64,000 bases of DNA from Fibrobacteria bacterium. Lineage in GTDB: Bacteria > Fibrobacterota > Fibrobacteria > UBA11236. A program made the translations under genes and the position numbers. Positions 1-64,000 of the stretch are shown here, in pieces. The notes beneath the pieces are model-generated. The model ran no database searches, was not told the DNA's origin, and saw only the letters and a program-made list of their open reading frames with translations. The stretch spans positions 64,001 to 128,000 of the forward strand of contig JBGTHM010000005.1 in NCBI GenBank assembly GCA_041746255.1, in the 5' to 3' direction. Positions within the stretch are counted from its first letter, which is position 1; the number at the start of each line of letters is the position of its first letter.

Positions 1-349
1 GCTGGATGCTGGTTTCAACCGCTTCGGGTGCGAAAAAGTCGGGATCGTTAGATCGCATGCTTCCACTGATATCTACCGCGAATACCACGTCCACAGGCTG
101 GACCGCGCCGGTTACACTGGGCGCACAAATCGACAATCCATCATTATCAATGCGAGTGGTATTTGAGGGTACCTGGATGGTTTGACCGTTCAATGCCGCC
201 ACATCGAGGCATTGCTTGGTACTTCCCTGCAGCGCCGACTCGAGGTCGCAGCGGACCTGCGTAAAAGTCGAGTAGGGAGCCAAGGCCAAAAACATAACCG
301 AAAGAGCCACATTGCCCAAAATTTTTTTTTGGAGGGAATGGTCAAACAT
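1..349 (-). CDS. Secreted VWA-domain protein (5' part; runs off the window edge)
   Basis: Manual translation from ATG 349: MFDHSLQKKILGNVALSVMFLALAP...PVDVVFAVDISGSMRSND. Signal-like N-terminus and MIDAS DxSxS motif; frame open to base 1; not in the ORF track. Confidence 0.75.
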   Translation of the reverse strand, partial: MFDHSLQKKILGNVALSVMFLALAPYSTFTQVRCDLESALQGSTKQCLDVAALNGQTIQVPSNTTRIDNDGLSICAPSVTGAVQPVDVVFAVDISGSMRSNDPDFFAPEAVETSIQ

Positions 350-605
350 ATTTAGTCTACCCCTTCAATATTTTTCGATGGGAGTCGGAACGAATCCGTT
401 ACTCCAACCTTTTCCAGCCTGGAAAGCCACCCCTGTTCCGATTCCCGAGTACCGGATGAGCTGTAAATCCAGTTTGGCTAGCTTAATGTAGGGCACTCCC
501 TTCCAAGACGCAAGTAATTCCTACTCTAAATTATGCTTACACTATGTACCTATTCCCTCTTTTTGCTACTTTTTAGTCTTGCACTACCCGACCAAGCGTT
601 TTTTT

Positions 606-1772
606 ATGCAAAAAACCCATATCACGGCGCTAATCCTTTTCACCCTATCCGGATTACTTGGGGGCTGTGCGCATAGACCCCAATCCGGTGATTCCCACCA
701 GACAACTTCCCAAAACCTCAAGTTGAGCCGGTTCGATGCCCAAGCCTTAAGCGAATCGGCTCCCAAACGCGCCCGCGCCCAAATGGCGCCTGCGCCTGCC
801 ATGGAAGGCCAATCGGAATACGACCAAATGGACGAGGCGCCGGATGAATCCACCGAGCGCATGGTAGCCCATACCGGTGAGATTGAAATGCGTTCCACCG
901 AACCGAAAGCCGTTTTGGACACTGCCACCCATGTGATCTTGTCAGCGGGGGGTTATGTTGAAGAAAAACACGCGCATTTCGCCGTATTCCGGGTTCCGAC
1001 TCCTCATTTCGATACCGTTTTCGCCCGAATTCTCTTACTGGGACAGGTTGAGCGGCATTCCCGCCGCGCGGATGATATTACCGAAGCCTATACCGACAAC
1101 GATTTGCGTATCCGTACCATCCAAAAAACCCTTACGCGTCTGAGGGAATTGGTGAACCTGGCCAAAAAGGACAAGGAGAAAATTCAACTCCTGGCGGAAA
1201 TGAAGCGTCTCAGCGAACAGCTGCAATACCTGGAAAAAAGCCAGACGTTACTCAAAACCCGCGCCGAATACGCTCTCATCCGGGTCACAGTCAACCCCTA
1301 TCCCCTGGCTCCGGTGGTGCTCGACGTCCCGCTCTCCGGATTCGAATGGATAAGCACCCTCGGGCCCTTCGAGCGCGTCAAGCGGGGAAAACGCCTTCGC
1401 TTCGCAACACCGGAAAACATGGTGGTTCTGGAAAGGGGAGGCGCGAAAAATCCCTGGACGCTCGCCAGCGCCGGTGGAACCGCCGTCTGGGCTTCACGCT
1501 TGAAAAACCGTCCGCGCGGAGACACGCCTTATTGGAAACTTGCAGTTGCGGGAAGGCTGAAAGACTTGTACCAAGGCACCGAAGAATTGCAGGCGGGCGA
1601 TTATACCGTGCTGCGCTTTTTGGCGCAGGGACCCATTCCCTATGTCTATTTGGTCGGCCTCAAAACGGAGAAAAAATGCTTGCATGTGGTGGAGGCGTAT
1701 TTCCCGAATGCCGAGGAAGAAAACCGCTATGGGAAAGCCCTGCAGGAAAGTCTGAAAGCGGGGGCGTTATGA
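606..1772 (+). CDS. DUF4349-domain lipoprotein with extra C-terminal domain
   Basis: Lipobox LLGGC; DUF4349-like pattern (GGYVE...FRVP...DITEAYTDNDLRIR coiled coil). ATG 606 preferred to TTG 579. Confidence 0.75.
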   Translation: MQKTHITALILFTLSGLLGGCAHRPQSGDSHQTTSQNLKLSRFDAQALSESAPKRARAQMAPAPAMEGQSEYDQMDEAPDESTERMVAHTGEIEMRSTEPKAVLDTATHVILSAGGYVEEKHAHFAVFRVPTPHFDTVFARILLLGQVERHSRRADDITEAYTDNDLRIRTIQKTLTRLRELVNLAKKDKEKIQLLAEMKRLSEQLQYLEKSQTLLKTRAEYALIRVTVNPYPLAPVVLDVPLSGFEWISTLGPFERVKRGKRLRFATPENMVVLERGGAKNPWTLASAGGTAVWASRLKNRPRGDTPYWKLAVAGRLKDLYQGTEELQAGDYTVLRFLAQGPIPYVYLVGLKTEKKCLHVVEAYFPNAEEENRYGKALQESLKAGAL

Positions 1773-2449
1773 CCCATTCCGCCCGTGCGTTTAACTCCGT
1801 CGCAAGTAGGTTACCCCTGGGGTCGATGCTGTTGGCTATATGCCTGATCCTTCCCCAGCTCACGACCGCCAAGGATGCCGCCACCTTACCCGTGCGACCC
1901 GGACCTGCGCATACCTCCATATCCGCCACCAGCACGCTGATTACCCCGGACCGCGAAGCCGCGGCGAAGCGTATCATCGAAAAAACCAAGGCATTTCGCG
2001 GCTGGTTTCTCACGCACGACCAACACCGGTTGGAATTGCAGGTCCCGGCCCATCAAGCCGAAGCCCTGCTCGACTTCGCGCAAACCCAGGGTCATCAAGT
2101 CGACCGCAGCTTTTCCACCCTCGATAATTCGCAGCAGTGGTTGCAAGCCAAGTCTTCACTGGAAGCCAAGGAAGGATTGTTGGAAGACTACATGGCTATC
2201 CTGTCGAAAGCCGAAACCGAATCGATTTTCGCGGTGGAGCGCGCCATCAACGAGCTGCGCGCCGAAATCGAAGCCGCCAAAGGCCGACTCCGAAAAGTCG
2301 AACATGACATCGCTTATGCCCGCATCAACGTGTATTTCCGATTCCCGGACCGCCCCGAACCCGCGCGCGACGCAGCCTCTTCTTTTGACTGGGTGAACCG
2401 TCTCAACCTCGCCGATCTCTTGGAGGACTTCCGCCATGTCAAAGACTAG
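1769..2449 (+). CDS. DUF4349-domain secreted protein
   Basis: ATGA overlap with the upstream stop; signal peptide; LQVP...coiled coil...YARINVYF pattern parallel to the upstream gene. Confidence 0.7.
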   Translation: MTHSARAFNSVASRLPLGSMLLAICLILPQLTTAKDAATLPVRPGPAHTSISATSTLITPDREAAAKRIIEKTKAFRGWFLTHDQHRLELQVPAHQAEALLDFAQTQGHQVDRSFSTLDNSQQWLQAKSSLEAKEGLLEDYMAILSKAETESIFAVERAINELRAEIEAAKGRLRKVEHDIAYARINVYFRFPDRPEPARDAASSFDWVNRLNLADLLEDFRHVKD

Positions 2450-2885
2450 GAAGGCACTCTTGGCGCTGCTTCCCCTGCTCTTGCTGGGATGCGCCTCTTT
2501 CCGGGCTCCCGCGCCGGACGGTTTCGCGCCCTATGCAAATGAGCGAACCTTTCGCGCCGTCAGCGCGGACGGAGTCGTTTATCGCGTTAAGACTTTGAAG
2601 AACGACCCCAAAGCCGACCTGGCTTTCTGGCAAGAGGCCGTCAAGACTCGAATGGAAAAGGCGGGATATAAAATCGTGTCCGATTCCACGCTTAAGCTCC
2701 AGGGAAGCGAAGCCACCCTGCTGGAGTTGGCCGCTCCTTTCGGTGATCGCGATTACAGCTACCTGATTGCCCTGGCCATAAGCGGGAAGAAAATTCTCCT
2801 GGTGGAATCCGCGGGGGATATGCGCGATTTCGCTCCCCGAAAAGCGGCGGTGCTTCAGGCCGTTCGTGACATCCGCTTTCAATAA
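2436..2885 (+). CDS. Small lipoprotein, paralogue of the C-terminal domain of 606..1772
   Basis: Lipobox LLLGC; GGAGGA SD; overlaps the upstream gene; LKNDPKADLAFW vs LKNRPRGDTPYW similarity. Confidence 0.75.
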   Translation: MSKTRKALLALLPLLLLGCASFRAPAPDGFAPYANERTFRAVSADGVVYRVKTLKNDPKADLAFWQEAVKTRMEKAGYKIVSDSTLKLQGSEATLLELAAPFGDRDYSYLIALAISGKKILLVESAGDMRDFAPRKAAVLQAVRDIRFQ

Positions 2886-2945
2886 CCACATCTGCATCCG
2901 ATATTTTAATTCAACTGGCTTAATCCAAATTACGGAAATAAGGGT

Positions 2946-3443
2946 TTAATACCGAAGGTTCTCAATTTCTGGCCCCATTGTACAGTCGTCTGCGCAGTTA
3001 TAGGGACGGTACTGGCAGCGCGCAAGAATTCCATTTTTGGAAAATACCAGAGTTACCTCATTTTTTTTGCGTGGGAGGGTCAGCACCGAATCAATGCAGA
3101 AAGCGTATTGTTCATCTATGGTTCTGTAGTCCCCTTTGTTTTCAATTGATACTGTGTCGTACCGGACCTTATTTTGCAGTTTTAGTTTTTCCTCACCGGA
3201 GCCCGAATAAATGTGTATTTCGTACATCACATTGTTCCGAACAATAAATTCATACCGACTTCGACTTCCCGTCCAACTGGAATAGCTAGTTTCATAAGTG
3301 TAATTGCCTCCGTGCTTAGCCTTCAACTCTTCCCAAACAGCCCGACTTTCCTCGATATCCGCCACATATCTGGGTTTTAATCCATTGTCGTCCGTACATC
3401 CAAGCAGTAGCCACAGAATATTGAGGACAACCAATTTTTTCAT
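2946..3443 (-). CDS. Lipoprotein, DUF6174-like
   Basis: MKKLVVLNILWLLLGC lipobox; W..LK....NYTY, TIDE and C-terminal ADD motif; AT-rich. Confidence 0.6.
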   Translation of the reverse strand: MKKLVVLNILWLLLGCTDDNGLKPRYVADIEESRAVWEELKAKHGGNYTYETSYSSWTGSRSRYEFIVRNNVMYEIHIYSGSGEEKLKLQNKVRYDTVSIENKGDYRTIDEQYAFCIDSVLTLPRKKNEVTLVFSKNGILARCQYRPYNCADDCTMGPEIENLRY

Positions 3444-3476
3444 GTGATGAAAGTCGCCTCGCATGTTTTTTTTCCT

Positions 3477-3593
3477 TTACGTTCCCGCTTTTTCTCTGAT
3501 AAGTTGAAAGGCAAGGGCGGAATCGTTTTCCAAATGGTCTGGAGAGGCCGGCTCCAGCTTGATCAAAATGGTCGTGTCAACAATAAATTTCAC
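3477..3593 (-). pseudogene. Truncated PIN-domain N-terminus (38 aa)
   Basis: GTG 3593: MKFIVDTTILIKLEPASPDHLENDSALAFQLIREKAGT*. Matches the PIN-fold start motif hhhDT(N)hhh, then stops. Confidence 0.45.
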
Positions 3594-3780
3594 GCATTGA
3601 AAACCTAGGTTTTATTCATATCCTTTCAATGTGTTGCTCATCACCCCATAATGAGAATCCCTATGACGAATCGGGACCTGATATCCATTCTCATTTTGTG
3701 AACGATAATTCCCATAGGTGTCCTTAAAAATGGCCTTTTTGGGGTTATTATAAAGTATCGCACTCACAAAAGGATATCCT

Positions 3781-4623
3781 ATTCCGGATTTATTCCAGTA
3801 CACCGATTATCGCCTATTTTTACGCGATTACTATACCGAGAAAAAGGCGGCGTCCAAAAATTTCTCTTTTCAGAACTTTTCCCGCAAAGCCAAAATCGCC
3901 AGCAGCGGCTTTCTCCTGCATGTAATGAATGGAGAGCGGAACCTCACTCGCCCGGTACTCTTGAGAGTGGCCGAAGCCATGGAATTGGATCGTCCCCGCA
4001 CGGAATATTTCGAAGACCTGGTTTCTTTCAATCAAGCCAAGACCCAAACCGAAAAGGAATTCTACTTCGGCAAGATCATGGCCATTCGTCAATCCGTTCA
4101 AGTAAAATCACTCGAAGACCGGCAATACGAATTTTTTTCGGAGTGGTACCACTCCGTCATCCGTGAATTGGTGACGATTCTCCCAAAAGGATCTTCCACC
4201 GCGAGTATGGCAAAAAGGGTGGTTCCGGGAGTTTCGGCTTCGCAAGTGAAGCGTTCTTTGGAACTCATGCTGGAACTTGGAATCCTGAAAAAGAAACCAG
4301 GAGGCTCATACGTCCAAAGCGATCCGTTTATCGGGGGAGCGACGCAATCGATAACCGACCTGGGCATTACCCGCTTCCAAAAATCAATGCTGCAGGTGGC
4401 ATCGCAGTCCTGGGAGAACTTTTCCGAAAAAGAAGTCAAGACAAGTACCGTCACCTTTACCATGTCGGATGCCTTAGCGCCCGTCATCGCTCAGGAAATA
4501 AAAGCCTTTCGCGCGCGCCTGTTGCATCTAATCCAACACGATGACAAACCCGCGAACCGCGTCTATCACCTCAACGTCCAACTGTTTCCCGTTTCCAGGA
4601 AAACCGGAGAGGAGCATTCATGA
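3781..4623 (+). CDS. TIGR02147-family HTH protein (probable ATT start)
   Basis: Frame open from 3754. IPDLFQYTDYRLFLRDYY...FSFQNFSRKA..SSGFLLHVMNGERNL, FFSEWYHSVIREL and VYHLNVQLFPVS are family hallmarks. AAAGGA SD lies just upstream of ATT 3781. Confidence 0.8.
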   Translation: MPDLFQYTDYRLFLRDYYTEKKAASKNFSFQNFSRKAKIASSGFLLHVMNGERNLTRPVLLRVAEAMELDRPRTEYFEDLVSFNQAKTQTEKEFYFGKIMAIRQSVQVKSLEDRQYEFFSEWYHSVIRELVTILPKGSSTASMAKRVVPGVSASQVKRSLELMLELGILKKKPGGSYVQSDPFIGGATQSITDLGITRFQKSMLQVASQSWENFSEKEVKTSTVTFTMSDALAPVIAQEIKAFRARLLHLIQHDDKPANRVYHLNVQLFPVSRKTGEEHS

Positions 4624-6401
4624 ACCCGATATCCCGCCTCCAAAAATTTTCTATCGGCCTGGCGGCAATGCTGCTGGTCGCATGCAATTCCGAGGAACCC
4701 AACGTCACTGGAACGGGGTCTACCACCGAATCGGGCGTAGTGGTGGGACAAATTTTTTCACACGCGGATGGAAAACCCGTTTCCGGAGCCAGGGTCGCGC
4801 TGTATCCCGTCGATCATGTACCTGCAGCTATTCTCCGCAAATCTTCGGCAACCGTGGAAGGAATTACCGATGAAAATGGATGGTACCGGTTTAAAAACGT
4901 ACCGGCGGGTCATTACAATGTCGCGGCCTCGAAAGACAGCCTAAAATCCTATCAGGACTCCTTGGAAATCCTGGAGTCGGGAACGGACGCCGGAATCGAT
5001 ACCCTAAAAGAAACCGGTTCGCTGGCGGGTCACATCGAAATGCAGTCCGGGGATGACGCCCGCACGGTGCTGATCCTGGTTCTCGGCACCAATTCCCTGT
5101 TCGTGCCTCAAGATGCGTCAGGGCACTTCACGCTTCGCGGTTTGGCCGGAGGAAAATACCGGGTGCGGTTTCTCAGTACGCTTTCTGACTATTCGCCGCT
5201 CGATACGATGGTGGAAATCCGGCAGGGCAAATCCGATAGCCTGGAAAATCCCATACGGCTCAATTATACGGGAACCCCCGCGGTACAGGGTCTCAAGGCG
5301 GAGTGGGATGGCGATTTGCAGAGAGTTCTCTTGAGTTGGCATCCCACCGATACCGCCCAAATCGCCGGGTACTATGTCTACCGCGCCGCCGGAAATGGCT
5401 CCATCGGTTCGATACCGCTCAATGCCGACCCTATTCCGGATACGTCGTTCTCGGATACCACGGCGAAGGTGGACAGCCAATACGTTTATGCGGTGAAAGC
5501 CGTGGACAAAAACGGAAACCCTTCGCTAATGCTCTCCTCCGTCGCCAGTGTCGCCACCCCGGCGAATTACACCTTTTCCCGGAAAATCGTTCCCGAAGGG
5601 TGGTCGCACGGTTTGACAACGCTGTCAGTGAACGCGGGAAAAATATATTGGATGCAAGACCAGCAGGTGGCGGTTTACGATACATCGGGCGTCCTCGTGT
5701 CGACATTCGGTTCCGACCATCCCGGAGAGCTGAACCAACCCATGCTTCTCAAAGTGATTCACGACACAGTTTATGTGCTGGATAATCCCGAGGGAATGAC
5801 GCGGCACGATAACAAATTCGGAGACATCGTAATCAAAAAATATTCGCCGCAGGGAACCTTTATGGATAGTCTTTCCATCAAAGGCATTTTTCAATCATTG
5901 TTTCGAAGTAACGGGGATTTTTGGATAACTGAGGACGGTGTGTTATTCGCGGGTAGCGATGACATGCTTTACGTGCGCCATCCCGATGGGAACATCGATT
6001 CAGTCCAATCCACGGTGCGGCCTCCTTTTTTCAATATTACCCTCGCTTGGGCGCCGGATGAAGACCGCCTCCTGGTGATAAGCGGAATTTTCATTTATAC
6101 GCTCGGCACGGGCGGCACGGGCGACACTCGCATCGCGGTGATCGAAAAGGATTTGTCGCTGGCAAGGCTGGACTCGGCCACGTACAAATTGAACGCCGCC
6201 ACGGTTGACGATACCGGAAGGATTTGGGTGGTGCGCGATGATGCAAGGATACAAACCTTGACGAATAATCGTGAAGTCATCCGGAATATTTCTTTGCCGA
6301 AGGCCGAATACCGGGATATTGTAATCGACGAGGAGGACAATATTTATTTATACAATTCCACCCCAAATGCCATACTGATTTACAGAAAACGGGAAAAGTA
6401 G
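4620..6401 (+). CDS. Lipoprotein with carboxypeptidase-regulatory-like (Ig) domains, FN3 and a probable beta-propeller
   Basis: Lipobox LLVAC; GSTTE linker; TDENGWYRF; LSW...GYYVYR...YVYAVKAVD FN3 motif; ATGA overlap with the TIGR02147 gene. Confidence 0.75.
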   Translation: MNPISRLQKFSIGLAAMLLVACNSEEPNVTGTGSTTESGVVVGQIFSHADGKPVSGARVALYPVDHVPAAILRKSSATVEGITDENGWYRFKNVPAGHYNVAASKDSLKSYQDSLEILESGTDAGIDTLKETGSLAGHIEMQSGDDARTVLILVLGTNSLFVPQDASGHFTLRGLAGGKYRVRFLSTLSDYSPLDTMVEIRQGKSDSLENPIRLNYTGTPAVQGLKAEWDGDLQRVLLSWHPTDTAQIAGYYVYRAAGNGSIGSIPLNADPIPDTSFSDTTAKVDSQYVYAVKAVDKNGNPSLMLSSVASVATPANYTFSRKIVPEGWSHGLTTLSVNAGKIYWMQDQQVAVYDTSGVLVSTFGSDHPGELNQPMLLKVIHDTVYVLDNPEGMTRHDNKFGDIVIKKYSPQGTFMDSLSIKGIFQSLFRSNGDFWITEDGVLFAGSDDMLYVRHPDGNIDSVQSTVRPPFFNITLAWAPDEDRLLVISGIFIYTLGTGGTGDTRIAVIEKDLSLARLDSATYKLNAATVDDTGRIWVVRDDARIQTLTNNREVIRNISLPKAEYRDIVIDEEDNIYLYNSTPNAILIYRKREK

Positions 6402-6746
6402 GAGGGGACCCGAGATGCGGTATGGGTTTGGAGACCCTACTCAAATTGCGGATAGCAGAATTGAGCAAATTTCGTGAATTAGGGTGCATTTTTGGCGTTT
6501 CCGGCTTGTTTTAGCCATACTCAAATTGAGTATAGTGATAAAAAAGGGACCCGATTAAGGGCCGTTACCTCCAGGATAAGGGTGGATACAGCCCTTTTTT
6601 CCAAATGCCTCCAGTGCAATTTTTTGCAAGTCACGCAGGTCTCCTGGTTTTGGGCAATTCCTCTGAACGGGCCCGAATTCTTTCACACGCATATACTGTA
6701 CAAATGAGCAGCTTATCGTATATTGAAAAGAAGCCTGGAATGCCGC

Positions 6747-9700
6747 ATGGAAAAGCCCCTCAACCCAGAACTGTCCCGGAACTCGCCTCAGCGCTCCCCT
6801 AGTCCCACATCTCTCTCGCACTTCCACCCCGCCATCGCGGATTGGTTTACGAACCATCTCGGCGACCCCACTCCCGTACAAGCTGAAGCCTGGCCGGCCA
6901 TCCGTTCAGGCCACCACACCCTTATCGCCGTCCCCACCGGCTCCGGCAAAACCCTGGCCGCATTTCTGTGCCTAATCGACGACCTTCTCAAGCAATCGCT
7001 TGAGGGCACGCTTCCCGACCGTACCCTAGCGGTTTACATCTCGCCGCTCAAAGCCCTGTCCAACGACATCGAAAAAAACCTCCAGCGCCCCTTACGCGAC
7101 ATCCAGGAAGCCCTGTTCAAGCGAAACCTCGCCCATGTCAACATCCGCGTCGCGGTTCGCACCGGCGATACCACGCCTTATGAGCGCGCTTCCATGCTCA
7201 AAACGCCGCCGCATATTCTCATCACCACGCCCGAATCCTTATACCTGCTTGTCACCAGCGAAAAAGGCCGCCGCATGTTGCGCGGCGTCAAGGTGCTTAT
7301 CGCCGACGAAATCCATGCCATGGTGCAAGACAAACGCGGTTCGCATCTGGCGCTTACTTTCGAAAGGCTCTGCGCCCTGGCGGAGGGCCCCATTACCCGT
7401 ATCGGACTTTCGGCGACCCAACGACCAATATATGAGGTGGCGCGCTTTTTGATCGGCGCGGCAAAGGGCGCAAACCCGCCAACCCCTGGGGCAACCGAAG
7501 CGAACGGTGAGTCCATCGCAGGTTCCCATACCGATTCCCCTATCGATTGCACCATCATTGACGCCGGACACAAACGCCAACTTGATCTCGCGGTCGAAGT
7601 TCCCGACTCCCCGCTTTCCGCCGTCATGGCCGCCGAAGTCTGGGACGAAGTCTATGCAAAGGTCGAAAGACTTATCACAGAACACCGTACCACGCTTATC
7701 TTCGTAAACACCCGGCGTCTGGCCGAGCGCGTTTCCCATCGCCTCAGCCAATCGCTGGGAGAAGAGAAAGTCGGCGCGCACCATGGCAGCATGTCGAAAG
7801 AAAGGCGCTTATCCGCCGAGACCCGGCTCAAGTCGGGCGAGTTGTCGGTGCTGGTGGCCACCGCTTCCATGGAACTGGGTATCGACATCGGCACGGTGGA
7901 TCTGGTCATCCAAATCGGCTGCCCTAAATCCATCGCCGCGTTCTTGCAGAGAGTAGGACGCTCGGGCCATAGCGTGCGCGGGCTTCCCAAAGGCCGCCTG
8001 TTTCCTTTGACGCGCGACGAATTGGTCGAAGCCGCGGCCCTGCTCGACGCGGTAAGGCGCGGCGAACTCGACGTGTTGGAAATTCCGCAAAAGCCGCTGG
8101 ACATTCTGGCGCAGCAAATCGTCGCCGAAACCGCTTGCCGCGAATGGGACGAGAACGAACTTTTTGAAACCTTCAAGCGCGCCTACGCTTATCGCAATCT
8201 GGAGCGCAAGCAATTCGACGAATTGGTGACCATGCTGTCCCAGGGTTATCACCTCCGGCGCGGCTATCGGCAGGCCCTGCTCCATCATGACGCCGTCAAC
8301 GGACTATTGCGGGCAAGACCCGGCGCGCGCCTTACCGCCTTGACCAATGGCGGAGCCATACCCGACACCTTCGATTACGATGTGCGTATGGATCCCGAAA
8401 ACATCCAAGTCGGTACCGTGAACGAAGACTTCGCCATTGAAAGCATGCCCGGCGACATCTTTCAACTCGGAAACTCCTCTTGGCAAATTCTTCGCGTGGA
8501 AGGCAGTACCGTGCGCGTGGCCGACGCCCAAGGACAGCCGCCCACGATTCCGTTCTGGTTGGGCGAAGCTCCGGGGCGCAGCCGCGAGTTCTCGCAAGCC
8601 GTGTCGCGCCTGCGCGAAGAAGTATGCGAAAATCTGGGCCCCCTTCGCGAATTGGAAGCCCTGCTGGCGCTCCCCGAAAACCAAGCTCCCGTAGGCGCGC
8701 AACCGGGAGGCCTGGCCCCCATCGAGAGTAGCGAAGGGGTTACCCTACCCTCCGGAAGCGCTTGGAAAGCGCGCGCGCTTGCCTGGCTTACCGACGAAGT
8801 GAAACTCTCCCCCGCCGCCGCCGATCAACTCGTCGATTATCTCGCCGCGGCCTGGCTCGCGCTTTCGGCCATGCCCAGCCATAAAACCATCGTGCTGGAG
8901 CGATTTTTCGACCAGGCAGGCGACATGCACCTGGTCGTACACGCGCCCTTCGGGGCCCGCATGAATCGCGCCTGGGGCCTGGCCCTGCGCAAGCGCTTCT
9001 GCCGCCAATTCAATTTCGAATTGCAAGCGGCCGCCACCGAAGACAGCATCGTCTTGTCGCTGGGACCCACGCACAGCTTTCCCCTGGCCGAGGTGGCGCA
9101 ATACCTCAAGTCCGGCAACGTGCGCCACATCCTTATCCAGGCCATGCTCGACGCACCCATGTTCAACGTGCGCTGGCGCTGGAATGCCTCCCGCGCCTTG
9201 GCCGTGCTGCGCAACCGCGGCGGCAAACGCGTGCCTCCGCAATTGCAACGCATGGCCGCCGAAGACCTGGTAGCGCAGGTGTTTCCCGATCAAATCGCCT
9301 GTTTCGAAAACATCAAAGGCGAAAGACAGGTTCCCGATCATCCCCTGGTGGAGCAGACCATCGGCGATTGCCTCAATGAGGCCATGGACATAGAGCGCCT
9401 CGAAGAGCTGTTGCGCGCCCTCGAAGCGGGCGAGGTCAAGGTGGAGGCGCGCGACTTGCGCGAGGCCTCGCCCCTGGCGCAGGAAATCTTAAGCGCGCGT
9501 CCTTACGCCTTCCTGGATGACGCGCCCCTGGAAGAGCGCCGCACCCGAGCCGTCCAGTCGCGGCGCTTCCTGGATCCCCGCGAAGCCGCCTCCCTCAGCC
9601 GACTCGACCCCGAAGCCATCGCCGCCGTGAAGGCCGAAGCTTGGCCCCAGCCGCGCAACGCCGACGAATTGCACGATGCGCTCTTGCTCAGCGGCTATCT

Positions 9701-11450
9701 AACCGACGATGAGATAAGGCGCGGCGACGGGGCGATTTCCTGGCTCCCCTATTTGGAACCCCTTAAGGCCGCCCACCGCGTAGCCGCCCTGACCCTTCCC
9801 CTGCCAGGGCCGAACAAAACCGAAACACCGGATGAAATCCGCCGAATGCCGACAGACATTAACGCCAAAGTTACCCTTTGGTTGGCGACGGAGCGCTTGA
9901 CGCAATACCTTCCTCTTTTTCCCGAAGGCGAGTGGACTTTGCTTCCGCCCCTGCCGGAAAAGTTGCGGCGTGCGTGGACCTCCGAAGAGGCTTTACGTGA
10001 AATCCTGCGCGGGCGACTCGAAGCCTTGGGTCCGGTTTATGAAAACGAATTGTGGGAGGGACTGGGATTACCCGCAGGCCAGGTCCGATCCGCTTTAGCC
10101 GCCTTGGAGGCCGAAGGGTTCGTTTTGCGCGGGGTGTTTTACCAAGACGGCGAACAATGGTGCGAGCGCCGCCTGCTGGCCCGAATCCATCGCTATACCT
10201 TGACCCGCCTGCGCCGCGAAATCGATCCCGTATCCATCGTCGACTTCATGCGCTTTCTTTTCCGTTGGCATGGCCTCGAAGGTGAAAAACCACAGGGACC
10301 CGAGGCCCTGACCGCCTCACTGCGCCGGCTGGAAGGCTACGAAGCCCCCGCGGCGTCCTGGGAAAGGGAAATTCTGCCGTTACGGTTACATACCTATGAC
10401 CCTTCCTGGCTGGACTTGCAATGCCTATCGGGTCAAGTGGTCTGGGGCAGGCTTAAGCCCCGTGCAACGGTACCCGGAGAGGGAGCCCGTTCCGGTCCCA
10501 TCAAATCCACGCCCATCGCTTTCCTATTCCGTGAAAATCTGGACCTGTGGTTAAGCGATCGTTCCGAAGCCAGCGAAGCATCCGCGCCGGAGATGTCAAC
10601 CTACGCGCGCCAAATCTGGGAACATTTAAGCCGACGCGGGGCTTCGTTCTTCGATGACCTGACGCGCGGCCTTCGGCTGCTGCCTACCCAAGCCGAAACC
10701 GGCCTGGCCGAATTGGTCAGCCTGGGACTTATCACCTCCGACAGCTTCCGGGGTTTGCGGGCGCTGCTCATTCCCGCGCGCATTCGCGCCCGCGCGGAAA
10801 AGCGCCGGTACGGTCTGCGGCCACACCAGGGCTTGGAAGTATCCGGCCGCTGGACTTTACTGCGTTCCCACGAACCCGAACCAGCCGACTGGATGGACAC
10901 AAGCTCCGCAGCTGCATCCAGCCGAAAATCAGAATCGATCGACTCCTTCGCTTCTCTCGAATCCCATGCCATGACCCTGCTTCGCCGCTACGGAGTCCTG
11001 TTCCGCGCTCTAGCCGACCGGGAATCGCTGGCGCCTCCCTGGCGCGACCTGGTTCGCGTACTGCGCACGCTCGAAGCCCGGGGCCTTATTCGCGGCGGCC
11101 GATTCGTCGAAGGCATTTACGGCGAGCAATACGCCCTGCCCGAAGCCATTCCCCTTTTGCGCGAAACCCGCAAGGCGGAAAAAACCGGCATCGTCCTCAC
11201 CGTGTGCGCAGCCGATCCGGTTAACCTCCAAGGCATCATCACGCCGGGCCGACGCATCCCGTCTCTTAGAAAAAACAAAGTGCTGTATCGGGATGGTTAT
11301 CCCATCGCGGCCATGGAAACCGGGAAGTTTTTTTATCTCGAAGAAGCTGGGTTGCGGCCTGGAGAACCGTTAAATCAAGTAACTAGGCACGAATTGAAAA
11401 AATCTCCTGCGGATTCCGGACCCACTTTGAAAAATCCATCCGCAAACTAA
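6747..11450 (+). CDS. lhr: Lhr-family ATP-dependent SF2 helicase (long form)
   Basis: PTGSGKT, DEIH, LSAT, HHGS, SMELGID, QRVGRSGH motifs; C-terminal winged-helix region (LLRRYGVLFR...GGRFVEG...GEQYALP). Confidence 0.9.
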   Translation: MEKPLNPELSRNSPQRSPSPTSLSHFHPAIADWFTNHLGDPTPVQAEAWPAIRSGHHTLIAVPTGSGKTLAAFLCLIDDLLKQSLEGTLPDRTLAVYISPLKALSNDIEKNLQRPLRDIQEALFKRNLAHVNIRVAVRTGDTTPYERASMLKTPPHILITTPESLYLLVTSEKGRRMLRGVKVLIADEIHAMVQDKRGSHLALTFERLCALAEGPITRIGLSATQRPIYEVARFLIGAAKGANPPTPGATEANGESIAGSHTDSPIDCTIIDAGHKRQLDLAVEVPDSPLSAVMAAEVWDEVYAKVERLITEHRTTLIFVNTRRLAERVSHRLSQSLGEEKVGAHHGSMSKERRLSAETRLKSGELSVLVATASMELGIDIGTVDLVIQIGCPKSIAAFLQRVGRSGHSVRGLPKGRLFPLTRDELVEAAALLDAVRRGELDVLEIPQKPLDILAQQIVAETACREWDENELFETFKRAYAYRNLERKQFDELVTMLSQGYHLRRGYRQALLHHDAVNGLLRARPGARLTALTNGGAIPDTFDYDVRMDPENIQVGTVNEDFAIESMPGDIFQLGNSSWQILRVEGSTVRVADAQGQPPTIPFWLGEAPGRSREFSQAVSRLREEVCENLGPLRELEALLALPENQAPVGAQPGGLAPIESSEGVTLPSGSAWKARALAWLTDEVKLSPAAADQLVDYLAAAWLALSAMPSHKTIVLERFFDQAGDMHLVVHAPFGARMNRAWGLALRKRFCRQFNFELQAAATEDSIVLSLGPTHSFPLAEVAQYLKSGNVRHILIQAMLDAPMFNVRWRWNASRALAVLRNRGGKRVPPQLQRMAAEDLVAQVFPDQIACFENIKGERQVPDHPLVEQTIGDCLNEAMDIERLEELLRALEAGEVKVEARDLREASPLAQEILSARPYAFLDDAPLEERRTRAVQSRRFLDPREAASLSRLDPEAIAAVKAEAWPQPRNADELHDALLLSGYLTDDEIRRGDGAISWLPYLEPLKAAHRVAALTLPLPGPNKTETPDEIRRMPTDINAKVTLWLATERLTQYLPLFPEGEWTLLPPLPEKLRRAWTSEEALREILRGRLEALGPVYENELWEGLGLPAGQVRSALAALEAEGFVLRGVFYQDGEQWCERRLLARIHRYTLTRLRREIDPVSIVDFMRFLFRWHGLEGEKPQGPEALTASLRRLEGYEAPAASWEREILPLRLHTYDPSWLDLQCLSGQVVWGRLKPRATVPGEGARSGPIKSTPIAFLFRENLDLWLSDRSEASEASAPEMSTYARQIWEHLSRRGASFFDDLTRGLRLLPTQAETGLAELVSLGLITSDSFRGLRALLIPARIRARAEKRRYGLRPHQGLEVSGRWTLLRSHEPEPADWMDTSSAAASSRKSESIDSFASLESHAMTLLRRYGVLFRALADRESLAPPWRDLVRVLRTLEARGLIRGGRFVEGIYGEQYALPEAIPLLRETRKAEKTGIVLTVCAADPVNLQGIITPGRRIPSLRKNKVLYRDGYPIAAMETGKFFYLEEAGLRPGEPLNQVTRHELKKSPADSGPTLKNPSAN

Positions 11451-11496
11451 ATACACCGGGCTTATCTTATATCCTCACCTTTTTGGAGGATTACCC

Positions 11497-12090
11497 ATGC
11501 GCTTCCCATTATTAGCGCTGTCCCTTTTGCTCTTCGGATTGATGACCGGCTTTGGTGAACCCTCCGCCGAGTCCCGGCTTTTCGCTACAACGGCCGACGT
11601 TGAGGCGATATTCAAAAATAATTGCACCAATTGCCATAGGCCCGGCGGCTCCACCGGAAGAGATAAACCCTCCGGCGAACTCGACCTGGAATCCGCCGGA
11701 GCTTTCTCGCGCCTCATCAATGTAGCCGCTGAAGAGGAAACCGCTGCCGAAGAGGGAATGAAGCGCGTGGTGCCGGGTAAACCCGAGGAAAGCCTGCTTT
11801 ATTTGAAGATTTCCGCCACCACCAAGGAGTTCAAGTACGGCAAGGCGATGCCCAGCGGAAAGCGTGAAGATCCCTTCACTCCCTTGAGCGCAGCGGATAT
11901 CAAAACTATAAGGGACTGGATTGCGGCGGGAGCGCCTTTATCGGGAACCATTACCTCGATTGCCTCTCCGAAACCCCTTGATAAGGGGGTGGGCACTCCG
12001 GTCCTGATTCACGAAGGCAAGCGCCTTTTCACCGCCCCCGGTGGTGAAAGCGTCGACGGACAGGGCCGTTCGGTCAAACCGTTTCCTTAG
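11497..12090 (+). CDS. Secreted monoheme cytochrome c (planctomycete-cytochrome-like)
   Basis: Signal peptide; CTNCH; RVVPGKPEESLLYLKI...MP...L...I..IRDWI..GA; GGAGGA SD. Confidence 0.8.
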   Translation: MRFPLLALSLLLFGLMTGFGEPSAESRLFATTADVEAIFKNNCTNCHRPGGSTGRDKPSGELDLESAGAFSRLINVAAEEETAAEEGMKRVVPGKPEESLLYLKISATTKEFKYGKAMPSGKREDPFTPLSAADIKTIRDWIAAGAPLSGTITSIASPKPLDKGVGTPVLIHEGKRLFTAPGGESVDGQGRSVKPFP

Positions 12091-12517
12091 CTCCGATTTT
12101 CAGGTAAATCCGGTTCTCCCGTAACTCCAAGGGTACGGGAGGCAAGGGACGCCGCGGGTCCGCCGGACCGGAACGGTACTTTCCCGATTCGGGCTCGAAG
12201 TACGAATCGTGGATCCAGCAGCGCAACTCCCCTTTTACCAAAGGCTGCCGCGCCTCACCATCGTTCAATTCGCACATGGTATGCGGGCATATCGATTCAT
12301 ACGCGTAAAACTTTCCCTGGGTTTTGATAACCAATACGGGGCCGACTTTGGAATAGAACAAGGTGGAGGAGTCGTCGGGAAAGTCCTCGACCTTGCCGAC
12401 GTACCCGTCTCCGCCCACATGCCTGGGAGGATTCGCGACACGGCCGCGAAAGGTTTTGGCACAACCCGCCGCGCATAAGCCCAAACCCATAACGGAAATA
12501 AAATTTCGTCTATCCAT
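12074..12517 (-). CDS. Rieske [2Fe-2S] protein, probable Tat lipoprotein
   Basis: MDRRNFI twin-arginine motif plus AAGC lipobox; CPHTMC and CWIHDSYF Rieske boxes; GPA..PL. Confidence 0.85.
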   Translation of the reverse strand: MDRRNFISVMGLGLCAAGCAKTFRGRVANPPRHVGGDGYVGKVEDFPDDSSTLFYSKVGPVLVIKTQGKFYAYESICPHTMCELNDGEARQPLVKGELRCWIHDSYFEPESGKYRSGPADPRRPLPPVPLELRENRIYLKIGAKETV

Positions 12518-12525
12518 GGTAAACC

Positions 12526-13419
12526 TCAATGCATGAGTTTGAAGGTGCGCGTCAAATTGAAACCCAGCCGCCATTCGTTGACCCGCTCCGAGGAAGGAAT
12601 CGCTCCGGAAATATATTCGGACATGGCCACGTCATAAGTATTACCGACGAAAAGCTCGAAGGAATGATACCAGATCCGGTAATTGAAACCATAGGCCTGC
12701 ATGGGCGCTCCCCGGACCGTTCCCTCCCGGGTTTGGCTCTCGCGGACATACCCCCAGCCGCCGAGGTCCATTTCCACCGGAATGACATATTCGGCGAAAA
12801 AGGAATAGCGGTCCCAACGCGCTACGACTCCCAACCCCAGCGCCACGGAGTGCTGCGGATTTTCCGGGGATGAATTCGCTTCCGTGTTGGCATTCGATTG
12901 GAAGAGCCCGTTGACCACCCCTTCGAAGCGGTCGCGCAGGAAACTGCGGGTCAAAACCAAGGAGCCTCCCATTGACCACCTGTCCTCATCGGCCAAACTC
13001 CTGAAGGTACGGACCTGGGTATTTCCCGTAACCGCTACGTTAAGCGGTTTTTTATCCACCCGCTGGTTCCACAACTGTACCTTGCCTTCCAATCCATAGA
13101 TTTTCAATTCCTGCTGCCGAAAGAGAGTGACTTCGCCAAGGTTGGCCAAACCCAAAGCCACGTCCATATAGATGCTGGCTCCACCGTCAAGACCGAACAG
13201 ATGGTAAAAAGGGTCCGACTCACCCACCGGCAGAACCGGTTCTTTGAAACGATGGTTGAAACGGGAGAAAAGATGCTTGTTCTCGGTTATCTCGGCCGTT
13301 TGCAATACCGATAAGTTACGGTCGGGACTGCCGGGATAATAGGCGAAACCGGAAGGGACGAACGTCGGTAGGAAAAACCAGGTTATCAGCGATAGAAAGG
13401 CGGCAGGTGAAGATTTCAT
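12526..13419 (-). CDS. Outer-membrane beta-barrel, DUF5777-like
   Basis: Signal peptide; FNHRF...LFGLDGGA, HSFELFVGN and terminal WRLGFNLTRTF motifs; ATGA overlap with the upstream gene. Confidence 0.75.
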   Translation of the reverse strand: MKSSPAAFLSLITWFFLPTFVPSGFAYYPGSPDRNLSVLQTAEITENKHLFSRFNHRFKEPVLPVGESDPFYHLFGLDGGASIYMDVALGLANLGEVTLFRQQELKIYGLEGKVQLWNQRVDKKPLNVAVTGNTQVRTFRSLADEDRWSMGGSLVLTRSFLRDRFEGVVNGLFQSNANTEANSSPENPQHSVALGLGVVARWDRYSFFAEYVIPVEMDLGGWGYVRESQTREGTVRGAPMQAYGFNYRIWYHSFELFVGNTYDVAMSEYISGAIPSSERVNEWRLGFNLTRTFKLMH

Positions 13420-14153
13420 GGGGCCATTCCTTGCAGCCATGCAATCAGCAAGGCCTTGTCTTCGGGGTGCAAAGCCAATGCGGACGCCTGTGTGGAACCG
13501 GAAGGCGGCATCGACTCTGAGGCCCGATTGGTGGTAAGCACCTCCAAGGCAACAATCCGATTTTCCATCCATCCCGCCACGCTTCGCAAGTCCGCGGAAA
13601 TCAGAAAGGATCCCAGGGTACCATGGCAGCTACCGCAGTATTTTTCCGCCACCCGCCGCACTTCCGGCGGGTCCAAATCCGGCATCGATCCCGGAGGAAC
13701 CCCGGAAGGAGTGTTCTGCCCTAAAAAGCGGCTGAGTTCTTCCAAAGCCTCGGGAGCGATGACAAAATCCGGATTGTCGGGATGATTTCCCCGCTTGGCT
13801 ATCAGATAAAATCGCAATGGGCCGAAAGTGATGATATCCTCCCAGGTGTTTAAAGCGAGTGAAGCGCGCGCATCCTCGCGATACCACGAATTCGCATGGC
13901 ATGCACCGCAATTGTTAAGGTGGATTTCGCGGACGGCATGGGGCATGTCCGCGAATTCAAAAGTGTCGATGATGCCGTCTTCCTTTGTCCGTAAAAAATA
14001 TCGGATACCGTCTACGGTCTGCAACGAATCCGCCCATTCCGAAACAGTGGGATTCCAAGCGACAGCCTCTTCCCGGCAACCGGTATACAATCCACTCACG
14101 CAAAGCCCCGCCAACAGGGATAGCCACGCTGCGACCCGATTCGCGCCCTTCAT
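13416..14153 (-). CDS. Diheme cytochrome c lipoprotein
   Basis: Lipobox-like YTGC; two CxxCH motifs (CGACH, CGSCH); distal MPP. Confidence 0.75.
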   Translation of the reverse strand: MKGANRVAAWLSLLAGLCVSGLYTGCREEAVAWNPTVSEWADSLQTVDGIRYFLRTKEDGIIDTFEFADMPHAVREIHLNNCGACHANSWYREDARASLALNTWEDIITFGPLRFYLIAKRGNHPDNPDFVIAPEALEELSRFLGQNTPSGVPPGSMPDLDPPEVRRVAEKYCGSCHGTLGSFLISADLRSVAGWMENRIVALEVLTTNRASESMPPSGSTQASALALHPEDKALLIAWLQGMAP

Positions 14154-14174
14154 ATACTCCGCTTACCTTTCATT

Positions 14175-14768
14175 TTACCGACCTCTTTGCAGCGTCCATC
14201 GCAATTCGATTCCCGTCAGCCGCCAGGAAAGATGGATGGGCGCAGTGGCCGAACCCATGGACCATCCCAAATAAGGACCCAACGAAAAGCGTCCCGATTG
14301 AAAGCGTGCCGACCATTCGTGTTCCCATATCCATACGCGGGTTATCTCATCTGCGCGCGTGGATCCTTCGCCTGTCCAGTGAAGCGAGTGAATAAGATTG
14401 GGAGATATGCCGCCTTCTAATACGAAGCCGCCTAGTCGGGTTTGCCAAATCCGTTGGGTAGCGCCCAGATAGAATCCGATTTGGGTGAAGGTCCAGTTTG
14501 GGTTGGGGTCGTTATCGATCCAACGGGTTCCCCGCAGCGCTACCCGGGGACCCGCATTCAAGGTAAGTTGTGGAAGATGAACCATCGGGATGCGCGCGTA
14601 CAGGCCAAGCACACCGGAATTGCGGCCCTCCATGGACCAGACGCCAGATTCCAGTTTGGGTGAGACCCGTCCCCAGGTAAAGCCGCTCTCCAGCGAAATA
14701 GTGGAGACCGAAGCCATGGAGTTCCCTCCACCCGCAAGGCAAAGAGCCGTCAGGAAAAGGGCTCGCAT
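14175..14768 (-). CDS. Probable small outer-membrane beta-barrel protein
   Basis: Signal-like MRALFLTALCLAGG; alternating Gly/aromatic strands; C-terminal GIELRWTL. Start uncertain. Confidence 0.5.
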   Translation of the reverse strand: MRALFLTALCLAGGGNSMASVSTISLESGFTWGRVSPKLESGVWSMEGRNSGVLGLYARIPMVHLPQLTLNAGPRVALRGTRWIDNDPNPNWTFTQIGFYLGATQRIWQTRLGGFVLEGGISPNLIHSLHWTGEGSTRADEITRVWIWEHEWSARFQSGRFSLGPYLGWSMGSATAPIHLSWRLTGIELRWTLQRGR

Positions 14769-14862
14769 GGATTTCAGTAAAGCAGGCATAGCGTTGGAAA
14801 AACCTAATTTAGCGCCATTAACCCGGAACACCCTGAGGTTTTTTTGGAATTTATCCTTCCCA

Positions 14863-14891
14863 TGCAACCAACCCCCATTCCCATGCATCTA
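14863..14891 (+). promoter_or_regulatory. Putative ECF-sigma autoregulatory promoter
   Basis: TGCAAC (14863-68), 16-nt spacer, GCATCTA (14885-91), ending 5 nt before GTG 14897 of the ECF gene. Confidence 0.45.
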
Positions 14892-14896
14892 ATCTT

Positions 14897-15457
14897 GTGA
14901 ATATGCTCATAACCATGGAAATGGAAAAGGACTGGATTGACCGCCTGCAAGGGAAGGATATGGAGGCCCTGCGCTGGGTTTATGAGCAATATGGGACGAG
15001 CCTGCTTAACCTGGCTTACCGCATACTGGGAGACCGGTATGAAGCGGAGGACCGACTCCAGGAATTAATCCTCAAACTGCCGGAATCCATCCGTAGTTTC
15101 AAGGGGAACTCTTTATTGGGCACATGGCTCTACCGCATCATGCACAACCTCTGTTTGATGCAATTGGGGGCAACGGGAAACCGGGGGCGCCTTCTGCGGG
15201 AATTTCATGCCGAGGGAGGTCTGGACGAGAGCCGTATCGGGGATCAGGCGGAATGGGAACTTAAAGACAAATTGAACAGGCTGCTGAATTTGTTGGAGCC
15301 GGAAAATCGGGCGCTACTCTGGTTGAAAGAGGCCGAAGGCTTGTCACTTCGGGAGTTGGCCGATATCTTTTCCGCTCCGGAAGGTACATTGAAGGCCCGC
15401 CTCTCGCGATCGCGCGAGAAACTGAAGCGGGCGCTGGAGGAGAATGATTATGGATGA
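14897..15457 (+). CDS. ECF sigma-70 factor
   Basis: AEDRLQE, FKGNSLLGTWLYRI (region 2); GLSLRELA...EGTLKARLSRSR (region 4). Confidence 0.9.
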   Translation: MNMLITMEMEKDWIDRLQGKDMEALRWVYEQYGTSLLNLAYRILGDRYEAEDRLQELILKLPESIRSFKGNSLLGTWLYRIMHNLCLMQLGATGNRGRLLREFHAEGGLDESRIGDQAEWELKDKLNRLLNLLEPENRALLWLKEAEGLSLRELADIFSAPEGTLKARLSRSREKLKRALEENDYG

Positions 15458-15875
15458 GTTGGATAAGGTGATTAAGGAAAGCGAACGCTTGGTAGCGGAT
15501 GAAAAGCTGTGGAATCGGCTCCAGGCCGGTAATTCCAGAGATACGGATTCACGGAAAGACAAGGGTGAGGATTATTCCTCTGAATCAAAGCGGGTATTCC
15601 CCTTCCGCCAGGTCTTAGCCTTGGCCGCCTGCGGTATTTTAGCGGCGGGATTGGCGGCTTTTTCTCTTTCCCACCTGAAAGTGACGCCGCAAGTGCTAAT
15701 CGACTATGCGGGTTTCGATGAATCCACCCATGATTGGCTCGCGTATCAGGTCGTCGGTTACTACACGGAATTGGGCAACGAAGAATCCGCGATAAATGCC
15801 GGCGCCGAAGATTGGATGGACACCTGGTCGCCATGGCTGGAAGCAGAACCTGAAGTCGCCGTTGCGACAGAATGA
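15450..15875 (+). CDS. Putative single-pass anti-sigma factor
   Basis: Overlaps the sigma gene; central TM helix; acidic C-terminus; GGAGGAG SD. Confidence 0.6.
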   Translation: MDELDKVIKESERLVADEKLWNRLQAGNSRDTDSRKDKGEDYSSESKRVFPFRQVLALAACGILAAGLAAFSLSHLKVTPQVLIDYAGFDESTHDWLAYQVVGYYTELGNEESAINAGAEDWMDTWSPWLEAEPEVAVATE

Positions 15876-15905
15876 ATCCCGACAAACATTGATTAAACAA
15901 GGAGA

Positions 15906-16388
15906 ATGAAAATGAAAACAAGATTTACCACCTATGCACTCGCTTTGGGACTCTGTTTGAGCCTTTCGCAAAACCTACCGGCCAATCCTACCGATTCGAC
16001 AAAACAGCCGCAGTCCGAAATGCAGAAATCCTATAAAAAGAAAGCGCATGGAGAAAAACATAAGCATCGAGGCATGCTCAACCCCAGGTTAATCCGCGCT
16101 TTGGAATTGACGGAAGCGCAACGCATGAGTCTGAGCGAGCGCCGCAGCGCCACCGAACAGAAAAGAAGCGAATTGAAGGCAGAGAAGTCACGGGCCGAAA
16201 AAGACATGAAAGAGGCGCTCGCCGCCCTGCCCTTGGACAAAAAAAGGATCAAAGAGATATCGGAGAGAATCCTTCTCAACCAACGCCGATTTTCCGAGTT
16301 GCGACTGGAGGGAGTGGTCTTTTTCGTGGAATTGCTCACACCGCAACAACATGCCAAATTCGTAGAGATGCAGACCCGTAAATCGTGA
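15906..16388 (+). CDS. Spy/CpxP-family periplasmic protein
   Basis: Signal peptide; two LTxxQ motifs (LELTEAQR, LLTPQQH). Alternative start 15912. Confidence 0.8.
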   Translation: MKMKTRFTTYALALGLCLSLSQNLPANPTDSTKQPQSEMQKSYKKKAHGEKHKHRGMLNPRLIRALELTEAQRMSLSERRSATEQKRSELKAEKSRAEKDMKEALAALPLDKKRIKEISERILLNQRRFSELRLEGVVFFVELLTPQQHAKFVEMQTRKS

Positions 16389-16408
16389 AATCCAGTCGGT
16401 ATCGGAGA

Positions 16409-16429
16409 AGGAGGCGGCTCCGGCCTCCT
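16409..16429. terminator. Hairpin between convergent genes
   Basis: AGGAGGC-7nt-GCCTCCT; no clear U-tract. Confidence 0.35.
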
Positions 16430-16440
16430 GCCGGTGCCGC

Positions 16441-17625
16441 CTATAGCGGAGCGAACTGAATCTTGATGTAGAGATTCTCCGCTAGATCGAATTTCATCGG
16501 CTTGATTTTCTGATGGTTGCGATCGAACAGGAGAATGATGATCGGCCGCTCCTTATTTTCCGGATGCACCTGCGCCACCACTCCGGAATATCCCATGGTG
16601 CGGTACTTGGGATCCTCCGTCACCGTAATGCGGGAGCCCACCGGAAAAACCGGAATCATGGAAATCATCAAATCGACTATGGGGGTGTTCAGTCGGGTAC
16701 CCGCCAGCATGATGAGATCACGCATGGCCATCTCGGGAGATTTGGGGAGAAAAGTACCGGGTCGGGGCGCCAACAGTGAAATGTAAGTATCGGCAACGGC
16801 AGCTACCTCGGCATACCGGTGGATGAATCCCGTTTCGGTGGAAATCACCTTCCTCGGCAATTCGTTGCGTCCCTTTAGACCGCGCGGGTAACCCGTTCCG
16901 TCCTGGTTTTCATGGTGCTGATAAGCCACGTGCGCGGTATTGATGGCTATGCCTTCGTTCTCTTTGAGAATCGCATATCCCATGGAAGGGTGTTCGCGCA
17001 TCAACTCCTTCTCCTCCGCGCTCAAGGGTCCCTTTTTATTAAAAACCGACTCGGAAAGCAAAATCATCCCGAAATCCATAAGAAAGGTTCCGAGCGCCAA
17101 TTCCTCGATATCCTTGATGGGAAAGCGTAAACGCTGGGCGAGAAGTATGGAAGTTATGGTCACGTCGAGGGAATGCTGGAAGAGATAACCGCTTTTGGAA
17201 CGCATGGAGGTCAGGTTCACCATCAATGGCTCCCTGGCGAGTAGAGTTTCAATGATTTCGGAAACCAAGGACTTGGCTTGGGATACGGCGATAATGTTTT
17301 TGAAGCGGGAGGCGTCGGCAAGAAAACCTCGCACCGAAGCCACAGTCATATTCTTCATATCACCGGCGCTTTTAAGCAATTCGGCATGCTTTTGTAAGGT
17401 ACCCAGTGCCTGCAATTCCAATTGCTCTTGGATGAGGATTTCCGGTATTACATCCACGCCTTCCTGGTATACCCAGAATCCGTTCAATTCCATTTTACGG
17501 CATTTGGCGATCACTTCGTTATTCAAAACGAAACCCTGGGATAAAAGCAAATTACCCCGCTCCCCCAAAATGGAACGAGCCAATACCATGCCGGGATGGA
17601 CTTCTTCGATGGAAACTTGAATCAT
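16441..17625 (-). CDS. HD-GYP domain protein with degenerate HD motif
   Basis: PGMVLAR N-domain; HSLDV; LMDFG in place of LHD(I)G; HHENQDGTGYPRGL retained. Confidence 0.85.
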   Translation of the reverse strand: MIQVSIEEVHPGMVLARSILGERGNLLLSQGFVLNNEVIAKCRKMELNGFWVYQEGVDVIPEILIQEQLELQALGTLQKHAELLKSAGDMKNMTVASVRGFLADASRFKNIIAVSQAKSLVSEIIETLLAREPLMVNLTSMRSKSGYLFQHSLDVTITSILLAQRLRFPIKDIEELALGTFLMDFGMILLSESVFNKKGPLSAEEKELMREHPSMGYAILKENEGIAINTAHVAYQHHENQDGTGYPRGLKGRNELPRKVISTETGFIHRYAEVAAVADTYISLLAPRPGTFLPKSPEMAMRDLIMLAGTRLNTPIVDLMISMIPVFPVGSRITVTEDPKYRTMGYSGVVAQVHPENKERPIIILLFDRNHQKIKPMKFDLAENLYIKIQFAPL

Positions 17626-17817
17626 AGGGCTAACGGATATTCCGGTAAGCGCATCCGCTGGGGAAATTGAATGAACGTCATTTCCAATTTTCCCAGCCAA
17701 CGGCGGCAAAGTCAAGTACGGTGAATCGACGAGGGATGAATTAGGCGATTTTGGGCGGTTTTACCGGAGGAATAGGGTAAAACCGATCGTATTCCCATTC
17801 AGGACGGGATAATGTCT

Positions 17818-18843
17818 TTAATAGGAGATAATCCTCGCAAGCTTGCCATTTCTGTCTAACAATCTTCCGTCCACCCGGAATTCGGAATTGCCCTCAAGTA
17901 ACGGCGTGAATCCCGGTCTAAGGGAGCGGCCAAGGGAAACTGAATAATTTCCGGTTTTGTATCCCCGGACCAGCATGGGAAGCCGGTATAGCCCTTTATT
18001 CGTGATGATAAAAAGGGTTTTGAAATCCGCTCCCCCGAAAGCGAGATTCGTCATTTGCTCTCCGGGAATCGATATTTTTCCGAGAGCTTCTCCTTTCGGC
18101 GAAAAGACGTGCACCGCCTGGCCGAATTGTACGGCATAAACATTGCCCAGTTCGTCCAGCACGACGCCATCGGCGCTCGGTACCGTCGCGAATTCATTGC
18201 GACTGCCTAAGGAGAAATCCTCCCTGACGGCATAAGCCGCAATTTTACCGTCCTGATTCTCCAAAACATACAGGATTTTCCGCTCCTCGTCCCATTCGAT
18301 GCCGTTGGGCTTGGGCCGATTGCTCAAAACCTCCCGAGTCTCCCCCGTAGCTGCGTCCCGGAAGAAAACGGAACGCCCGTTGAAGTTGGTAAAGAAGAGG
18401 TTGTCTTTTGAATCACCGGTCACGTCATTGAAATTTTCTCCGCTATTGGGGTACTTATAGAGAGTATCGGTTTGGTTATCGAAGGTTTCACCCGCCTTGA
18501 CCCGCACAATCGCTTTGGCCTGGCAGATGATGATTCGGTTTTGCGTATCCAGCCACATGCCATTGGGAGCGTCCGCGGCCTTGCGCCAGGGATGCGCGGT
18601 ATCCTCGCCTACTTTCAAACGCATGGTACGGTTATTGGAACCCATTTCATTGAAATAAACATTCCCCTGCCAATCCGCGACAACCCCTTCGCCGAAGACA
18701 GTGCCTCCGGCCCGCTTGGTCAATTCCGGAGTACCCGGCGCCGCCAACGAGGGTGGAAGGGTATGGAGGGTTTGAGCCAAGACGCCAACCGCACTTGCCA
18801 TCACCAAATACAGCGCCGATAAAGAATGCCGCGACATTTTCAT
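17818..18843 (-). CDS. Secreted SMP-30/gluconolactonase-family beta-propeller
   Basis: Signal peptide; FGEG, PNG, FND, ADG, TNLAFGG motifs; AGGAGA SD (alternative ATG 18837). Confidence 0.85.
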   Translation of the reverse strand: MKMSRHSLSALYLVMASAVGVLAQTLHTLPPSLAAPGTPELTKRAGGTVFGEGVVADWQGNVYFNEMGSNNRTMRLKVGEDTAHPWRKAADAPNGMWLDTQNRIIICQAKAIVRVKAGETFDNQTDTLYKYPNSGENFNDVTGDSKDNLFFTNFNGRSVFFRDAATGETREVLSNRPKPNGIEWDEERKILYVLENQDGKIAAYAVREDFSLGSRNEFATVPSADGVVLDELGNVYAVQFGQAVHVFSPKGEALGKISIPGEQMTNLAFGGADFKTLFIITNKGLYRLPMLVRGYKTGNYSVSLGRSLRPGFTPLLEGNSEFRVDGRLLDRNGKLARIISY

Positions 18844-18928
18844 TCTCCTGTTTATGGTTTTAAATATAAACGCATTCGGGATTACAGACATCAGGTTTGC
18901 ATGGACTTTTAAATGGTATTTTATGCAA

Positions 18929-19801
18929 ATGGCCAATCCCAAGCGCAGTCGCCCGGAAAACACGGCAGGAGATTTCTACGTCGATGACACCTGCATCGAT
19001 TGCGACACCTGCCGATGGCTGGCGCCGGCAACCTTCCTTCGGGCCGGCGAATTTTCTGCGGTGGGCCGACAACCCGCCACCTCCACTGAAAGAGAGCTTG
19101 CCCTCCAGGCTGCGGTGGCCTGTCCCACCGCTTCCATTGGCACCCACTCTCCTGCTTCGGAGCTGCCGTCCATAAGACGAGCCTTCCCACTTCCTCTGGA
19201 AGACAACGTATTTTACTGCGGCTATCATTCCCGTAAATCGTTCGGCGCGGCGAGCTATTTCATTCAACGTGATGAGGGTAATATTCTCGTCGATTCCCCC
19301 CGCTTTTCTCCCGTGTTGGCGGAACGTTTGGAGTCGATGGGCGGTGTGCGCTACTTTTATCTCACGCATGGAGATGACGTAGCCGACCACGAGGCCTGGC
19401 GCGATCGCTTCGGATGCGAACGTATTATGCACAAGTGGGACGCTAATGTCGAAACCCTCGGCTTGGAAATCCTGTTGCAGGACGAACAGCCCTATGCGCT
19501 GGCCGAGGATTTGCTTATCCTCCCCGTGCCCGGCCACACCCGCGGGAGTACGGTGCTTTTGTATCGAGACAAATTTATTTTCACCGGCGACCACCTCGCC
19601 TACTCCATACGCCTGAAACATCTCTACGCCTTCCGCACCGCCTGCTGGTATTCGTGGGAGAAGCAAATCCTATCCATGGAAACCCTGCTGAAATACCGCT
19701 TCGAATGGGTTCTTCCCGGCCATGGAAGGCGCTACCATGCGAATGCCGAAGAAATTTCCCGGCAAATGGGTCTTTGTATCGAATGGATGAAATCCCGGTA
19801 A
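18929..19801 (+). CDS. Ferredoxin-fused MBL-fold metallo-hydrolase
   Basis: CIDCDTC...CPT ferredoxin; THGDDVADH, PGHT, FTGDH, LPGHG. Confidence 0.85.
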   Translation: MANPKRSRPENTAGDFYVDDTCIDCDTCRWLAPATFLRAGEFSAVGRQPATSTERELALQAAVACPTASIGTHSPASELPSIRRAFPLPLEDNVFYCGYHSRKSFGAASYFIQRDEGNILVDSPRFSPVLAERLESMGGVRYFYLTHGDDVADHEAWRDRFGCERIMHKWDANVETLGLEILLQDEQPYALAEDLLILPVPGHTRGSTVLLYRDKFIFTGDHLAYSIRLKHLYAFRTACWYSWEKQILSMETLLKYRFEWVLPGHGRRYHANAEEISRQMGLCIEWMKSR

Positions 19802-19911
19802 AAACCAATTTTTGGATTTGAACACTTTGGATAATGGTTTTAAATACAAAGTGAAATGAACAGCCTACCATTTGGATCCAAGGCTGAAAATTTCTAGGAG
19901 GGGAAAATAGC

Positions 19912-20307
19912 ATGCGTAACTCTTACAAACCGGAGAATTACAACTCCGTATCACCCTATTTTGTAGTTAATGGCGCCCAAAGGTTTATCGACCTGCTCAA
20001 ATCAATTTTTGGTGCTGAAGAATTAAGACGCTATGATAACACCGACCGTAGCATTATGCATGCCGAGGTCCGCATCGACGATTCCGTTATCATGGTAGGC
20101 GACGCCTCCGCCCAATATCCTGCGAATTCATTGCTGACGCACATTTACGTGCCGGATGTGGATGTCGTATTCCGAAATGCCATGGAAGCCGGCTGCGAGT
20201 CTTTGGATACGCCGAGTAAAAAAGAGGGAGATCCCGACAAAAGAGGTTCATTCAAAGATTTTTCAGGGAATACCTGGTCCATCGCCACTCAAGTTTCTCC
20301 CCAATGA
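19912..20307 (+). CDS. VOC/glyoxalase (PhnB-like) protein
   Basis: SVSPYFVV...IMHAEVRIDDSVIMVGD...RGSFKDFSGNTWSI. Confidence 0.85.
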   Translation: MRNSYKPENYNSVSPYFVVNGAQRFIDLLKSIFGAEELRRYDNTDRSIMHAEVRIDDSVIMVGDASAQYPANSLLTHIYVPDVDVVFRNAMEAGCESLDTPSKKEGDPDKRGSFKDFSGNTWSIATQVSPQ

Positions 20308-21014
20308 CGGATATCATACTGGCATTTGTCCCGGGAGCCGGACTTGATGCTTCGATATGGGAAAAATTGACCCCGTACCTGAATTTTAAACAGGCCTACC
20401 TGGATTATCCCAATCGCGGAAATGCTCCAGCGACAAACAGGCGTTTATCCTTACAAGATTACTACTCAACCTTGTTACGACAATTGGAGGATTTCCCGAA
20501 TGCGAAAATTCTCCTTGTCGCCCACTCGCTGGGTGGAATTTTCATCAACAAGCTGGCCTCGGAATTAAATGAGAGGTTGATTGGTATCGTGGCCATTGGT
20601 GCCATCATTCCGGATGAGAACCATTCATTTTTATCGGAGTTTCACGGTGTACAACGATTTATCATGCGGGTAATAATGCGTTTGGCGGGCACACGGCCTC
20701 CTGCCTCGCAAATAAAAAGCGGACTTTGCAACGACCTTAAAGGCGAAATGGCGGATAAAATCGTGAGCCGATTCACGCCGGAATCCATTGCGGTTTACAC
20801 GGAAAAAATCACCTACCCAATTCCGCTCAAGCCTTGTCTTTTTATTTTGCTTACGAATGATAAGAGCGTTTCGGTGAGTCGGCAAAAATTATCCGCGGAG
20901 AAGTTCCGGGAAGCGCAAATCCACAGTCTCGACTCCGGGCATCTTCCCATGCTGAGCCAACCGGAAAAACTAGCGGGCCTACTGAATGATTTCACGCGAT
21001 CCTTGACGGTGTAA
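20304..21014 (+). CDS. Alpha/beta hydrolase
   Basis: FVPGAG, AHSLGG nucleophile elbow, D (NDKSV), SGHLPM. Confidence 0.85.
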   Translation: MTDIILAFVPGAGLDASIWEKLTPYLNFKQAYLDYPNRGNAPATNRRLSLQDYYSTLLRQLEDFPNAKILLVAHSLGGIFINKLASELNERLIGIVAIGAIIPDENHSFLSEFHGVQRFIMRVIMRLAGTRPPASQIKSGLCNDLKGEMADKIVSRFTPESIAVYTEKITYPIPLKPCLFILLTNDKSVSVSRQKLSAEKFREAQIHSLDSGHLPMLSQPEKLAGLLNDFTRSLTV

Positions 21015-21025
21015 AGAAATCCGTT

Positions 21026-21607
21026 TCACATCGCCGCGGAAACTCCCTTTTCAGATGCGGGAACCGACCAATCGTAAACGGGTGGGAGGGGTTTGGAACC
21101 CAATAGCCTGGCCACACCCGCCAAGCCGGTCATGATCGCCCGCCCGATGGCGGATGCCGGAGTCGAAGACTGATGCTCATCGGCTTGTACGAAAACCTGC
21201 CCGGTCATTCCCAACGTCAAGGCCGGCGATCGGCCGCTGTCACGTGTCATAACCGCCAACGGAATGAATAAATCCTCCATACGAGGCCCGTCCAAGGTAA
21301 CTTCGACCACAACCGGCTGTTTTCCGAAATTCTTGAATCGATGGCGCTTCCGGGGTGGAATCGACACGCTCATGCCTGGGCCGTAGTCGACCCTTTTCCC
21401 TTCGATCCAAATGGTAAGCGCGCCTTCCAAAACCTTGAATGACTCGGTTTCGTATTCGTGAAAATGTTCTCCGGGCCCCGTCTTACCCGGCCCCAAGGTC
21501 CAGGTAAAGCGGAATAATTTCTCCTCCGAACGGAACGAATTCCGGAAAAGAAAATGCTCGCCGGTGGCGGGCATGGCGACTGTAAGGGCTTGATTGTCTA
21601 GCTTCAT
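21026..21607 (-). CDS. Cupin-domain protein
   Basis: HFHEYETESFKVLEG...IPPRKRHRFKN. Confidence 0.85.
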   Translation of the reverse strand: MKLDNQALTVAMPATGEHFLFRNSFRSEEKLFRFTWTLGPGKTGPGEHFHEYETESFKVLEGALTIWIEGKRVDYGPGMSVSIPPRKRHRFKNFGKQPVVVEVTLDGPRMEDLFIPLAVMTRDSGRSPALTLGMTGQVFVQADEHQSSTPASAIGRAIMTGLAGVARLLGSKPLPPVYDWSVPASEKGVSAAM

Positions 21608-21630
21608 AATGTTACATATAGTAACTTATG
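21605..21630. promoter_or_regulatory. Inverted repeat, putative TetR operator
   Basis: CATAA-T-GTTAC-ATATA-GTAAC-TTATG spans the 20-bp gap and both divergent ATGs. Confidence 0.65.
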
Positions 21631-22344
21631 TCCCCATCCCCTGTCAAACGGAATTTCCGCGTTCGCAAAAACCCCGAATCATTCCACCATGGCGATTTAC
21701 GCGAAGCGGCCATCCATCTCGCCGTAAAAGACGTCGAAACCCGGGGCCATACCCATGTTTCGCTGGAGCGTCTGGCCAAAAACCTGGGAGTTACCCGCCC
21801 CGCGCTCTACCGCCATTTCGCCGATCGCGACGCCCTGCTCGAGGCCGCCGCCCTGCGTGGCCTGGAACGATTCGAAAAAGCCCTGGAAGCGCCGCTCCTT
21901 TTGGCTCCCGACCCATGGAGGGCCATTCACGACTGCGGCTACGCCTACGTCCGCTTCGCTTGGGAAAACCCGGGTTGGTTTCGCTTGCAATTTTCACGGG
22001 AGCAAACCGAAAGGCGTCCCTCTCATCTGATGACGCGCCGTCCGGCTTATGCACCGCTGCTGCTCAAAGCCGTTTCCGACAAATTTGGAAATGACAATCC
22101 GGAAACCGACGATGTGTTCCGTGTCCTTTGGGCCGAGGTGCATGGTCTCGCGGTGTTGGTGGTGGAACGCGTTTTTCAACTGGTGGATACCGACACGGAA
22201 AGGTTAGTGGCGGCCGAAAGGGCGATATCCATATTGGTAGAGGCCTTTCATGCCTATTCTAAAAACAAAGTGGGGCGACTGGGACTGGCGCCGTCCCAGC
22301 CCATGCCCGGTTTCTCGAGCTTGGTAAAGGGAAAGGCGCCCTGA
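21628..22344 (+). CDS. TetR/AcrR-family regulator
   Basis: FHHGDLR...SLERLAKNLGVTRPALYRHF; WAEVHG (WHG-type C-terminus). Confidence 0.9.
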   Translation: MSPSPVKRNFRVRKNPESFHHGDLREAAIHLAVKDVETRGHTHVSLERLAKNLGVTRPALYRHFADRDALLEAAALRGLERFEKALEAPLLLAPDPWRAIHDCGYAYVRFAWENPGWFRLQFSREQTERRPSHLMTRRPAYAPLLLKAVSDKFGNDNPETDDVFRVLWAEVHGLAVLVVERVFQLVDTDTERLVAAERAISILVEAFHAYSKNKVGRLGLAPSQPMPGFSSLVKGKAP

Positions 22345-22477
22345 CCTCAATACCGAATCCTGGGTTGTTGGTATTTTATCTTTGACCAACCCCGTAAAAC
22401 TCTTGTGGGTTAACGGTTTCCGCACCTATCTTAAAGTCTGCTCCGCGAAGATAAGCGGATTAAAGGATTTAAGAGGC

Positions 22478-24439
22478 ATGACTCCCACCCAAAAAGCCAC
22501 CCCCGCCACTGTCGCATACGGAAGCTGGCCTTCCACCATTTCCGCCGAAAGCCTGGCGCGTTCCACCTTGGGGCTGGGACAAATCCAGGTGACCGAAGAC
22601 GGCCTATTCTGGCTGGAGAGCCGCCCTGCCGAGGGGGGAAGGCAGGTGGTGGTAAAAGCCGGCATGGGAGAAGAGGGGAAAGAAAGCGAAGATATGTTCT
22701 CCGACCCGTACAATGCCCGCAATAAGGTGCATGAATACGGCGGAGGTGATTTCCTGGTTCATCGAGGGGTTCTCTATTTCACCCATCAATCCGACCAGCG
22801 CATTTACCGCGTGGATCATAGCCGCGCCCCCCAGGCCATAACCCCCGAAGGACCCTTCCGCTATGCGGATTTGGCGGTGGACGAATTGCGTGAGCGCCTC
22901 CTCGCGGTCCGCGAGGAGCACCATGGCCGGGGCGAGCCGCATAATAGCCTGGTCGCCTTGCCGTTGGCGGGAGACGCGCCCCCCGCCGTTCTAGCGCATG
23001 GATGCGATTTCTACGCCTGCCCCCGCATCAGCCCCGACGGCCACCACCTTTCGTGGCTGTCTTGGAACCATCCCGATATGCCTTGGGACGGTTGCGAACT
23101 TTATGTCGCTGAACTGAATCCGGGCGGAGATCCCGGAGCCATCCATCATGTCGCCGGTAGCCGCGAGGAGTCCATCTTCCAGCCACAATGGTCGCCGGAT
23201 AACCGGCTTCATTTCGTTTCTGATCGTACGGGATGGTGGAACCTGTTCGTTTGGGATGGAAAAAAATCCCGCAATCTCTGCCCCATGGAAGCCGAATTCG
23301 CGTTGCCGCAATGGGTATTCGGACAATCCACTTACGCCTTCGTGGGCGACGAATCCATCCTTTCCGCCTACAACCAGGGAGGCCGATGGACGCTTTGTCT
23401 CCTGAACCGTCAGGGCGGAAAGCGTCAAGATTTCGATTTGCCCTTCTCCCAAATAGAAAGTGTACGGGCCGACGCCGTCACCGGATATTTCATCGCATCT
23501 TCTCCGACATGCTTCCCCGGGATTTGCGCCCTCAACCTTTCCAACGGAAAGTTACGCCTGATCAAATCCTCACTGACCGACTTTCACATCGATGGCGGCT
23601 CCGATCAATGGGCCCTTCCGGAACCCATCGACTTTTTAGGTTATGATGGGCAATTATCACATGCATGGTTTGTACCGCCGCATAACCCGCACTACCAGGG
23701 ACCTAAGGGAGAATCGCCTCCGCTCATAGTCAAAGTGCACAGCGGGCCAACCGCCGCCACCTCCACGGGGCTGGATTTGGGCGTACAATTCTGGACTTCG
23801 CGAGGCTTCGCTGTTTTATCCGTCGACTATGGGGGAAGCACGGGTTATGGTCGCTCCTACCGGCAAAGGCTTGACGGCCTTTGGGGCCGCGTGGATGCGG
23901 AAGACTGTTTGCTGGCCGCCCTGTATCTTCAGCAAGCCGGTCGCGTGGACGGCGGTAAAATGGCCATTACCGGCAATAGCGCAGGGGGGTTCACGGCTTT
24001 GTCCGCCTTGGCTTTTCATAAGGGCTTCAGTGCGGGAACCAGCCTTTACGGCGTCGCGGATTTGGAAGCCTTGGCCCATGATACGCACAAATTCGAAGCG
24101 CATTATCTCGATCGGCTGGTGGCTCCCTATCCTGCCGGAGAAGCCGTCTACCGGGAGCGTTCACCCTTGCATCATGCGCAGGGGATAACCTGCCCGGTAC
24201 TGCTGTTGCAGGGTCTGGAGGACAAGGTCGTACCTCCCGCCCAATCCGATGCCATGTTTCGAATACTGCGCGAAAAAGGCCTTCCTGTCGCCTATTTACG
24301 TTTCGAAGGGGAAGGACACGGTTTCAAACTTCCCGCAAACCGCAAAAAGGCCCGGGATGCTGAACTCTATTTTTACCGCCGCATCTTCGGATTGCATGAT
24401 CCGGATGGCCTCGAACCGCTTGTAATTGAAAATTTTTGA
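22478..24439 (+). CDS. S9-family (acylaminoacyl/dipeptidyl) peptidase
   Basis: YGSWPS N-terminus; GNSAGG, EDKVVP, EGHGF catalytic triad. Confidence 0.9.
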   Translation: MTPTQKATPATVAYGSWPSTISAESLARSTLGLGQIQVTEDGLFWLESRPAEGGRQVVVKAGMGEEGKESEDMFSDPYNARNKVHEYGGGDFLVHRGVLYFTHQSDQRIYRVDHSRAPQAITPEGPFRYADLAVDELRERLLAVREEHHGRGEPHNSLVALPLAGDAPPAVLAHGCDFYACPRISPDGHHLSWLSWNHPDMPWDGCELYVAELNPGGDPGAIHHVAGSREESIFQPQWSPDNRLHFVSDRTGWWNLFVWDGKKSRNLCPMEAEFALPQWVFGQSTYAFVGDESILSAYNQGGRWTLCLLNRQGGKRQDFDLPFSQIESVRADAVTGYFIASSPTCFPGICALNLSNGKLRLIKSSLTDFHIDGGSDQWALPEPIDFLGYDGQLSHAWFVPPHNPHYQGPKGESPPLIVKVHSGPTAATSTGLDLGVQFWTSRGFAVLSVDYGGSTGYGRSYRQRLDGLWGRVDAEDCLLAALYLQQAGRVDGGKMAITGNSAGGFTALSALAFHKGFSAGTSLYGVADLEALAHDTHKFEAHYLDRLVAPYPAGEAVYRERSPLHHAQGITCPVLLLQGLEDKVVPPAQSDAMFRILREKGLPVAYLRFEGEGHGFKLPANRKKARDAELYFYRRIFGLHDPDGLEPLVIENF

Positions 24440-24618
24440 AATTTGTAAATCCGGGAATTATGAAAAGGTCATTAAATATTGATTTCCACTTGGAAAGGGG
24501 GTAACCTTAACTTCATTGTATCGTGTCGGTAATCATAACGGGTTGACAGCAGGGCCGGAATTCGGTCGGCGGAATAATTGTCTTATTAAAAATTATCCTG
24601 GCCTAGAAAAAACAACTC

Positions 24619-26307
24619 ATGCCCAACCTTCTGCTTATCACCTCCATCGACGAAGAAGCCGCCATTCTTCAACTCGCCTTGAAAAGCCGCAACTTCTCCG
24701 TGAGCCACCTTAATCCGCCGGTAACCAGCCCACTCCAATGCCTACTTTTTAAACCCGACATCATTCTGATGGAAATCGGCCAAAGCTACCTGCTTCAATG
24801 CAGTATCATCCAAGCCATGTCGAACGAAAAGCGGTCGCGTCATATTCCGATTCTCGCGTTTGGGCGGGGAGCAGACAATCCTACCGTCTTTCGTTCCATC
24901 ACCCAAAGCGGAGCGCGGGAATTTTTTCCACGTCCCTTGAAGATATCCGATGTGAGTAGGCTGCTCGAAGCGCATCTCCCTAAGCTTAAAGGCGAGGACA
25001 AGCCGCTTCCCGTACCGGTAGATCAAGACCAGGATATGGCCCGAATCCTCGGAGACGATCTCAGTACCGTGCAAAAACTGGACCTGATGGTGAGCCATGT
25101 GGGAAAGCTCATGGCCTTCCCATTTACCGCCGCGGCGGTAACCCGCGTGGCCGACGACCCCATGAGCGGTGCGGCCAAGTTGTCCCAGGTCATCTCCCAG
25201 GACCAGGCCATTTCGGCAACCATACTCAAAATTTCCAATTCGGTATTCTGTGCCGGTAGGGGCAAGCCCACCACCGACATCCGGGAGGCGGTGGTACGCA
25301 TCGGATTTTCCGCCACCCGTAATATTGCCTTAAGCCTTTCGGTCCTCAACCTGCTTGACGACCGAGGCAAACAGGCGGGATTCGATAGAAGCGACCTTTG
25401 GTATCAATCCCTGGCCTGTGGACTTATCGCGGAAAAATTGGCGCGCAATGTCGGGTATCCGAGCCCTTCCGAAGCGTTCATCGCCGGATTGCTCCATGAC
25501 TTCGGAGCGCTGTTACTGGACGAATTTTTCGGAGACATTTTCACGCAAGTCATGGTGCGCTCGAGCTCGGGACATCCCGCCTTGAATTGCGAAAAGGAGC
25601 TGTTAGGATTCGATCACAACGATTTGGTGGATAAACTATTTGAGCAATGGCGCATTCCCGCGAACCTCGGCTTCGCCATAAAGCACCGCGCCACTTTCCT
25701 GGAGGTGGATACCCGCGCCAATCCATCCCAGGGACAACTCACCCGGCTCTTGGGAACTTCCTCATTGCTGGCCAAAGCCGCCCATCTCGGCAGGTGCTGC
25801 GACGCATTTTTACATCCCGTTCCGGTGACGGTACTAAAGGAATTGAAAATCGAGCTAGGGCTGCACCGAACCTTCATGAACGACATCTATCCACTCATGG
25901 ATCAATATTGCAGTTTGCTTAGCATGGAAAAACGCATCGCCGCTAAACCTCTGGCCGGACGCGCTGTGCAATTTGGTTTATGCGATTTGGTGAAATCGAG
26001 CTTCGAGCCTCATTTATTCTATATGCACATGCGCGGTTACGGTGTCACCGAGTTGGGAGCGGCCGAAACCACGGAGGAAAACCTGGACATGCTCGTCCTC
26101 AACGTGGATAAGCAGGGAAGCGACGACACCTTCCTGAAATTGATGTATTCCGGGGATAATCCTGGGGCCTTCAAACCCTTGCTGGTCTTCGCCGAAGCCA
26201 AAGAATACCGCCCCTCCCTGCCCGAGGGCGCCCGTTTCGAAGTTTTACCTAAAAATATCGATACCCGCACAATCGATGCCGGTATAGAAAAACTTCTGGC
26301 CGTCTAG
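24619..26307 (+). CDS. HDOD-domain signalling protein with pseudo-receiver domain
   Basis: REC-like N-terminus (KPDIILMEI); DQAISATILKISNS, AVVRIG, AGLLHDFG, WRIP HDOD motifs. Confidence 0.8.
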   Translation: MPNLLLITSIDEEAAILQLALKSRNFSVSHLNPPVTSPLQCLLFKPDIILMEIGQSYLLQCSIIQAMSNEKRSRHIPILAFGRGADNPTVFRSITQSGAREFFPRPLKISDVSRLLEAHLPKLKGEDKPLPVPVDQDQDMARILGDDLSTVQKLDLMVSHVGKLMAFPFTAAAVTRVADDPMSGAAKLSQVISQDQAISATILKISNSVFCAGRGKPTTDIREAVVRIGFSATRNIALSLSVLNLLDDRGKQAGFDRSDLWYQSLACGLIAEKLARNVGYPSPSEAFIAGLLHDFGALLLDEFFGDIFTQVMVRSSSGHPALNCEKELLGFDHNDLVDKLFEQWRIPANLGFAIKHRATFLEVDTRANPSQGQLTRLLGTSSLLAKAAHLGRCCDAFLHPVPVTVLKELKIELGLHRTFMNDIYPLMDQYCSLLSMEKRIAAKPLAGRAVQFGLCDLVKSSFEPHLFYMHMRGYGVTELGAAETTEENLDMLVLNVDKQGSDDTFLKLMYSGDNPGAFKPLLVFAEAKEYRPSLPEGARFEVLPKNIDTRTIDAGIEKLLAV

Positions 26308-27398
26308 AATTCCGATTTTATGATCCTCCGGGAACGGCTTTCCCGGAAAATCGCCCACCCTTGGCAGAGCACAACCAAGCCGATCAGCACCACATCGCCC
26401 TGCCATGAGCTGTCGAAAGGCCGTACCCCCAACGATACGACCCATAGCGCCAAAATCAGGAGATGGAGAACGTAAACCTGCAGGCTTTTTCTTCCCATGG
26501 CGAAGGCTTGTCCCGCTATTCGGGAATGGAAACGTCTCAAGGCATGGAGTCCCGCATAGAGCAGGCAGCACAACCCGATAATCATAGGCATCAAAGCGGG
26601 ACGAAGGTTGTAATAGGCGACATTTTTGGCTGGCCCCCAAAACCCCGCGGGCATCTCGCGGACATAGCCATAGCGCCCCAGAGGTTTCGAAAAAAGCGCT
26701 TCGAACGAATGCATCCAAAGGGAGCCGGCCACCAGGAAAAAACCTGCGATGAGTATCACCCGAGCCGCCTTATCGGGATTTTTACGGGAATGCAAAACTC
26801 CCAGGGCGCCCAGCACTGTGAATATCAATAGCGGCAGCCAGGGGCTATTTCCGGAAGTGAGCATGAAGATCTCCCGCCGGGTAACATCCAAATAAAGGTA
26901 CAAGGCCGTTCCGGACATCGCGGTAATCCACAACGAGATCTGCGGATGGTTGGAACTCACCGGAAGCGAAATCAGAATCAAAGCGAACGCGATGGTAACC
27001 AGAATCCCGCTGGATAGGAGCGCATCCGGGAGATAAAATCCATGCTCGAGCGCGAAAAAGAGGGACGACAACGCGAACAACCCGGCCGCCCGACGCATCG
27101 TTCGTTTTAGCCAATCACCGCGCCCGGCCGATCCGTGCGCCATCCAGGATCGCGCCAATGCGGCTCCCACCAGCAGAAGAAAGAGGGACGCCGTGAGGGG
27201 TTCGATGAGCATGGCCAAATCACTCCACCATCGACGCGCATCTTTCTCAATCAGCCTGGTTGTATGCGAAGCCATCATCAGAAGAATCGCGACGGTGCGC
27301 AGCGCATCCAGGGAGTGATCCCTCCTTTTTGCGCCTGTCACCGACGACTCCCATTCGCTTCGCGACGCAGTTTTCACAAGGTCGGACGGCTTATCCAT
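26304..27398 (-). CDS. DUF1624/HGSNAT-like membrane acyltransferase
   Basis: R..SLDALRTVAILLMMASH; MGRKSLQVYVLH; multiple TM helices. Confidence 0.75.
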   Translation of the reverse strand: MDKPSDLVKTASRSEWESSVTGAKRRDHSLDALRTVAILLMMASHTTRLIEKDARRWWSDLAMLIEPLTASLFLLLVGAALARSWMAHGSAGRGDWLKRTMRRAAGLFALSSLFFALEHGFYLPDALLSSGILVTIAFALILISLPVSSNHPQISLWITAMSGTALYLYLDVTRREIFMLTSGNSPWLPLLIFTVLGALGVLHSRKNPDKAARVILIAGFFLVAGSLWMHSFEALFSKPLGRYGYVREMPAGFWGPAKNVAYYNLRPALMPMIIGLCCLLYAGLHALRRFHSRIAGQAFAMGRKSLQVYVLHLLILALWVVSLGVRPFDSSWQGDVVLIGLVVLCQGWAIFRESRSRRIIKSEF

Positions 27399-29398
27399 TC
27401 AGCGACGGATTTATGGTACTCCTGGGATCCCGCATAACGGGTGAACCCCCAACGCCGGATACCTGTTTCGACCTGGGGAATCGTAACCGTTTCACCCGCT
27501 TGCAATTGTTGCAGGTTTTTTCCGGGGTTGTGTTTTTGCAACAGCCAAAATGGAATTTGTTGTTCAAACGCCCACATCCACAAATTGAAACCGCGCCCGA
27601 TAATTTTCGGCTCCAGGCTCGAAACATGGTAGTTACCATAAAAATCCTCTTCCACCGCGCGATAGCGTTCCTCGCGTTTTGCAAGAAAGCCTTCTATCCG
27701 GGATTCATCCGTGATGGGTAGGCGAAATGAACGGTTCACGCGAAAGTCGCTGGAATTACGGATGCGGTTGACCCGTCTTAATTCCCGGGTGGGAACGCCC
27801 GACCATTCCGCGTAATGGGAAAGGGTTTCCTCTCCTCCCACTAAGATGATTAGAAAACCATTCTCGTAAGCGTGTTCCAATCGATACACGCCCGGCTCGA
27901 AACGATCCACCGGGTGGGCGAGTTTTTCCATATCGGAACTTAAGAGCAAGAAGTCCGCATCGACTCCTGATCCCTTGGAGAAAGTTTCCGATATATCGGA
28001 AACGGAAATCGCAACGGGCAACGGTTTTGGAATTCCGGCCGCTTCGCCTTCCAGGGTAACGCCGGCTGCGATAATATCCGATTCGGTTGATGGGTGACCG
28101 GCGGGCTTCATTACCGTTGTCGCCATCGGCAATTCCTTCCCCGGCTTACTTTCCTTTTTTCCGGTCACGGCTACGGTCACTGCTGCCGTTTTCTCAGGAA
28201 CGTTGTCGACATGATCCCGCAGCGCCGTTTCGATGCGAGGCGCCGCGGCTTGCTCCGTCTTGGCCAAAACCGTAGCCATCAGGCCTTCGTCCACATCCGC
28301 CAAAGCCACTTCCACCGGCAGGCGGAGGGAGTAACCCTTGGGAATGATACCACTGCGACGGAAGGTCGTAGGGCGCAGCGCCAGGTTGTACTCCTCCAAC
28401 TCCAACATCGATAAGCCCGTGATCCGGGATATCTCATCGGGAGAACTTGCTCTGCTCAGCACCGTCTCGTGGAATCGCAGCGGCTCCCATTTTTCCAGAC
28501 GCGGATATAGCGAGTCGGCCTGCATCGCGATGGACGAGGCGGCCAGAAATTCAGCGTAAAAGTTCTTGGAGGCAAATCCGAAAGTCTGCGAAGAATAATT
28601 GAGGATGATGGTCTCCAGATTGCGGGTGCCCGTCTGCCGTATCGCCCGCGACATGCCACCCGCTCCATGGTTGTAGGCCACCAAGGCCAATGGCCATGTC
28701 TGCAAGCGCCCAAAATTGGATTTGAGCAACTTTCCCGCAGCACGGGTAGAGCGATATGGATCGCGCCTTTCATCCACATGGTAGCCTATGGTCAGGTAGG
28801 GCTTTCCCGAGGCCTTCATGAATTGCCACATTCCCGCGGCGCCAACCTTGGAATAGGCATGCGGAAGAAAAGAGGATTCGACATGCGGAAGATACTTCAG
28901 CCGGGTAGGGATACCCTCGTGTCTGAAGGTGGAGTCGATCATGTCAAGATATCGGTATGACCGCTCAATTCCTTCGCGGAACCGGTGTTTGATTCCCCGT
29001 TGGAAGCGGATTTTTCCCGCCGCGTCAATCAGCGCTGCCGAATCCCAGTGTGAGGGTAGACGGGCGCGCAACGCATATTCCTCGGCACTAAGCGATCCGC
29101 TTTCCCCGCCGGCCAAGGCTTTTAGCTGTAACTCCAGCCGGCGCGTCTCGTTCGCGACGATTTCGCGGGCCGCCGGCGAGTTTTGTTTGTCCGCCGCGAT
29201 GCGGGCATAGACGATACCAAGATCGTCACGGTGGTGTAATAATCCTTCGTCGTCACCTACGTGATAATAAATATCGAACCAGAAGCTCGCTTGCGTATGA
29301 ATGTGGGAGCCGGCGGTGAAAATATCGTCCGTAAGGATAGGCCGGGAAGCGGAAACCTGGGATGCCAAAAATCCGAAAATGACCAACGCAACTTTCAC
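27374..29398 (-). CDS. MltD-like lytic transglycosylase with LysM-like C-terminal region
   Basis: LPHVESSF, GAAGMWQFM, ALVAYNHG SLT motifs; LysM-like segments. Confidence 0.85.
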   Translation of the reverse strand: MKVALVIFGFLASQVSASRPILTDDIFTAGSHIHTQASFWFDIYYHVGDDEGLLHHRDDLGIVYARIAADKQNSPAAREIVANETRRLELQLKALAGGESGSLSAEEYALRARLPSHWDSAALIDAAGKIRFQRGIKHRFREGIERSYRYLDMIDSTFRHEGIPTRLKYLPHVESSFLPHAYSKVGAAGMWQFMKASGKPYLTIGYHVDERRDPYRSTRAAGKLLKSNFGRLQTWPLALVAYNHGAGGMSRAIRQTGTRNLETIILNYSSQTFGFASKNFYAEFLAASSIAMQADSLYPRLEKWEPLRFHETVLSRASSPDEISRITGLSMLELEEYNLALRPTTFRRSGIIPKGYSLRLPVEVALADVDEGLMATVLAKTEQAAAPRIETALRDHVDNVPEKTAAVTVAVTGKKESKPGKELPMATTVMKPAGHPSTESDIIAAGVTLEGEAAGIPKPLPVAISVSDISETFSKGSGVDADFLLLSSDMEKLAHPVDRFEPGVYRLEHAYENGFLIILVGGEETLSHYAEWSGVPTRELRRVNRIRNSSDFRVNRSFRLPITDESRIEGFLAKREERYRAVEEDFYGNYHVSSLEPKIIGRGFNLWMWAFEQQIPFWLLQKHNPGKNLQQLQAGETVTIPQVETGIRRWGFTRYAGSQEYHKSVAEWISRPTL

Positions 29399-29486
29399 AT
29401 GGGCCTCCGGTAAGGATTTCGGATCGCAAGGGAGATTGCTCTAAAATAATCCATTGTCTGTGGCGCCGCAAAATTGCAGCGCCACA

Positions 29487-30719
29487 TCAATCATCGGTAT
29501 CGTCCGGATCGGAGTCGCCATCATCGGTGGGTTTGGGTCCTGCCGGCTTGGCGCCACCTTCTTCCCCCTTGCTCATCAAGGAAGGATGAAAATCGATTTT
29601 TCGAGCTTCCTTGGTTTCTCCCAAGTGGAGAATTTCGGCGCAATCGTCGCAATAACCCAATTCCTTATCGATAGTGAATCGAACCGATACGACATTGATG
29701 CCGCATTTCGTGCACATCTGGGGCCTGAGCAGGTTTCTTTTGAAAATATGCTGATGTTCAAGCTCTTTTTCGATCCGCTCCACCAACTCCTCGGGACTTT
29801 CGTCGGCAGAATTGCCCCGACGACGATTTTGCACGTCAAGGGGTAGATGCGAAGCGGCCACTTTGTTGCCACGACGGACAATGCGCTCGTCTTCTTGGGA
29901 GATCTCCCGGAAGAAAGTCTTCACCGGCTTTTTCGCTACCTTGGGTGCAGGTTCGGCCACTTCACCCTTGGGTTTAGCATCCGCCTTTCCTTTGGGGGCC
30001 GCTTTTTCGGCCTTTTTCGAATCCTTCCCGGGCATAGTGGCATGGCCATTCAGTTTCTTGTCGGAAGGCGCGGTGGCGATTTCCGTTTTGCCCACGACCT
30101 TCGCCGTCGGTAGGGAAGATTTCTTACCATTGGTTACGCTTGGGGTCGCTTTCGCTACCACGGCTTTAGCGACCGAAGTTTTGGCAATCGCAACCTTGGC
30201 CGCTACCTTGGCTTTAGCCGGAGCGACTTTGAGGGCTATCGGGACGTTTTTTTTCCCGTTAGCCTTAGGCAATGCGGCCTTGACAACTTTGACCTTACCC
30301 AAGGTTGTTTTTACCGGCGCTCCCTTACCTTTTCCGTTTTCCGTGGAGGAAATGGTTTTTTTACGGGATGTCGCGACGGCCTTCAATGGTTTGGCGGCCG
30401 ATTTACCGGCCTTGGTCGCTTGTTTTACATTCTTTGCCGCAGCCTTGGATTTAATTGGAGCTTTGGTTTTTTCTTTTCCCTTGAGAGGAAGTTTTTCCTG
30501 TTTTTTCAATGGCTGCTTTTTCGGGGTGATTTTCTGGTTTTTGTTCTTGGTGGCCGTTTTGGATTTGGAAGTTGCTTTGACGGCAACTTTTCCGGCCAAT
30601 TTAACGGTTTTCTTTTTTACCGGTGATGATTTTCCAGCTACATTCCCGGCGCGGGCTTGTGGCTTCTTGGCCGGTTTTTTCGGTACTGCTTTTTTGGTTT
30701 TCTTTTTCGACAGGGCCAC
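29487..30719 (-). CDS. Histone-H1-like Lys/Ala-rich protein with C-terminal Cys4 finger
   Basis: GTG start with AAGGAGG SD; ~265 aa K/A/P/V-rich; CTKC...CDDC; acidic tail. Confidence 0.75.
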   Translation of the reverse strand: MALSKKKTKKAVPKKPAKKPQARAGNVAGKSSPVKKKTVKLAGKVAVKATSKSKTATKNKNQKITPKKQPLKKQEKLPLKGKEKTKAPIKSKAAAKNVKQATKAGKSAAKPLKAVATSRKKTISSTENGKGKGAPVKTTLGKVKVVKAALPKANGKKNVPIALKVAPAKAKVAAKVAIAKTSVAKAVVAKATPSVTNGKKSSLPTAKVVGKTEIATAPSDKKLNGHATMPGKDSKKAEKAAPKGKADAKPKGEVAEPAPKVAKKPVKTFFREISQEDERIVRRGNKVAASHLPLDVQNRRRGNSADESPEELVERIEKELEHQHIFKRNLLRPQMCTKCGINVVSVRFTIDKELGYCDDCAEILHLGETKEARKIDFHPSLMSKGEEGGAKPAGPKPTDDGDSDPDDTDD

Positions 30720-30781
30720 GCCGTCCCTCCTTTCAAACGGAATTCAGGAAAAAGCTTATTCCGCCCACCTGAAGCCGTGCA

Positions 30782-31330
30782 CTATTTCACTTCTGTGATT
30801 TTCACGGATAAAATGGGATCGCCTCTTTCCAGCCGACTCAGCACGTCGAATCCGGAAACTATTTTGCCGAAAATCGTATGGTTGCCGTCGAGATGCGGCT
30901 GGGTCATATGCGTGATGAAAAACTGCGAACCACCGGTATTCATGCCTGCATTGGCCATGGAAAGCACCCCGGCCACATGTTTCAATTCGTTAGACTCATT
31001 TTCAATCGTCCATCCGGGGCCGCCGGTTCCATCGCCTTTAGGGTCACCACCCTGGGTCATAAAGCCCTGGATGATACGGTGGAAAGACAGGTTGTTATAA
31101 AATCCCGAGTCCGCCAAGTGAGCGAAATTCGCCACGGTATTGGGTGCTTCCTTGAAGAACAGCTCCAGCTTCATCGTCCCTTCGTGGGTCTTGATTTCCG
31201 CGAACATTTGCTTGAGGCCCTGGTAATCCCGGTTAAACTCCCGGCCTTCACTTTCGTAGGCGGAGCCTAGGGTGACTACAAAGAGAGGTAGAGTTATCGC
31301 AAGGAGCGAAATACGATTCAATAAGTGCAT
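30782..31330 (-). CDS. Cyclophilin-type peptidyl-prolyl isomerase
   Basis: [47 protein letters not shown]. Confidence 0.95.
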
Positions 31331-31524
31331 AGTACCTAGCCTTGCTGAAAGATGAAGTGACCCGACGCTCGCGACGTCCCGGAACCATTTGGAAACGGAA
31401 AAATAACAAATTTAGTAAATTAGGCGAATCGGGGTCCCGCAGATCGAGGAAAACGACCCTTTTACGCCCAACCCTCAATTTCATACCTTTGGGGGCATTT
31501 TCCGCCTCCCCAACATCGAGTCAT

Positions 31525-33330
31525 ATGCGACCTCAAGCTGAAAAAATCCGCAATTTTTGCATTATCGCCCATATCGACCATGGCAAATCCACTTTGGCCG
31601 ACCGCATGCTGGAGCTGACCGGCACTATCATCCGCCAGAAAATGCAGGCACAGGTTTTGGACGATATGGATTTGGAGCGGGAGCGAGGTATTACCATCAA
31701 GTCCCATGCCATTCGCATGGAATTCAATTATTTGGACGAAAAATATTTCCTCAACCTCATCGACACCCCCGGGCATGTCGATTTTACTTATGAAGTGTCG
31801 CGTTCCCTCACCGCGTGCGAAGGGGCGATACTGGTGGTTGACGCCACCCAGGGAATAGAAGCCCAAACCCTCAGCAACCTATATCTGGCGTTGGGAAACG
31901 ATCTCGTCGTCATCCCCGTTATCAATAAAATCGATTTGCCCTCAGCCCATCCGGACGACATCGCCGAGGAATTGGGGGAAATGCTGGGCATCGACCCTAA
32001 ACGGATTCCGCGTATATCCGCCAAAGAAGGAATCGGCATCGATGAGGTGCTTAACCGCGTGGTCGAAGATATCCCCCCGCCCAAAGGGGATCGCTCGGCT
32101 CCGGCTCGGGCGCTTATTTTCGACTCCAAGTTCGACAGTTACCGGGGAGCCATAGCCCTCATCCGGGTATTTGACGGAGTGTTGGAAAAAAAAGCCCCTA
32201 TCCACCTGATGGCCACCGATAAGGACCACGAAATCGCCGAAATCGGAACCCTCTCGATGGAAAGAGAACCGACGGATTCGCTGGCGGCGGGAGAGGTGGG
32301 CTACCTCATCGCGAACATCAAAAACGTGCGCGACACGAAAATCGGCGACACCATCATAGACAAGCGCCGCCCGGCCACCGAAGCCTTGCAAGGCTATAAA
32401 GAAATTCAACCCATGGTGTTCTCGGGAATTTACCCCGTCAACACCGAGGATTTCGAGAATTTGCGCGAGGCCTTGGAACGGTTGGCCTTGAACGATTCGG
32501 CTCTGAGCTGGCAACCGGAAACTTCACAGGCGCTGGGCTTCGGCTATCGCGTGGGGTTTTTGGGACTGCTGCACATGGAGGTGGTGAGGGAGCGTCTCGA
32601 TCGCGAATTCGACATGAACGTAATCTCCACCGTTCCCAACGTGGAATACCACGTGCAGTTGGGAAACGGAAAAGAGATAGCCATCGAAAATCCGAGTAAA
32701 CTTCCCGATGCGGGCGCTTACGAATATATCGAAGAGCCTTTCGTCAAAGCCCAAATCATAACCCCCAAAGACTTCGTGGGCGGCATCATGAAGCTTTCGG
32801 AGGAAAAACGGGGGCTGTTCTCGAACATGGAATACGTCACCGCCGAAAAGGTGACCCTTCATTATGAATACCCCTTAGGCGAAGTGATGTTCGATTTTTT
32901 CGATAAGCTGAAATCAGTCTCCAAGGGGTACGCCTCCTTCGACTACGAGCCCCTGGCCTATAGACGCTCCAATCTCGTGAAACTCGATATTTTACTCAAC
33001 GGGGATCCCGTTGATGCCTTTTCGGTCATCATCCACCGCGATAAGGCGTTCAATTGGGGTAATGCCCTCTGCAACAAACTGAAGGAACTCATCCCCCAAC
33101 AAATGTTCGAAGTGGCCATCCAGGCGGCCATTGGCGGCCGCATCATCGCACGCTCCACCGTCAAAGCCCTCCGCAAAAACGTAACCGCCAAATGTTATGG
33201 CGGTGATATTTCGCGCAAGCGTAAACTGTTGGAGAAGCAGAAAGAGGGTAAAAAGCGTATGAAGGCGGTGGGTAACGTCGAAATTCCGCAAGAAGCTTTC
33301 ATGGCCGTTCTCAGCATGGATAAAGAGTGA
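31525..33330 (+). CDS. lepA: Elongation factor 4
   Basis: [47 protein letters not shown]. Confidence 0.98.
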
Positions 33331-33365
33331 TTCTCAAACCTTTTCAGAAGGGCCATCGGCAGTAG

Positions 33366-34997
33366 ATGGAATCCAAAGACGAAAAAGAGGGCATGTCCAG
33401 TGATGGCGAAGTAATGCGCCCGCTCCCCCCCGGCGAAGCTTTGGCGCGCAATCAACTCGACATCATCCTGCGCAACGTGGGTGATGCCATAACGGCGCAA
33501 GCTCCCGATGGAAGCCTGGTTTTCGCCAACGAAGCCGCGGCTCGCATGCTCGGCTATTCCTCTCCCGAAGCCTTGATGGCCGTCCCCATCGCCGAAGTCA
33601 CCGCGAAATTCGAAATGCTCACCGAAACGGGCGACCCTATGCCCATCGAATCCCTGCCCGGTAGAAAAGCTTTGCGGGGAGGCCGCTCCGACGGCACCGT
33701 CATGCGCTCCCGGAATCGGGATACCGGCGCGGAATTCTGGAGCATCGTCAAAGCCTTCCCCGTTTTCGACGAGGAAGGCAAGGTGATCATGGCCATCACC
33801 GTGGTACACGACATCACGGCCCTGCGCCAAAAAGAGGAGCAAGTGAGGCAAATCCAAAAAATGGATGCCCTGGGGCGACTCGCAGGGGGCGTGGCTCATG
33901 ACTTCAACAACCTTTTAACCGCCATCAACGGTTATAGCGATCTCGCCATGTACCATCTCCGGGAGGGACAGGACGATCTTTCCCGGAATATCCAGGAAAT
34001 TCAGCGCGCGGGAAGACGCGCGGCGGCGTTGACATCCCAATTGCTCTCGCTGGGGCGCAGGCAGGAGTATTTTCCGGAGCGAGTGGATTTGAACCGTCTC
34101 ATCCGGGAAATGGCGCCGATGTTGGCGGGATTGGCGGGCGAAATCATCGATGTGATATATGAATTCGGAGAACCTCCACCTTACATTGAAGCCGATGCGG
34201 GTCTGATGGAACAGGTCCTACTCAACCTGGCGCTCAATGCGCGCGACGCTATGCCCGAAGGCGGCACCCTCACCATAAAAACCGCCGAGGTTCCGGTATC
34301 GAAGGAACTCGGAGAGCCGTTGGGCCTGACGCCGGGCAGCTATGTCATGCTGCTGGTGACGGATACAGGGGTCGGAATGTCTCCCGAGGTGAAAACTCGG
34401 GCCTTCGAACCCTTTTTTTCCTCCAAGGGAGCGGGCAAGGGCATGGGGCTCGGATTGGCCACCACGTATGGAATTGTCCAACAGACGGGGGGCTGCATCC
34501 ATGTCGAAAGCGAACCGGGCAAAGGAGCCGCCTTTAAGATGTTCTTCTTTTCGGCGCCCCCGGCGGCGCTTGCTACCATCAGCGCCAGGAACAACGCGCA
34601 TTTGGTGGAAAACCGGAAATCCGTTTTCATCGTCGAAGACGACGATGCTGTCCGCTTGCTCATCGAGGGTGTATTAACCCAGCAAGGCTTCGTATGCCGC
34701 AGCGCATCCGATGGGGAAGAATCCCTGGCAATGCTGGAAGACGCTTCCCAAGCGACGCACCTGCTGATTACCGACCTGGTATTACGGGGGCTGGATGGAA
34801 AAACTCTAGCCGACCGTGTCGCAACCATCCGGCCCGGCCTCAAAGTCCTTTTCATTTCCGGCTATGCGGATGAAACCCTATCGCGCCTGGGAATTTCAGG
34901 GAACGATGTCAATTTTCTCCACAAACCATTTACCACCGACCAATTGCAACGCAAGGTGCGGGCCCTACTGAGCGTGCTTCCGCCGAACTCGCGGTAA
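33366..34997 (+). CDS. PAS hybrid histidine kinase-receiver (CckA-like)
   Basis: PAS; GGVAHDFNNLL; NARDAM; DTGVGM; FEPFF; GLGL; REC with LLITD. Confidence 0.9.
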   Translation: MESKDEKEGMSSDGEVMRPLPPGEALARNQLDIILRNVGDAITAQAPDGSLVFANEAAARMLGYSSPEALMAVPIAEVTAKFEMLTETGDPMPIESLPGRKALRGGRSDGTVMRSRNRDTGAEFWSIVKAFPVFDEEGKVIMAITVVHDITALRQKEEQVRQIQKMDALGRLAGGVAHDFNNLLTAINGYSDLAMYHLREGQDDLSRNIQEIQRAGRRAAALTSQLLSLGRRQEYFPERVDLNRLIREMAPMLAGLAGEIIDVIYEFGEPPPYIEADAGLMEQVLLNLALNARDAMPEGGTLTIKTAEVPVSKELGEPLGLTPGSYVMLLVTDTGVGMSPEVKTRAFEPFFSSKGAGKGMGLGLATTYGIVQQTGGCIHVESEPGKGAAFKMFFFSAPPAALATISARNNAHLVENRKSVFIVEDDDAVRLLIEGVLTQQGFVCRSASDGEESLAMLEDASQATHLLITDLVLRGLDGKTLADRVATIRPGLKVLFISGYADETLSRLGISGNDVNFLHKPFTTDQLQRKVRALLSVLPPNSR

Positions 34998-35135
34998 AAT
35001 ACCCCTTTCAAGGGTGTTCGATACTCACAAATGGCATATCCGCCGTAAAAATAAATTAGTTTTATCCCGAAAGCCGTTTCTTCCTATTCGCCCAGTCTCA
35101 CTGGCGAGAGGGAATTTTTACACCATCGGGACGGA

Positions 35136-37685
35136 ATGCACATGCCGAATACGCCGGAGTCCGCTTTTACCGACTTACCGATGCAGCTGGATCTAGGGCG
35201 TGATCAGGAATTGCACGAAGCCATAATCCCATTAAAGATTTTGGAAACCCTGCTTCCACTGGGATTATGGGCATGCGACCCTGAGGGGCGCATAGCCTAC
35301 CTCAGCCCTGCCCTGCATTCGCTTGTGAATTTCACTCCGCTCGAGAATCTCGGATTCGAGGATTTGGAAGACCCCGAACCGGGTTCATCATACACCGCTC
35401 CGCAGGCCTGGTTGGCGGCCTTGAAAGAAGGACGGTGCGAAGATTACACCTTCACTCTTCGCGATTCCAAGGGAGGGAGGCGTTCGATACTAAGGAGGGG
35501 GATTCCCGTTTTCGCGTCGGATTCCGCCTTAAAAGGCTGGTTCGGCTTTCACCTGGACCATCCCAACCTCCCACTCACTATTGAAAATCGGGATGATGTG
35601 GAAGATGCTTCCGAAGCGGACGATTCCGTCATCCCGGATTCCAAAAGCCTCAAGGGCATAGCACAAGAGCTTAAAATCACGGACGAAACGCTTGCGCTTA
35701 TTTTCAACAGCGTTTCCGATCTGATAATCCTGCTTACCGTTGAGGATGAAGGCGAGGACGCCGACTACCGCTTTCTCAAGTTCAACCAACCGCTCATTCA
35801 ATTCGGTTATCCTGTAAAAGAAGAGGTGATAGGCAAAAGCCTGAGCGAGGTGGTATCCGAACCCTATCTCAGTTTTTTCCGGGCCAAATGCGGTGAGGTG
35901 CGTAAAAAAAAGGAGGCGATGGCTTTCGAATACCAGACCAACAAGGACGGCGGTGTACGCACGGTGGAGGCGAAGTATACGCCCCTCATCGACAGCTCCG
36001 GTCGCTGCACCCACATACTCGTCGTATCGCGTGATATCCAGGAACGGAAACAAAACGAAGCGAAAATCCGCATTCTCAATGAGGAGTTGGGACGCAGAGT
36101 GCGCGAATTGCAAACGATATTCGATACGGCTCCCGTAGGTTTGATTCTCATCAAAGAACCGGATAGCCGCTTCGTGAAACTCAATCCCGTCATGGCCCGG
36201 ATGCTGGAGCTCGACGACGACGAATTTTTCGAGGCCTACTCAGCGACCGCCTCGGGACCGCTGGGATCCTATCGGATTTGGCGCGGAGACGTAGAATTGC
36301 GACCCGAGGAAACTCCGATGGGACGCTGCCTCGCGACCGGCCTTCCGGTACGCGAGGAGGAATTGGAAATCCGCTTCCCGCATGGCCGAAATCGCTTTCT
36401 GGTCGGTAGCGCGGCGCCGGTTTTCGACGATAAAGGAAAAGTACGTGGCGCCATCGGCGCATTTGTGGATATTTCCGAGAAAAAGAAGCAGGAGGAATCG
36501 CTTAAGAAAAACGAAGCCAAATTGTTGCAATCCCGGAAGATGGAGGCCATTGGCCAACTGGCGGGTGGCGTCGCGCACGACTTCAACAATCTGTTGACCG
36601 CCATCAACGGTTACGCCGATTTACTCCTCCATGAATCCCCATTGGATGACAATCGGAAAACTTACGTGACGGAAATCAAAAAATCGGGAGAGCGGGCCGC
36701 GGCTCTGACCCACCAATTGCTTGCCTACAGCCGCCAGCAAATCCTGTCTCCCCGGAAAATGGATCTCAACGCGGTGGTGGTTGACATGGTCAACTTGCTG
36801 AGCCGTCTCATCGGCAAAGAAATCGATTTGGTAACGCTGACACCGGAGAGACCGACCTTCGTCAACGCAGACCCCGGGCAAATCGAACAGGTGGTACTGA
36901 ACCTGGCCGTCAACGCGCGCGATGCCATGCCCGAGGGTGGGGAACTCCTGATAAAAGTTTCCTGCGAAACCCGCGTCATACCGGATAAGCCGCCGAGTGA
37001 AGACGCCTTTCAACATTACGGTGTACTATGGGTTTCCGACACGGGCCATGGGATGGACGAATCCGTGAAGGATCGCCTTTTCGAACCATTTTTCACTACC
37101 AAGGAATTGGGCAAGGGAACCGGATTGGGGCTTTCGGTGGTGGAAGGCATCGTAAAGCAAAGCGGAGGCTTTATTGAATTACAAAGCGAGCCCGGTCAAG
37201 GGACGCTTTTCAAGGTCTATTTGCCTGCCCTGGAGGCCAAAAGCGAAAAAAAGACCCGCTCAGAGGGCGAAAGAATCACCGAGAGGCTGCCGATAACCGG
37301 GCAAGGCACCCTGCTTTTGGTGGAAGACGAGGACATGGTCCGGAAATTCGTGGCCAATGTCCTTACGGTCGGAGGCTACCAGGTGCTTACCGCCGCCAAC
37401 GGCGCTGAAGCCCTCCTTGTCAGTGAACGGCACCCGGGACCCATAGACGTACTGATAAGCGACGTTGTCATGCCCCAGATGAACGGCCCTAAACTCGCCG
37501 AACGACTGGCCGAGCATCGGGCGGGGTTACGTATTCTCTTCATGTCCGGTTATACCGATGATTCCATCGTGAAGCACGGCTTCCTCCAGGCCGGTTGCCA
37601 TTTCCTGCAAAAGCCTTTTGCACCCAAGGTGATCCTTAGGAAGCTGCAAGAGATTTTCAATTCCGAAACCGTTTCCTCCCAATAA
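35136..37685 (+). CDS. Multi-PAS hybrid histidine kinase-receiver (CckA-like)
   Basis: About three PAS-like domains; GGVAHDFNNLL; NARDAM; FEPFFTTK; REC with LISDVVMP. Confidence 0.9.
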   Translation: MHMPNTPESAFTDLPMQLDLGRDQELHEAIIPLKILETLLPLGLWACDPEGRIAYLSPALHSLVNFTPLENLGFEDLEDPEPGSSYTAPQAWLAALKEGRCEDYTFTLRDSKGGRRSILRRGIPVFASDSALKGWFGFHLDHPNLPLTIENRDDVEDASEADDSVIPDSKSLKGIAQELKITDETLALIFNSVSDLIILLTVEDEGEDADYRFLKFNQPLIQFGYPVKEEVIGKSLSEVVSEPYLSFFRAKCGEVRKKKEAMAFEYQTNKDGGVRTVEAKYTPLIDSSGRCTHILVVSRDIQERKQNEAKIRILNEELGRRVRELQTIFDTAPVGLILIKEPDSRFVKLNPVMARMLELDDDEFFEAYSATASGPLGSYRIWRGDVELRPEETPMGRCLATGLPVREEELEIRFPHGRNRFLVGSAAPVFDDKGKVRGAIGAFVDISEKKKQEESLKKNEAKLLQSRKMEAIGQLAGGVAHDFNNLLTAINGYADLLLHESPLDDNRKTYVTEIKKSGERAAALTHQLLAYSRQQILSPRKMDLNAVVVDMVNLLSRLIGKEIDLVTLTPERPTFVNADPGQIEQVVLNLAVNARDAMPEGGELLIKVSCETRVIPDKPPSEDAFQHYGVLWVSDTGHGMDESVKDRLFEPFFTTKELGKGTGLGLSVVEGIVKQSGGFIELQSEPGQGTLFKVYLPALEAKSEKKTRSEGERITERLPITGQGTLLLVEDEDMVRKFVANVLTVGGYQVLTAANGAEALLVSERHPGPIDVLISDVVMPQMNGPKLAERLAEHRAGLRILFMSGYTDDSIVKHGFLQAGCHFLQKPFAPKVILRKLQEIFNSETVSSQ

Positions 37686-37809
37686 GCCCCGCGCCGGACG
37701 TAGCGTGCCCGAGGTGGGCCTGTCCTTTCATTCGCGAAAAACCTTGCATCGAAACCCCAAAACGTACTGATTAGGGATATGGTCTCATACAATCGGAAGG
37801 GGTGAATTT

Positions 37810-37974
37810 ATGTTAGGTGCAGCATTGTTGTTTTTGATTGTGGCTATTGCAGCCGCCGTGTTGGGATTCGGCGGTATCGCGGGCACCGCCTCGTGGATAG
37901 CCCAAATCCTTTTTGTGGTTTTCTTGATCCTGGCCGTTATCAGCTTCTTTACCGGAAGGCGACCTACGGTCTGA
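37810..37974 (+). CDS. DUF1328/UPF0391 (YtjA-like) small membrane protein, 54 aa
   Basis: Manual translation: [54 protein letters not shown]; too short for the ORF track. Confidence 0.9.
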
Positions 37975-38086
37975 CGCGAATTGGCGGTGCAAACGGGTTC
38001 TAGCGGGTAGCGTAGCGGCGATTCCCGCCCTACCGACTCCCGCGAGCCAAAATGCGTGGTAAAGATTAATTTTATCGGGGACCAAT

Positions 38087-39283
38087 ATGCTCGCATTCCC
38101 CGATGATTTTGGCCGATATGGCCCCTATGGCGGTAAATACGCCCCCGAGATCTTAATGCCCGCTCTGGAAGAGTTAGAAGCCCGTTATTCGACCCTGAAA
38201 GACAACCCGGATTTTCAAAAAGAGCTTGCCGGCCATCTTAAAGACTTTGTGGGACGGCCTTCCCCGCTTTATTTCGCCGAACGTCTTACCGCGCATTGCG
38301 GAGGCGCCCGTATCTACCTGAAACGGGAAGATTTGAACCATACCGGCGCGCATAAAATCAATAATTCGTTGGCCCAGGTATTGATTGCCCGGGAAATGGG
38401 GAAAAAACGGATTATCGCCGAAACCGGCGCCGGTCAGCATGGCGTGGCCACCGCCACCGCTGCCGCCAAATTCGACATGGAGTGCGTAGTCTATATGGGC
38501 CGGGTCGACATGGAACGGCAAGCGCCCAATGTCGACCGGATGCGCCTTTTAGGCACCCGGGTCGAACCCGTTGATTCGGGTAGCCGCACCCTGAAAGACG
38601 CAATTAATGAGGCCATTCGGGATTGGGTGACGAATATCGAAACCACCCACTACGTTTTCGGCTCTGTACTGGGGCCCCACCCCTATCCCATGATTGTCCG
38701 AGACTTTCAAAAAGTGATCGGCGAGGAATGTGAAGTACAAATCCTGGAAAAAGAGGGCCGCCTTCCCGACTACTTACTGGCTTGCGTAGGCGGAGGCAGC
38801 AATGCCATGGGATTGTTTTACAACTTTTTAGACAAACCTTCGGTTAAAATGCGAGGCATCGAGGCCGGCGGTGAAGGCATTGCCGGCGGGAAACACGCGG
38901 CCCGATTTTCCGGAGGAAGCCTGGGAATTCTGCATGGAACCAAAAGCTATGTCCTGCAAACTCCCCAAGGTCAAATCGCCGAAACCCATTCCATTTCGGC
39001 GGGCCTCGACTATCCCTCCATCGGACCTGAGCACGCCTACTACCACGACAGCGGGCGTATCGAATACACCTTTTGCGAGGACCAAGCAGCTTTAAACGCC
39101 TTTCAGACCCTTTGCCGGTTGGAAGGAATCATTCCGGCATTGGAGAGCTCGCATGCGGTGGCGGAAGCGCTCAAGCTCGCCCCCACCCTATCTCCCGATA
39201 AAATCATCGTCGTCAACCTATCCGGTCGCGGCGACAAGGATTTGCAGTCGGTACTGCAACTCCTGCTTCCCAAAGGCAAATAA
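38087..39283 (+). CDS. trpB: Tryptophan synthase beta chain
   Basis: [44 protein letters not shown]. Confidence 0.98.
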
Positions 39284-39284
39284 G

Positions 39285-40091
39285 GTGGAAAAAATCTCAT
39301 CCACCTTTGCGAAGCTTGCCGAAAAGGGCCACCGTGCCTTTATCCCCTATCTTGCCGCAGGCGTTCCCGGAGTGGAGGAAACCGTGGAATTGGTATTGGG
39401 GCTGGAAGCCTGGGGAGCCGACATCATCGAATTGGGCTACCCCTTTTCGGACCCCATGGCCGATGGAGTCGTCAATCAGGCCGCCGCCAACCTGGCGCTG
39501 AAAAAAGGCGTCGATGTCGAGGTGTATTTCACCATAATCGAAAAAATCAGGAAACATTCCCGGATACCCCTGGTTGTTTTCTCCTACCTGAATCCCATTC
39601 ATAAAATCGGATTCGAGACCTTTATCACCCGAGCAGCGTCTCTCGATGTCGATGGCCTGTTATTGGTGGACATGCCGGTGGAAGAATCGGCGGAAGTGCA
39701 CTCGTTGTGCGCGCGCATGGGACTCGTCAACATCTATTTGCTCGCGCCCACCACCACTCCCGAGCGGCGCGAACGCGTGCTTAAGAATTCCGGCGGCTTC
39801 GTATATTATGTCTCGCGCACGGGCATAACCGGGGAGCAACAGGATTTCCAGGAATCTTTCGCGGAAAAATTAGGCGTTGTCAAAAAAGCATCGCAATTGC
39901 CGATTGCCGTAGGGTTCGGAATTTCCACGCCGGAACAGGTACGCACCGTATGCGGGCTGGCCGACGGCGTCGTGGTCGGCAGCGCCTTGGTACGCCGCAC
40001 CATGGAAGACAAGCCTTTCAAAACCTTGATGCGTGAAATGGAAGCTTTCGCAAAACCGCTAATCGCACCTACGAAAGAATCATGGAATTAG
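39285..40091 (+). CDS. trpA: Tryptophan synthase alpha chain
   Basis: IELGYPFSDPMADG, YLNP, YVSRTGITG, VGFGIS; GTG 1 nt after the trpB stop. Confidence 0.95.
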   Translation: MEKISSTFAKLAEKGHRAFIPYLAAGVPGVEETVELVLGLEAWGADIIELGYPFSDPMADGVVNQAAANLALKKGVDVEVYFTIIEKIRKHSRIPLVVFSYLNPIHKIGFETFITRAASLDVDGLLLVDMPVEESAEVHSLCARMGLVNIYLLAPTTTPERRERVLKNSGGFVYYVSRTGITGEQQDFQESFAEKLGVVKKASQLPIAVGFGISTPEQVRTVCGLADGVVVGSALVRRTMEDKPFKTLMREMEAFAKPLIAPTKESWN

Positions 40092-40342
40092 AAAACTGGC
40101 GCGGCCAAATCGATGAATTGAATCTCAAGTTGCTCAAAGCCTTGAACGACCGCGCCCGTTGCGCTTTGGAAATCGCGAAGGTGAAAAAACGGGAAATGCT
40201 GCCCGTATACGATCCCTCCCGCGAAAAAAAGATTTTTGAAAATATCCTCGCGCATAATACCGGCCCGCTTTCCAATGAATCCGTGCAAAGAATTTTCGCC
40301 TGCATCATTGAGGAACATCGGCGTATGCAAGAATCCGCATGA
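40082..40342 (+). CDS. Monofunctional chorismate mutase (AroQ type)
   Basis: WRGQID...LNDR...IAKVK...YDPSRE. Confidence 0.9.
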   Translation: MELENWRGQIDELNLKLLKALNDRARCALEIAKVKKREMLPVYDPSREKKIFENILAHNTGPLSNESVQRIFACIIEEHRRMQESA

Positions 40343-41508
40343 GCGTAAATCCACCCTTTGAAAACATAGCCCTGGTGGGACTCGGTCTGCTCGGTGGTTC
40401 GCTTGCCGAGGCCGTGCGGCGCCAATGGCCCGACGTAAAAATTTCCGGAATATCCTCTTCGGCCGCTTTGGCCCGCGCCCAAAAAGCCGGCCTCATCGAC
40501 TTTGCCGCCGAATACAGCCAAATCAACGAGGTTTGCGAAAAAGCTGATTTGATATTGCTCTGCACGCCTATCCATAGCATTTTGCAACAGTTGAAAACTT
40601 GGAAAAAAAGCCCTCCGAAATTCGGCCCAAAGTGTGTCGTATCCGACGTGGGTAGCACCAAGGTCGCCATTTGTGCCGCGGGCCGCGAGGCATTTCCCGC
40701 TTCGGCGCAAGGTCCCTGTTTCATTGGCTCGCACCCCATGGCAGGCAGCGAGAGAACCGGCTTGGAAGCCCGCGACCCGCATTTGTTTGAGAATGCCTCC
40801 TGGGTGATCTGTCCGGACGCGCAAACCCCCGCCGACACGGTCAACCGGTATCAGAACTTTCTGGAAGGGCTCGGCGCTCGCACCACTTTGTTGGATCCCG
40901 ATTTGCATGATGCCGTCGCCGCCCATGTCTCCCATCTCCCCCAATTGATATCCACCGCCTTGGCCAGCTTCGTGAGCGGACGCGAAGGCGTGGTGGAGCA
41001 TTGTCTTAAAATAGCGGGCGGGGGATTTCGTGACATGACCCGCATCGCGGCTTCTTCCTATTCCATTTGGGAACCCATCCTGCGCACCAACCGCAAATCG
41101 GTGTCAGAGTCACTGGAAGCCTATATTACGCACCTAAGCGCTCTGGGCAACGCATTGCACCCGCCCGCGAAATCCCATGACAATGAAGAAAAAACGACGG
41201 TGGCCATCCCGGATCCGGCGGAATTTTTCCAGCGGGGCGGCGAATTGCGGAAAAACCTATCGACTTTGAAAAAAGGCTTCAGCACGCCGTTGGCCGAGAT
41301 TTTGGTGGATTTACGCGATCAACCGGGTATGTTGCTTTCCGCGCTGACTCCTTTGGCCGCCAAATCGATCAATGTACTCGACCTCGAAATCCTTAAAGTG
41401 CGCGAAGGCGAGGACGGAAGCCTGATGATGGCCTTCAAAAAAACCTCCGAAGCCGAAGCGGCGGTGCAACTACTCATAGAGAACGGCTTCAAGGCGCGCC
41501 TGCGTTGA
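40339..41508 (+). CDS. tyrA: Prephenate/arogenate dehydrogenase with C-terminal ACT domain
   Basis: GLGLLGGS, DVGSTK, HPMAGSE, HD..AAHVSHLPQ, GFRDMTRIA; DQPG ACT motif. Confidence 0.9.
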   Translation: MSVNPPFENIALVGLGLLGGSLAEAVRRQWPDVKISGISSSAALARAQKAGLIDFAAEYSQINEVCEKADLILLCTPIHSILQQLKTWKKSPPKFGPKCVVSDVGSTKVAICAAGREAFPASAQGPCFIGSHPMAGSERTGLEARDPHLFENASWVICPDAQTPADTVNRYQNFLEGLGARTTLLDPDLHDAVAAHVSHLPQLISTALASFVSGREGVVEHCLKIAGGGFRDMTRIAASSYSIWEPILRTNRKSVSESLEAYITHLSALGNALHPPAKSHDNEEKTTVAIPDPAEFFQRGGELRKNLSTLKKGFSTPLAEILVDLRDQPGMLLSALTPLAAKSINVLDLEILKVREGEDGSLMMAFKKTSEAEAAVQLLIENGFKARLR

Positions 41509-42968
41509 GCAAAGCCAGTCCGCAACAGAATATGGAGACGACTCTGGCCATACCGGAAACCTTGGAACTCAAACGCTGTAAGAAACTGCGGGGGACGCTC
41601 ATTCTGTCTGGTGACCCTGGAATCGCCTCCCATGCCCTTTTATTGGCGGCATTGGCGCCGGGCGTAACGCGCATCGAAAACCTACCGGACGAAGAGGGTA
41701 CCCAGGCGCTTTTGGCGCACCTCGAAACCATGGGTTGTTCGGTGGATTGGGAAGACGGGCATTTGCTGCTTACGGGCGGAACGCAGCGGCTGCAGGACTG
41801 GAGCGAACCCTTTTCACCCCGGCATGAAACGGATTTATTGGGTCTGCTCGGAATTACCGCGGGACTCGGGCTGGCCGGGCCGGTACGGGTGGACTTGCAT
41901 CGCATTCCCGGGGAGGTCGTGGACAATAGCCTGCGCTTGCTCCAGCTTGGCTTCATCCCAATCGACGAGGGCGAGCAAATCGAGTCTTCCCAACCCTTCC
42001 GCATTCTGGAAGCCGCGAGCTTGCGGGAAAACCTCGCCGCTCAATTGCCGGGCCCGGTGCAGGCCGAGCGATTGCACTTGGAAGAACATACGGCCAAAAC
42101 CATTCTGCTTTACCACCAGGTAGCCGCGGGCAAAGGTCTGCATTTGCAATTGCGGAAAAGCGGGATCGATCATCTTGAGAATCTGCTTTTGCAATTTCAG
42201 GCGCCCCTCGTCGTTCAAAAACATGAGGCCCGTGAAATGGACGAGCTTGCGCGCCGCATCGCACGGCAAATGCGTGGGTCCGATAAACCCGAAAACCCCT
42301 ATCAAATACGCTTGGCTTCGCAGGCAGATTCTCAACCCGCCTTACAACCGCCTTTTTTGCGGCTTCCCGGCGATGTTACCCTGGGATCCCTCTATCTCCT
42401 GGCGGCCACCTTGGTAAACGGATCCGATCTGGTCCTGGATAACTTCGGCCTCAATTCCGGACGCATGGGGTTTCTCCAAGCGCTGAAACGCATGGGTGCC
42501 GATATCGAGATAGTCTCCCGTCGCGAGAAATTCGGTGAAACCTTTGGGCAAGTCCGGGTTCGCACCGCCGAGCTCATGGGAAAGCGCTTCGGCAGGGAAA
42601 ATCTCGAAGGCATGCGCGATGAGATACCCCTCCTCATTATGGCCGCGGCTTTCGCGGAAGGTGAAACCATACTCCGCGACATCGGATTTATGCGAACCTA
42701 CGGCAACGACCTCTTGAAATCCATGATTAATTCCCTCAAATCGGTAGGCGTGGAAATCGGGGAAGTCGAAGACGGGCTGGTGGTCCGGGGCAAAACCGAG
42801 TACGACGGAGGAACCTTCCAGGCATTTGGGCATCCGGTGCTGGGCGCGGCTTATTACCTTTTAGGCATGAAATCGCATGGCATCACGGAAGTACGGGGCA
42901 TTGAAGGAATAAAGGCCAGATTCCCCGGATTTCTGGAAGAATTGGGCCGGCTCACGGAGCCGACGTGA
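41505..42968 (+). CDS. EPSP synthase (AroA)-fold protein with degenerate active site
   Basis: Scaffold motifs kept (G.TRIEN, PGD, LKRMGADI, DEIP, AEGET, DGL.V.G, FPGF); substrate-binding motifs lost. Start TTG 41505 or ATG 41532. Confidence 0.8.
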   Translation: MSKASPQQNMETTLAIPETLELKRCKKLRGTLILSGDPGIASHALLLAALAPGVTRIENLPDEEGTQALLAHLETMGCSVDWEDGHLLLTGGTQRLQDWSEPFSPRHETDLLGLLGITAGLGLAGPVRVDLHRIPGEVVDNSLRLLQLGFIPIDEGEQIESSQPFRILEAASLRENLAAQLPGPVQAERLHLEEHTAKTILLYHQVAAGKGLHLQLRKSGIDHLENLLLQFQAPLVVQKHEAREMDELARRIARQMRGSDKPENPYQIRLASQADSQPALQPPFLRLPGDVTLGSLYLLAATLVNGSDLVLDNFGLNSGRMGFLQALKRMGADIEIVSRREKFGETFGQVRVRTAELMGKRFGRENLEGMRDEIPLLIMAAAFAEGETILRDIGFMRTYGNDLLKSMINSLKSVGVEIGEVEDGLVVRGKTEYDGGTFQAFGHPVLGAAYYLLGMKSHGITEVRGIEGIKARFPGFLEELGRLTEPT

Positions 42969-43963
42969 AAAAGGGCCCCAGCCGTCTCTCCCATAGTACC
43001 CGAAAGAAGAAAAATCCTAATCAGGGCCGCTCCGCACTTGAGCTGGGTCCATTGGCGTTGGACCCTCATGTTACGCCTCCGCAACGCGACATTCACACCA
43101 TCGGCGTGGTGGCCTTTAACGGCGCCGGCTCTTCGGTGCTTGATGGATTGCATAAATGGTCCAAGCAAAATCCGGAAACCGCGCTGGTACTCAATCGCCG
43201 CCTGGCATCCCAGGGCGGTAAACTTTTTCCGGTGCGCTCCGACGCCTTTTTGAGATCGCGTACCGACCTCCTGCTATCGCTGGGCGGGGACGGCACCTTT
43301 CTTTCGGCCGCGCGCCTGGTCCGGGGAACCGGCGTGCCCATTTTGGGAGTGAACCTGGGTAAAGTCGGCTTTTTGGCCGACGTCCCGCCGGAAAACCTGG
43401 CCCGCATCCTCGACGAAATATTACGGCGCGAATACAGCTTGCGACACCGCATGATGTTGCAAGTGGAGGTTTACGAGGGCGACAAGAAAGTGAACGAGGA
43501 TTTGGCCCTGAACGACGTGGCCTTCGCGGGCCGCATGGGCTTCCAGATGGTAAACCTGCGTGTATCGGCCCATGGCCAATTTCTTACCGAATATTACGTG
43601 GACGGCCTCTTGGTATCCACTCCCACGGGTTCTACGGCCTACGCTTTATCCGCGGGAGGCCCCATCATCCATCCATCGGTACACTCCATCCTGTTAACGC
43701 CGCTCAGCCCCTCCTCCCTTTCGGTTCGGCCCCTGGTCCTGCCGGATTACCATGTCATCACCGTGGAAGCGGATATGGATAGGAAACAGGAAGTGAATCT
43801 GGTCATCGACGGGCGCACCAATATCCCCCTCAAAAAGAATCAAACGGTGGTACTGCGAAAAAGTGAAGTGGGCACTTGCATCTTGCGGCCCAAGTCTTCT
43901 TCGTATTTCGAATCGCTCCGCGGCAAGCTGGGATGGAGCGGAAGCGCCTTGCGCAAAGGATAA
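42965..43963 (+). CDS. nadK: NAD kinase
   Basis: GGDGTFL, GVNLGKVGFL, DG..VSTPTGSTAYALSAGG. Confidence 0.95.
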   Translation: MKKGPSRLSHSTRKKKNPNQGRSALELGPLALDPHVTPPQRDIHTIGVVAFNGAGSSVLDGLHKWSKQNPETALVLNRRLASQGGKLFPVRSDAFLRSRTDLLLSLGGDGTFLSAARLVRGTGVPILGVNLGKVGFLADVPPENLARILDEILRREYSLRHRMMLQVEVYEGDKKVNEDLALNDVAFAGRMGFQMVNLRVSAHGQFLTEYYVDGLLVSTPTGSTAYALSAGGPIIHPSVHSILLTPLSPSSLSVRPLVLPDYHVITVEADMDRKQEVNLVIDGRTNIPLKKNQTVVLRKSEVGTCILRPKSSSYFESLRGKLGWSGSALRKG

Positions 43964-43968
43964 CGCCC

Positions 43969-45645
43969 ATGTTGCGTGAACTTAAAATCGAAAATCTGGT
44001 CATCATTGACTCCGCCGCGCTCAAGTGGAAAGACGGTTTCACAGCGATAACCGGAGAAACCGGCGCGGGAAAGTCCGTGCTCATGAACGCGCTGAAATTC
44101 ATTCTCGGCGGCAAGGTCAAACCGGATATTATCCGCCGGGGCGAAGACAAACTGCGCGTGGAGGCGGTATTCGACATGCCCGCATCCCGCGCCTTCCTCG
44201 AAATATTGACTTCCCTCGAATTGGATGCCGAAGTCGATGAAATCCTTCTGCAGCGTGAATTGACCGCTGCGGGCCGCAATCGCTGCCGCGTGAATGGAAC
44301 CGTGGTCACGCTCTCGGACCTTGAGTTGCTGGGATCGCGACTGGTTGATTTGCATGGCCAGCATCAACAACAATCCCTCTTCGACTCGCGTACGCATCTG
44401 GAATTTCTCGACTCCTTCGCCAAGCTCGAAGGCGAGCGCGAAGTCTACTCCCGGCTCTTCCGGGAGTGGAAGGAAATGGCTCGCCGTATCGAGGAAAGAC
44501 GCGAGGAATCGCGACGCATCCAGGAACAATTCGATTTTCTGCAGTTCCAACACAAGGAATTGGAGAAAGCCCGGCTCACCCCCGATATGGAAGAAAAGGC
44601 CGAAGAGGAATTGCGGGTACAATCGGGACTGGAAAAAATCAGCGGGGTGATCCAGGGCGCGTTGTCCATGCTGGACGGCGAAGAGGGCGACATGCGTGCC
44701 CGCCTTTCGCGCCTGCAAAAGGAACTTTCCGTCCTGGACAAATTCATGACCCAGCATCCTTTTCAGACCTATGGCGAGAAACTGGAAACCGCCCGGCAAA
44801 CCCTTTTGGACCTGGCGGCCGATTTACGGAGTTACGCCCTTCCCCAATCGGTGGATTCGGCGCGCATCGATCAACTCAACACCCGGCTGGCACTGCTTCA
44901 GAAATTGAAGGCCAAATACCATTCCGACCTGGCCGGGCTCATCGAGCTACGCGATCGTCGCGAACGTGAGTTACGGGACTTCACCAACTCACAAGCCGAT
45001 ATCGAGATGCTGGAAGCGGAGGCGCTTGAAAAGGCGGAACGCCTCAAATCTCTCGCCCAGAACCTGAGCAAGGAGCGCTTGCGTGCCAGCGCCGCCTTCG
45101 ACAGCGAGGTAAACTCGCGCCTTGCCAATTTGGGCATGGAGGGCAGCGAATTCACCACCCAAATCCTTCCTGTGGGTGAAGACGAAACCGGGTTCTCCTC
45201 AACGGGAAAAGACAAGCTGGAATTCTTCCTGAAAGCCAATGCGGGCGAAGCCGCCAAACCCTTACGGCAAATCGCTTCCGGCGGAGAAATCTCCCGCATC
45301 ATGCTGGCCATCAAAACGGCTTTGGCGGCCGGAGACCCGCGACCCTTACTGGTTTTCGACGAATTGGACACCGGTATCGGCGGAGTTACGGCCAACCGCG
45401 TGGGGCAGACCTTGCGGGAATTGGCGAAACATCACCAGGTATTCGTGATCACCCACCTGCATCAAGTGGCGGCCCAAGCCCAGCAGCAGCAGCGCGTGGT
45501 CAAGGAAATGCAGGGCGGCCGGACCGTGACGCGGGTGTTGCCTCTGAACGAAAAGGACCGCATAGGAGAGCTGGCGCGGATGATGGGCGACGAATCTTCG
45601 CGCGCCACCCGTCGCCATGCGGAAGAGATTCTTGCGCAGGAATGA
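43969..45645 (+). CDS. recN: DNA repair protein RecN
   Basis: TGETGAGKS, LHGQH, ASGGEISR, FDELDTGIGG, ITHLHQVAA. Confidence 0.95.
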   Translation: MLRELKIENLVIIDSAALKWKDGFTAITGETGAGKSVLMNALKFILGGKVKPDIIRRGEDKLRVEAVFDMPASRAFLEILTSLELDAEVDEILLQRELTAAGRNRCRVNGTVVTLSDLELLGSRLVDLHGQHQQQSLFDSRTHLEFLDSFAKLEGEREVYSRLFREWKEMARRIEERREESRRIQEQFDFLQFQHKELEKARLTPDMEEKAEEELRVQSGLEKISGVIQGALSMLDGEEGDMRARLSRLQKELSVLDKFMTQHPFQTYGEKLETARQTLLDLAADLRSYALPQSVDSARIDQLNTRLALLQKLKAKYHSDLAGLIELRDRRERELRDFTNSQADIEMLEAEALEKAERLKSLAQNLSKERLRASAAFDSEVNSRLANLGMEGSEFTTQILPVGEDETGFSSTGKDKLEFFLKANAGEAAKPLRQIASGGEISRIMLAIKTALAAGDPRPLLVFDELDTGIGGVTANRVGQTLRELAKHHQVFVITHLHQVAAQAQQQQRVVKEMQGGRTVTRVLPLNEKDRIGELARMMGDESSRATRRHAEEILAQE

Positions 45646-45721
45646 TCTCGATAAATCCCCTCCCGCAGGCGCCGATCCCCTCGATTTAGGATCAACGGCG
45701 GGAATTACTTATAATTCCCGC

Positions 45722-46930
45722 ATGTCCAATCCGACCGGAAAAAGCGGATCTTCCCGCCATGGCCTTTCCCTGGGACCCGTGCGCATCGCAGGCCGCATCG
45801 GCGTCGGCATCCGAATCGCCATGTTCATCGGAACCCTTATCGCGCTGCTGCTCGATCGTAATCTTGTAGCCACCATCCTGCTGGGTATTTCCTTCGTAAT
45901 GGGAATATACACCTCCTTTCAACTGCGCCATCAGGATATCGAAAGACCTTTGGCGCTCTTCTGGTTGGGATTAGGGGAAAAAGCCCTCGCCAACCTCATT
46001 TTCCTGACTTTATTTCTGAGGCTTTTGTGGACACCCTCTGAAACTTTCCCCACCATGCTCGCCTCCGGACTCGCGGTAATCACCGTCCGCAATATTTTTT
46101 ACCTGGTATTTTCCACCCTGCTGCTGCGCGAAAAGCGCGAGCTCCCTCTCAACTCCCTTTGGGGCAAAGTCACCACTTTGTCCATGAACATCACCATGAT
46201 GTTGTATGTTTGGAACTCGGAGCATTATTCCCACATCATGATGGTGGTGAGCCTTTTACTCATGACTTCCACCTCGATAGGATACCTCTATTATTATTAT
46301 CGCGACGAAAGCGCTCGTAAGCCGGTTTCCGTGGCCACCCAGCTCACCCTCAGCCGTATCATACTCAGTCCCATTTTCATTTGGGTCTTTTTTTATGACA
46401 ACGATCTCATCTACCAGAACAACCACCTGGTTTTTAAAATCCTTGCCGCTTTACTCGCCATCTTCCTGGTCGTGAGCGACGGGCTCGACGGATACCTCGC
46501 CCGGAAAAGGGGAGAAGTCACCCTGCTGGGGAAATACCTGGACCCCTATTCGGACAAAGTATCCAACATGACCATCTTCCTATGTTTTTTGGCTTCAGGT
46601 TACGCCGCCGTGTGGATGGTGGCGGTCATTTTCTTCCGGGAATCGACGATTGAGACTCTGCGAACCCTGGCAGCCGCCGAAGGCGTGGTGGTGGACGCCC
46701 GTAAAAGCGGAAAATGGAAAACCGCCCTGCAAGGAACGGCCATCATCTCCATTCTGGTGCTGGAAATTGTGGATACCTTGCTGCTGCGGCACGTGGGACA
46801 TATTCCCTATTGGGATGGGATTTGGGATCAAACCCCTTATACGCTTATGTTTCTGGTTACCTTGGCAACGCTCCTATCAGGAGTGGATTATTTCGTCGCC
46901 AACAAACAGATTCTCAAGCGCCATTTTTAA
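45722..46930 (+). CDS. PgsA-like CDP-alcohol phosphatidyltransferase with N-terminal degenerate duplicate
   Basis: C-half has the full DGLDGYLAR...G..LDPYSDK motif; N-half aligns to it without the Asp motif. Confidence 0.8.
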   Translation: MSNPTGKSGSSRHGLSLGPVRIAGRIGVGIRIAMFIGTLIALLLDRNLVATILLGISFVMGIYTSFQLRHQDIERPLALFWLGLGEKALANLIFLTLFLRLLWTPSETFPTMLASGLAVITVRNIFYLVFSTLLLREKRELPLNSLWGKVTTLSMNITMMLYVWNSEHYSHIMMVVSLLLMTSTSIGYLYYYYRDESARKPVSVATQLTLSRIILSPIFIWVFFYDNDLIYQNNHLVFKILAALLAIFLVVSDGLDGYLARKRGEVTLLGKYLDPYSDKVSNMTIFLCFLASGYAAVWMVAVIFFRESTIETLRTLAAAEGVVVDARKSGKWKTALQGTAIISILVLEIVDTLLLRHVGHIPYWDGIWDQTPYTLMFLVTLATLLSGVDYFVANKQILKRHF

Positions 46931-46980
46931 CTCGGCTTTCAGCCCGGCGAAGCCAGCAGGGCTTGGGAGAGGCGCTCATC

Positions 46981-48735
46981 CTATAGCGATTGTTTGGCTT
47001 GAATGGAAAAGCTGGGCCCACCAAGGGCATCCTCTCCTAATGGCCATGCGAGATTGATATGATTGACCACTTTTTGCACTGACTTGCTGGCTCCTAATCG
47101 CAAGCCGAAACCCACGGAATAATGGAGTTCCTTTAAATCGAAATCGTTATGGGTGGGAAAGGTATTTCCGGCATTGGCGAAAACCGCGAGGGCCGGCACC
47201 ACGGTACCGAATTCGAAGTTGGGGAAAACGCGCTGTTCGGCCGCCACCAGAAATTGAGCTTGGCCGGCATAATATTCATTGGGAAATCCGTTAAGCCCCG
47301 TCGCTTCCCCCAAGAGAAATTGCTGGCTGGCGTCCCGCGCGAAATAGTTATTCCAATTGACGGAAAAAATACTGGCCAGCACGGATACAGGCTTCCATTG
47401 GTATCCGAAAGTGGCGGACGCTCGACCGTCGTTCACCTCCCCCGCGGGTGAAAGGAAATAGTTCATGGAAAAGCTGTTTCCGAGAAAATGTTGGTTGTTC
47501 CAGATGTTATTATAGACCAATTCATGCTTGAAATAAAAATCCGAATTGTCCGCGCCCAAAAAGCCCATGTTGCTACCGATGGCATTGGTTAGCCGCCATC
47601 CCACGCTTACGGATTCGTTCCATTTCAAATTGCGGTAGTTCCGGACGGTTTTATAGTCATATCGCAAGAGACTCAATTCCAATCCCGATACATAATTGGT
47701 TTTTTCGTTCACCCGGTATATCGATTCGGGAAACACGCCCAAATCCAACAGCGCCTGATTCTCCACGCGTATGGGGCCTACGTTATAGCGCTCCTGAAAA
47801 TCCAGAAAGAGGGATAAATTTATTTTCTGAGTTGAACCGAAAGAGCGGGTGGCCGAAAGAGCGCCGTTGTAAGTAGCCACCCTGTCGAACTGCAGGAGTC
47901 GTTGGCTTGACGATCCCAATTTCTTTTGCAAGCTGTCCGCCGCTCCATTTTGCCCGGACGGGTCCGAATAGGCATTCGCATCCCAGTAAACCCATTCCGA
48001 CGATTCCCTTCCGCCCGCGCTGGCGTTAAAGGCGTATTTCGCGCTGCGGGACTCCAGAGGCCGCGAAAGGGTGAGGTTGTAACTGAATCCGTCGCTCAGA
48101 TGCGCGGCGCTTGCGCCTAGACGAAGCTTGAAAGGGGTGAGGGCGTTATTGTTATAGTCCACCCAGCGCGTATCGCGGAACCGGTCGTGGCCCAGAAAGA
48201 ATCCCAGGCGTTGTCCCGTTCCAAGCAGGTTACTTTCAAGCAGGCCGAACCAATATTCCCATTCGCCATGCGAACGGCCCAGACTGACGCCGGGCGTGGT
48301 GCTCCACTGATCGAAAGTCGTGATTTTCACCTCCACGGATCCGTTCCCGCCAGGTTTGATTTCGGCGACCGCGTCCGCCAAAAATTCTTCCGAACGCAAA
48401 ACATGCTCCGCTTCCATCAAAATGCTTCTGGTAACGGTATCGCCTGCCGCGAAAATCAGGCGTCTCTCAATGGTGCCGCGACGCGATTCGATGTGTAACA
48501 TGTTACCCAAATTGAAAACCCACTGCTCTCCTTCCGTGTGAACCGCCGATCCCTCGAAGGCGTCCTTAATGTCGATATGGATCGAATCGGCACGCGCCGA
48601 AAAGGTATCGGGGAGATCCTTAGCGAGGATAAAACCCGGGCTACGGTTAAAGAGCCGCTCTTCGGAAGCATGGAAAGGGAGCGTGGTCAATGCGAACAGG
48701 CCTAGGGTGGCAAGAAACGTTTTATTCGGTATCAA
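46981..48735 (-). CDS. Omp85/BamA-TamA-family outer-membrane protein
   Basis: TTG 48735 with GGAAAGGA SD; POTRA-like segment, ESNLLGTGQ, LNGFP, AEQR, SVGFGLR. The ORF-track extension to 48873 runs into rnpB. Confidence 0.7.
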   Translation of the reverse strand: MIPNKTFLATLGLFALTTLPFHASEERLFNRSPGFILAKDLPDTFSARADSIHIDIKDAFEGSAVHTEGEQWVFNLGNMLHIESRRGTIERRLIFAAGDTVTRSILMEAEHVLRSEEFLADAVAEIKPGGNGSVEVKITTFDQWSTTPGVSLGRSHGEWEYWFGLLESNLLGTGQRLGFFLGHDRFRDTRWVDYNNNALTPFKLRLGASAAHLSDGFSYNLTLSRPLESRSAKYAFNASAGGRESSEWVYWDANAYSDPSGQNGAADSLQKKLGSSSQRLLQFDRVATYNGALSATRSFGSTQKINLSLFLDFQERYNVGPIRVENQALLDLGVFPESIYRVNEKTNYVSGLELSLLRYDYKTVRNYRNLKWNESVSVGWRLTNAIGSNMGFLGADNSDFYFKHELVYNNIWNNQHFLGNSFSMNYFLSPAGEVNDGRASATFGYQWKPVSVLASIFSVNWNNYFARDASQQFLLGEATGLNGFPNEYYAGQAQFLVAAEQRVFPNFEFGTVVPALAVFANAGNTFPTHNDFDLKELHYSVGFGLRLGASKSVQKVVNHINLAWPLGEDALGGPSFSIQAKQSL

Positions 48736-48773
48736 ATGGGGTTCCTTTCCACCGGCATTCAGGGACGGAAGAA

Positions 48774-49182
48774 GAAGCGGGTCTATAAGCCGGGTTTTGT
48801 CTCGGAAAATCCGCTTGCGCGGAATCTTCCGGTATGGCCATCCCTCTAGGACGACGGTTGCCCGCCGCCTCATGCAACCTACCCGGTGACGCGGAACGGA
48901 CCATTCCGAAGCCTTCTTACGAAGACCGTGTCACCCTATTTGGTCTTGCACCGGATGGGGTTTACCCTGCCATCCCTGTCGCCAGAGACGCGGTGAGCTC
49001 TTACCTCGCCATTTCACCCTTACCGGAAAACGCTCACGCGTGTACCGGCGGTATCATTTCTGTGGCACTTTCCATCCCGTTTCCGGGTCTGGCCGTTAGC
49101 CAGCATCCTGTCCTGTGGTGCCCGGACTTTCCTCTCCTTCGCGGAAATGCATCCTTGAAAGAGCGGCCATCCAACCCGCTTC
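48774..49182 (-). ncRNA. rnpB: RNase P RNA (type A)
   Basis: Minus strand: GAGGAAAGTCCGGGC, GAAAGTGCCACAGAAA, AGGGTGAAA..GGTAAGAGC, ACAAAACCCGGCTTA; P1 ends GAAGCGGGTT / GACCCGCTTC. Confidence 0.97.
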
Positions 49183-49225
49183 CTCGTCCACCCCGATTCG
49201 CCTGGGAATGTGATTTTACAATGTA

Positions 49226-49738
49226 CTATAGCGCCGACGCCTCGGTCTCGACTTCGGCCAGGGCTTTTTTAATCTGGCGATATCCCCCATGTCTTTCCAG
49301 CGCTTCGCGAAGCTTTTGGTGGCGCGCCTTTTCGCCCTGGATACAACGTTTCCCCAGACTTCCCGCTTCGAAACGGGAGTTAAACCCCGCTTCCAGGGTA
49401 TATTTGGCTTCCAGTAAGCTCCGGACCTTATCGTTTTCAGGGGTTTCGCCCGCCAACTTGGCCTGGGTGAGGGCTTCGTTCAGACGTAAATATTCCCCGT
49501 CTTCCGCCCTGAGGACGCGCAACAACGAGTCTTTGCCGCGTCCGCAGGTGCGGATGTCGGCTTTCTCCTCCACCGTATAGAGGGACCGCTCCACCTCACG
49601 GCTGATGGAGTCGAGCTGTCGATACAATTCTCTGGGGTCCCGGCTATTTGGATGAGGCTGTGCGGAAACGGAGGAGAACAGTCCCATCCCGAACACCACC
49701 GCCCAACCGAAAAAATTCCACTTCAGCATTTTTTTCAT
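49226..49738 (-). CDS. Hypothetical secreted helical protein
   Basis: Signal peptide ending VSA-Q; charged helical body; two Cys. Confidence 0.6.
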   Translation of the reverse strand: MKKMLKWNFFGWAVVFGMGLFSSVSAQPHPNSRDPRELYRQLDSISREVERSLYTVEEKADIRTCGRGKDSLLRVLRAEDGEYLRLNEALTQAKLAGETPENDKVRSLLEAKYTLEAGFNSRFEAGSLGKRCIQGEKARHQKLREALERHGGYRQIKKALAEVETEASAL

Positions 49739-49875
49739 CGTCACAACATACCCCCCACCTGAATTCGGAAAGCAGCGACAAGGTTATTGACGAGGCTATT
49801 TTTTCCAGTTGCCCGGAAAATACCAATCTCCTCTCCGGTTCACAATATTGCTTTGCATTTTCGCGTTTTGGTATC

Positions 49876-50031
49876 ATGAATACTCATGATCATCACTTTT
49901 CCTCGAGAATGAAGGTAGCCGTCGTGACCGGGGCTACCGGGCTTATGGGCCCCGAATTCTACCGATATATTCCCGAAAAACTGCGAGACACCCAGGATTC
50001 CGATCGCGATTGCGGGAGAAAGCGCAGCTAG
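49876..50031 (+). pseudogene. Truncated SDR/NAD-dependent epimerase N-terminus
   Basis: MNTHDHHFSSRMKVAVVTGATGLMG then about 26 unrelated residues and a stop; Rossmann TGxxGxxG only. Confidence 0.5.
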
Positions 50032-51713
50032 TGGGATCCGCCTCGGTTTGGTGGAAGGTTCTGCTCGCAGCGGCATTCGCAGCGGCTGTAGCCCTTCGTC
50101 TCTATGGATTGGGTGAACGGGGAATCTTCTATCATGACGAAGGCATGTACGTCGCCCTGGCGAAATACCACTCCGGACTGTTGCAGACCTTTTTAACGGA
50201 TCTATTCCAGGCCCGGTTATCCAGCCAATCGCTGCTGGAGAAGGCGGATGCCCTGTGGTTGGAAGGTGGAACCCCCTGGATGCGGGCCCATGCCCTGCAT
50301 GAATATTCACTAATAGCCCTGTTTACCGTATTTTCTCCCACCGAAACCCTTAATCACATTCTCATTACCGCGTGCAGCCTGCTTACCTTTCCCATTTTGT
50401 TGGGATTTACGTGGTCGCGAAAGCAAGGCGAAACCCCATCCGCAGGCAGGTGGGTCGGAGTGATAGCGGCTTTACTACTGGCATTTTCCGTATGGGACCT
50501 CCACTCCTCCCGATCCGGATTGAGCCAATCCATGAGTTTGCTGGTCACCTGTTTAACCCTGCGACTGGCTTGGGAAATACCCGCGGAGAAAATCATGACG
50601 GTGCGGAGATTGGTGGGAATAGGCGTTCTGACCGGCCTGGCATTCACCACGCATTACAACCTGTTTTGGCTACCGTTGCTCATGGCATTCTGGGTGGGTT
50701 GGTGTGATTGGAAGCGGAAAGCGCAGTTGAGGGAATGGATTCGGAATTCAGCCTGGCTGGGGGCGGGAATGCTGTTCCCGCTGCTGGTTTTCGAAGCTCC
50801 GCATCGCCTCCTGCGTGGGTGGTTTACCGGCCGGCCTTTCGCACCATATTACGAGCTTCCTTTATTTCGGCAAATCCCAAGTTATATCGAGCAGGTTTTC
50901 CATCAGGTTTTCTATTGGGAAAAGGTGGGTCCGCAACCTCCGCTCAATCCACTATTTCTGCCTTCGGCCCTGTGGGAATTGGAGGGGCCTTTTTTTTCAT
51001 CCCTGTTGCTGCTTGGAGTGATGGGGTTGGTTTTGCGGATGCGAAGCCGCGATCCGAGGGCGTGGTTGCTCCTGGCATGGGCCACCCTCCCCTATGCTAT
51101 CTGGACCGCATTCGGGTATGCGGGGCTGCGTAGTTTTTTTCCCATGCTCCTTCCGCTTTGCATCGGTTGCGCTTCGTTACTGGTAGAATTAGGAGCAGGG
51201 ATGAAAAAGCGGATGGATGGCGCGCTTTGGCATGGCGGGGTTTTGTCGCTGTTCGTTTTGCTTGTGGCCATTCAGGCGCCTCGGCTTTGGCCTCTCGCGC
51301 AAACCGTATCCCCCTGGAAACAAATGGCCGAAGCGGTATTAAGGTATGAACAAAAACACGGCCCCGTTCGCATTGCGGATGCGGAACTCAGCGATCGGAA
51401 CCGCATCATCTACAGGTACTATCTCGGCGCCAGAATAGACCGAACCGTCCCTCGTTCCCGTTTTCTACTGGTCGACCCCTCCAGCCAAGACCAGCGTTGG
51501 AATAAAAACCCCCGCGTCTATAACGCGCTCGAAAATAGCGTACCGGTCATTAGGATGGATCTTCCCATCCAGAAAATCCTCCTGAGCCATCAAACCGGAG
51601 ATCCCTGGTTTGAACAGGAATATTTCTCCGGCAGATTCGGCCATGCATTCGCCCTCTATGACCTGGGCCATGGCGAAGAGACTCAAGAGCACGGGGAGGT
51701 TTTGCAACCATGA
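50031..51713 (+). CDS. GT-C (ArnT/PMT-like) membrane glycosyltransferase
   Basis: ALRLYGL....HDE loop after TM1; HSSR; GLAFTTHY; many TMs; soluble C-terminus. Confidence 0.75.
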   Translation: MGSASVWWKVLLAAAFAAAVALRLYGLGERGIFYHDEGMYVALAKYHSGLLQTFLTDLFQARLSSQSLLEKADALWLEGGTPWMRAHALHEYSLIALFTVFSPTETLNHILITACSLLTFPILLGFTWSRKQGETPSAGRWVGVIAALLLAFSVWDLHSSRSGLSQSMSLLVTCLTLRLAWEIPAEKIMTVRRLVGIGVLTGLAFTTHYNLFWLPLLMAFWVGWCDWKRKAQLREWIRNSAWLGAGMLFPLLVFEAPHRLLRGWFTGRPFAPYYELPLFRQIPSYIEQVFHQVFYWEKVGPQPPLNPLFLPSALWELEGPFFSSLLLLGVMGLVLRMRSRDPRAWLLLAWATLPYAIWTAFGYAGLRSFFPMLLPLCIGCASLLVELGAGMKKRMDGALWHGGVLSLFVLLVAIQAPRLWPLAQTVSPWKQMAEAVLRYEQKHGPVRIADAELSDRNRIIYRYYLGARIDRTVPRSRFLLVDPSSQDQRWNKNPRVYNALENSVPVIRMDLPIQKILLSHQTGDPWFEQEYFSGRFGHAFALYDLGHGEETQEHGEVLQP

Positions 51714-53179
51714 ATAAAGCGGCGATTGCAGCCTATTTCCATAATATCGCTCCGGATTGGGAATATTGGCAAGCCCGGAACCGCTACTACCATTCCACTC
51801 TAAATGAGAGCATTCAAGACATGGTTCCAACGGGAATGGACGTACTGGAGTTGGGATGCGGAACAGGCGATCTCTTGTCCATGTTGAAACCGCGACGGGG
51901 TATCGGCATCAATTTCGGTCAGGCACTCACCGATTTGGCCGCCACGAAATATCCCGGTTTGGAATTCCGCAATGCCAAAGTCGACCGGTTGCCCGATCTC
52001 GAGGGATTCAAGCCCGATGTGATTGTCATGAACAACATGCTCGATTATGTCTATGACATCTGGGAATTACTGGATCAATTGCATCCGCTATTTACACCCG
52101 GAACCCTCCTTATCATGACCACCAATAACCCCTTGTGGGCGCCGATTTTGCGCTTGGCCAGCCGGTTCCGTTTACGTTTCCCCGAATCGCCGCGCAATTT
52201 TATCACCAACCGGGACATTCAGGGAGTCGTGGAAGCCAAGGGATTCGCCGTAGTGGAACAGTCCATCAAACTGCCCGTTCCCATATACATCCCCCTGGCT
52301 TCCGCTTTAATCAATACCGTCATTCCCGAAATTCCGGTTATCCGCTTGCTGGGATCCGTACAATTCCTCACGGCCCGTCTGCTAACCACCCGAAAGCAAC
52401 TGAGCCTCTCCGTAGTGATTCCCTGTCATAACGAGGAAGATAATATCGTGGAATGCATTGAGCGGATTCCCATGCTGGGTGTGAACCTGGAGATTTTGAT
52501 CGTGGACGACGGTTCCCGGGACGCTACCCGGCAACGCGTGCAGACCTTGATGTCGCATAGGCCGAACTTGAGGCTGATACCCTGTGATCGCAACCAAGGA
52601 AAGGCCGCCGCGGTACGCGAAGGATTTCTTACCGCCCGCAACGAGGTGATTATCATTCTGGATGCCGACATGGCGGTGCCTCCCGAGGAGTTGCCGAAAT
52701 TTTTCGAGCCCCTGCAGGACGGACGCTGCGATTTCGTGAACGGAATCCGGTTCGTCTACCCCATGGAAGGCAAAGCCATGAAAACCCTGAACTTCGTCGG
52801 TAACAAGATTTTCTGTTTCTTGATGAGCTGGATTTTACGCCAACGGATCAGCGACACCCTATGCGGCACCAAAGCATTATTGCGCAAGGATTATCTGCGC
52901 ATGCATTGGCGCGAGGATGATAAGTGGGGCGATTTCGGATTGCTGTTTGAAGCCGCTCGCCGGAAACTGCGTATATTGGAAATCCCCGTGCATTATCATG
53001 AACGCAAAGCGGGCAATTCCAAAATGCGGGCATTTCGCGAAGGTGTGGTGTTTCTGCGCGCTTGCGCGCGCGGATGGATAAGGTTGAGATTTCCTTCCCG
53101 CAATACTTCCGAAAAGGCGGCGGAGCGAAATTCGCTTTGGCGGGAATTGCATCCCCTGCGAGCCGAGTCGGCAGCATGA
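51710..53179 (+). CDS. SAM methyltransferase-GT2 glycosyltransferase fusion
   Basis: VLELGCGTG; SVVIPCHNEE, VDDGSRD, NQGKA, LDADM, DTLCGTK (DPM-synthase-like). Confidence 0.85.
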   Translation: MNKAAIAAYFHNIAPDWEYWQARNRYYHSTLNESIQDMVPTGMDVLELGCGTGDLLSMLKPRRGIGINFGQALTDLAATKYPGLEFRNAKVDRLPDLEGFKPDVIVMNNMLDYVYDIWELLDQLHPLFTPGTLLIMTTNNPLWAPILRLASRFRLRFPESPRNFITNRDIQGVVEAKGFAVVEQSIKLPVPIYIPLASALINTVIPEIPVIRLLGSVQFLTARLLTTRKQLSLSVVIPCHNEEDNIVECIERIPMLGVNLEILIVDDGSRDATRQRVQTLMSHRPNLRLIPCDRNQGKAAAVREGFLTARNEVIIILDADMAVPPEELPKFFEPLQDGRCDFVNGIRFVYPMEGKAMKTLNFVGNKIFCFLMSWILRQRISDTLCGTKALLRKDYLRMHWREDDKWGDFGLLFEAARRKLRILEIPVHYHERKAGNSKMRAFREGVVFLRACARGWIRLRFPSRNTSEKAAERNSLWRELHPLRAESAA

Positions 53180-53928
53180 AAAAAGGCCCCGCAACGGAGT
53201 CTTCGCGAATTTATTTGACCCGGCATCGGGAGGCTTGGGAACGAAAGCCCTTCCTGAGACAGGTCTATCGCAACCAATTTCATTCGCGCTTGCTGACGGC
53301 TTGTACCGGGGAGGGAGCCCTGCTGGAATTGGCGTCAGGTCCCGGCTTTCTCAAAGACAGCCATCCTTCCCTTATCGCCACGGACATTACGCTATCGGAT
53401 AAAATTGATGTCGCCGCCGACGCCTGCAGACTGCCTTTTAAAAATGCCTGCGTTGCGAATGTCGTAGGCATAGACGCCCTGCACCATTTTCCCCGCCCTA
53501 GCGATTGTTTATCCGAAGCGGAGCGGGTGTTGAAACCTGGGGGACGATTGGTTCTTATCGAACCGTGGATTACCCCCTTCTCCTATTTACTCTACCGTTT
53601 TTTCCACCAGGAAGACTGCCGGTTCGACACGGACCTATATCAACCCTGGCAAGGCCGTAAAAGCGCCATGGACGGTAACCAAGCCATTCCTTTCCGTTTT
53701 TTCGGAGGTGGTAAACCGGCATTTGCCGAAATCAATAGCGGGCTGCGGATTAAAAAAATCGAACCGTTCGCTTTTTGGTGCTATCTGGGAAGCATGGGTT
53801 TCAAGTCCGCCAATTTTATTCCAGGTCGGTTTTTTCCATGGATGTCCCGATGGGAGGAGGCGACGCGACCTCTCTGGCGGAAGGGCTTCGCCCTGAAAGC
53901 GCTCATCGTTCTGGAAAAAAAGACCTAG
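53176..53928 (+). CDS. Class I SAM-dependent methyltransferase
   Basis: LELASGPG, ADACRLPF, LHH, RVLKPGGRLVLIEP; ATGA overlap. Confidence 0.85.
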   Translation: MKKGPATESSRIYLTRHREAWERKPFLRQVYRNQFHSRLLTACTGEGALLELASGPGFLKDSHPSLIATDITLSDKIDVAADACRLPFKNACVANVVGIDALHHFPRPSDCLSEAERVLKPGGRLVLIEPWITPFSYLLYRFFHQEDCRFDTDLYQPWQGRKSAMDGNQAIPFRFFGGGKPAFAEINSGLRIKKIEPFAFWCYLGSMGFKSANFIPGRFFPWMSRWEEATRPLWRKGFALKALIVLEKKT

Positions 53929-54602
53929 CGAATTGAAAACCGGCTTCTTCCCAGCCGTAAAAACAACCCGGACAACAACAGTAAACCGGTTAGGAATCCC
54001 AGGAAAATACCCCACCCCGATAATAACCAAGGTGAGCCAAGCATCACGGTAAAAAAGGCGACTACCATGACGAGGCTGGAAACCTGCGCCGCGCCGCGTA
54101 CGCTATCGGAACCCAGCGAAATGAAGGCGCCCAGCGACCCCAGGAACAAGGCCATGGCCGGCATCATCAGGGCGGTTTTACCAACCAGGGCGGGAGTAAA
54201 GGCTTCCGCATTACCCGTCGCCAACAGCATAACCACAAAAGCCGTCTGCCCCAGCCAACCCAGAAGCACGGGAATGGGAACCAGACCTAAAATCTTTCCC
54301 CAGAACAAAGCGTCCAAACTCACGGGAAGCGCAAACAAGACTTCGAAAGTTCGGCGTTCCCTTTCTCCGGCAAAAGCATCGGCACTCAAGGGAATCGTTA
54401 GGCTGGGCATGAGTAAAGTGAAAAGCACCAAAAAAGTGCGCGTGATTTGCCGCAGTTCTTCTGCGGAGACGGCCCACGCCAACGACAAGCCACCATGTAT
54501 TCCCAGCAGCAGCAGGGGTGTCAAAAGGAATGGCGCCAGAAACCGAGGCTCCTTGCGGATGAGGCGCCACTCATGACGGGCTATGGTGAGAATGGGATTC
54601 AC
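53925..54602 (-). CDS. ABC-2-type transporter permease
   Basis: IARHEW, FAGERERRTFEVLFALP, GK; about 6 TMs; GTGA overlap with the ATPase gene. Confidence 0.85.
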   Translation of the reverse strand: MNPILTIARHEWRLIRKEPRFLAPFLLTPLLLLGIHGGLSLAWAVSAEELRQITRTFLVLFTLLMPSLTIPLSADAFAGERERRTFEVLFALPVSLDALFWGKILGLVPIPVLLGWLGQTAFVVMLLATGNAEAFTPALVGKTALMMPAMALFLGSLGAFISLGSDSVRGAAQVSSLVMVVAFFTVMLGSPWLLSGWGIFLGFLTGLLLLSGLFLRLGRSRFSIR

Positions 54603-55582
54603 GTTTCCGATACTCCCTCGCCGAAGAAATGGGAGTAGATGTCGGCCAAGTCGGGTCGGCATAATTCGATACGGCATACCGGCTCTCCCGCTTCAGACAG
54701 CCGACTAAGAGCCAGAGGCAGTTTTTCTTCCAATGCCGGTCCCGTCGCCCGGAAACGGTCGACAGCCAGGGGATTTACAGGAGCGCGGCGCTCCAATGAC
54801 ATGCCCAGAGGTTCCAGCAAAGATTGAATTGCAGAAAGCTCGGCCCTTTGTAAAAATTCGATTTCCAAATAGGGCGGCCGGCCCGTTTCCCGGAAGGTTT
54901 GCTGCCTGTCTCCCGTGAAAAGCAATTTACCGGCACGTAAAAAACCGAAGTGCGTGGCCAAACCTTCCACCTGTTCCAAACGGTGAGAAGTTAGCAGCAG
55001 AGACGCTCCCGTATCCTGCAGGTAACCTCCGAGGTAGGTCAGAACCTCCTTTTGCGCCAAAGGATCGAGATGCTCGGTGGGCTCGTCCCATAATAGCAGT
55101 TTGGGCCGATGGAGTAGGCTGCGTATGAGCTGAAGTTTCTGGCGCTGACCCTGCGACATTTTTCCCATGGGCTTTTGGTCTCCTCCAGAAAACCGCATGG
55201 CCAGGCAAAGCGCTCGCGCCCTTTCCTTCAAATCGGGAATGCCGTAAAAACTGCCGAAATATTCCAAATACTCGGGGGCGGTAAGCTTGCCGTACACACC
55301 GGCATTCTCGGGTACCACTCCGATATCGCGTAAATGCTCGCGATTTTTCCGTCCGATTCCGTTCACGTCCTCACCGAAAGCCCGCACGCTTCCCAGTCTG
55401 GGTTTGATTTGTCCCGTGATGCAGCGCATGAGCGTGCTTTTACCCGCGCCATTAGGTCCCAGCAGGGCCAAAACGGACCCGGGCGCCAGCGATAGTGAGA
55501 GACTCGCAAGAGCCGACGTGGATTTATTCCCCTTGCCATAACTGACGGAAAGGTTTTCTACCGCTAAAACGTCCATTTCCAT
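54599..55582 (-). CDS. ABC transporter ATP-binding protein
   Basis: GPNGAGKS, MSQGQ signature, LLLWDEPT, SH. Confidence 0.9.
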   Translation of the reverse strand: MEMDVLAVENLSVSYGKGNKSTSALASLSLSLAPGSVLALLGPNGAGKSTLMRCITGQIKPRLGSVRAFGEDVNGIGRKNREHLRDIGVVPENAGVYGKLTAPEYLEYFGSFYGIPDLKERARALCLAMRFSGGDQKPMGKMSQGQRQKLQLIRSLLHRPKLLLWDEPTEHLDPLAQKEVLTYLGGYLQDTGASLLLTSHRLEQVEGLATHFGFLRAGKLLFTGDRQQTFRETGRPPYLEIEFLQRAELSAIQSLLEPLGMSLERRAPVNPLAVDRFRATGPALEEKLPLALSRLSEAGEPVCRIELCRPDLADIYSHFFGEGVSET

Positions 55583-55606
55583 TATTTACGATGCCGGAGG
55601 GAGCCA

Positions 55607-57028
55607 CTATCCCGAAATGTACATGGACTCTACCAGTATGTCCGGAACCTTGACCGAGGTAAAGGCTTCGGAATATTGATGTGAGAATCCCCGAATTGCC
55701 AGCAACAGGTCGAAGTAATTGGAATTGAGAGTGACTTTGTCGATGGGACGAATCCGCCTACCCTGCTCGTAGAAAAAACCCTGCGCTCCGATGGAGATTT
55801 CGCCGGAAACCGCCGAGCAACCGGAACCGCCTTCAAGCTTGGTAACCAGGAAGCAACTGGGATAACTCCCAAGCAACTCATCCAACGTTTGGCTTCCCAG
55901 CGGTACGATGAAGTTGGCGAAGCCCGTGCCCGCTTTACCGGAATAACCCCGTGAGCCATTACCTGTGGGAGCATGTCCCGCTTTTTTGGCCGACTCCAGA
56001 TTATAGAGATAGGTTTTCAATACCCCGTCCTTAACGACTTCCAAGGGGGAGGTAACCACGCCTTCTCCATCGAAGAGGTGCGATCCCGGCGCTCCGGGAA
56101 TATGGGGATCGCTTATCAGGTGGAATTCCGGGACGGCGATAGCCTGTCCCACCTTGCCCGCAAGCCGCGACTGTCCTTTTTGTACCACTTCCGCGAAATA
56201 GGGAGATGAGAACATGGAAAGGATTTGCGGACTGATGCGGTTGGAAAAAACCACGGGATACCGTTCGGTTTCCAGGGGCTCCGCTCCCAAAAGCTCCACC
56301 GCCCGCTCCACGGCCTTGGCCGCCATATAACCGGGGTCGAATACCGAGAAGGATCGGCCTCCGGTGGAATAGCTTCCCATTTTCTTGCTTTCGCCTTCTT
56401 TGGCGACGACGCCGATACCTCCGGATACCACGTTGGACCGCGAACGGTAAAAAACTCCGTTGGAATTACGCACCATCGACATGCCCGACGATCGGCTTAC
56501 GCCTAGATAGGGTATGTTTTCGATACGCGAATCGCCTTGTTTTGCCAGAGCCTCCAGTTCCAAACCCAAGGCCTTCATTTGATCCAAGGTCACCGATTCC
56601 AAATCGGGATTGAAGGATTGGAGATCGATTTCCGGGAGTGGGCACGGAACCGGTAAATCGAGATCGAGAGGATCGGTCAAACGCGCATGGCTGATTGCGT
56701 CGCGAACCGTCTGCTCAATGGCCTCGCGCGACATTTTTTCGGTAAACGCGAAGCCGGGACGCCCACCCTTGAAAAGCCGTATGCCGATACCCCGTGAGTT
56801 GGAGATTTCCGTGGTTTTTACCTTGGATTCGAAAAGCTCCAAGCCCATGGCTTCGGATTCGCCGGCCACTGCGTCGTATTTATCGGCGCCTTGGCGTGCA
56901 GCCTCTTCGCAAATGAATTCGAGTGCTTGTTCGGGAGTGAATCCCTTTTGCCTCGAATCACCATTACTTGCATCGCCTTTAGCTTTCGCGGCCGCTTCGC
57001 CACCCGCGGTATTTCCCCTGGCGCTCAT
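55607..57028 (-). CDS. pmbA: PmbA/TldE-family protein
   Basis: GIGIR, FDGEG, V.DGVLKTYL, TGN; lacks HExxxH; paired with tldD. Confidence 0.85.
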   Translation of the reverse strand: MSARGNTAGGEAAAKAKGDASNGDSRQKGFTPEQALEFICEEAARQGADKYDAVAGESEAMGLELFESKVKTTEISNSRGIGIRLFKGGRPGFAFTEKMSREAIEQTVRDAISHARLTDPLDLDLPVPCPLPEIDLQSFNPDLESVTLDQMKALGLELEALAKQGDSRIENIPYLGVSRSSGMSMVRNSNGVFYRSRSNVVSGGIGVVAKEGESKKMGSYSTGGRSFSVFDPGYMAAKAVERAVELLGAEPLETERYPVVFSNRISPQILSMFSSPYFAEVVQKGQSRLAGKVGQAIAVPEFHLISDPHIPGAPGSHLFDGEGVVTSPLEVVKDGVLKTYLYNLESAKKAGHAPTGNGSRGYSGKAGTGFANFIVPLGSQTLDELLGSYPSCFLVTKLEGGSGCSAVSGEISIGAQGFFYEQGRRIRPIDKVTLNSNYFDLLLAIRGFSHQYSEAFTSVKVPDILVESMYISG

Positions 57029-58410
57029 CTTCCCCCCACCAGAATGCTATCCACCTTGATGGTGGGTTGCCCCACCGTAACCGGGACGGAACCCGATGAG
57101 GCGCCGCACATGCCTGCGGCCAGTTCCAAATCGTCGCCCACCATCGAGATGAGGGGAAGAATGTCCGCTCCCTTGCCTATCAGCGTGGCCCCGCGCACCG
57201 GATCGGAAATCTTACCGTTTTTGATAAGATAAGCCTCCTCCACGGAAAAGTTGAACTCCCCCGTGGCGGGATTCACCGAACCCCCACCCATTTTTTTGGC
57301 GTAGAGACCGTCGGTTACGCTCGCCAGCATTTGCGCCACCGTATGCTCGCCTTTGTCGATATAGGTGTTGCGCATGCGCGATACGGGCGCGTATTGGTAG
57401 GACTCGCGGCGCGCGCTGCCGGTTAATCCCATTCCGGTATCCTTCGCTCCTACCCTATCGGACAGGTAACTTTGCAATTTCCCGTTTTTAATGAGCACGG
57501 TACGTTGCGCCGGGTTGCCTTCGTCGTCCACGTTGATGGACCCCCACGAATTGGCGATGGTGCCGTCGTCGACGGCCGTCACCGCGCTATGGGCTATCAT
57601 TTCATTCATTTTGCCTACGAAGGGAGAGGCCTTGCGGCGAATGGCCTCGGTTTCCAACAAATGGCCGCAGGCCTCGTGAAAAATAACTCCGCCGAAACCG
57701 TTGCCCATGATGACCGGCATCTTTCCGCCCTTGACATAGCCCGCGGCCAGCATGAGTATGGCCCGCTCCGCTGCGCTGCGGGCATAGCCCGCAACATCGA
57801 GGGTGTCGAAGAATTCGAAGCCGCGCATCGCTCCCGGCGCTTCGGTGGCCACGAAAATCTCCCCCTTGTCCTCGGCCGACACGCTCACGGAAAAACGGCA
57901 GCGCGTGCGCGCATCCTCAGTCCAAAGCCCATCGCTGTTGCAAATGAGAATGGTGCTGGTCACGTCGGCCGCGCGCGCGGATACTTGTACGATTTTCGGG
58001 GAAAATGCCCGCGCGGTTTCGTCGGCGGTTTTCACCAAAGCCAGCTTGTCGTCCTGCCCCAGCTTGCGCGGATCGCGGGAGATGATGTGGTTGTTTGCAA
58101 AAACCTTGCCTACCAGTTTGGTGGTCGGCTCGGACGAATCGGATACGAGAATGCCCCGGCTGCGCGCCAGATTATCGATGAGCCGGATGATATGGCTCTC
58201 GTCCTCATTGCTGGTATGGGCGTATAGGACTTCCGTTCCATAAACAAGGCGGATACCCAGGCCATAATCGGTGCCGGCGGTAACCGATTCCACCCGCCTA
58301 TCACGATAGGAGAGGGAAGCGTGACGGGTTTCCTCCTCATAGATTTCCACGAAATCCGCATTTCTGTCCAATCCCGCCTGGAGAATCCTCCCCGCTTTCA
58401 GCTTATCCAT
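57025..58410 (-). CDS. tldD: TldD metalloprotease
   Basis: HEACGH, DDEG, RMRNTY, GMCGA...VPVTVGQP. Confidence 0.92.
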   Translation of the reverse strand: MDKLKAGRILQAGLDRNADFVEIYEEETRHASLSYRDRRVESVTAGTDYGLGIRLVYGTEVLYAHTSNEDESHIIRLIDNLARSRGILVSDSSEPTTKLVGKVFANNHIISRDPRKLGQDDKLALVKTADETARAFSPKIVQVSARAADVTSTILICNSDGLWTEDARTRCRFSVSVSAEDKGEIFVATEAPGAMRGFEFFDTLDVAGYARSAAERAILMLAAGYVKGGKMPVIMGNGFGGVIFHEACGHLLETEAIRRKASPFVGKMNEMIAHSAVTAVDDGTIANSWGSINVDDEGNPAQRTVLIKNGKLQSYLSDRVGAKDTGMGLTGSARRESYQYAPVSRMRNTYIDKGEHTVAQMLASVTDGLYAKKMGGGSVNPATGEFNFSVEEAYLIKNGKISDPVRGATLIGKGADILPLISMVGDDLELAAGMCGASSGSVPVTVGQPTIKVDSILVGGR

Positions 58411-58469
58411 ATCGGCAATCCCTTATAATGCGCCCGGTTAAGGCCCCTTTAATGGGTAGTATAACAATA

Positions 58470-59750
58470 TCAATTGCGGGAAGGCGCTTTTCGATCCAAC
58501 CACGCGAGTAACCCCAGCAGAGGAAACATCAACGCAGGTAATAGAATCGCTGCCCTGAAAGTGGTCCGTGCGGCCGACTCCAAAACCGCCTGCATTTTAT
58601 CCCCGGATAGCGCTAAAGCGGCTTCTGCTCCTCCCGCAGCCTCGATAGTCGCCATATCGTAGACGCGGCCCATCCAGGGGACGGCGAAGAAAATCGCAAT
58701 CAGGCCGACCATACCCAGCATGGACATTGCCAGAGTGACGCTACGGGGAAAACGATCTGCCGCACAGGCGATGATGGTAGGCCAAAGGAGACTGACACCG
58801 GCGCCCCATAACCCAGCCCCTAAAAACCCGTACCCAGGCGAATTCGCCTCGCTAAGCACCGCTAGCCCCAATACCGCGAGGAAAGTCGACGCTGCGAGCA
58901 AGGCCATCGGGTGTATTCCACGCACCACTCCTGCGCCTAGCCTGGCAAGGGTCATGACCACACCGGTAAAAACCAGCAGCCAAATGCCCCTTATTCCCGC
59001 GGAATTGCTGAGGACCAAATCCATCCACTGACCGGGCGCGATTTCCGCCGCTCCCGCGAAAAAAATGAGTAATGCCCAGAGAAAAAAGGCCGGCGTGACG
59101 AGCTCCCGCCAACGGGCGCGGTGGGTTCGTTTATCCGTATGCTCGGCCATGGGAATAAACGCCATTCGACGGATCCACAACGACAACAATAAAGGCAGTG
59201 CCATGGTGGTGATGAGCTGTGCCTTCCAGTCCATGCCCGAATTCTGCAATACTACCGCCACCACACCTCCCACCACCAGCCCCATCGGCCAGGATGCATG
59301 CAGTAAGTTGATACGTTGTGCGCGGGCCTTGGGATAAAGTTCGGCTATTAGGGGGTTGATGGCGGATTCAATAATCCCGTTTGACCACCCGATTAGAAAC
59401 ATTCCCATCCACACCGCAATGAAGACACCCCAACCTTCCGCAAACACATCCGCTCCCAAAATCAAAAAGACTCCCACGACCATAATCGCTATCCCACCTT
59501 GAAAGGCCCGGCGGTATCCGATTGCGGGGAGGAAAGCGCCTGCCAAGGGGAAACAGAAAACCATGCCCAAAGCGCCGGCCGCCAATACTGAACCCAACAA
59601 TTCCGTGGCTCGCAATGCCGAAATGGGCTCGAATAGCTCTACTTTCAAAGGCAGCGCTATGGCACTTATGAGACTGAAGCGATAAGCGGTGGCGGCCAGC
59701 ATGAGCATGGCCATAATGAGTAAGGATACGCCGTGGGGCTTAGAACGCAT
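58470..59750 (-). CDS. MFS transporter
   Basis: About 12 TMs; NGIIESAINPLIAELYP, NLLHASWP, WPT motifs. Start ATG 59750 or TTG 59768. Confidence 0.8.
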   Translation of the reverse strand: MRSKPHGVSLLIMAMLMLAATAYRFSLISAIALPLKVELFEPISALRATELLGSVLAAGALGMVFCFPLAGAFLPAIGYRRAFQGGIAIMVVGVFLILGADVFAEGWGVFIAVWMGMFLIGWSNGIIESAINPLIAELYPKARAQRINLLHASWPMGLVVGGVVAVVLQNSGMDWKAQLITTMALPLLLSLWIRRMAFIPMAEHTDKRTHRARWRELVTPAFFLWALLIFFAGAAEIAPGQWMDLVLSNSAGIRGIWLLVFTGVVMTLARLGAGVVRGIHPMALLAASTFLAVLGLAVLSEANSPGYGFLGAGLWGAGVSLLWPTIIACAADRFPRSVTLAMSMLGMVGLIAIFFAVPWMGRVYDMATIEAAGGAEAALALSGDKMQAVLESAARTTFRAAILLPALMFPLLGLLAWLDRKAPSRN

Positions 59751-59795
59751 GCCGGGAATAATCGACAATTATTCCCGTCCGTGCAAGGTTCTGAT

Positions 59796-60290
59796 TTAAT
59801 CGGGCTTGGGGGCGTCGGGGAACAGCGAGTCGATTTGATCGGCCAATTGCTGCCCATGGGTGACGTCGGGCATCATGTCTTCCATCTCGTTTTCCCTGAC
59901 CATTTGCAGGGCTTCTCCCAATTTAACCTTGGCTTGACCCGCCACCATTTTGACCAGGCCGAGATTGGTACGATCATCAAATATCAGTACCATGATCACA
60001 TCTTCATCGACAAGCGATATGTGAATATTCTCCTTTTCCCCTTGATGGAACATCATGGAGAACTCCGACTCGCCGATAAGGGCCGCGATAGCCTTGGTGG
60101 ACGCGAAGGTTCCCGCGGCCAAAGCGGCCAAGCTGGTCACGTCGAAACGGGGATTGAAACCGACCTGGGCGATGAGGTTTCCGTCCTTGTTGATGAGCAA
60201 CACATAGCTGGAGGCGCTCTCGGTGATGAGATGGGAAAGGATCTTATTCAGCCTTTCCACGTCCTCCTTGAAGAGTACGAAATCTCCCAT
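59796..60290 (-). CDS. mglB: MglB-like roadblock/LC7 protein (GAP)
   Basis: LLINKDGNLIA, SLAALAAG, LIGESEF..MFHQGEKENIHIS, TNLGLVK, closely resembling Myxococcus MglB. Confidence 0.88.
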   Translation of the reverse strand: MGDFVLFKEDVERLNKILSHLITESASSYVLLINKDGNLIAQVGFNPRFDVTSLAALAAGTFASTKAIAALIGESEFSMMFHQGEKENIHISLVDEDVIMVLIFDDRTNLGLVKMVAGQAKVKLGEALQMVRENEMEDMMPDVTHGQQLADQIDSLFPDAPKPD

Positions 60291-60293
60291 CGC

Positions 60294-62015
60294 CTATTTC
60301 TCTTTTCCGAACAGCCCGCCGAACAGGCCCTTCTTCTTTTCGGAAGGAAGGGGGATGCGGCGCGTCTTGAAATCTCCCTGGCGTTGGTCTTCGTAGGTCG
60401 ACACGATGCCGCTTTGATCGGATCGCGGTGGGGGCTGAATAAAAGGAGAGGGTCGCGGCTGCTGTTCCGGCGGGGGATAATTCCCCTGCTGACCGCCGCC
60501 TGGACCGAATGGATTGGGATTGTCCTGCCGATTTTGCGGATTACCCTGCCCGGGTTGGGGACTGCCGAATGGAGACGGATTGAACCCGGCATTGTTTTGA
60601 CGATCCATGGTCGGTAAGGCAGGGCCTCCCGGTCCGGCCGGGGGAAATTTTGGAGGAAACCCTCCCGGGCCAGGGCCAGGGGGTTGACCGCCGGGGGATC
60701 CAAAAGGCGAGCCCTGCGGGGCTTGCGGTGGATACGGCCGTTGCGGTGCGGAACCTCCGAAGGGATTTTGCGGTGGCGAACCAAAGCCTCCCTGTTGCGG
60801 GGGAGAACCGAATCCTCCCTGTTGCGGCTGGGACCCGAACCCGCCTTGTTGGGGTGCGGAACCGAAACCATCTTGCTGCGGTGCGGAACCGAATCCGCCT
60901 GTTTGCGGTGGAGATCCGAAACCTCCCGGGGGACCTCCCGGAGCCGGACGCGGAGGCATGCCACCCGATCCGCCTGGATTGCCAAATCCTTCTACGAAGG
61001 GGGCGACGGGAATATTCGGATTCTGCCCGGAAAACCCTCCCGGCGGAGCAGGGGGTCGATTTCCCATTCCCGGATTCAAAAACGGTGAACCGGGCTGTGG
61101 CGGCGGAGCTGCGAAGGGATTGGAGGCCGGTTGCTGGCCACCGGGGGAACCGGAATGCCCCCCTTGGAGAAAGGGATTGGGCGACTGTTGCGAAGCGGGC
61201 TTAGGGGGTGCAGGAAAGCCGCTGTTTTGGGCAAAACCACCCTGGGCGGGAGCGCCGAATCCCGCTTGTCCCGGAAAAGATTGGCCGCCTTGCTGCGGAA
61301 AACCGGATTGCGGCGGCATGGCCTGCGGAGCCGGCCTGGCCGGTGGACTTTGTGGTGCGGAGGTTGGCGCCGGACGGCTTTGTCCCGGGCGCATTGCCGG
61401 TGGACGGCGGGTTCCGCCCTGGTATCCCGCGTACTTGGCGTTGAACCTGTCTATGACGGACTTGCCGATGGCTTTCAAAGTCGTGAAGACGCCGACACCC
61501 GTTGAAGCCACCGCTTCGAAGTAAGGCGATTGGTATTTGTTCAGAAAACTGCTGAGTTCCTCCACCGACATCACGTTAGGCAAATCACGCTTGTTGAACT
61601 GCAATACCATGGGAATAGTATCGAGAGAGTGACCGTATTCCCGAAGGTTCTCCTCAAGATTGGCGAAACTTTCCAGGTTCTCCTGCAGCTTATCGGCTTG
61701 CGAATCCGCAACGAACACCACTCCATCCACACCGCGCAGCACCAATTTGCGTGTGGCATTGTAATAAACCTGTCCTGGTACGGTATAGAGCTGGAATTTG
61801 GTGGAAAAGCCTTTGATGGAACCCAGATCAAGGGGGAGGAAATCGAAAAACAGGGTGCGATCGGTTTCCGTTGCGAGCGATACCATTTCGCTCTTTTCCT
61901 TGTTGGGAACCTTACGGTGGATGATCTGCAGATTGGTGGTCTTCCCGCTTAAACCGGGCCCATAATAGACAATCTTGCAGCTTATTTCTCGGGTAGCGTA
62001 ATTAATCGATGCCAC
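60294..62015 (-). CDS. mglA: MglA small GTPase fused to a ~380-aa low-complexity tail
   Basis: KIVYYGPGLSGKTTNL, TETDRTLFFDF, TVPGQ, NKRD; then a P/G/Q/F-rich tail ending KKKGLFGGLFGKEK. Confidence 0.92.
   Translation of the reverse strand: MASINYATREISCKIVYYGPGLSGKTTNLQIIHRKVPNKEKSEMVSLATETDRTLFFDFLPLDLGSIKGFSTKFQLYTVPGQVYYNATRKLVLRGVDGVVFVADSQADKLQENLESFANLEENLREYGHSLDTIPMVLQFNKRDLPNVMSVEELSSFLNKYQSPYFEAVASTGVGVFTTLKAIGKSVIDRFNAKYAGYQGGTRRPPAMRPGQSRPAPTSAPQSPPARPAPQAMPPQSGFPQQGGQSFPGQAGFGAPAQGGFAQNSGFPAPPKPASQQSPNPFLQGGHSGSPGGQQPASNPFAAPPPQPGSPFLNPGMGNRPPAPPGGFSGQNPNIPVAPFVEGFGNPGGSGGMPPRPAPGGPPGGFGSPPQTGGFGSAPQQDGFGSAPQQGGFGSQPQQGGFGSPPQQGGFGSPPQNPFGGSAPQRPYPPQAPQGSPFGSPGGQPPGPGPGGFPPKFPPAGPGGPALPTMDRQNNAGFNPSPFGSPQPGQGNPQNRQDNPNPFGPGGGQQGNYPPPEQQPRPSPFIQPPPRSDQSGIVSTYEDQRQGDFKTRRIPLPSEKKKGLFGGLFGKEK
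60768..60926 (-). repeat. Six 27-bp coding tandem repeats (GGFGSxPQQ)
   Basis: GGFGSPPQT GGFGSAPQQ DGFGSAPQQ GGFGSQPQQ GGFGSPPQQ GGFGSPPQ, with synonymous divergence between units. Confidence 0.9.
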
Positions 62016-62043
62016 AGCGTTATACCTCGTTTGCCAAATGCAA

Positions 62044-62379
62044 TTATTTGATTAGCGGCGCTACCTGCGCGATTTCGACACGTATCAATCCGGTATTAGC
62101 CTGACTTTCGGCCATTACCACCAGATACCCCAATTCCACGGCCTGTACAAAAAACTTTCCCTCGCTCGCTTCGATCATGGTCTGGATGAGTTTCCCCGAT
62201 TGGGAGGCCGCGATTATCTTATCGGCCATTTGTTGCGCCGAAACGATGAGCGCACCAATAAACTCCGAGGGAACGGGAGTTCGGAACAGGGAGACGATTT
62301 CTATCCCGTCCGCGCTTACCACGCTCGAACCCCTGATTCCCTTTATCTGATTAAGTCTTTCTAATATACTTGATATCAT
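62044..62379 (-). CDS. Roadblock/LC7 protein (MglC/MglB-like)
   Basis: L..LNQIKGIRGSSVVSADG, G.L.QTMIEASEG, ANTGLIR. Confidence 0.85.
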   Translation of the reverse strand: MISSILERLNQIKGIRGSSVVSADGIEIVSLFRTPVPSEFIGALIVSAQQMADKIIAASQSGKLIQTMIEASEGKFFVQAVELGYLVVMAESQANTGLIRVEIAQVAPLIK

Positions 62380-62385
62380 CGGATT

Positions 62386-62817
62386 TCAGCCTTTGGCATA
62401 TCCCTTCGCCTGCAGAAGTTGCGCGACAGCCTGTGCGCCGCGCTCGATTCTCAACTTAAATAATTCATAGCTACCTTTTGTCCCCGCAATCATGAGAAAA
62501 AAGCGGCAGCCTGCATCCAAATTTATGATCTGGTAGAACTTATTATCGCTAAATACGATCTGACTTTCCAGGGCTCCGAACCCTAAGTCCTTGAATTGCC
62601 TCAAATTGGCCAGATAGCGGTCTAAAAAATAGGGCGATTCAATGAGCATGCTTTCCTGCGTATTCTCTCCCATGGCAACCACCAAGCATTCCTGGCTGTA
62701 CACCACGGCCCCGTCCATGCCGTTTACCAGGCTTAAATAGCCCAGACAGGTATCCAGATCGTGGGAGTCGACCATATTGGCCGCTCCCCCGGTAGCGGGT
62801 GAATTCGGATTAGACAT
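62386..62817 (-). CDS. Divergent roadblock-like protein
   Basis: L..L..VNGMDGAVVYS.E.LVV, LGFGALESQIV; overlaps the upstream gene. Confidence 0.55.
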   Translation of the reverse strand: MSNPNSPATGGAANMVDSHDLDTCLGYLSLVNGMDGAVVYSQECLVVAMGENTQESMLIESPYFLDRYLANLRQFKDLGFGALESQIVFSDNKFYQIINLDAGCRFFLMIAGTKGSYELFKLRIERGAQAVAQLLQAKGYAKG

Positions 62818-63667
62818 GGGAAGATTCCGTTCCGGGAAGGGAGGTAGCTGCCTGGGTGCGCTCACGAAAGATTTTTTCCAGTCGCACGAGCGAAAGCTGC
62901 GCTTTTTGCAGATTCTCGGATATCAAAGCAACGCCATACTCTCCCCGGAACAAGCTGAAAAGCGTGAAACGTTCGAATTGCAAGACAATCCGATGAATGC
63001 CTCCGCCTTCCAAGTCCCACACCGCGGTGGATAAATCACCGGGTAAAATTTTATCCAGAACGTCAATCAATCCGTCAAGGTTTTCAGAAATACCGGCCTT
63101 CCGCCTGACCCCCGTTTTCTGGTTCCAACCGAAAAATTCCAGCGTTCCGGCCTCGTCCAAAAGCTGTCGGTACGCTTCGGGATCCAGCGGATCTTCCGAG
63201 GAGTGGGATGGCCCCTTGTCCAAGGCGTCGACAGGATTTTCCGTAGGCGAAGCGGCCGGGGAGATTACTTCAGAAACAGCGGAAGGGGTAGCGGGGGCAG
63301 CCTCCGAACGCGAGTTTTGATACTCCTCCCAAATCACCGCCTGTAACAAAGAGAGGTAACTGGCTTGATTCGGGTCGACTCTAAGCCGATGTAACAGCTG
63401 CTCTTTGGGTTCGTCGTACCGGCCCGACCGGGTTTGCATGAAAACTTCCATGCAGAACAATACCTCTTGCATTCCGGGTTCGGTTCGGGTCGGCAAGCCC
63501 GCCAATACGTGACGCGCCAAATCGATTTGGCCCGATTTAATCTGGGTATAGGCGTAAGCGAGAGTGCTGGAGGCCTGCAACCGGTTGCGGCAAACGGGGT
63601 TGTCATAGACGGTTTCGGCGACGGTCGCAACGCGGACCGCGGATATTCCCGGTTCCTTTACAGTCAT
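62810..63667 (-). CDS. TPR-like helical protein with C-terminal roadblock-like domain
   Basis: LAYAY...G..DLA..VL helices; P/A/S/E linker; C-terminal L.GGGIHRIVLQFE...VALIS pattern. Confidence 0.5.
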   Translation of the reverse strand: MTVKEPGISAVRVATVAETVYDNPVCRNRLQASSTLAYAYTQIKSGQIDLARHVLAGLPTRTEPGMQEVLFCMEVFMQTRSGRYDEPKEQLLHRLRVDPNQASYLSLLQAVIWEEYQNSRSEAAPATPSAVSEVISPAASPTENPVDALDKGPSHSSEDPLDPEAYRQLLDEAGTLEFFGWNQKTGVRRKAGISENLDGLIDVLDKILPGDLSTAVWDLEGGGIHRIVLQFERFTLFSLFRGEYGVALISENLQKAQLSLVRLEKIFRERTQAATSLPGTESSHV

Positions 63668-64000
63668 TTTATCGTGAATTCTCCCGTCTCATACTTCTCA
63701 TAGACAAAGTACCTTCCCCCGCGCTTTTTAAGTTCTTCTCTTGTCAATATTTTTTCCTTTTCCATTTCCAGCAAATCTTCGGGAAGCCTATCCCGCCGGG
63801 CCGCGAAATCGACCACGAATATTTCCACGTTTTCGGCCTGCAACCGCTGATGGATAACGGCCGAGTAATCCCCCGCTCCATCAGTGGCCAGAAAGCTCAT
63901 GGCCGCGAATCGGAAAAGCAAAGTCATCAGAAAAATAAGCGCCGCGGTACCCAGTAGCAGCGCGGTTTTCTGATCTTTTTCGGATTGGACCGAAACCGGC
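63664..64000 (-). CDS. Membrane-anchored hypothetical protein (3' part; start outside window)
   Basis: Frame open from 63999 (PVSVQSEKDQKTALLLGTAALIFLMTLLF...); ATGA overlap with the next gene. Confidence 0.6.
   Translation of the reverse strand, partial: PVSVQSEKDQKTALLLGTAALIFLMTLLFRFAAMSFLATDGAGDYSAVIHQRLQAENVEIFVVDFAARRDRLPEDLLEMEKEKILTREELKKRGGRYFVYEKYETGEFTIK

Follow-up and report, generated by a model that had tools for sequence, protein, structure and literature searches.

A long-tailed MglA of Fibrobacterota with a disordered linker and a conserved C-terminal cassette, a candidate membrane-tethered switch

The mglA gene row and its G domain

The window that we analyzed, 64,000 nucleotides of contig JBGTHM010000005.1 from a Fibrobacteria bacterium, holds the sole MglA gene of the genome, which stands in a row of minus-strand genes:

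59796..60290, minus: mglB, 164 aa, Roadblock/LC7 (Pfam PF03259, E 3.6e-11), 4 nt downstream of mglA
60294..62015, minus: mglA, 573 codons plus stop, GTG start
62044..62379, minus: Roadblock/LC7 protein, 111 aa (Pfam PF03259, E 3.5e-08), directly upstream of mglA and conserved in loci of the family
62386..62865, minus: 159-aa protein with a predicted Roadblock fold (AF2 pLDDT 77.5; Foldseek match 7f8m_D, E 6e-06)
62810..63667, minus: 285-aa protein belonging to the same row, family unknown
63664..64000, minus: 3' part of a PATAN/DUF4388 gene (392 aa; Pfam PF14332, E 2.2e-26) that runs off the window end

The original prediction named no strand for 60294..62015; the plus-strand translation is full of stops, and the minus strand encodes a canonical G domain (residues 1-190) and, after it, a low-complexity P/G/Q/S/F stretch of about 380 residues. 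Among the checks named in the original prediction were that the tail be neither an artefact nor absent from relatives, and that MglA lengths be compared across Fibrobacterota; both came out in its favor. A Logan contig from an independent assembly (8787 nt) covers 60170-62500 with zero differences, and identical fragments of the mglA region are present in a second sample. MglA occurs in 128 of 151 Fibrobacterota genomes, the best match having a frame of at least 299 aa in 122 of these 128, and each match in 29 of 41 relatives shows a long open frame. The second assembly and the long frames in relatives rule out an assembly artefact as the source of the tail, and the long-tailed mglA ORF is a real gene.

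The catalytic part of the protein lies at its N-terminus:

61431..62015, minus: G domain, residues 1-195 (phmmer match to MglA in the PDB; invariant motif residues)

The first ~195 residues had been read as a canonical MglA, and this reading holds. Residues 3-190 align by phmmer to Myxococcus xanthus MglA (PDB 6h17/5ymx; E 3.8e-76, 260 bits), and the alignment to Thermus thermophilus MglA (3t12) reaches E 2.3e-72. All four motifs are invariant, as judged in an alignment of 49 homologues: the P-loop G1 GxxxxGK[ST] (GPGLSGKTT, residues 19-27); switch I DRTLFFDF, which is identical in the 6h17/5ymx alignment and carries the intrinsic arginine finger Arg53 (M. xanthus numbering; R53 invariant); G3 TVPGQ (T78 V79 P80 G81 Q82, including Thr78 and the catalytic Gln82); and G4 NKxD, present as NKRD (N141 K142 R143 D144). 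Thr78 replaces the usual Asp, a peculiarity of the MglA G3 motif that PMC3000849 describes. By its motifs, the G domain appears catalytically complete.

With 573 aa, the protein is longer than the single-domain MglA length (~195 aa, or at most 240 aa in the census of Wuichet & Sogaard-Andersen), and we treat it as a tailed MglA because length is a convention and not a catalytic criterion. The original prediction described characterized MglA as single-domain proteins of ~200 aa, which is true of the MglA chains in the PDB (195-203 aa) but too narrow for the clade: Fremgen (2010) lists four MglA-clade proteins of 225-313 aa, and a 313-aa Fibrobacter succinogenes ‘MglA2’ stands in a table (Fremgen et al., 2010). 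Because the census of prokaryotic small GTPases left out sequences above 240 aa (Wuichet & Sogaard-Andersen, 2015), the long-tailed class is missing from the current small-GTPase classification. Long MglA forms have been seen before, but were set aside. The prediction's further claim that the architecture had no description can be upheld for the searchable literature, in which we found none of an MglA with a long tail and a terminal cassette.

The gene row shares its core with the MglA/MglB module of M. xanthus and T. thermophilus: the G domain can be aligned end to end with those of the group 1 MglA proteins (6h17, 5ymx, 6izw, and 3t12), and a Roadblock-type MglB gene adjoins mglA. The mglB product scores 80.7 bits against the NCBIfam MglB model, under the cut-off of 200, and among 11 loci sampled from 10 other families, 9 have mglB downstream of mglA. 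A PATAN neighbor is likewise an association that PMC4316618 already notes for some group 1 members. The PATAN protein has one membrane helix predicted from hydropathy, and farther upstream lies p718, a 718-aa polytopic membrane protein with at least five predicted helices (hydropathy); this pair is found upstream of mglA in 6 of the 11 sampled loci. Unlike the characterized module, the row thus adds two membrane-protein genes and two genes for Roadblock-fold proteins, and unlike the soluble single domains of characterized MglA (195-203 aa), this MglA has 378 extra residues and a terminal membrane-type peptide. The Roadblock fold of the 159-aa neighbor is a modeled one, with a Foldseek TM score of 0.76-0.79 (on target) to M. 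xanthus MglB 6hjm; the protein has no Pfam match, and hhalign gave no significant match to the Roadblock and MglB profiles (probability 1% and 0.1%). The 285-aa protein has no Pfam match at E 0.01, with a weak TPR_19 at E 0.033. Elsewhere in the genome, four PilT-family ATPases score above the model cut-off.

Composition and aromatic spacing of the linker

Between the G domain and the C-terminus lies a linker with a recent repeat within it:

60456..61430, minus: disordered P/G/Q/S/F-rich linker, residues 196-520, with evenly spaced GF/PF (composition, spacing tests, AF2)
60768..60927, minus: 27-nt tandem array, 5.9 copies (TRF, 75% matches, score 141), giving GGFGSxPQQ repeats at residues 361-420

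The tail as a whole (residues 196-573, 378 aa) consists of P 24.1%, G 20.4%, Q 12.2%, S 7.9%, F 7.4%, A 6.9%, and N 4.5%, and only 16 of the 318 residues from 196 to 513 are charged, so that counting confirmed the ~380-aa, low-charge G/P/Q/F/S/N/A tail of the original prediction. Its 28 Phe follow G or P in 24 cases (FG 14, NPF 4, SPF 4), and in the linker they recur about once per 13 residues, nearly always as GF or PF. The regular spacing that had been claimed for them was also found, as the linker aromatics are more evenly placed than in shuffles (z -2.12, p 0.003), including after collapse of the six-unit tandem repeat (z -1.83, p 0.012). The linker is a low-charge region with aromatics set in polar spacers. 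The GC fraction is 0.59-0.66 in the linker versus 0.48-0.53 in the flanks, and among the six-frame ORFs of the genome the only match of similar composition was this tail itself. AF2 predicted no secondary structure in the linker (block pLDDT 41-58), which we take as weak support for disorder because the model of the full protein (49-row alignment, mean pLDDT 51.5) is poor even for G-domain residues 1-95. We rejected an ALPS-type curvature sensor as a description of the whole tail, since 24% proline precludes a long amphipathic helix.

When comparing 23 related linkers of this family (269-451 aa), we observed a Phe fraction of 7.6 ± 0.6%, with a coefficient of variation that is the lowest of all residues (Phe 0.07, P 0.12, G 0.27, Q 0.34). 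The aromatics are more even than shuffles in all 23 family tails and reach z < -2 in 12 of them, although these Phe statistics overstate independence because the 23 tails are kin sequences. Aromatic number and even patterning are under constraint within this family only. In other Fibrobacterota families the tails are rich in Q or in P/A, contain 2-5% Phe, and lack even spacing; specifically, aromatic spacing has a mean z of -0.78 in class b tails (2 of 44 below -2) and of +0.23 in class c tails (0 of 23 below -2). FG-richness and even aromatic spacing are thus restricted to one family, and the sticker-and-spacer composition of the original prediction stands within that family but does not extend across the phylum.

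The C-terminal cassette

The most conserved part of the tail is a C-terminal cassette of about 40 residues, which the original prediction had missed and which comprises three motifs:

60387..60413, minus: motif 1, acidic-hydrophobic SGIVSTYED, residues 535-543 (in other families, MFFTSVD/YFTSVN is colinear)
60345..60371, minus: motif 2, basic-proline FKTRRIPLP, residues 549-557 (in other families, KRPVNP is colinear and YPTRRMP similar)
60297..60338, minus: motif 3, terminal KKKGLFGGLFGKEK, residues 560-573 (basic cluster and hydrophobic dyads at i, i+1, i+4, i+5)

Homologues have tails of about 120 to 650 residues and linker sequences that can barely be aligned, yet the cassette stands in frame at the ends of tails that differ greatly in length and composition. 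What is conserved phylum-wide is the presence of the tail and the cassette. A profile of the cassette matched 79 proteins among 1.84 billion representatives, and 74 of these matches are C-terminal and belong without exception to MglA proteins or tail fragments; the other five are weak, multi-stretch, and not C-terminal, and we took them as spurious. In most profile matches the module ends at most three residues from the protein end. We found the cassette on no other protein family among the 1.84 billion representatives, and the same search returned no MglB-tail proteins, bar a doubtful 59-aa fragment (P0150).

The third motif occupies the extreme C-terminus (residues 560-573 of 573) and follows the pattern of the MinD membrane-targeting sequence (MTS). 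Escherichia coli MinD, read from NC_000913, ends in EEKKGFLKRLFGG, with KKGFLKRLFGG as its membrane-targeting end, and the two can be matched as KKK-G-LF-GG-LF (this MglA) and KK-G-FL-KR-LF (MinD), in both cases a basic cluster and then G-h-h-x-x-h-h. Relatives end in KKGFLSKFFNK or KKKGFFDGLFKK, and most Fibrobacterota families have a tail ending in such a membrane-type peptide pattern. The terminal G-h-h-x-x-h-h motif is present in 77 of 120 long homologues, compared with 4 of 9938 six-frame ORFs of the same genome. No MinD was detected in this genome above the model cut-off. The two middle residues of the motif are Gly here, unlike in MinD, which weakens the predicted amphipathicity. The Eisenberg hydrophobic moment of the terminus is low (0.04-0.16, rank 233-357 of ~368 tail windows; relatives' termini have a median of 0.43 versus 0.16 here), and because it did not single out the terminus, we turned to another scale and to a Wimley-White sum. 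By Fauchere-Pliska, the moment is 0.42 (rank 8 of 369 tail windows), with 0.55 for MinD and a median of 0.55 for the termini of 76 relatives, and by Wimley-White GLFGGLFG is the most favorable 8-mer in the tail. Given the low Eisenberg moment, the amphipathicity of this terminus depends on the scale. No helix is predicted at the terminus (block 561-570, pLDDT 58) in the AF2 model, which is of low quality over half of the G domain as well.

In addition, several families keep the tail and motifs 1 and 2 without the hydrophobic end; a Fibrobacter-like family ends in DDDIELRPYVPKKK and another in YPTRRMPLGPK. A membrane peptide can therefore not be the universal purpose of the tail. Complex prediction for the G domain and two MglB chains, with the C-terminal 60 residues as partner, gave a score of 0.00, which speaks neither for nor against an interaction. 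In two other families MglB itself is long-tailed with a basic, amphipathic-looking end, and in one of the two this tail repeats the YFTS...GLFSRFF cassette.

A putative membrane-tethered switch and its alternatives

We infer from these patterns possible roles of the tail in membrane binding, partner docking, clustering, and a link to pili. Our best explanation, in which we place about even confidence, is an MglA/MglB switch that a disordered leash tethers to the membrane and to which weak, multivalent Phe stickers lend avidity. The protein would have three parts: a complete G domain, a Pro/Gly/Gln-rich leash of ~325 residues, and the ~40-residue targeting cassette. Going by its sequence pattern, the MinD-like terminus would bind the inner membrane weakly and reversibly, and motifs 1 and 2 would probably dock a protein partner. 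At the membrane, the switch may act with its GAP MglB and the two further Roadblock-fold proteins, joined by the membrane-anchored PATAN protein and the polytopic membrane protein of the same row, and its purpose would probably be the steering of type IV pili. The Phe of the leash may serve as weak stickers for multivalent association with itself or with partners. A lone MinD-type peptide binds membranes too weakly, as PMC8155659 reports for a single MinD MTS, and clustering would thus give the needed avidity for cooperative binding to the membrane or the pole. The conserved cassette with its MinD-like end points to tethering as the primary role.

Some of the same observations could be read without a tether. 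The FG/PF tail might mainly drive phase separation, with MglA building a polar compartment and the cassette secondary, which we consider unlikely. Martin et al. in 2020 reportedly found that aromatic valence and even patterning govern phase behavior in prion-like domains, and this reading would be served by the tightly held Phe of the 23 linkers, the even spacing in every family tail, the very low charge (16 of 318 residues), and the disorder in AF2, aromatic valence and patterning being known determinants in such domains. Low charge, disorder, FG/GF Phe between polar spacers, and even aromatic spacing are also shared with FG-nucleoporins. However, the tail is bacterial and cytoplasmic, we know of no transport-receptor partners for a bacterial MglA tail, and its 24% proline is atypical for prion-like domains. 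Its aromatics make up 8%, well under the 19-43% of the prion-like domains studied in PMC11820118. Moreover, only one family shows FG-richness and even spacing (class b and c Phe 2-5%), the genome holds no second protein of like composition as a co-condensing partner, and the phylum as a whole conserves the cassette and the presence of a tail. Far less probable still is neutral low-complexity expansion, in which the tail would be tolerated repeat growth without a function of its own: the 27-nt array does indicate recent growth, and the wide range of lengths and the barely alignable linker would fit, but the tail is present in 122 of 128 MglA-bearing genomes, its frame is kept through to the conserved terminal cassette, and its Phe fraction is tightly held.

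A further reading is protein docking. The whole cassette, including the hydrophobic end, could bind protein and not lipid, with the leash setting only its reach and the PATAN protein, p718, a Roadblock dimer, or a pilus ATPase as candidate partners. We regard this, too, as doubtful. The persistence of motifs 1 and 2 in families without the hydrophobic end is consistent with it, as are the conserved row of partner genes and the MglB that bears the same cassette, which would fit a shared docking site. There is also a precedent in FtsZ, in which a disordered linker leads to a conserved C-terminal peptide that serves protein docking, and SSB has a disordered linker with an acidic tip; the SSB linker is G/Q/P-rich with scattered aromatics and is reported to phase-separate. 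This MglA resembles both in that a disordered linker, variable in length and sequence, joins a globular domain that binds nucleotide or DNA to a short conserved terminal targeting peptide, but the folded domains and partners are others, and FtsZ and SSB of model organisms are not known to have a MinD-type end (an amphipathic helix is on record for a Mycoplasma FtsZ). Against docking, the terminal motif, with the basic cluster before it, agrees in every residue class with the lipid-binding pattern of MinD, and its variable residues fall at positions that would face away from a membrane.

Membrane tethering of MglA would differ from that of MinD in that the MTS of MinD sits directly on a dimerizing ParA-type ATPase, whereas here it is carried by a Ras-like GTPase via a leash of ~325 residues. 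Eukaryotic Ras/Rho proteins such as K-Ras4B have a hypervariable region plus a polybasic/lipid anchor after the GTPase. The likeness extends to a small GTPase with an unconserved flexible C-terminal region, a basic cluster, and a putative hydrophobic anchor, but here a peptide would take the place of the prenyl group as anchor, the flexible region has about 15 times the length, and there is no CAAX box. The resemblance would be one of functional analogy and not of homology, the tail and membrane-type peptide reaching the design that Ras/Rho reach with a hypervariable region and lipid. MglA is a model for how a Ras-like switch sets bacterial polarity, and to our knowledge all mechanistic work on it rests on soluble 195-aa proteins, while in Fibrobacterota the sole MglA bears a long disordered tail and a conserved targeting cassette. 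If the tether is real, membrane recruitment would be built into the switch, independent of polar landmark proteins.

We tentatively go one step further, with low confidence, and propose that the Phe leash and the weak MinD-like peptide form a self-organizing device, a two-dimensional MglA condensate on the polar membrane. Tail clustering through Phe, dependent on the GTP state, would multiply the affinity of many weak anchors, and the condensate might recruit or exclude MglB and the pilus motors. If true, a bacterial Ras-like GTPase would make its own membrane-bound polarity compartment. The held Phe density and spacing of the one family offer a natural comparative test of sticker valence against GTPase clustering in bacteria.

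Gene, tail and spread across the phylum

The mglA ORF (60294..62015, minus strand) has 573 codons and a GTG start, and translation of the plus strand over this interval is interrupted by stops. MglA of M. xanthus (PDB 6h17, 5ymx) aligns ungapped to residues 3-190 (E 3.8e-76, 260 bits), the same residues to which T. thermophilus MglA (3t12) aligns (E 2.3e-72), and Pfam returns generic Ras, Arf and Gtr1 matches only. All four G-domain motifs named in the original prediction were found in the ORF and are invariant across 49 aligned homologues. The gene is the one MglA match in its genome (4.59 Mb; 100% complete by marker genes). The tail comprises 378 residues (P 24.1%, G 20.4%, Q 12.2%, S 7.9%, F 7.4%, A 6.9%, N 4.5%), with 16 charged residues among the 318 of stretch 196-513, and 24 of its 28 Phe are preceded by G or P. 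When 120-residue windows of tail-like composition were sought in the six-frame ORFs of the genome, the single match was MglA itself. Part of the tail is encoded by a tandem repeat:

60768-60927, minus strand: 27-nt unit, 5.9 copies, coding for a GGFGSxPQQ run

We found the tail to be neither an assembly artefact nor absent in relatives. A contig from another assembler (8787 nt, from a public run that may be the source sample) spans 60170-62500 with zero differences, and three identical fragments come from another sample of that study. MglA was matched in 29 of 41 related genomes, the best match always lying in a long open frame (288-780 aa, the shortest being cut by contig ends). When homologue lengths were compared in genomes sampled evenly across the phylum, MglA was matched at E ≤ 1e-30 in 128 of 151, and in 122 of these 128 the best-match frame was at least 299 aa. 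Five of the other six (G011, G084, G111, G134 and G131) have matches that lie, by their coordinates, at contig ends or split between contigs; the sixth, G125, has a partial match. Second assembly, related genomes and phylum sample thus agree: the long-tailed MglA is real and conserved. Long MglA homologues (315-1003 aa) number at least 7998 in a large protein collection, and the source names of relatives are Fibrobacterota, Chitinivibrionales and Chitinispirillaceae. In families f14 and f17, around a dozen genomes encode a short MglA paralogue as a second copy (frames 198-295 aa; 197-206 aa as read, e.g. at loci L038 and L039), so that tailed and untailed forms coexist there.

The C-terminal cassette and its MinD-like end

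The linker can hardly be aligned among homologues (49-sequence alignment), unlike the end of the tail. From the 120 long homologues listed, we drew three classes of tail, each a linker followed by a characteristic end.

Tail classes among the long MglA homologues
Class a (the window's clade), n=23 including the window's protein: end SGIV[ST]TYED..FKT[KR]KLPxPxEKKKGFFDGLFKK[DE]K; linker F 7-9%, G 9-25%
Class b, n=44: end MFFTSVDTDRQKKPxKRPVNPRTQQQKGFLSKFFNKD; Q-rich linker
Class c, n=23: end AFLTPEEL..YPTRRMPLGPGQ, without a hydrophobic end; P/A-rich linker

When aligned, classes a and b are colinear, both consisting of an acidic-hydrophobic motif, a basic-proline motif and a basic cluster with G-h-h-x-x-h-h. 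The strict terminal motif occurs in 77 of the 120 long homologues listed; the 43 without it are the 23 of class c, 8 Gly-less variants and 12 that are truncated or otherwise different. Reading MglA directly in ten further families, we found that six (f8, f11, f14, f15, f16 and f17) share the hydrophobic end with f1, the family of the window, and that four (f2, f4, f5 and f7) lack it. The MglA proteins of the Fibrobacter-like f5 (313-328 aa) end in DDDIELRPYVPKKK, with a similar end in f7, a class c end in f4 and a different one in f2. A 313-aa f5 protein (3,843,004-bp contig) has the same length as the F. succinogenes 'MglA2' in Fremgen et al., 2010.

We built a profile from the 48 C-terminal residues; at E ≤ 0.001 it matched 79 of 1.84 billion representative proteins. 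In 74 the module is C-terminal and the protein is MglA or a 5'-truncated tail fragment, which indicates that the cassette is specific to this MglA clade; the other five matches are weak, multi-stretch and located elsewhere in unrelated long proteins. An exception to this specificity was found by chance: the MglB of f8 (295 aa) has a tail ending LYFTSMN..KHKSEQGLFSRFFNRSKRDS. That of f16 (300 aa) has a basic, amphipathic-looking end, and long-tailed MglB genes lie at L044:5158-6042 and L048:3273-4172 (both minus strand), in these two other families. In one long-tailed-MglB family, a YFTS...GLFSRFF cassette is common to the MglB tail and the MglA of the same genome.

The C-termini of E. coli MinD (NC_000913; RFIEEEKKGFLKRLFGG) and of the 573-aa MglA (PSEKKKGLFGGLFGKEK) share the G-h-h-x-x-h-h end, but the two middle residues of MglA are Gly. 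The pattern [KR]..G-h-h-x-x-h-h falls in the last 16 residues of 4 of 9938 six-frame ORFs of the genome (at least 100 aa), MglA among the four. Helical hydrophobic moments gave a mixed outcome that differs by scale. On the Fauchere-Pliska scale the MglA terminus scores 0.42 (rank 8 of 369 tail windows), the MinD end 0.55 and the relatives' termini a median of 0.55 (n=76, range 0.48-0.61). On the Eisenberg scale the MglA terminus scores 0.04-0.16 (rank 233-357), low because both middle residues are Gly, the MinD end 0.27-0.47 and the relatives a median of 0.43 (n=76). By Wimley-White energies, GLFGGLFG of MglA (-3.34 kcal/mol; MinD GFLKRLFG, -1.56 kcal/mol) is the best interfacial 8-mer in the tail and second best in the whole protein. 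The AF2 model has no helix at the MglA C-terminus; the MinD membrane peptide reportedly folds only once on the membrane. A single copy of that peptide is too weak a binder, and affinity is supplied by dimerisation (PMC8155659).

The gene row around mglA

The gene stands in a co-directional row whose upstream part continues past the window end (L013).

Genes of the row, from its upstream end
L013:4907-6343: Sigma-54 activator
L013:2722-4878, just past the window end, minus strand: p718 (718 aa), at least 5 hydrophobic segments, weak TPR matches, Cys-rich CxxC...CxxC stretch
63664 to past the window end: PATAN/DUF4388 protein, 392 aa, one hydrophobic segment (residues 294-312)
62810-63667: p285 (285 aa), family not assigned
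62386-62865, minus strand: p159 (159 aa), Roadblock fold
62044-62379: Roadblock protein, 111 aa (Pfam Robl_LC7)
60294-62015, minus strand: mglA
59796-60290: mglB (Pfam Robl_LC7)

For p159 there was no Pfam match, and profile comparison with Roadblock alignments was not significant. Its AF2 model (pLDDT 77.5) matched Roadblock/MglB structures in Foldseek (7f8m_D, E 6e-06; 6hjm, TM 0.76-0.79 on the target), which brings the Roadblock-fold genes around mglA to three and recalls MglB/MglC or Ragulator stacks. The annotated ORFs of p285 and p159 overlap by 56 nt (62810-62865); the true start of p159 is probably further downstream, since its homologues have 142-173 aa.

Of 11 loci sampled in ten other families, nine have mglB after mglA and six have the p718-PATAN pair upstream; the fixed partners of mglA are membrane proteins. 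PATAN genes next to MglA and MglB were noted previously (PMC4316618), and PATAN response regulators reportedly bind the type IV pilus motor in Synechocystis (bioRxiv 10.1101/2021.06.11.447907). Four PilT-family ATPases in the window's genome score above the model cut-off. Directly downstream of mglB lie a TldD/PmbA metallopeptidase pair and an MFS transporter (55607-58410 and 58470-59768, both minus strand); a TldD-like gene also follows mglB in two family loci (L003 and L004).

Phenylalanine spacing and readings of the tail

We compared the CV of inter-aromatic gaps in each linker with 1000-5000 shuffles of the same residues. The regular Phe spacing claimed in the original prediction is borne out for the window's own linker (z -2.12, p 0.003; z -1.83, p 0.012 with the tandem repeat reduced to one unit) and for class a, in which 23 of 23 linkers, related sequences and hence not independent events, fall below the shuffle mean (z -0.86 to -2.67; z < -2 in 12). 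In class b the mean z is -0.78 (z < -2 in 2 of 44 linkers) and in class c +0.23 (0 of 23). The Phe pattern is a trait of the window's family and not phylum-wide. Phe makes up 7.6 ± 0.6% of the class a linkers (n=23, 269-451 aa), and no other residue varies as little: its CV is 0.07, against 0.12 for P, 0.18 for A, 0.27 for G, 0.29 for S, 0.33 for N and 0.34 for Q. A sticker-and-spacer design would predict this combination of constant Phe density and drifting spacer composition. The original prediction saw in such a composition a GTPase that may build its own polar condensate; as a condensate scaffold proper, however, we consider the protein unlikely.

Three features are constant across the phylum: a complete MglA, a disordered tail and the terminal cassette. 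In most families, the window's included, the cassette appears to end in a MinD-type peptide. Together with the membrane-protein partners, these features lead us to see in the protein a polarity switch tethered to the membrane by a long disordered leash, with weak Phe stickers adding avidity, a reading to which we give about an even chance. The evenly spaced Phe of the window's family are most simply such stickers; combined with an individually weak anchor, they would lend cooperativity to binding at the membrane or pole. On our reading the primary role is tethering, to which condensation is an accessory; this keeps the original idea in part. Since cassette motifs 1 and 2, the acidic-hydrophobic and basic-proline motifs, persist where the hydrophobic end is lost, a protein partner probably docks on them; a leash that serves protein docking alone is nonetheless doubtful, to much the same degree as the scaffold. 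As to neutral expansion of the tail, we give it very little chance.

The long-tailed MglA is a variant of a known switch, and the statement that its architecture is undescribed holds within the main texts of the open-access papers searched. Wuichet & Sogaard-Andersen, 2015, found 488 MglA-clade sequences, kept the 449 under 240 aa and excluded the rest. A table in Fremgen et al., 2010, has four longer 'MglA2' proteins, apparently without comment, and Galicia et al., 2019, treat disordered C-termini for MglB, not MglA. Added here are the family-level Phe constraint, the three tail classes, the MglA-clade specificity of the cassette and the MglB proteins with the same cassette. Among the long homologues, P0013 (910 aa) has a precomputed Robl_LC7 domain, possibly an MglA-MglB fusion or read-through, and P0077 (389 aa) has a C-terminal FliMN_C (precomputed Pfam) replacing the usual cassette. 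One genome of the phylum has, besides its normal long-tailed copy, a 1598-aa open frame with an MglA-like G domain (54% identity; G158:C8:56250-56834, locus L037).

Follow-up and report, generated by a model that had tools for sequence, protein, structure and literature searches.

Among bacterial Ras-like switches, MglA serves as the model, and in all mechanistic work known to us it is a soluble protein that reaches the poles through partner binding; we know of no dimerisation of this GTPase. The solved chains from M. xanthus and T. thermophilus (6h17, 5ymx, 6hjh and 3t12) comprise 195-203 residues and are tailless. MinD, for its part, carries a membrane-targeting sequence (residues 256-270 in E. 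coli) at its extreme C-terminus. Passages of PMC6803595 describe this peptide as an established membrane-targeting amphipathic helix and a weak anchor, one MinD-type peptide alone being reported as insufficient to keep a monomer membrane-bound, and binding being reported only at two or more copies.

Here we describe, in a window of 64,000 nucleotides from a Fibrobacteria bacterium (contig JBGTHM010000005.1), an mglA gene whose product has a G domain alignable with those of the solved proteins and continues for a further 378 residues, ending, like MinD, in a basic and putatively amphipathic peptide at the extreme C-terminus. As read from its sequence, this MglA probably works tethered to the membrane through the MinD-like end of its tail. 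Our literature searches, which covered papers apart from their supplements, retrieved no paper describing a membrane-targeting tail on MglA, and motif strings other than that of MinD gave no match.

A tailed MglA and its gene row

The mglA open reading frame (60294..62015, reverse strand) runs from a GTG start to a TAG stop at 60294-60296 and encodes 573 residues, arranged as an MglA G domain, a Pro/Gly/Gln-rich linker of about 335 residues and a conserved basic end module of about 40 residues. The G domain (residues 1-195; 61431..62015, reverse strand) was delimited by phmmer matches to solved MglA and by Pfam. Its residues 1-190 match 6h17_A, 5ymx_A, 6hjh_A and 3t12_A with E values from 2e-76 to 1e-72 (2.2e-76 for 6h17_A, 1.2e-72 for 3t12_A), and it scores above the Pfam cut-offs for Ras, Arf and Gtr1_RagA. 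The domain contains the P-loop GPGLSGKT, R53, T78-VPG-Q82 and NKRD; YTVPGQ (77-82) and R53 are shared at aligned positions with M. xanthus MglA and are invariant in our alignment A1. Roles for the TxPGQ sequence, a G3 motif with Thr replacing Asp, and for the intrinsic Arg finger are described in sections of PMC3000849 and PMC4316618. Judged by these sequence features, the protein is an MglA of the group 1 Ras-like polarity GTPase type, and no other MglA was found in its own genome. At 573 residues it is not a single-domain MglA, which would have about 195, and it is not MinD, since it holds a Ras-like G domain only and no deviant Walker A ATPase domain. There is no CaaX box and no Cys within the last 40 residues, nor does the protein contain a transmembrane helix, the top 19-residue Kyte-Doolittle mean being 1.07 and located in the G domain.

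The linker (residues 196-534; 60414..61430, reverse strand) was recognised by its composition and repeats. Its measured part, the 325 residues from 196 to 520, is 26% Pro, 22% Gly and 13% Gln and contains 24 Phe, 12 FG dipeptides and, at about residues 364-417, six GGFGSxPQQ-like repeats; across 21 same-family sequences, two small islands are conserved within the linker, NPF (299-301) and IPxAPFVExF (335-344). An earlier note on this DNA had described the GTPase as an MglA on a long leash, a description borne out by the matches to solved MglA and by this low-complexity stretch. That note had also called the arrangement not typical of MglA, which is right when measured against the characterised proteins of 195-203 residues and wrong within this phylum, where tails prevail.

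Three elements make up the end module, all on the reverse strand. SGIVSTYED (residues 535-543; 60387..60413; alignments A1 and A2) aligns to MYFTSV(D/N) in the phylum's other classes, and the basic-proline element FKTRRIPLP (residues 549-557; 60345..60371; alignment A2) corresponds in the alignment to K(K/R)PVNPK elsewhere and has both of its prolines invariant in A2 (columns P27 and P29). The third element is the MinD-like peptide KKKGLFGGLFGKEK (residues 560-573; 60297..60338), directly followed by the stop codon, so that the protein ends in ...SEKKKGLFGGLFGKEK. The C-terminal motif placed by the earlier note at 60294..60338 is therefore real and its coordinates exact, comprising these 14 codons and the stop. 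The last 26 residues have a net charge of +5, and in motif-bearing proteins the mean net charge is +5.8 over the last 30 residues versus -4.8 over the remaining tail. A profile of the end module gave 85 matches, 76 of them at C-terminal ends, whether of MglA proteins or of tail fragments, and the remaining nine as multi-stretch matches in long repeat proteins. A full-length AF2 model built on a 32-row alignment rendered the tail entirely as coil, with no helix at the end; this says little, given the low quality of the model (mean pLDDT 48.6, with the G domain itself poorly modelled). A complex prediction combining the G domain (1-200), two MglB copies and the tail (520-573) scored 0.00 in both runs with unfolded controls, and counts neither way.

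The neighbouring genes lie on the same strand. A Roadblock-type mglB, coding for 164 residues (59796..60290; Robl_LC7, E 3.6e-11), starts 3 bases past the mglA stop; it gives the best NCBIfam match to an MglB model, at 80.7 bits and under the cut-off of 200, and of 18 loci of relatives 16 have mglB on the downstream side of mglA. Directly upstream of mglA is a gene for a 111-residue Roadblock/LC7 protein (62044..62379; Robl_LC7, E 3.5e-8), which adjoins mglA in six of the 18 loci (3/3 of the same family and 3/3 of f4). The row continues with a gene for a 159-residue protein (62386..62865) that has no Pfam or NCBIfam match and is present in seven of the 18 loci, namely those of f1, those of f4 and one f2 locus. 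Two membrane proteins are also encoded in the row.

The terminal peptide and its likeness to MinD

In its own genome, the pattern [KRQ]G-phi-phi-x-x-phi-phi occurs within the last 25 residues of 16 of 36,866 six-frame open reading frames of at least 60 residues, 13 of the 16 being frames of 60-169 residues. The mglA frame is the only one assigned to a protein family, the other 15 not having been checked singly, and a search of the genome for other family-assignable proteins sharing the end found none. The motif match exceeds chance. Among 170 relatives examined, nine run off their contigs, and 108 of the 161 complete sequences carry the motif at the very C-terminus. Over 79 unique tails the consensus is (K/Q)KGF[LF]xx[LF]F[NK][KR][DE], with K(-2) in 69, G(-1) in 69, F(0) in 70 and F(+5) in 78, and relatives' ends such as GFFDGLFKK or GFLSKFFNK are basic and not Gly-rich. 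The motif spans the family of the window and at least eight more families from other classes of the phylum, in which the linkers vary widely in length and sequence (Pro/Gly/Gln fraction 0.09-0.44 among the profile matches). Across ten relatives, the motif codons change freely at their third positions, yet the peptide is retained. By this codon pattern, selection on the end motif acts at the protein level, and the conservation among orthologues that the earlier note had named as a check of its proposal is thus present.

Tailed MglA is the rule in Fibrobacterota: MglA was found in 170 of 201 genomes of the phylum, and among the matches listed, open frames shorter than 260 residues number 9 of 150, several of them at contig ends. 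Two lineages of the phylum lack the motif, those with Fibrobacter-type ends (...IELRPY(V/I)PKKK) and the f4 lineage (...PTRRMPLGPGQ), and it is therefore dispensable for some tailed MglA. The f4 proteins keep PTRRMPLGP, related to FKTRRIPLP, and f4 retains every neighbour gene found by the queries used save orf285, which went undetected. Across the 18 loci, the presence of no mglA neighbour gene tracks the terminal peptide.

The E. coli MinD end, EEEKKGFLKRLFGG as translated from NC_000913.3, agrees with the form in which it had been quoted and matches the mglA family consensus in hydrophobic register. It shares with KKKGLFGGLFGKEK the register K-K-G-F-phi-x-x-phi-F, two Phe, two Leu and basic flanks, so that the MinD-like register first pointed out for this tail, K-G-F-phi-x-x-phi-F, stands. 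The helical-wheel analysis suggested together with it, on the other hand, lends no support on its own for this copy. Measured on 10-mers, the hydrophobic moment is 0.42 here, 0.56 on average across 42 unique family variants and 0.554 in MinD; none of the 42 is less amphipathic than this copy, whose polar face is all glycine (four Gly in eight residues). Shuffled sequences reach the moment in 26% of cases for this copy, compared with a family median of 13% and 14% for MinD, and across the whole family the shuffle test on the 10-residue core was not significant. With an 11-residue window, the end was not among the tail's top windows, 53% of shuffles reaching its value.

A resident MinD was rejected as the origin of the peptide, since no MinD scored above the cut-off in its own genome (best match 69.7 vs 212.9 bits) and the family was found in 0 of 121 phylum genomes at E <= 1e-40. 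FtsA of the same genome has an ordinary but different amphipathic end, FREILRKMGDWVKQYV.

Tail ends in other phyla

A scan seeded on G-domain peptides recovered 79 loci, 71 of them with a complete gene, whose Zixibacteria, Ignavibacteria and Planctomycetota members share with the protein described here G domains that are 65-69% identical, together with a disordered tail whose end is hydrophobic. Their tails are shorter, at about 130-280 residues, and none of the middle elements of the Fibrobacterota end module (SGIVSTYED, FKTKKLP) was seen there. Among the complete genes, 45 of 71 end in phi-phi-x-x-phi-phi; the Zixibacteria and Ignavibacteria tails end in KKRGFFKRLFGIK, the same motif as that of Fibrobacterota. 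A further eight end in other aromatic/basic peptides such as KFSLFGWLKRLGRK, six have no hydrophobic end and two are short. All ten complete Planctomycetota genes have, in place of the peptide, a 19-residue tail stretch with a Kyte-Doolittle mean of at least 1.8 (2.5-3.0 in the six for which values were listed), preceded by basic residues in those inspected; unlike the Fibrobacterota peptide, this anchor is a real transmembrane helix.

These tail ends are the strongest support for membrane anchoring, since near-identical MinD-like ends or a transmembrane helix on related tailed MglA are what one would expect of a tail end that serves to attach the protein to the membrane. We tentatively extend this reading, although with somewhat more doubt than conviction, to a general one: over a large share of the bacterial tree (Fibrobacterota, Zixibacteria, Ignavibacteria, Chlorobi and Planctomycetota), MglA may commonly be membrane-attached rather than soluble. 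The MinD-like peptide, aromatic/basic peptides and the transmembrane helix might then be interchangeable devices on a disordered leash whose length sets the reach, the weak-peptide forms being dependent on clustering.

Proposed membrane attachment, competing readings and known anchors

We propose that the last 14 residues of the mglA product would target it to the membrane in the manner of the MinD peptide. Of these residues, the two Leu and two Phe (i, i+1, i+4, i+5) would enter the inner membrane's cytoplasmic leaflet and the flanking lysines and arginines would bind acidic lipid head groups, while the linker would allow the G domain to sample a sub-membrane shell of some tens of nanometres, where it could meet MglB, Roadblock proteins and the two membrane proteins of the gene row. 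The architecture, the conservation of the peptide, its likeness to that of MinD and its replacement by a transmembrane helix in related tailed MglA genes are observed; that the peptide forms a helix, binds lipid and may depend on clustering is what we infer for this tail. Since a single peptide binds weakly, stable membrane residence would probably need avidity, which might be supplied by clustering with partners or by self-association of the Phe-rich linker.

The near-invariant K, G and two Phe of the motif seem more tightly conserved than a generic lipid-binding helix would need, and would also fit protein recognition. The end peptide might accordingly be a short linear motif that docks onto a protein, for example a Roadblock protein, MglB, a PATAN protein or its own G domain. 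A precedent exists in FtsZ, whose conserved C-terminal peptide binds FtsA or ZipA after a disordered linker, a layout that the present protein repeats with its G domain, disordered linker and short conserved end. SGIVSTYED and FKTRRIPLP resemble motifs for binding, are retained in lineages that lack the terminal peptide and would be the more probable sites of docking, and the non-significant amphipathicity test also leans towards docking. We nevertheless regard it as unlikely: the f4 lineage lost the peptide and no neighbour gene along with it, the peptide matches a proven lipid-binding sequence, and its replacement in other phyla by aromatic/basic ends or a transmembrane helix would be awkward for a single binding pocket and easy for a membrane.

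The composition of the linker invites a different thought, namely that the two terminal GLFG units are no more than the final stickers of a cohesive linker rich in Phe and Gly, and that the tail drives self-association, or a condensate at the pole. The 24 Phe, 12 FG dipeptides and six repeats of the linker, together with the GLFGGLFG end of this copy, would suit such a role; relatives' ends, though, are basic and not Gly-rich while linker composition differs widely, and the end is fixed at the C-terminus with a basic patch alongside that is absent from the linker, making this origin of the peptide quite improbable. We give next to no credence to the idea that the tail end is functionless and conserved through a DNA-level constraint from the overlapping mglB ribosome-binding region. 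The 3 bases from the mglA stop to the mglB start and the purine-rich last codons (GGA AAA GAG AAA) are in its favour, but the third positions of the motif vary among ten relatives as the amino acids stay, and the motif is kept where mglB lies hundreds of bases downstream (gaps from G-domain match to mglB of about 800-1400, tail included, with varying positions). Two further candidates were rejected. A PIP-box or clamp-binding motif (xxxLxxFF) was ruled out, as Lys stands where the defining Gln should be, in a protein that is a signalling GTPase; a C-terminal degron was ruled out because the last residues are charged (KEK), known degron tags having hydrophobic ends.

Should the general reading across these phyla be correct, a peptide-anchored tail would serve as a coincidence detector, concentrating active MglA where its membrane partners already sit, and would offer a prokaryotic parallel to Ras nanoclusters. 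If whole phyla run MglA on a membrane leash, localisation models of bacterial polarity GTPases would need a second mode.

Compared with the known peptide anchors, the arrangement differs in how avidity could arise. The MinD end is attached directly to a dimerising Walker ATPase, whereas the mglA motif follows a disordered linker of about 335 residues on a Ras-like GTPase; without a dimerising ATPase, the mglA product would have no obvious nucleotide-controlled doubling of its anchor. In Mycoplasma FtsZ, as reported in bioRxiv 10.1101/2023.08.29.555414, a GTPase domain is likewise followed by a C-terminal amphipathic helix with direct membrane binding, but that GTPase is tubulin-type and polymeric, avidity being built in because it is a polymer, whereas the mglA product is Ras-type. 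The Ras and Rho hypervariable regions offer the other parallel, in that a small GTPase has a flexible C-terminal region with a basic patch beside a hydrophobic element that, in the mglA product, would insert into the membrane. Their anchor is a CaaX lipid, in contrast to a peptide with neither cysteine nor CaaX here, and the linker described here is more than ten times longer. If whole phyla do tether MglA in this way, the anchoring of eukaryotic small GTPases through flexible basic C-termini would have a bacterial counterpart in which peptides replace lipids.

A long-tailed MglA and its gene row

The mglA open reading frame (60294..62015, minus strand; GTG start) encodes a 573-aa protein in which a disordered linker joins an MglA G domain to a conserved, basic end that has a MinD-type core; the protein closes with ...FKTRRIPLPSEKKKGLFGGLFGKEK. 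The MinD-like motif that the earlier note placed at 60294-60338 coincides exactly with the last 14 codons and the stop of this frame. The solved MglA proteins from Myxococcus xanthus and Thermus thermophilus align with residues 1-190 at E values of 2e-76 to 1e-72, and the sequence has the P-loop, R53, T78-VPG-Q82, and NKRD. By every G-domain criterion the protein classifies as a group 1 MglA, while its 573 aa depart from the description of MglA as a single domain of about 195 aa. No second MglA was found in its own genome (4.59 Mb, 130 contigs). Short MglA copies of 188-226 aa occur in a few genomes of the phylum (loci L050, L051, and L052; genomes G159 and G121); in G121 such a copy lies alongside a long one, and G159 has two short matches, one of which looks truncated, and no long one.

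Three bases downstream of the mglA stop (60294-60296), on the same minus strand, starts a candidate mglB (60288-60290) encoding a 164-aa Roadblock/LC7 protein, whose best NCBIfam match is an MglB model at a score under that model's cut-off. The last mglA codons, GGA AAA GAG AAA, form a purine-rich stretch immediately upstream of the mglB ATG (60288..60310), which, together with the 3-base spacing, suggests translational coupling of the two genes. Upstream of mglA, sharing its orientation and listed by increasing distance from it, are genes for a 111-aa Roadblock protein, a 159-aa and a 285-aa protein (orf285) that both lack a family, a 392-aa DUF4388 protein for which a membrane helix is predicted around residue 295, a 718-aa membrane protein, and a sigma-54 response regulator. 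We take DUF4388 to be the PATAN domain. The DUF4388 and 718-aa genes sit directly past the window's end (L054 1665..4879, G000:C5); both adjoin mglA in 12 of 18 loci of relatives, belonging to tail classes A, B, and f2, and in none of four Fibrobacter-type loci.

A variable linker and a conserved end

Over the 325 residues measured, the linker is of low complexity (26% Pro, 22% Gly, 13% Gln) and contains 24 Phe, 12 FG dipeptides, and six tandem GGFGSxPQQ-like units (60765..60926, minus strand; residues about 364-417). Across 21 same-family sequences it is variable except for two small islands, IPxAPFVExF (60984..61013, minus strand) and NPF (residues 299-301, same strand), which may be further short binding motifs. 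Linkers ranging from 100 to >600 residues precede the conserved end and stay in frame with it, which shows that the long frame is truly translated as a single protein.

The last ~40 residues are conserved, basic, and unlike the linker, and comprise three elements, SGIVSTYED, FKTRRIPLP, and KKKGLFGGLFGKEK, with the counterparts MYFTSV(D/N), K(K/R)PVNPK, and QKGFLSKFFNKD in the phylum's other classes. The first two elements (60345..60413, minus strand) are conserved across classes. The terminal peptide is absent from Fibrobacter-type MglA (about 315-350 aa) and from family f4, which weakens its reading as a membrane anchor; both groups retain a tail and a related basic-proline stretch (ELRPYVPKKK and PTRRMPLGP, respectively). 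SGIVSTYED and the basic-proline element may represent the universal portion of the tail, where partners bind. Searched as a profile against 1.84 billion representatives at E <= 0.001, the 45-residue end module returned 85 matches, 76 of them single stretches at the extreme C-terminus of MglA proteins or of their Pro/Gly/Gln-rich fragments; the remaining nine are multi-stretch matches in long unrelated repeat proteins. The end module as a whole belongs to MglA. A loose form of the end motif alone lies near the C-terminus of 16 of 36,866 six-frame frames of the genome, thirteen of them frames of 60-169 aa, and mglA, the one inspected individually, is the sole one that we could assign to a protein family.

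Conservation of the terminal peptide, proposed in the earlier note as a check, was borne out. We compared 170 relatives (120 database proteins and 50 genes read from loci), a non-random sample drawn from the top of the similarity ranking and from hand-picked loci; nine run off their contig, leaving 161 complete. The pattern phi-phi-x-x-phi-phi, where phi is a hydrophobic residue, ends 108 of these, ...PTRRMPLGPG 30, and ...ELRPY(V/I)PKKK five, with 18 other or truncated. Of 79 unique motif-bearing tails, 69 have K at -2, 69 have G at -1, 70 have F at 0, and 78 have F at +5. Moreover, across ten genes of the same family the motif's third codon positions vary freely (GGC/GGG/GGT/GGA, CTG/CTC/CTA/TTG/CTT, TTC/TTT) and the peptide is unchanged, which indicates selection on the protein rather than on the overlapping mglB start region.

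Tail ends across phyla and the role of the peptide

A cross-phylum scan that used two G-domain peptides as seeds and took a single genome for each species yielded 79 loci, 71 with a complete gene. The phi-phi-x-x-phi-phi end recurs in 45 of the 71 (19 Fibrobacterota-labelled records, 13 Zixibacteria, nine Ignavibacteria, one Prosthecochloris, three unlabelled), and the Zixibacteria and Ignavibacteria tails end KKRGFFKRLFGIK, nearly the MinD peptide. Another aromatic/basic end, such as KFSLFGWLKRLGRK, is found in eight (three Zixibacteria, two Ignavibacteria, two unlabelled, one Fibrobacterota), no hydrophobic end in six (four Fibrobacterota-type, two BRC1/Sumerlaeota), and a short protein (<= 235 aa) in two Fibrobacterota. 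All ten complete Planctomycetota genes have instead a hydrophobic 19-residue tail stretch (Kyte-Doolittle mean >= 1.8), preceded by basic residues in the tails inspected, the layout that a tail anchor with a cytoplasmic G domain should have. The G domains joined to these Zixibacteria, Ignavibacteria, and Planctomycetota tails share 65-69% identity with the query. Public records labelled Bifidobacteriales and Sodaliphilus (L095, L112) carry Fibrobacterota-type MglA tails, ...LDIKPF... and ...IELRPYVPKKKT, and are probably mis-binned contigs.

Judging from these tails, the same kind of leash can end in the amphipathic basic peptide, in a different amphipathic peptide, or in a transmembrane helix, each taking the place of the others. 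Such interchange is hard to reconcile with one protein partner and fits a membrane easily; we therefore consider it rather unlikely that the end peptide is a protein-docking motif, even though the near-invariance of K, G, and the two Phe would also suit a protein pocket. In this regard, the f4 lineage, which has lost the peptide, retains all neighboring genes found by our queries except orf285, which was undetected, and no gene of the mglA row tracks the peptide's presence in the loci compared. The layout of Phe and FG in the linker resembles cohesive FG repeats, yet that the end peptide serves as a cohesive "sticker" of this linker seems improbable, and that it has no function of its own, given a constant peptide over free third codon positions, very improbable indeed. 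Our preferred reading, which we hold with reasonable confidence, is that the tail end is a MinD-type membrane anchor tethering the GTPase.

As an anchor, the core would fold against the cytoplasmic side of the inner membrane, inserting Leu and Phe and placing its lysines on acidic lipids, and the leash would confine the G domain to a shell beneath the membrane, where it would encounter MglB, the Roadblock proteins, and both membrane proteins of the row at high local concentration. A lone anchor of the MinD type would be expected to give a monomeric GTPase no more than weak binding, a point against this reading. Membrane residence would therefore probably need avidity, gained either where the two middle elements bind partners or where the Phe-rich linkers associate.

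Comparison of the putative anchor with MinD and other systems

The end of E. coli MinD (translated from NC_000913.3), EEEKKGFLKRLFGG, agrees with the MglA family consensus, (K/Q)KGF[LF]xx[LF]F[NK][KR][DE], in register, in its four hydrophobic residues, and in the Lys-Gly lead-in. According to the review PMC6803595, MinD residues 256-270 are an amphipathic membrane-targeting helix of weak affinity, and it takes two or more copies to keep the protein on the membrane. Averaged over 42 unique 10-mers of the family, the hydrophobic moment is 0.56, close to that of the MinD 10-mer (0.554). The helical-wheel analysis suggested earlier does not, however, carry the anchor claim: at 0.42 the window's copy has the lowest amphipathicity among the 42 variants, since both polar positions and both flanks of its core are glycine, and 26% of shuffles reach its moment; even across the family the median is 13%. 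An 11-residue window gave a worse outcome than the 10-residue core, and AF2, in a model of too low a quality to be usable, predicted no helix at the tail end. The C-terminus of the organism's own FtsA (L056 1489..2724, G000:C60) is an amphipathic helix of the usual kind, ...FREILRKMGDWVKQYV, and differs from the MglA end; provided that both ends are anchors, the organism therefore employs two distinct peptide anchors or more.

Searches for the MinD family (TIGR01968) found no member above cut-off in the own genome (best 69.7 bits vs 212.9) and none at E <= 1e-40 in 121 genomes of the phylum (own plus 120 further), so a resident MinD gene is not the recent source of the likeness. Group 1 MglA was found in Fibrobacteres by Wuichet and Sogaard-Andersen (2014; PMC4316618), whose available text on extensions and membranes mentions no tail on MglA, and our literature search, with supplements outside its scope, found no paper describing a membrane-targeting tail on MglA. 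The assertion that such an end is not typical of MglA holds only against the MglA of model organisms. Overall, the earlier note's observation is confirmed and its interpretation partly supported, tethering being likely from the comparisons presented here. The tailed MglA itself is not a MinD family member, and it lacks a CaaX box; in its proposed mode it would act like the MinD anchor or the Ras hypervariable region, as a protein outside both families.
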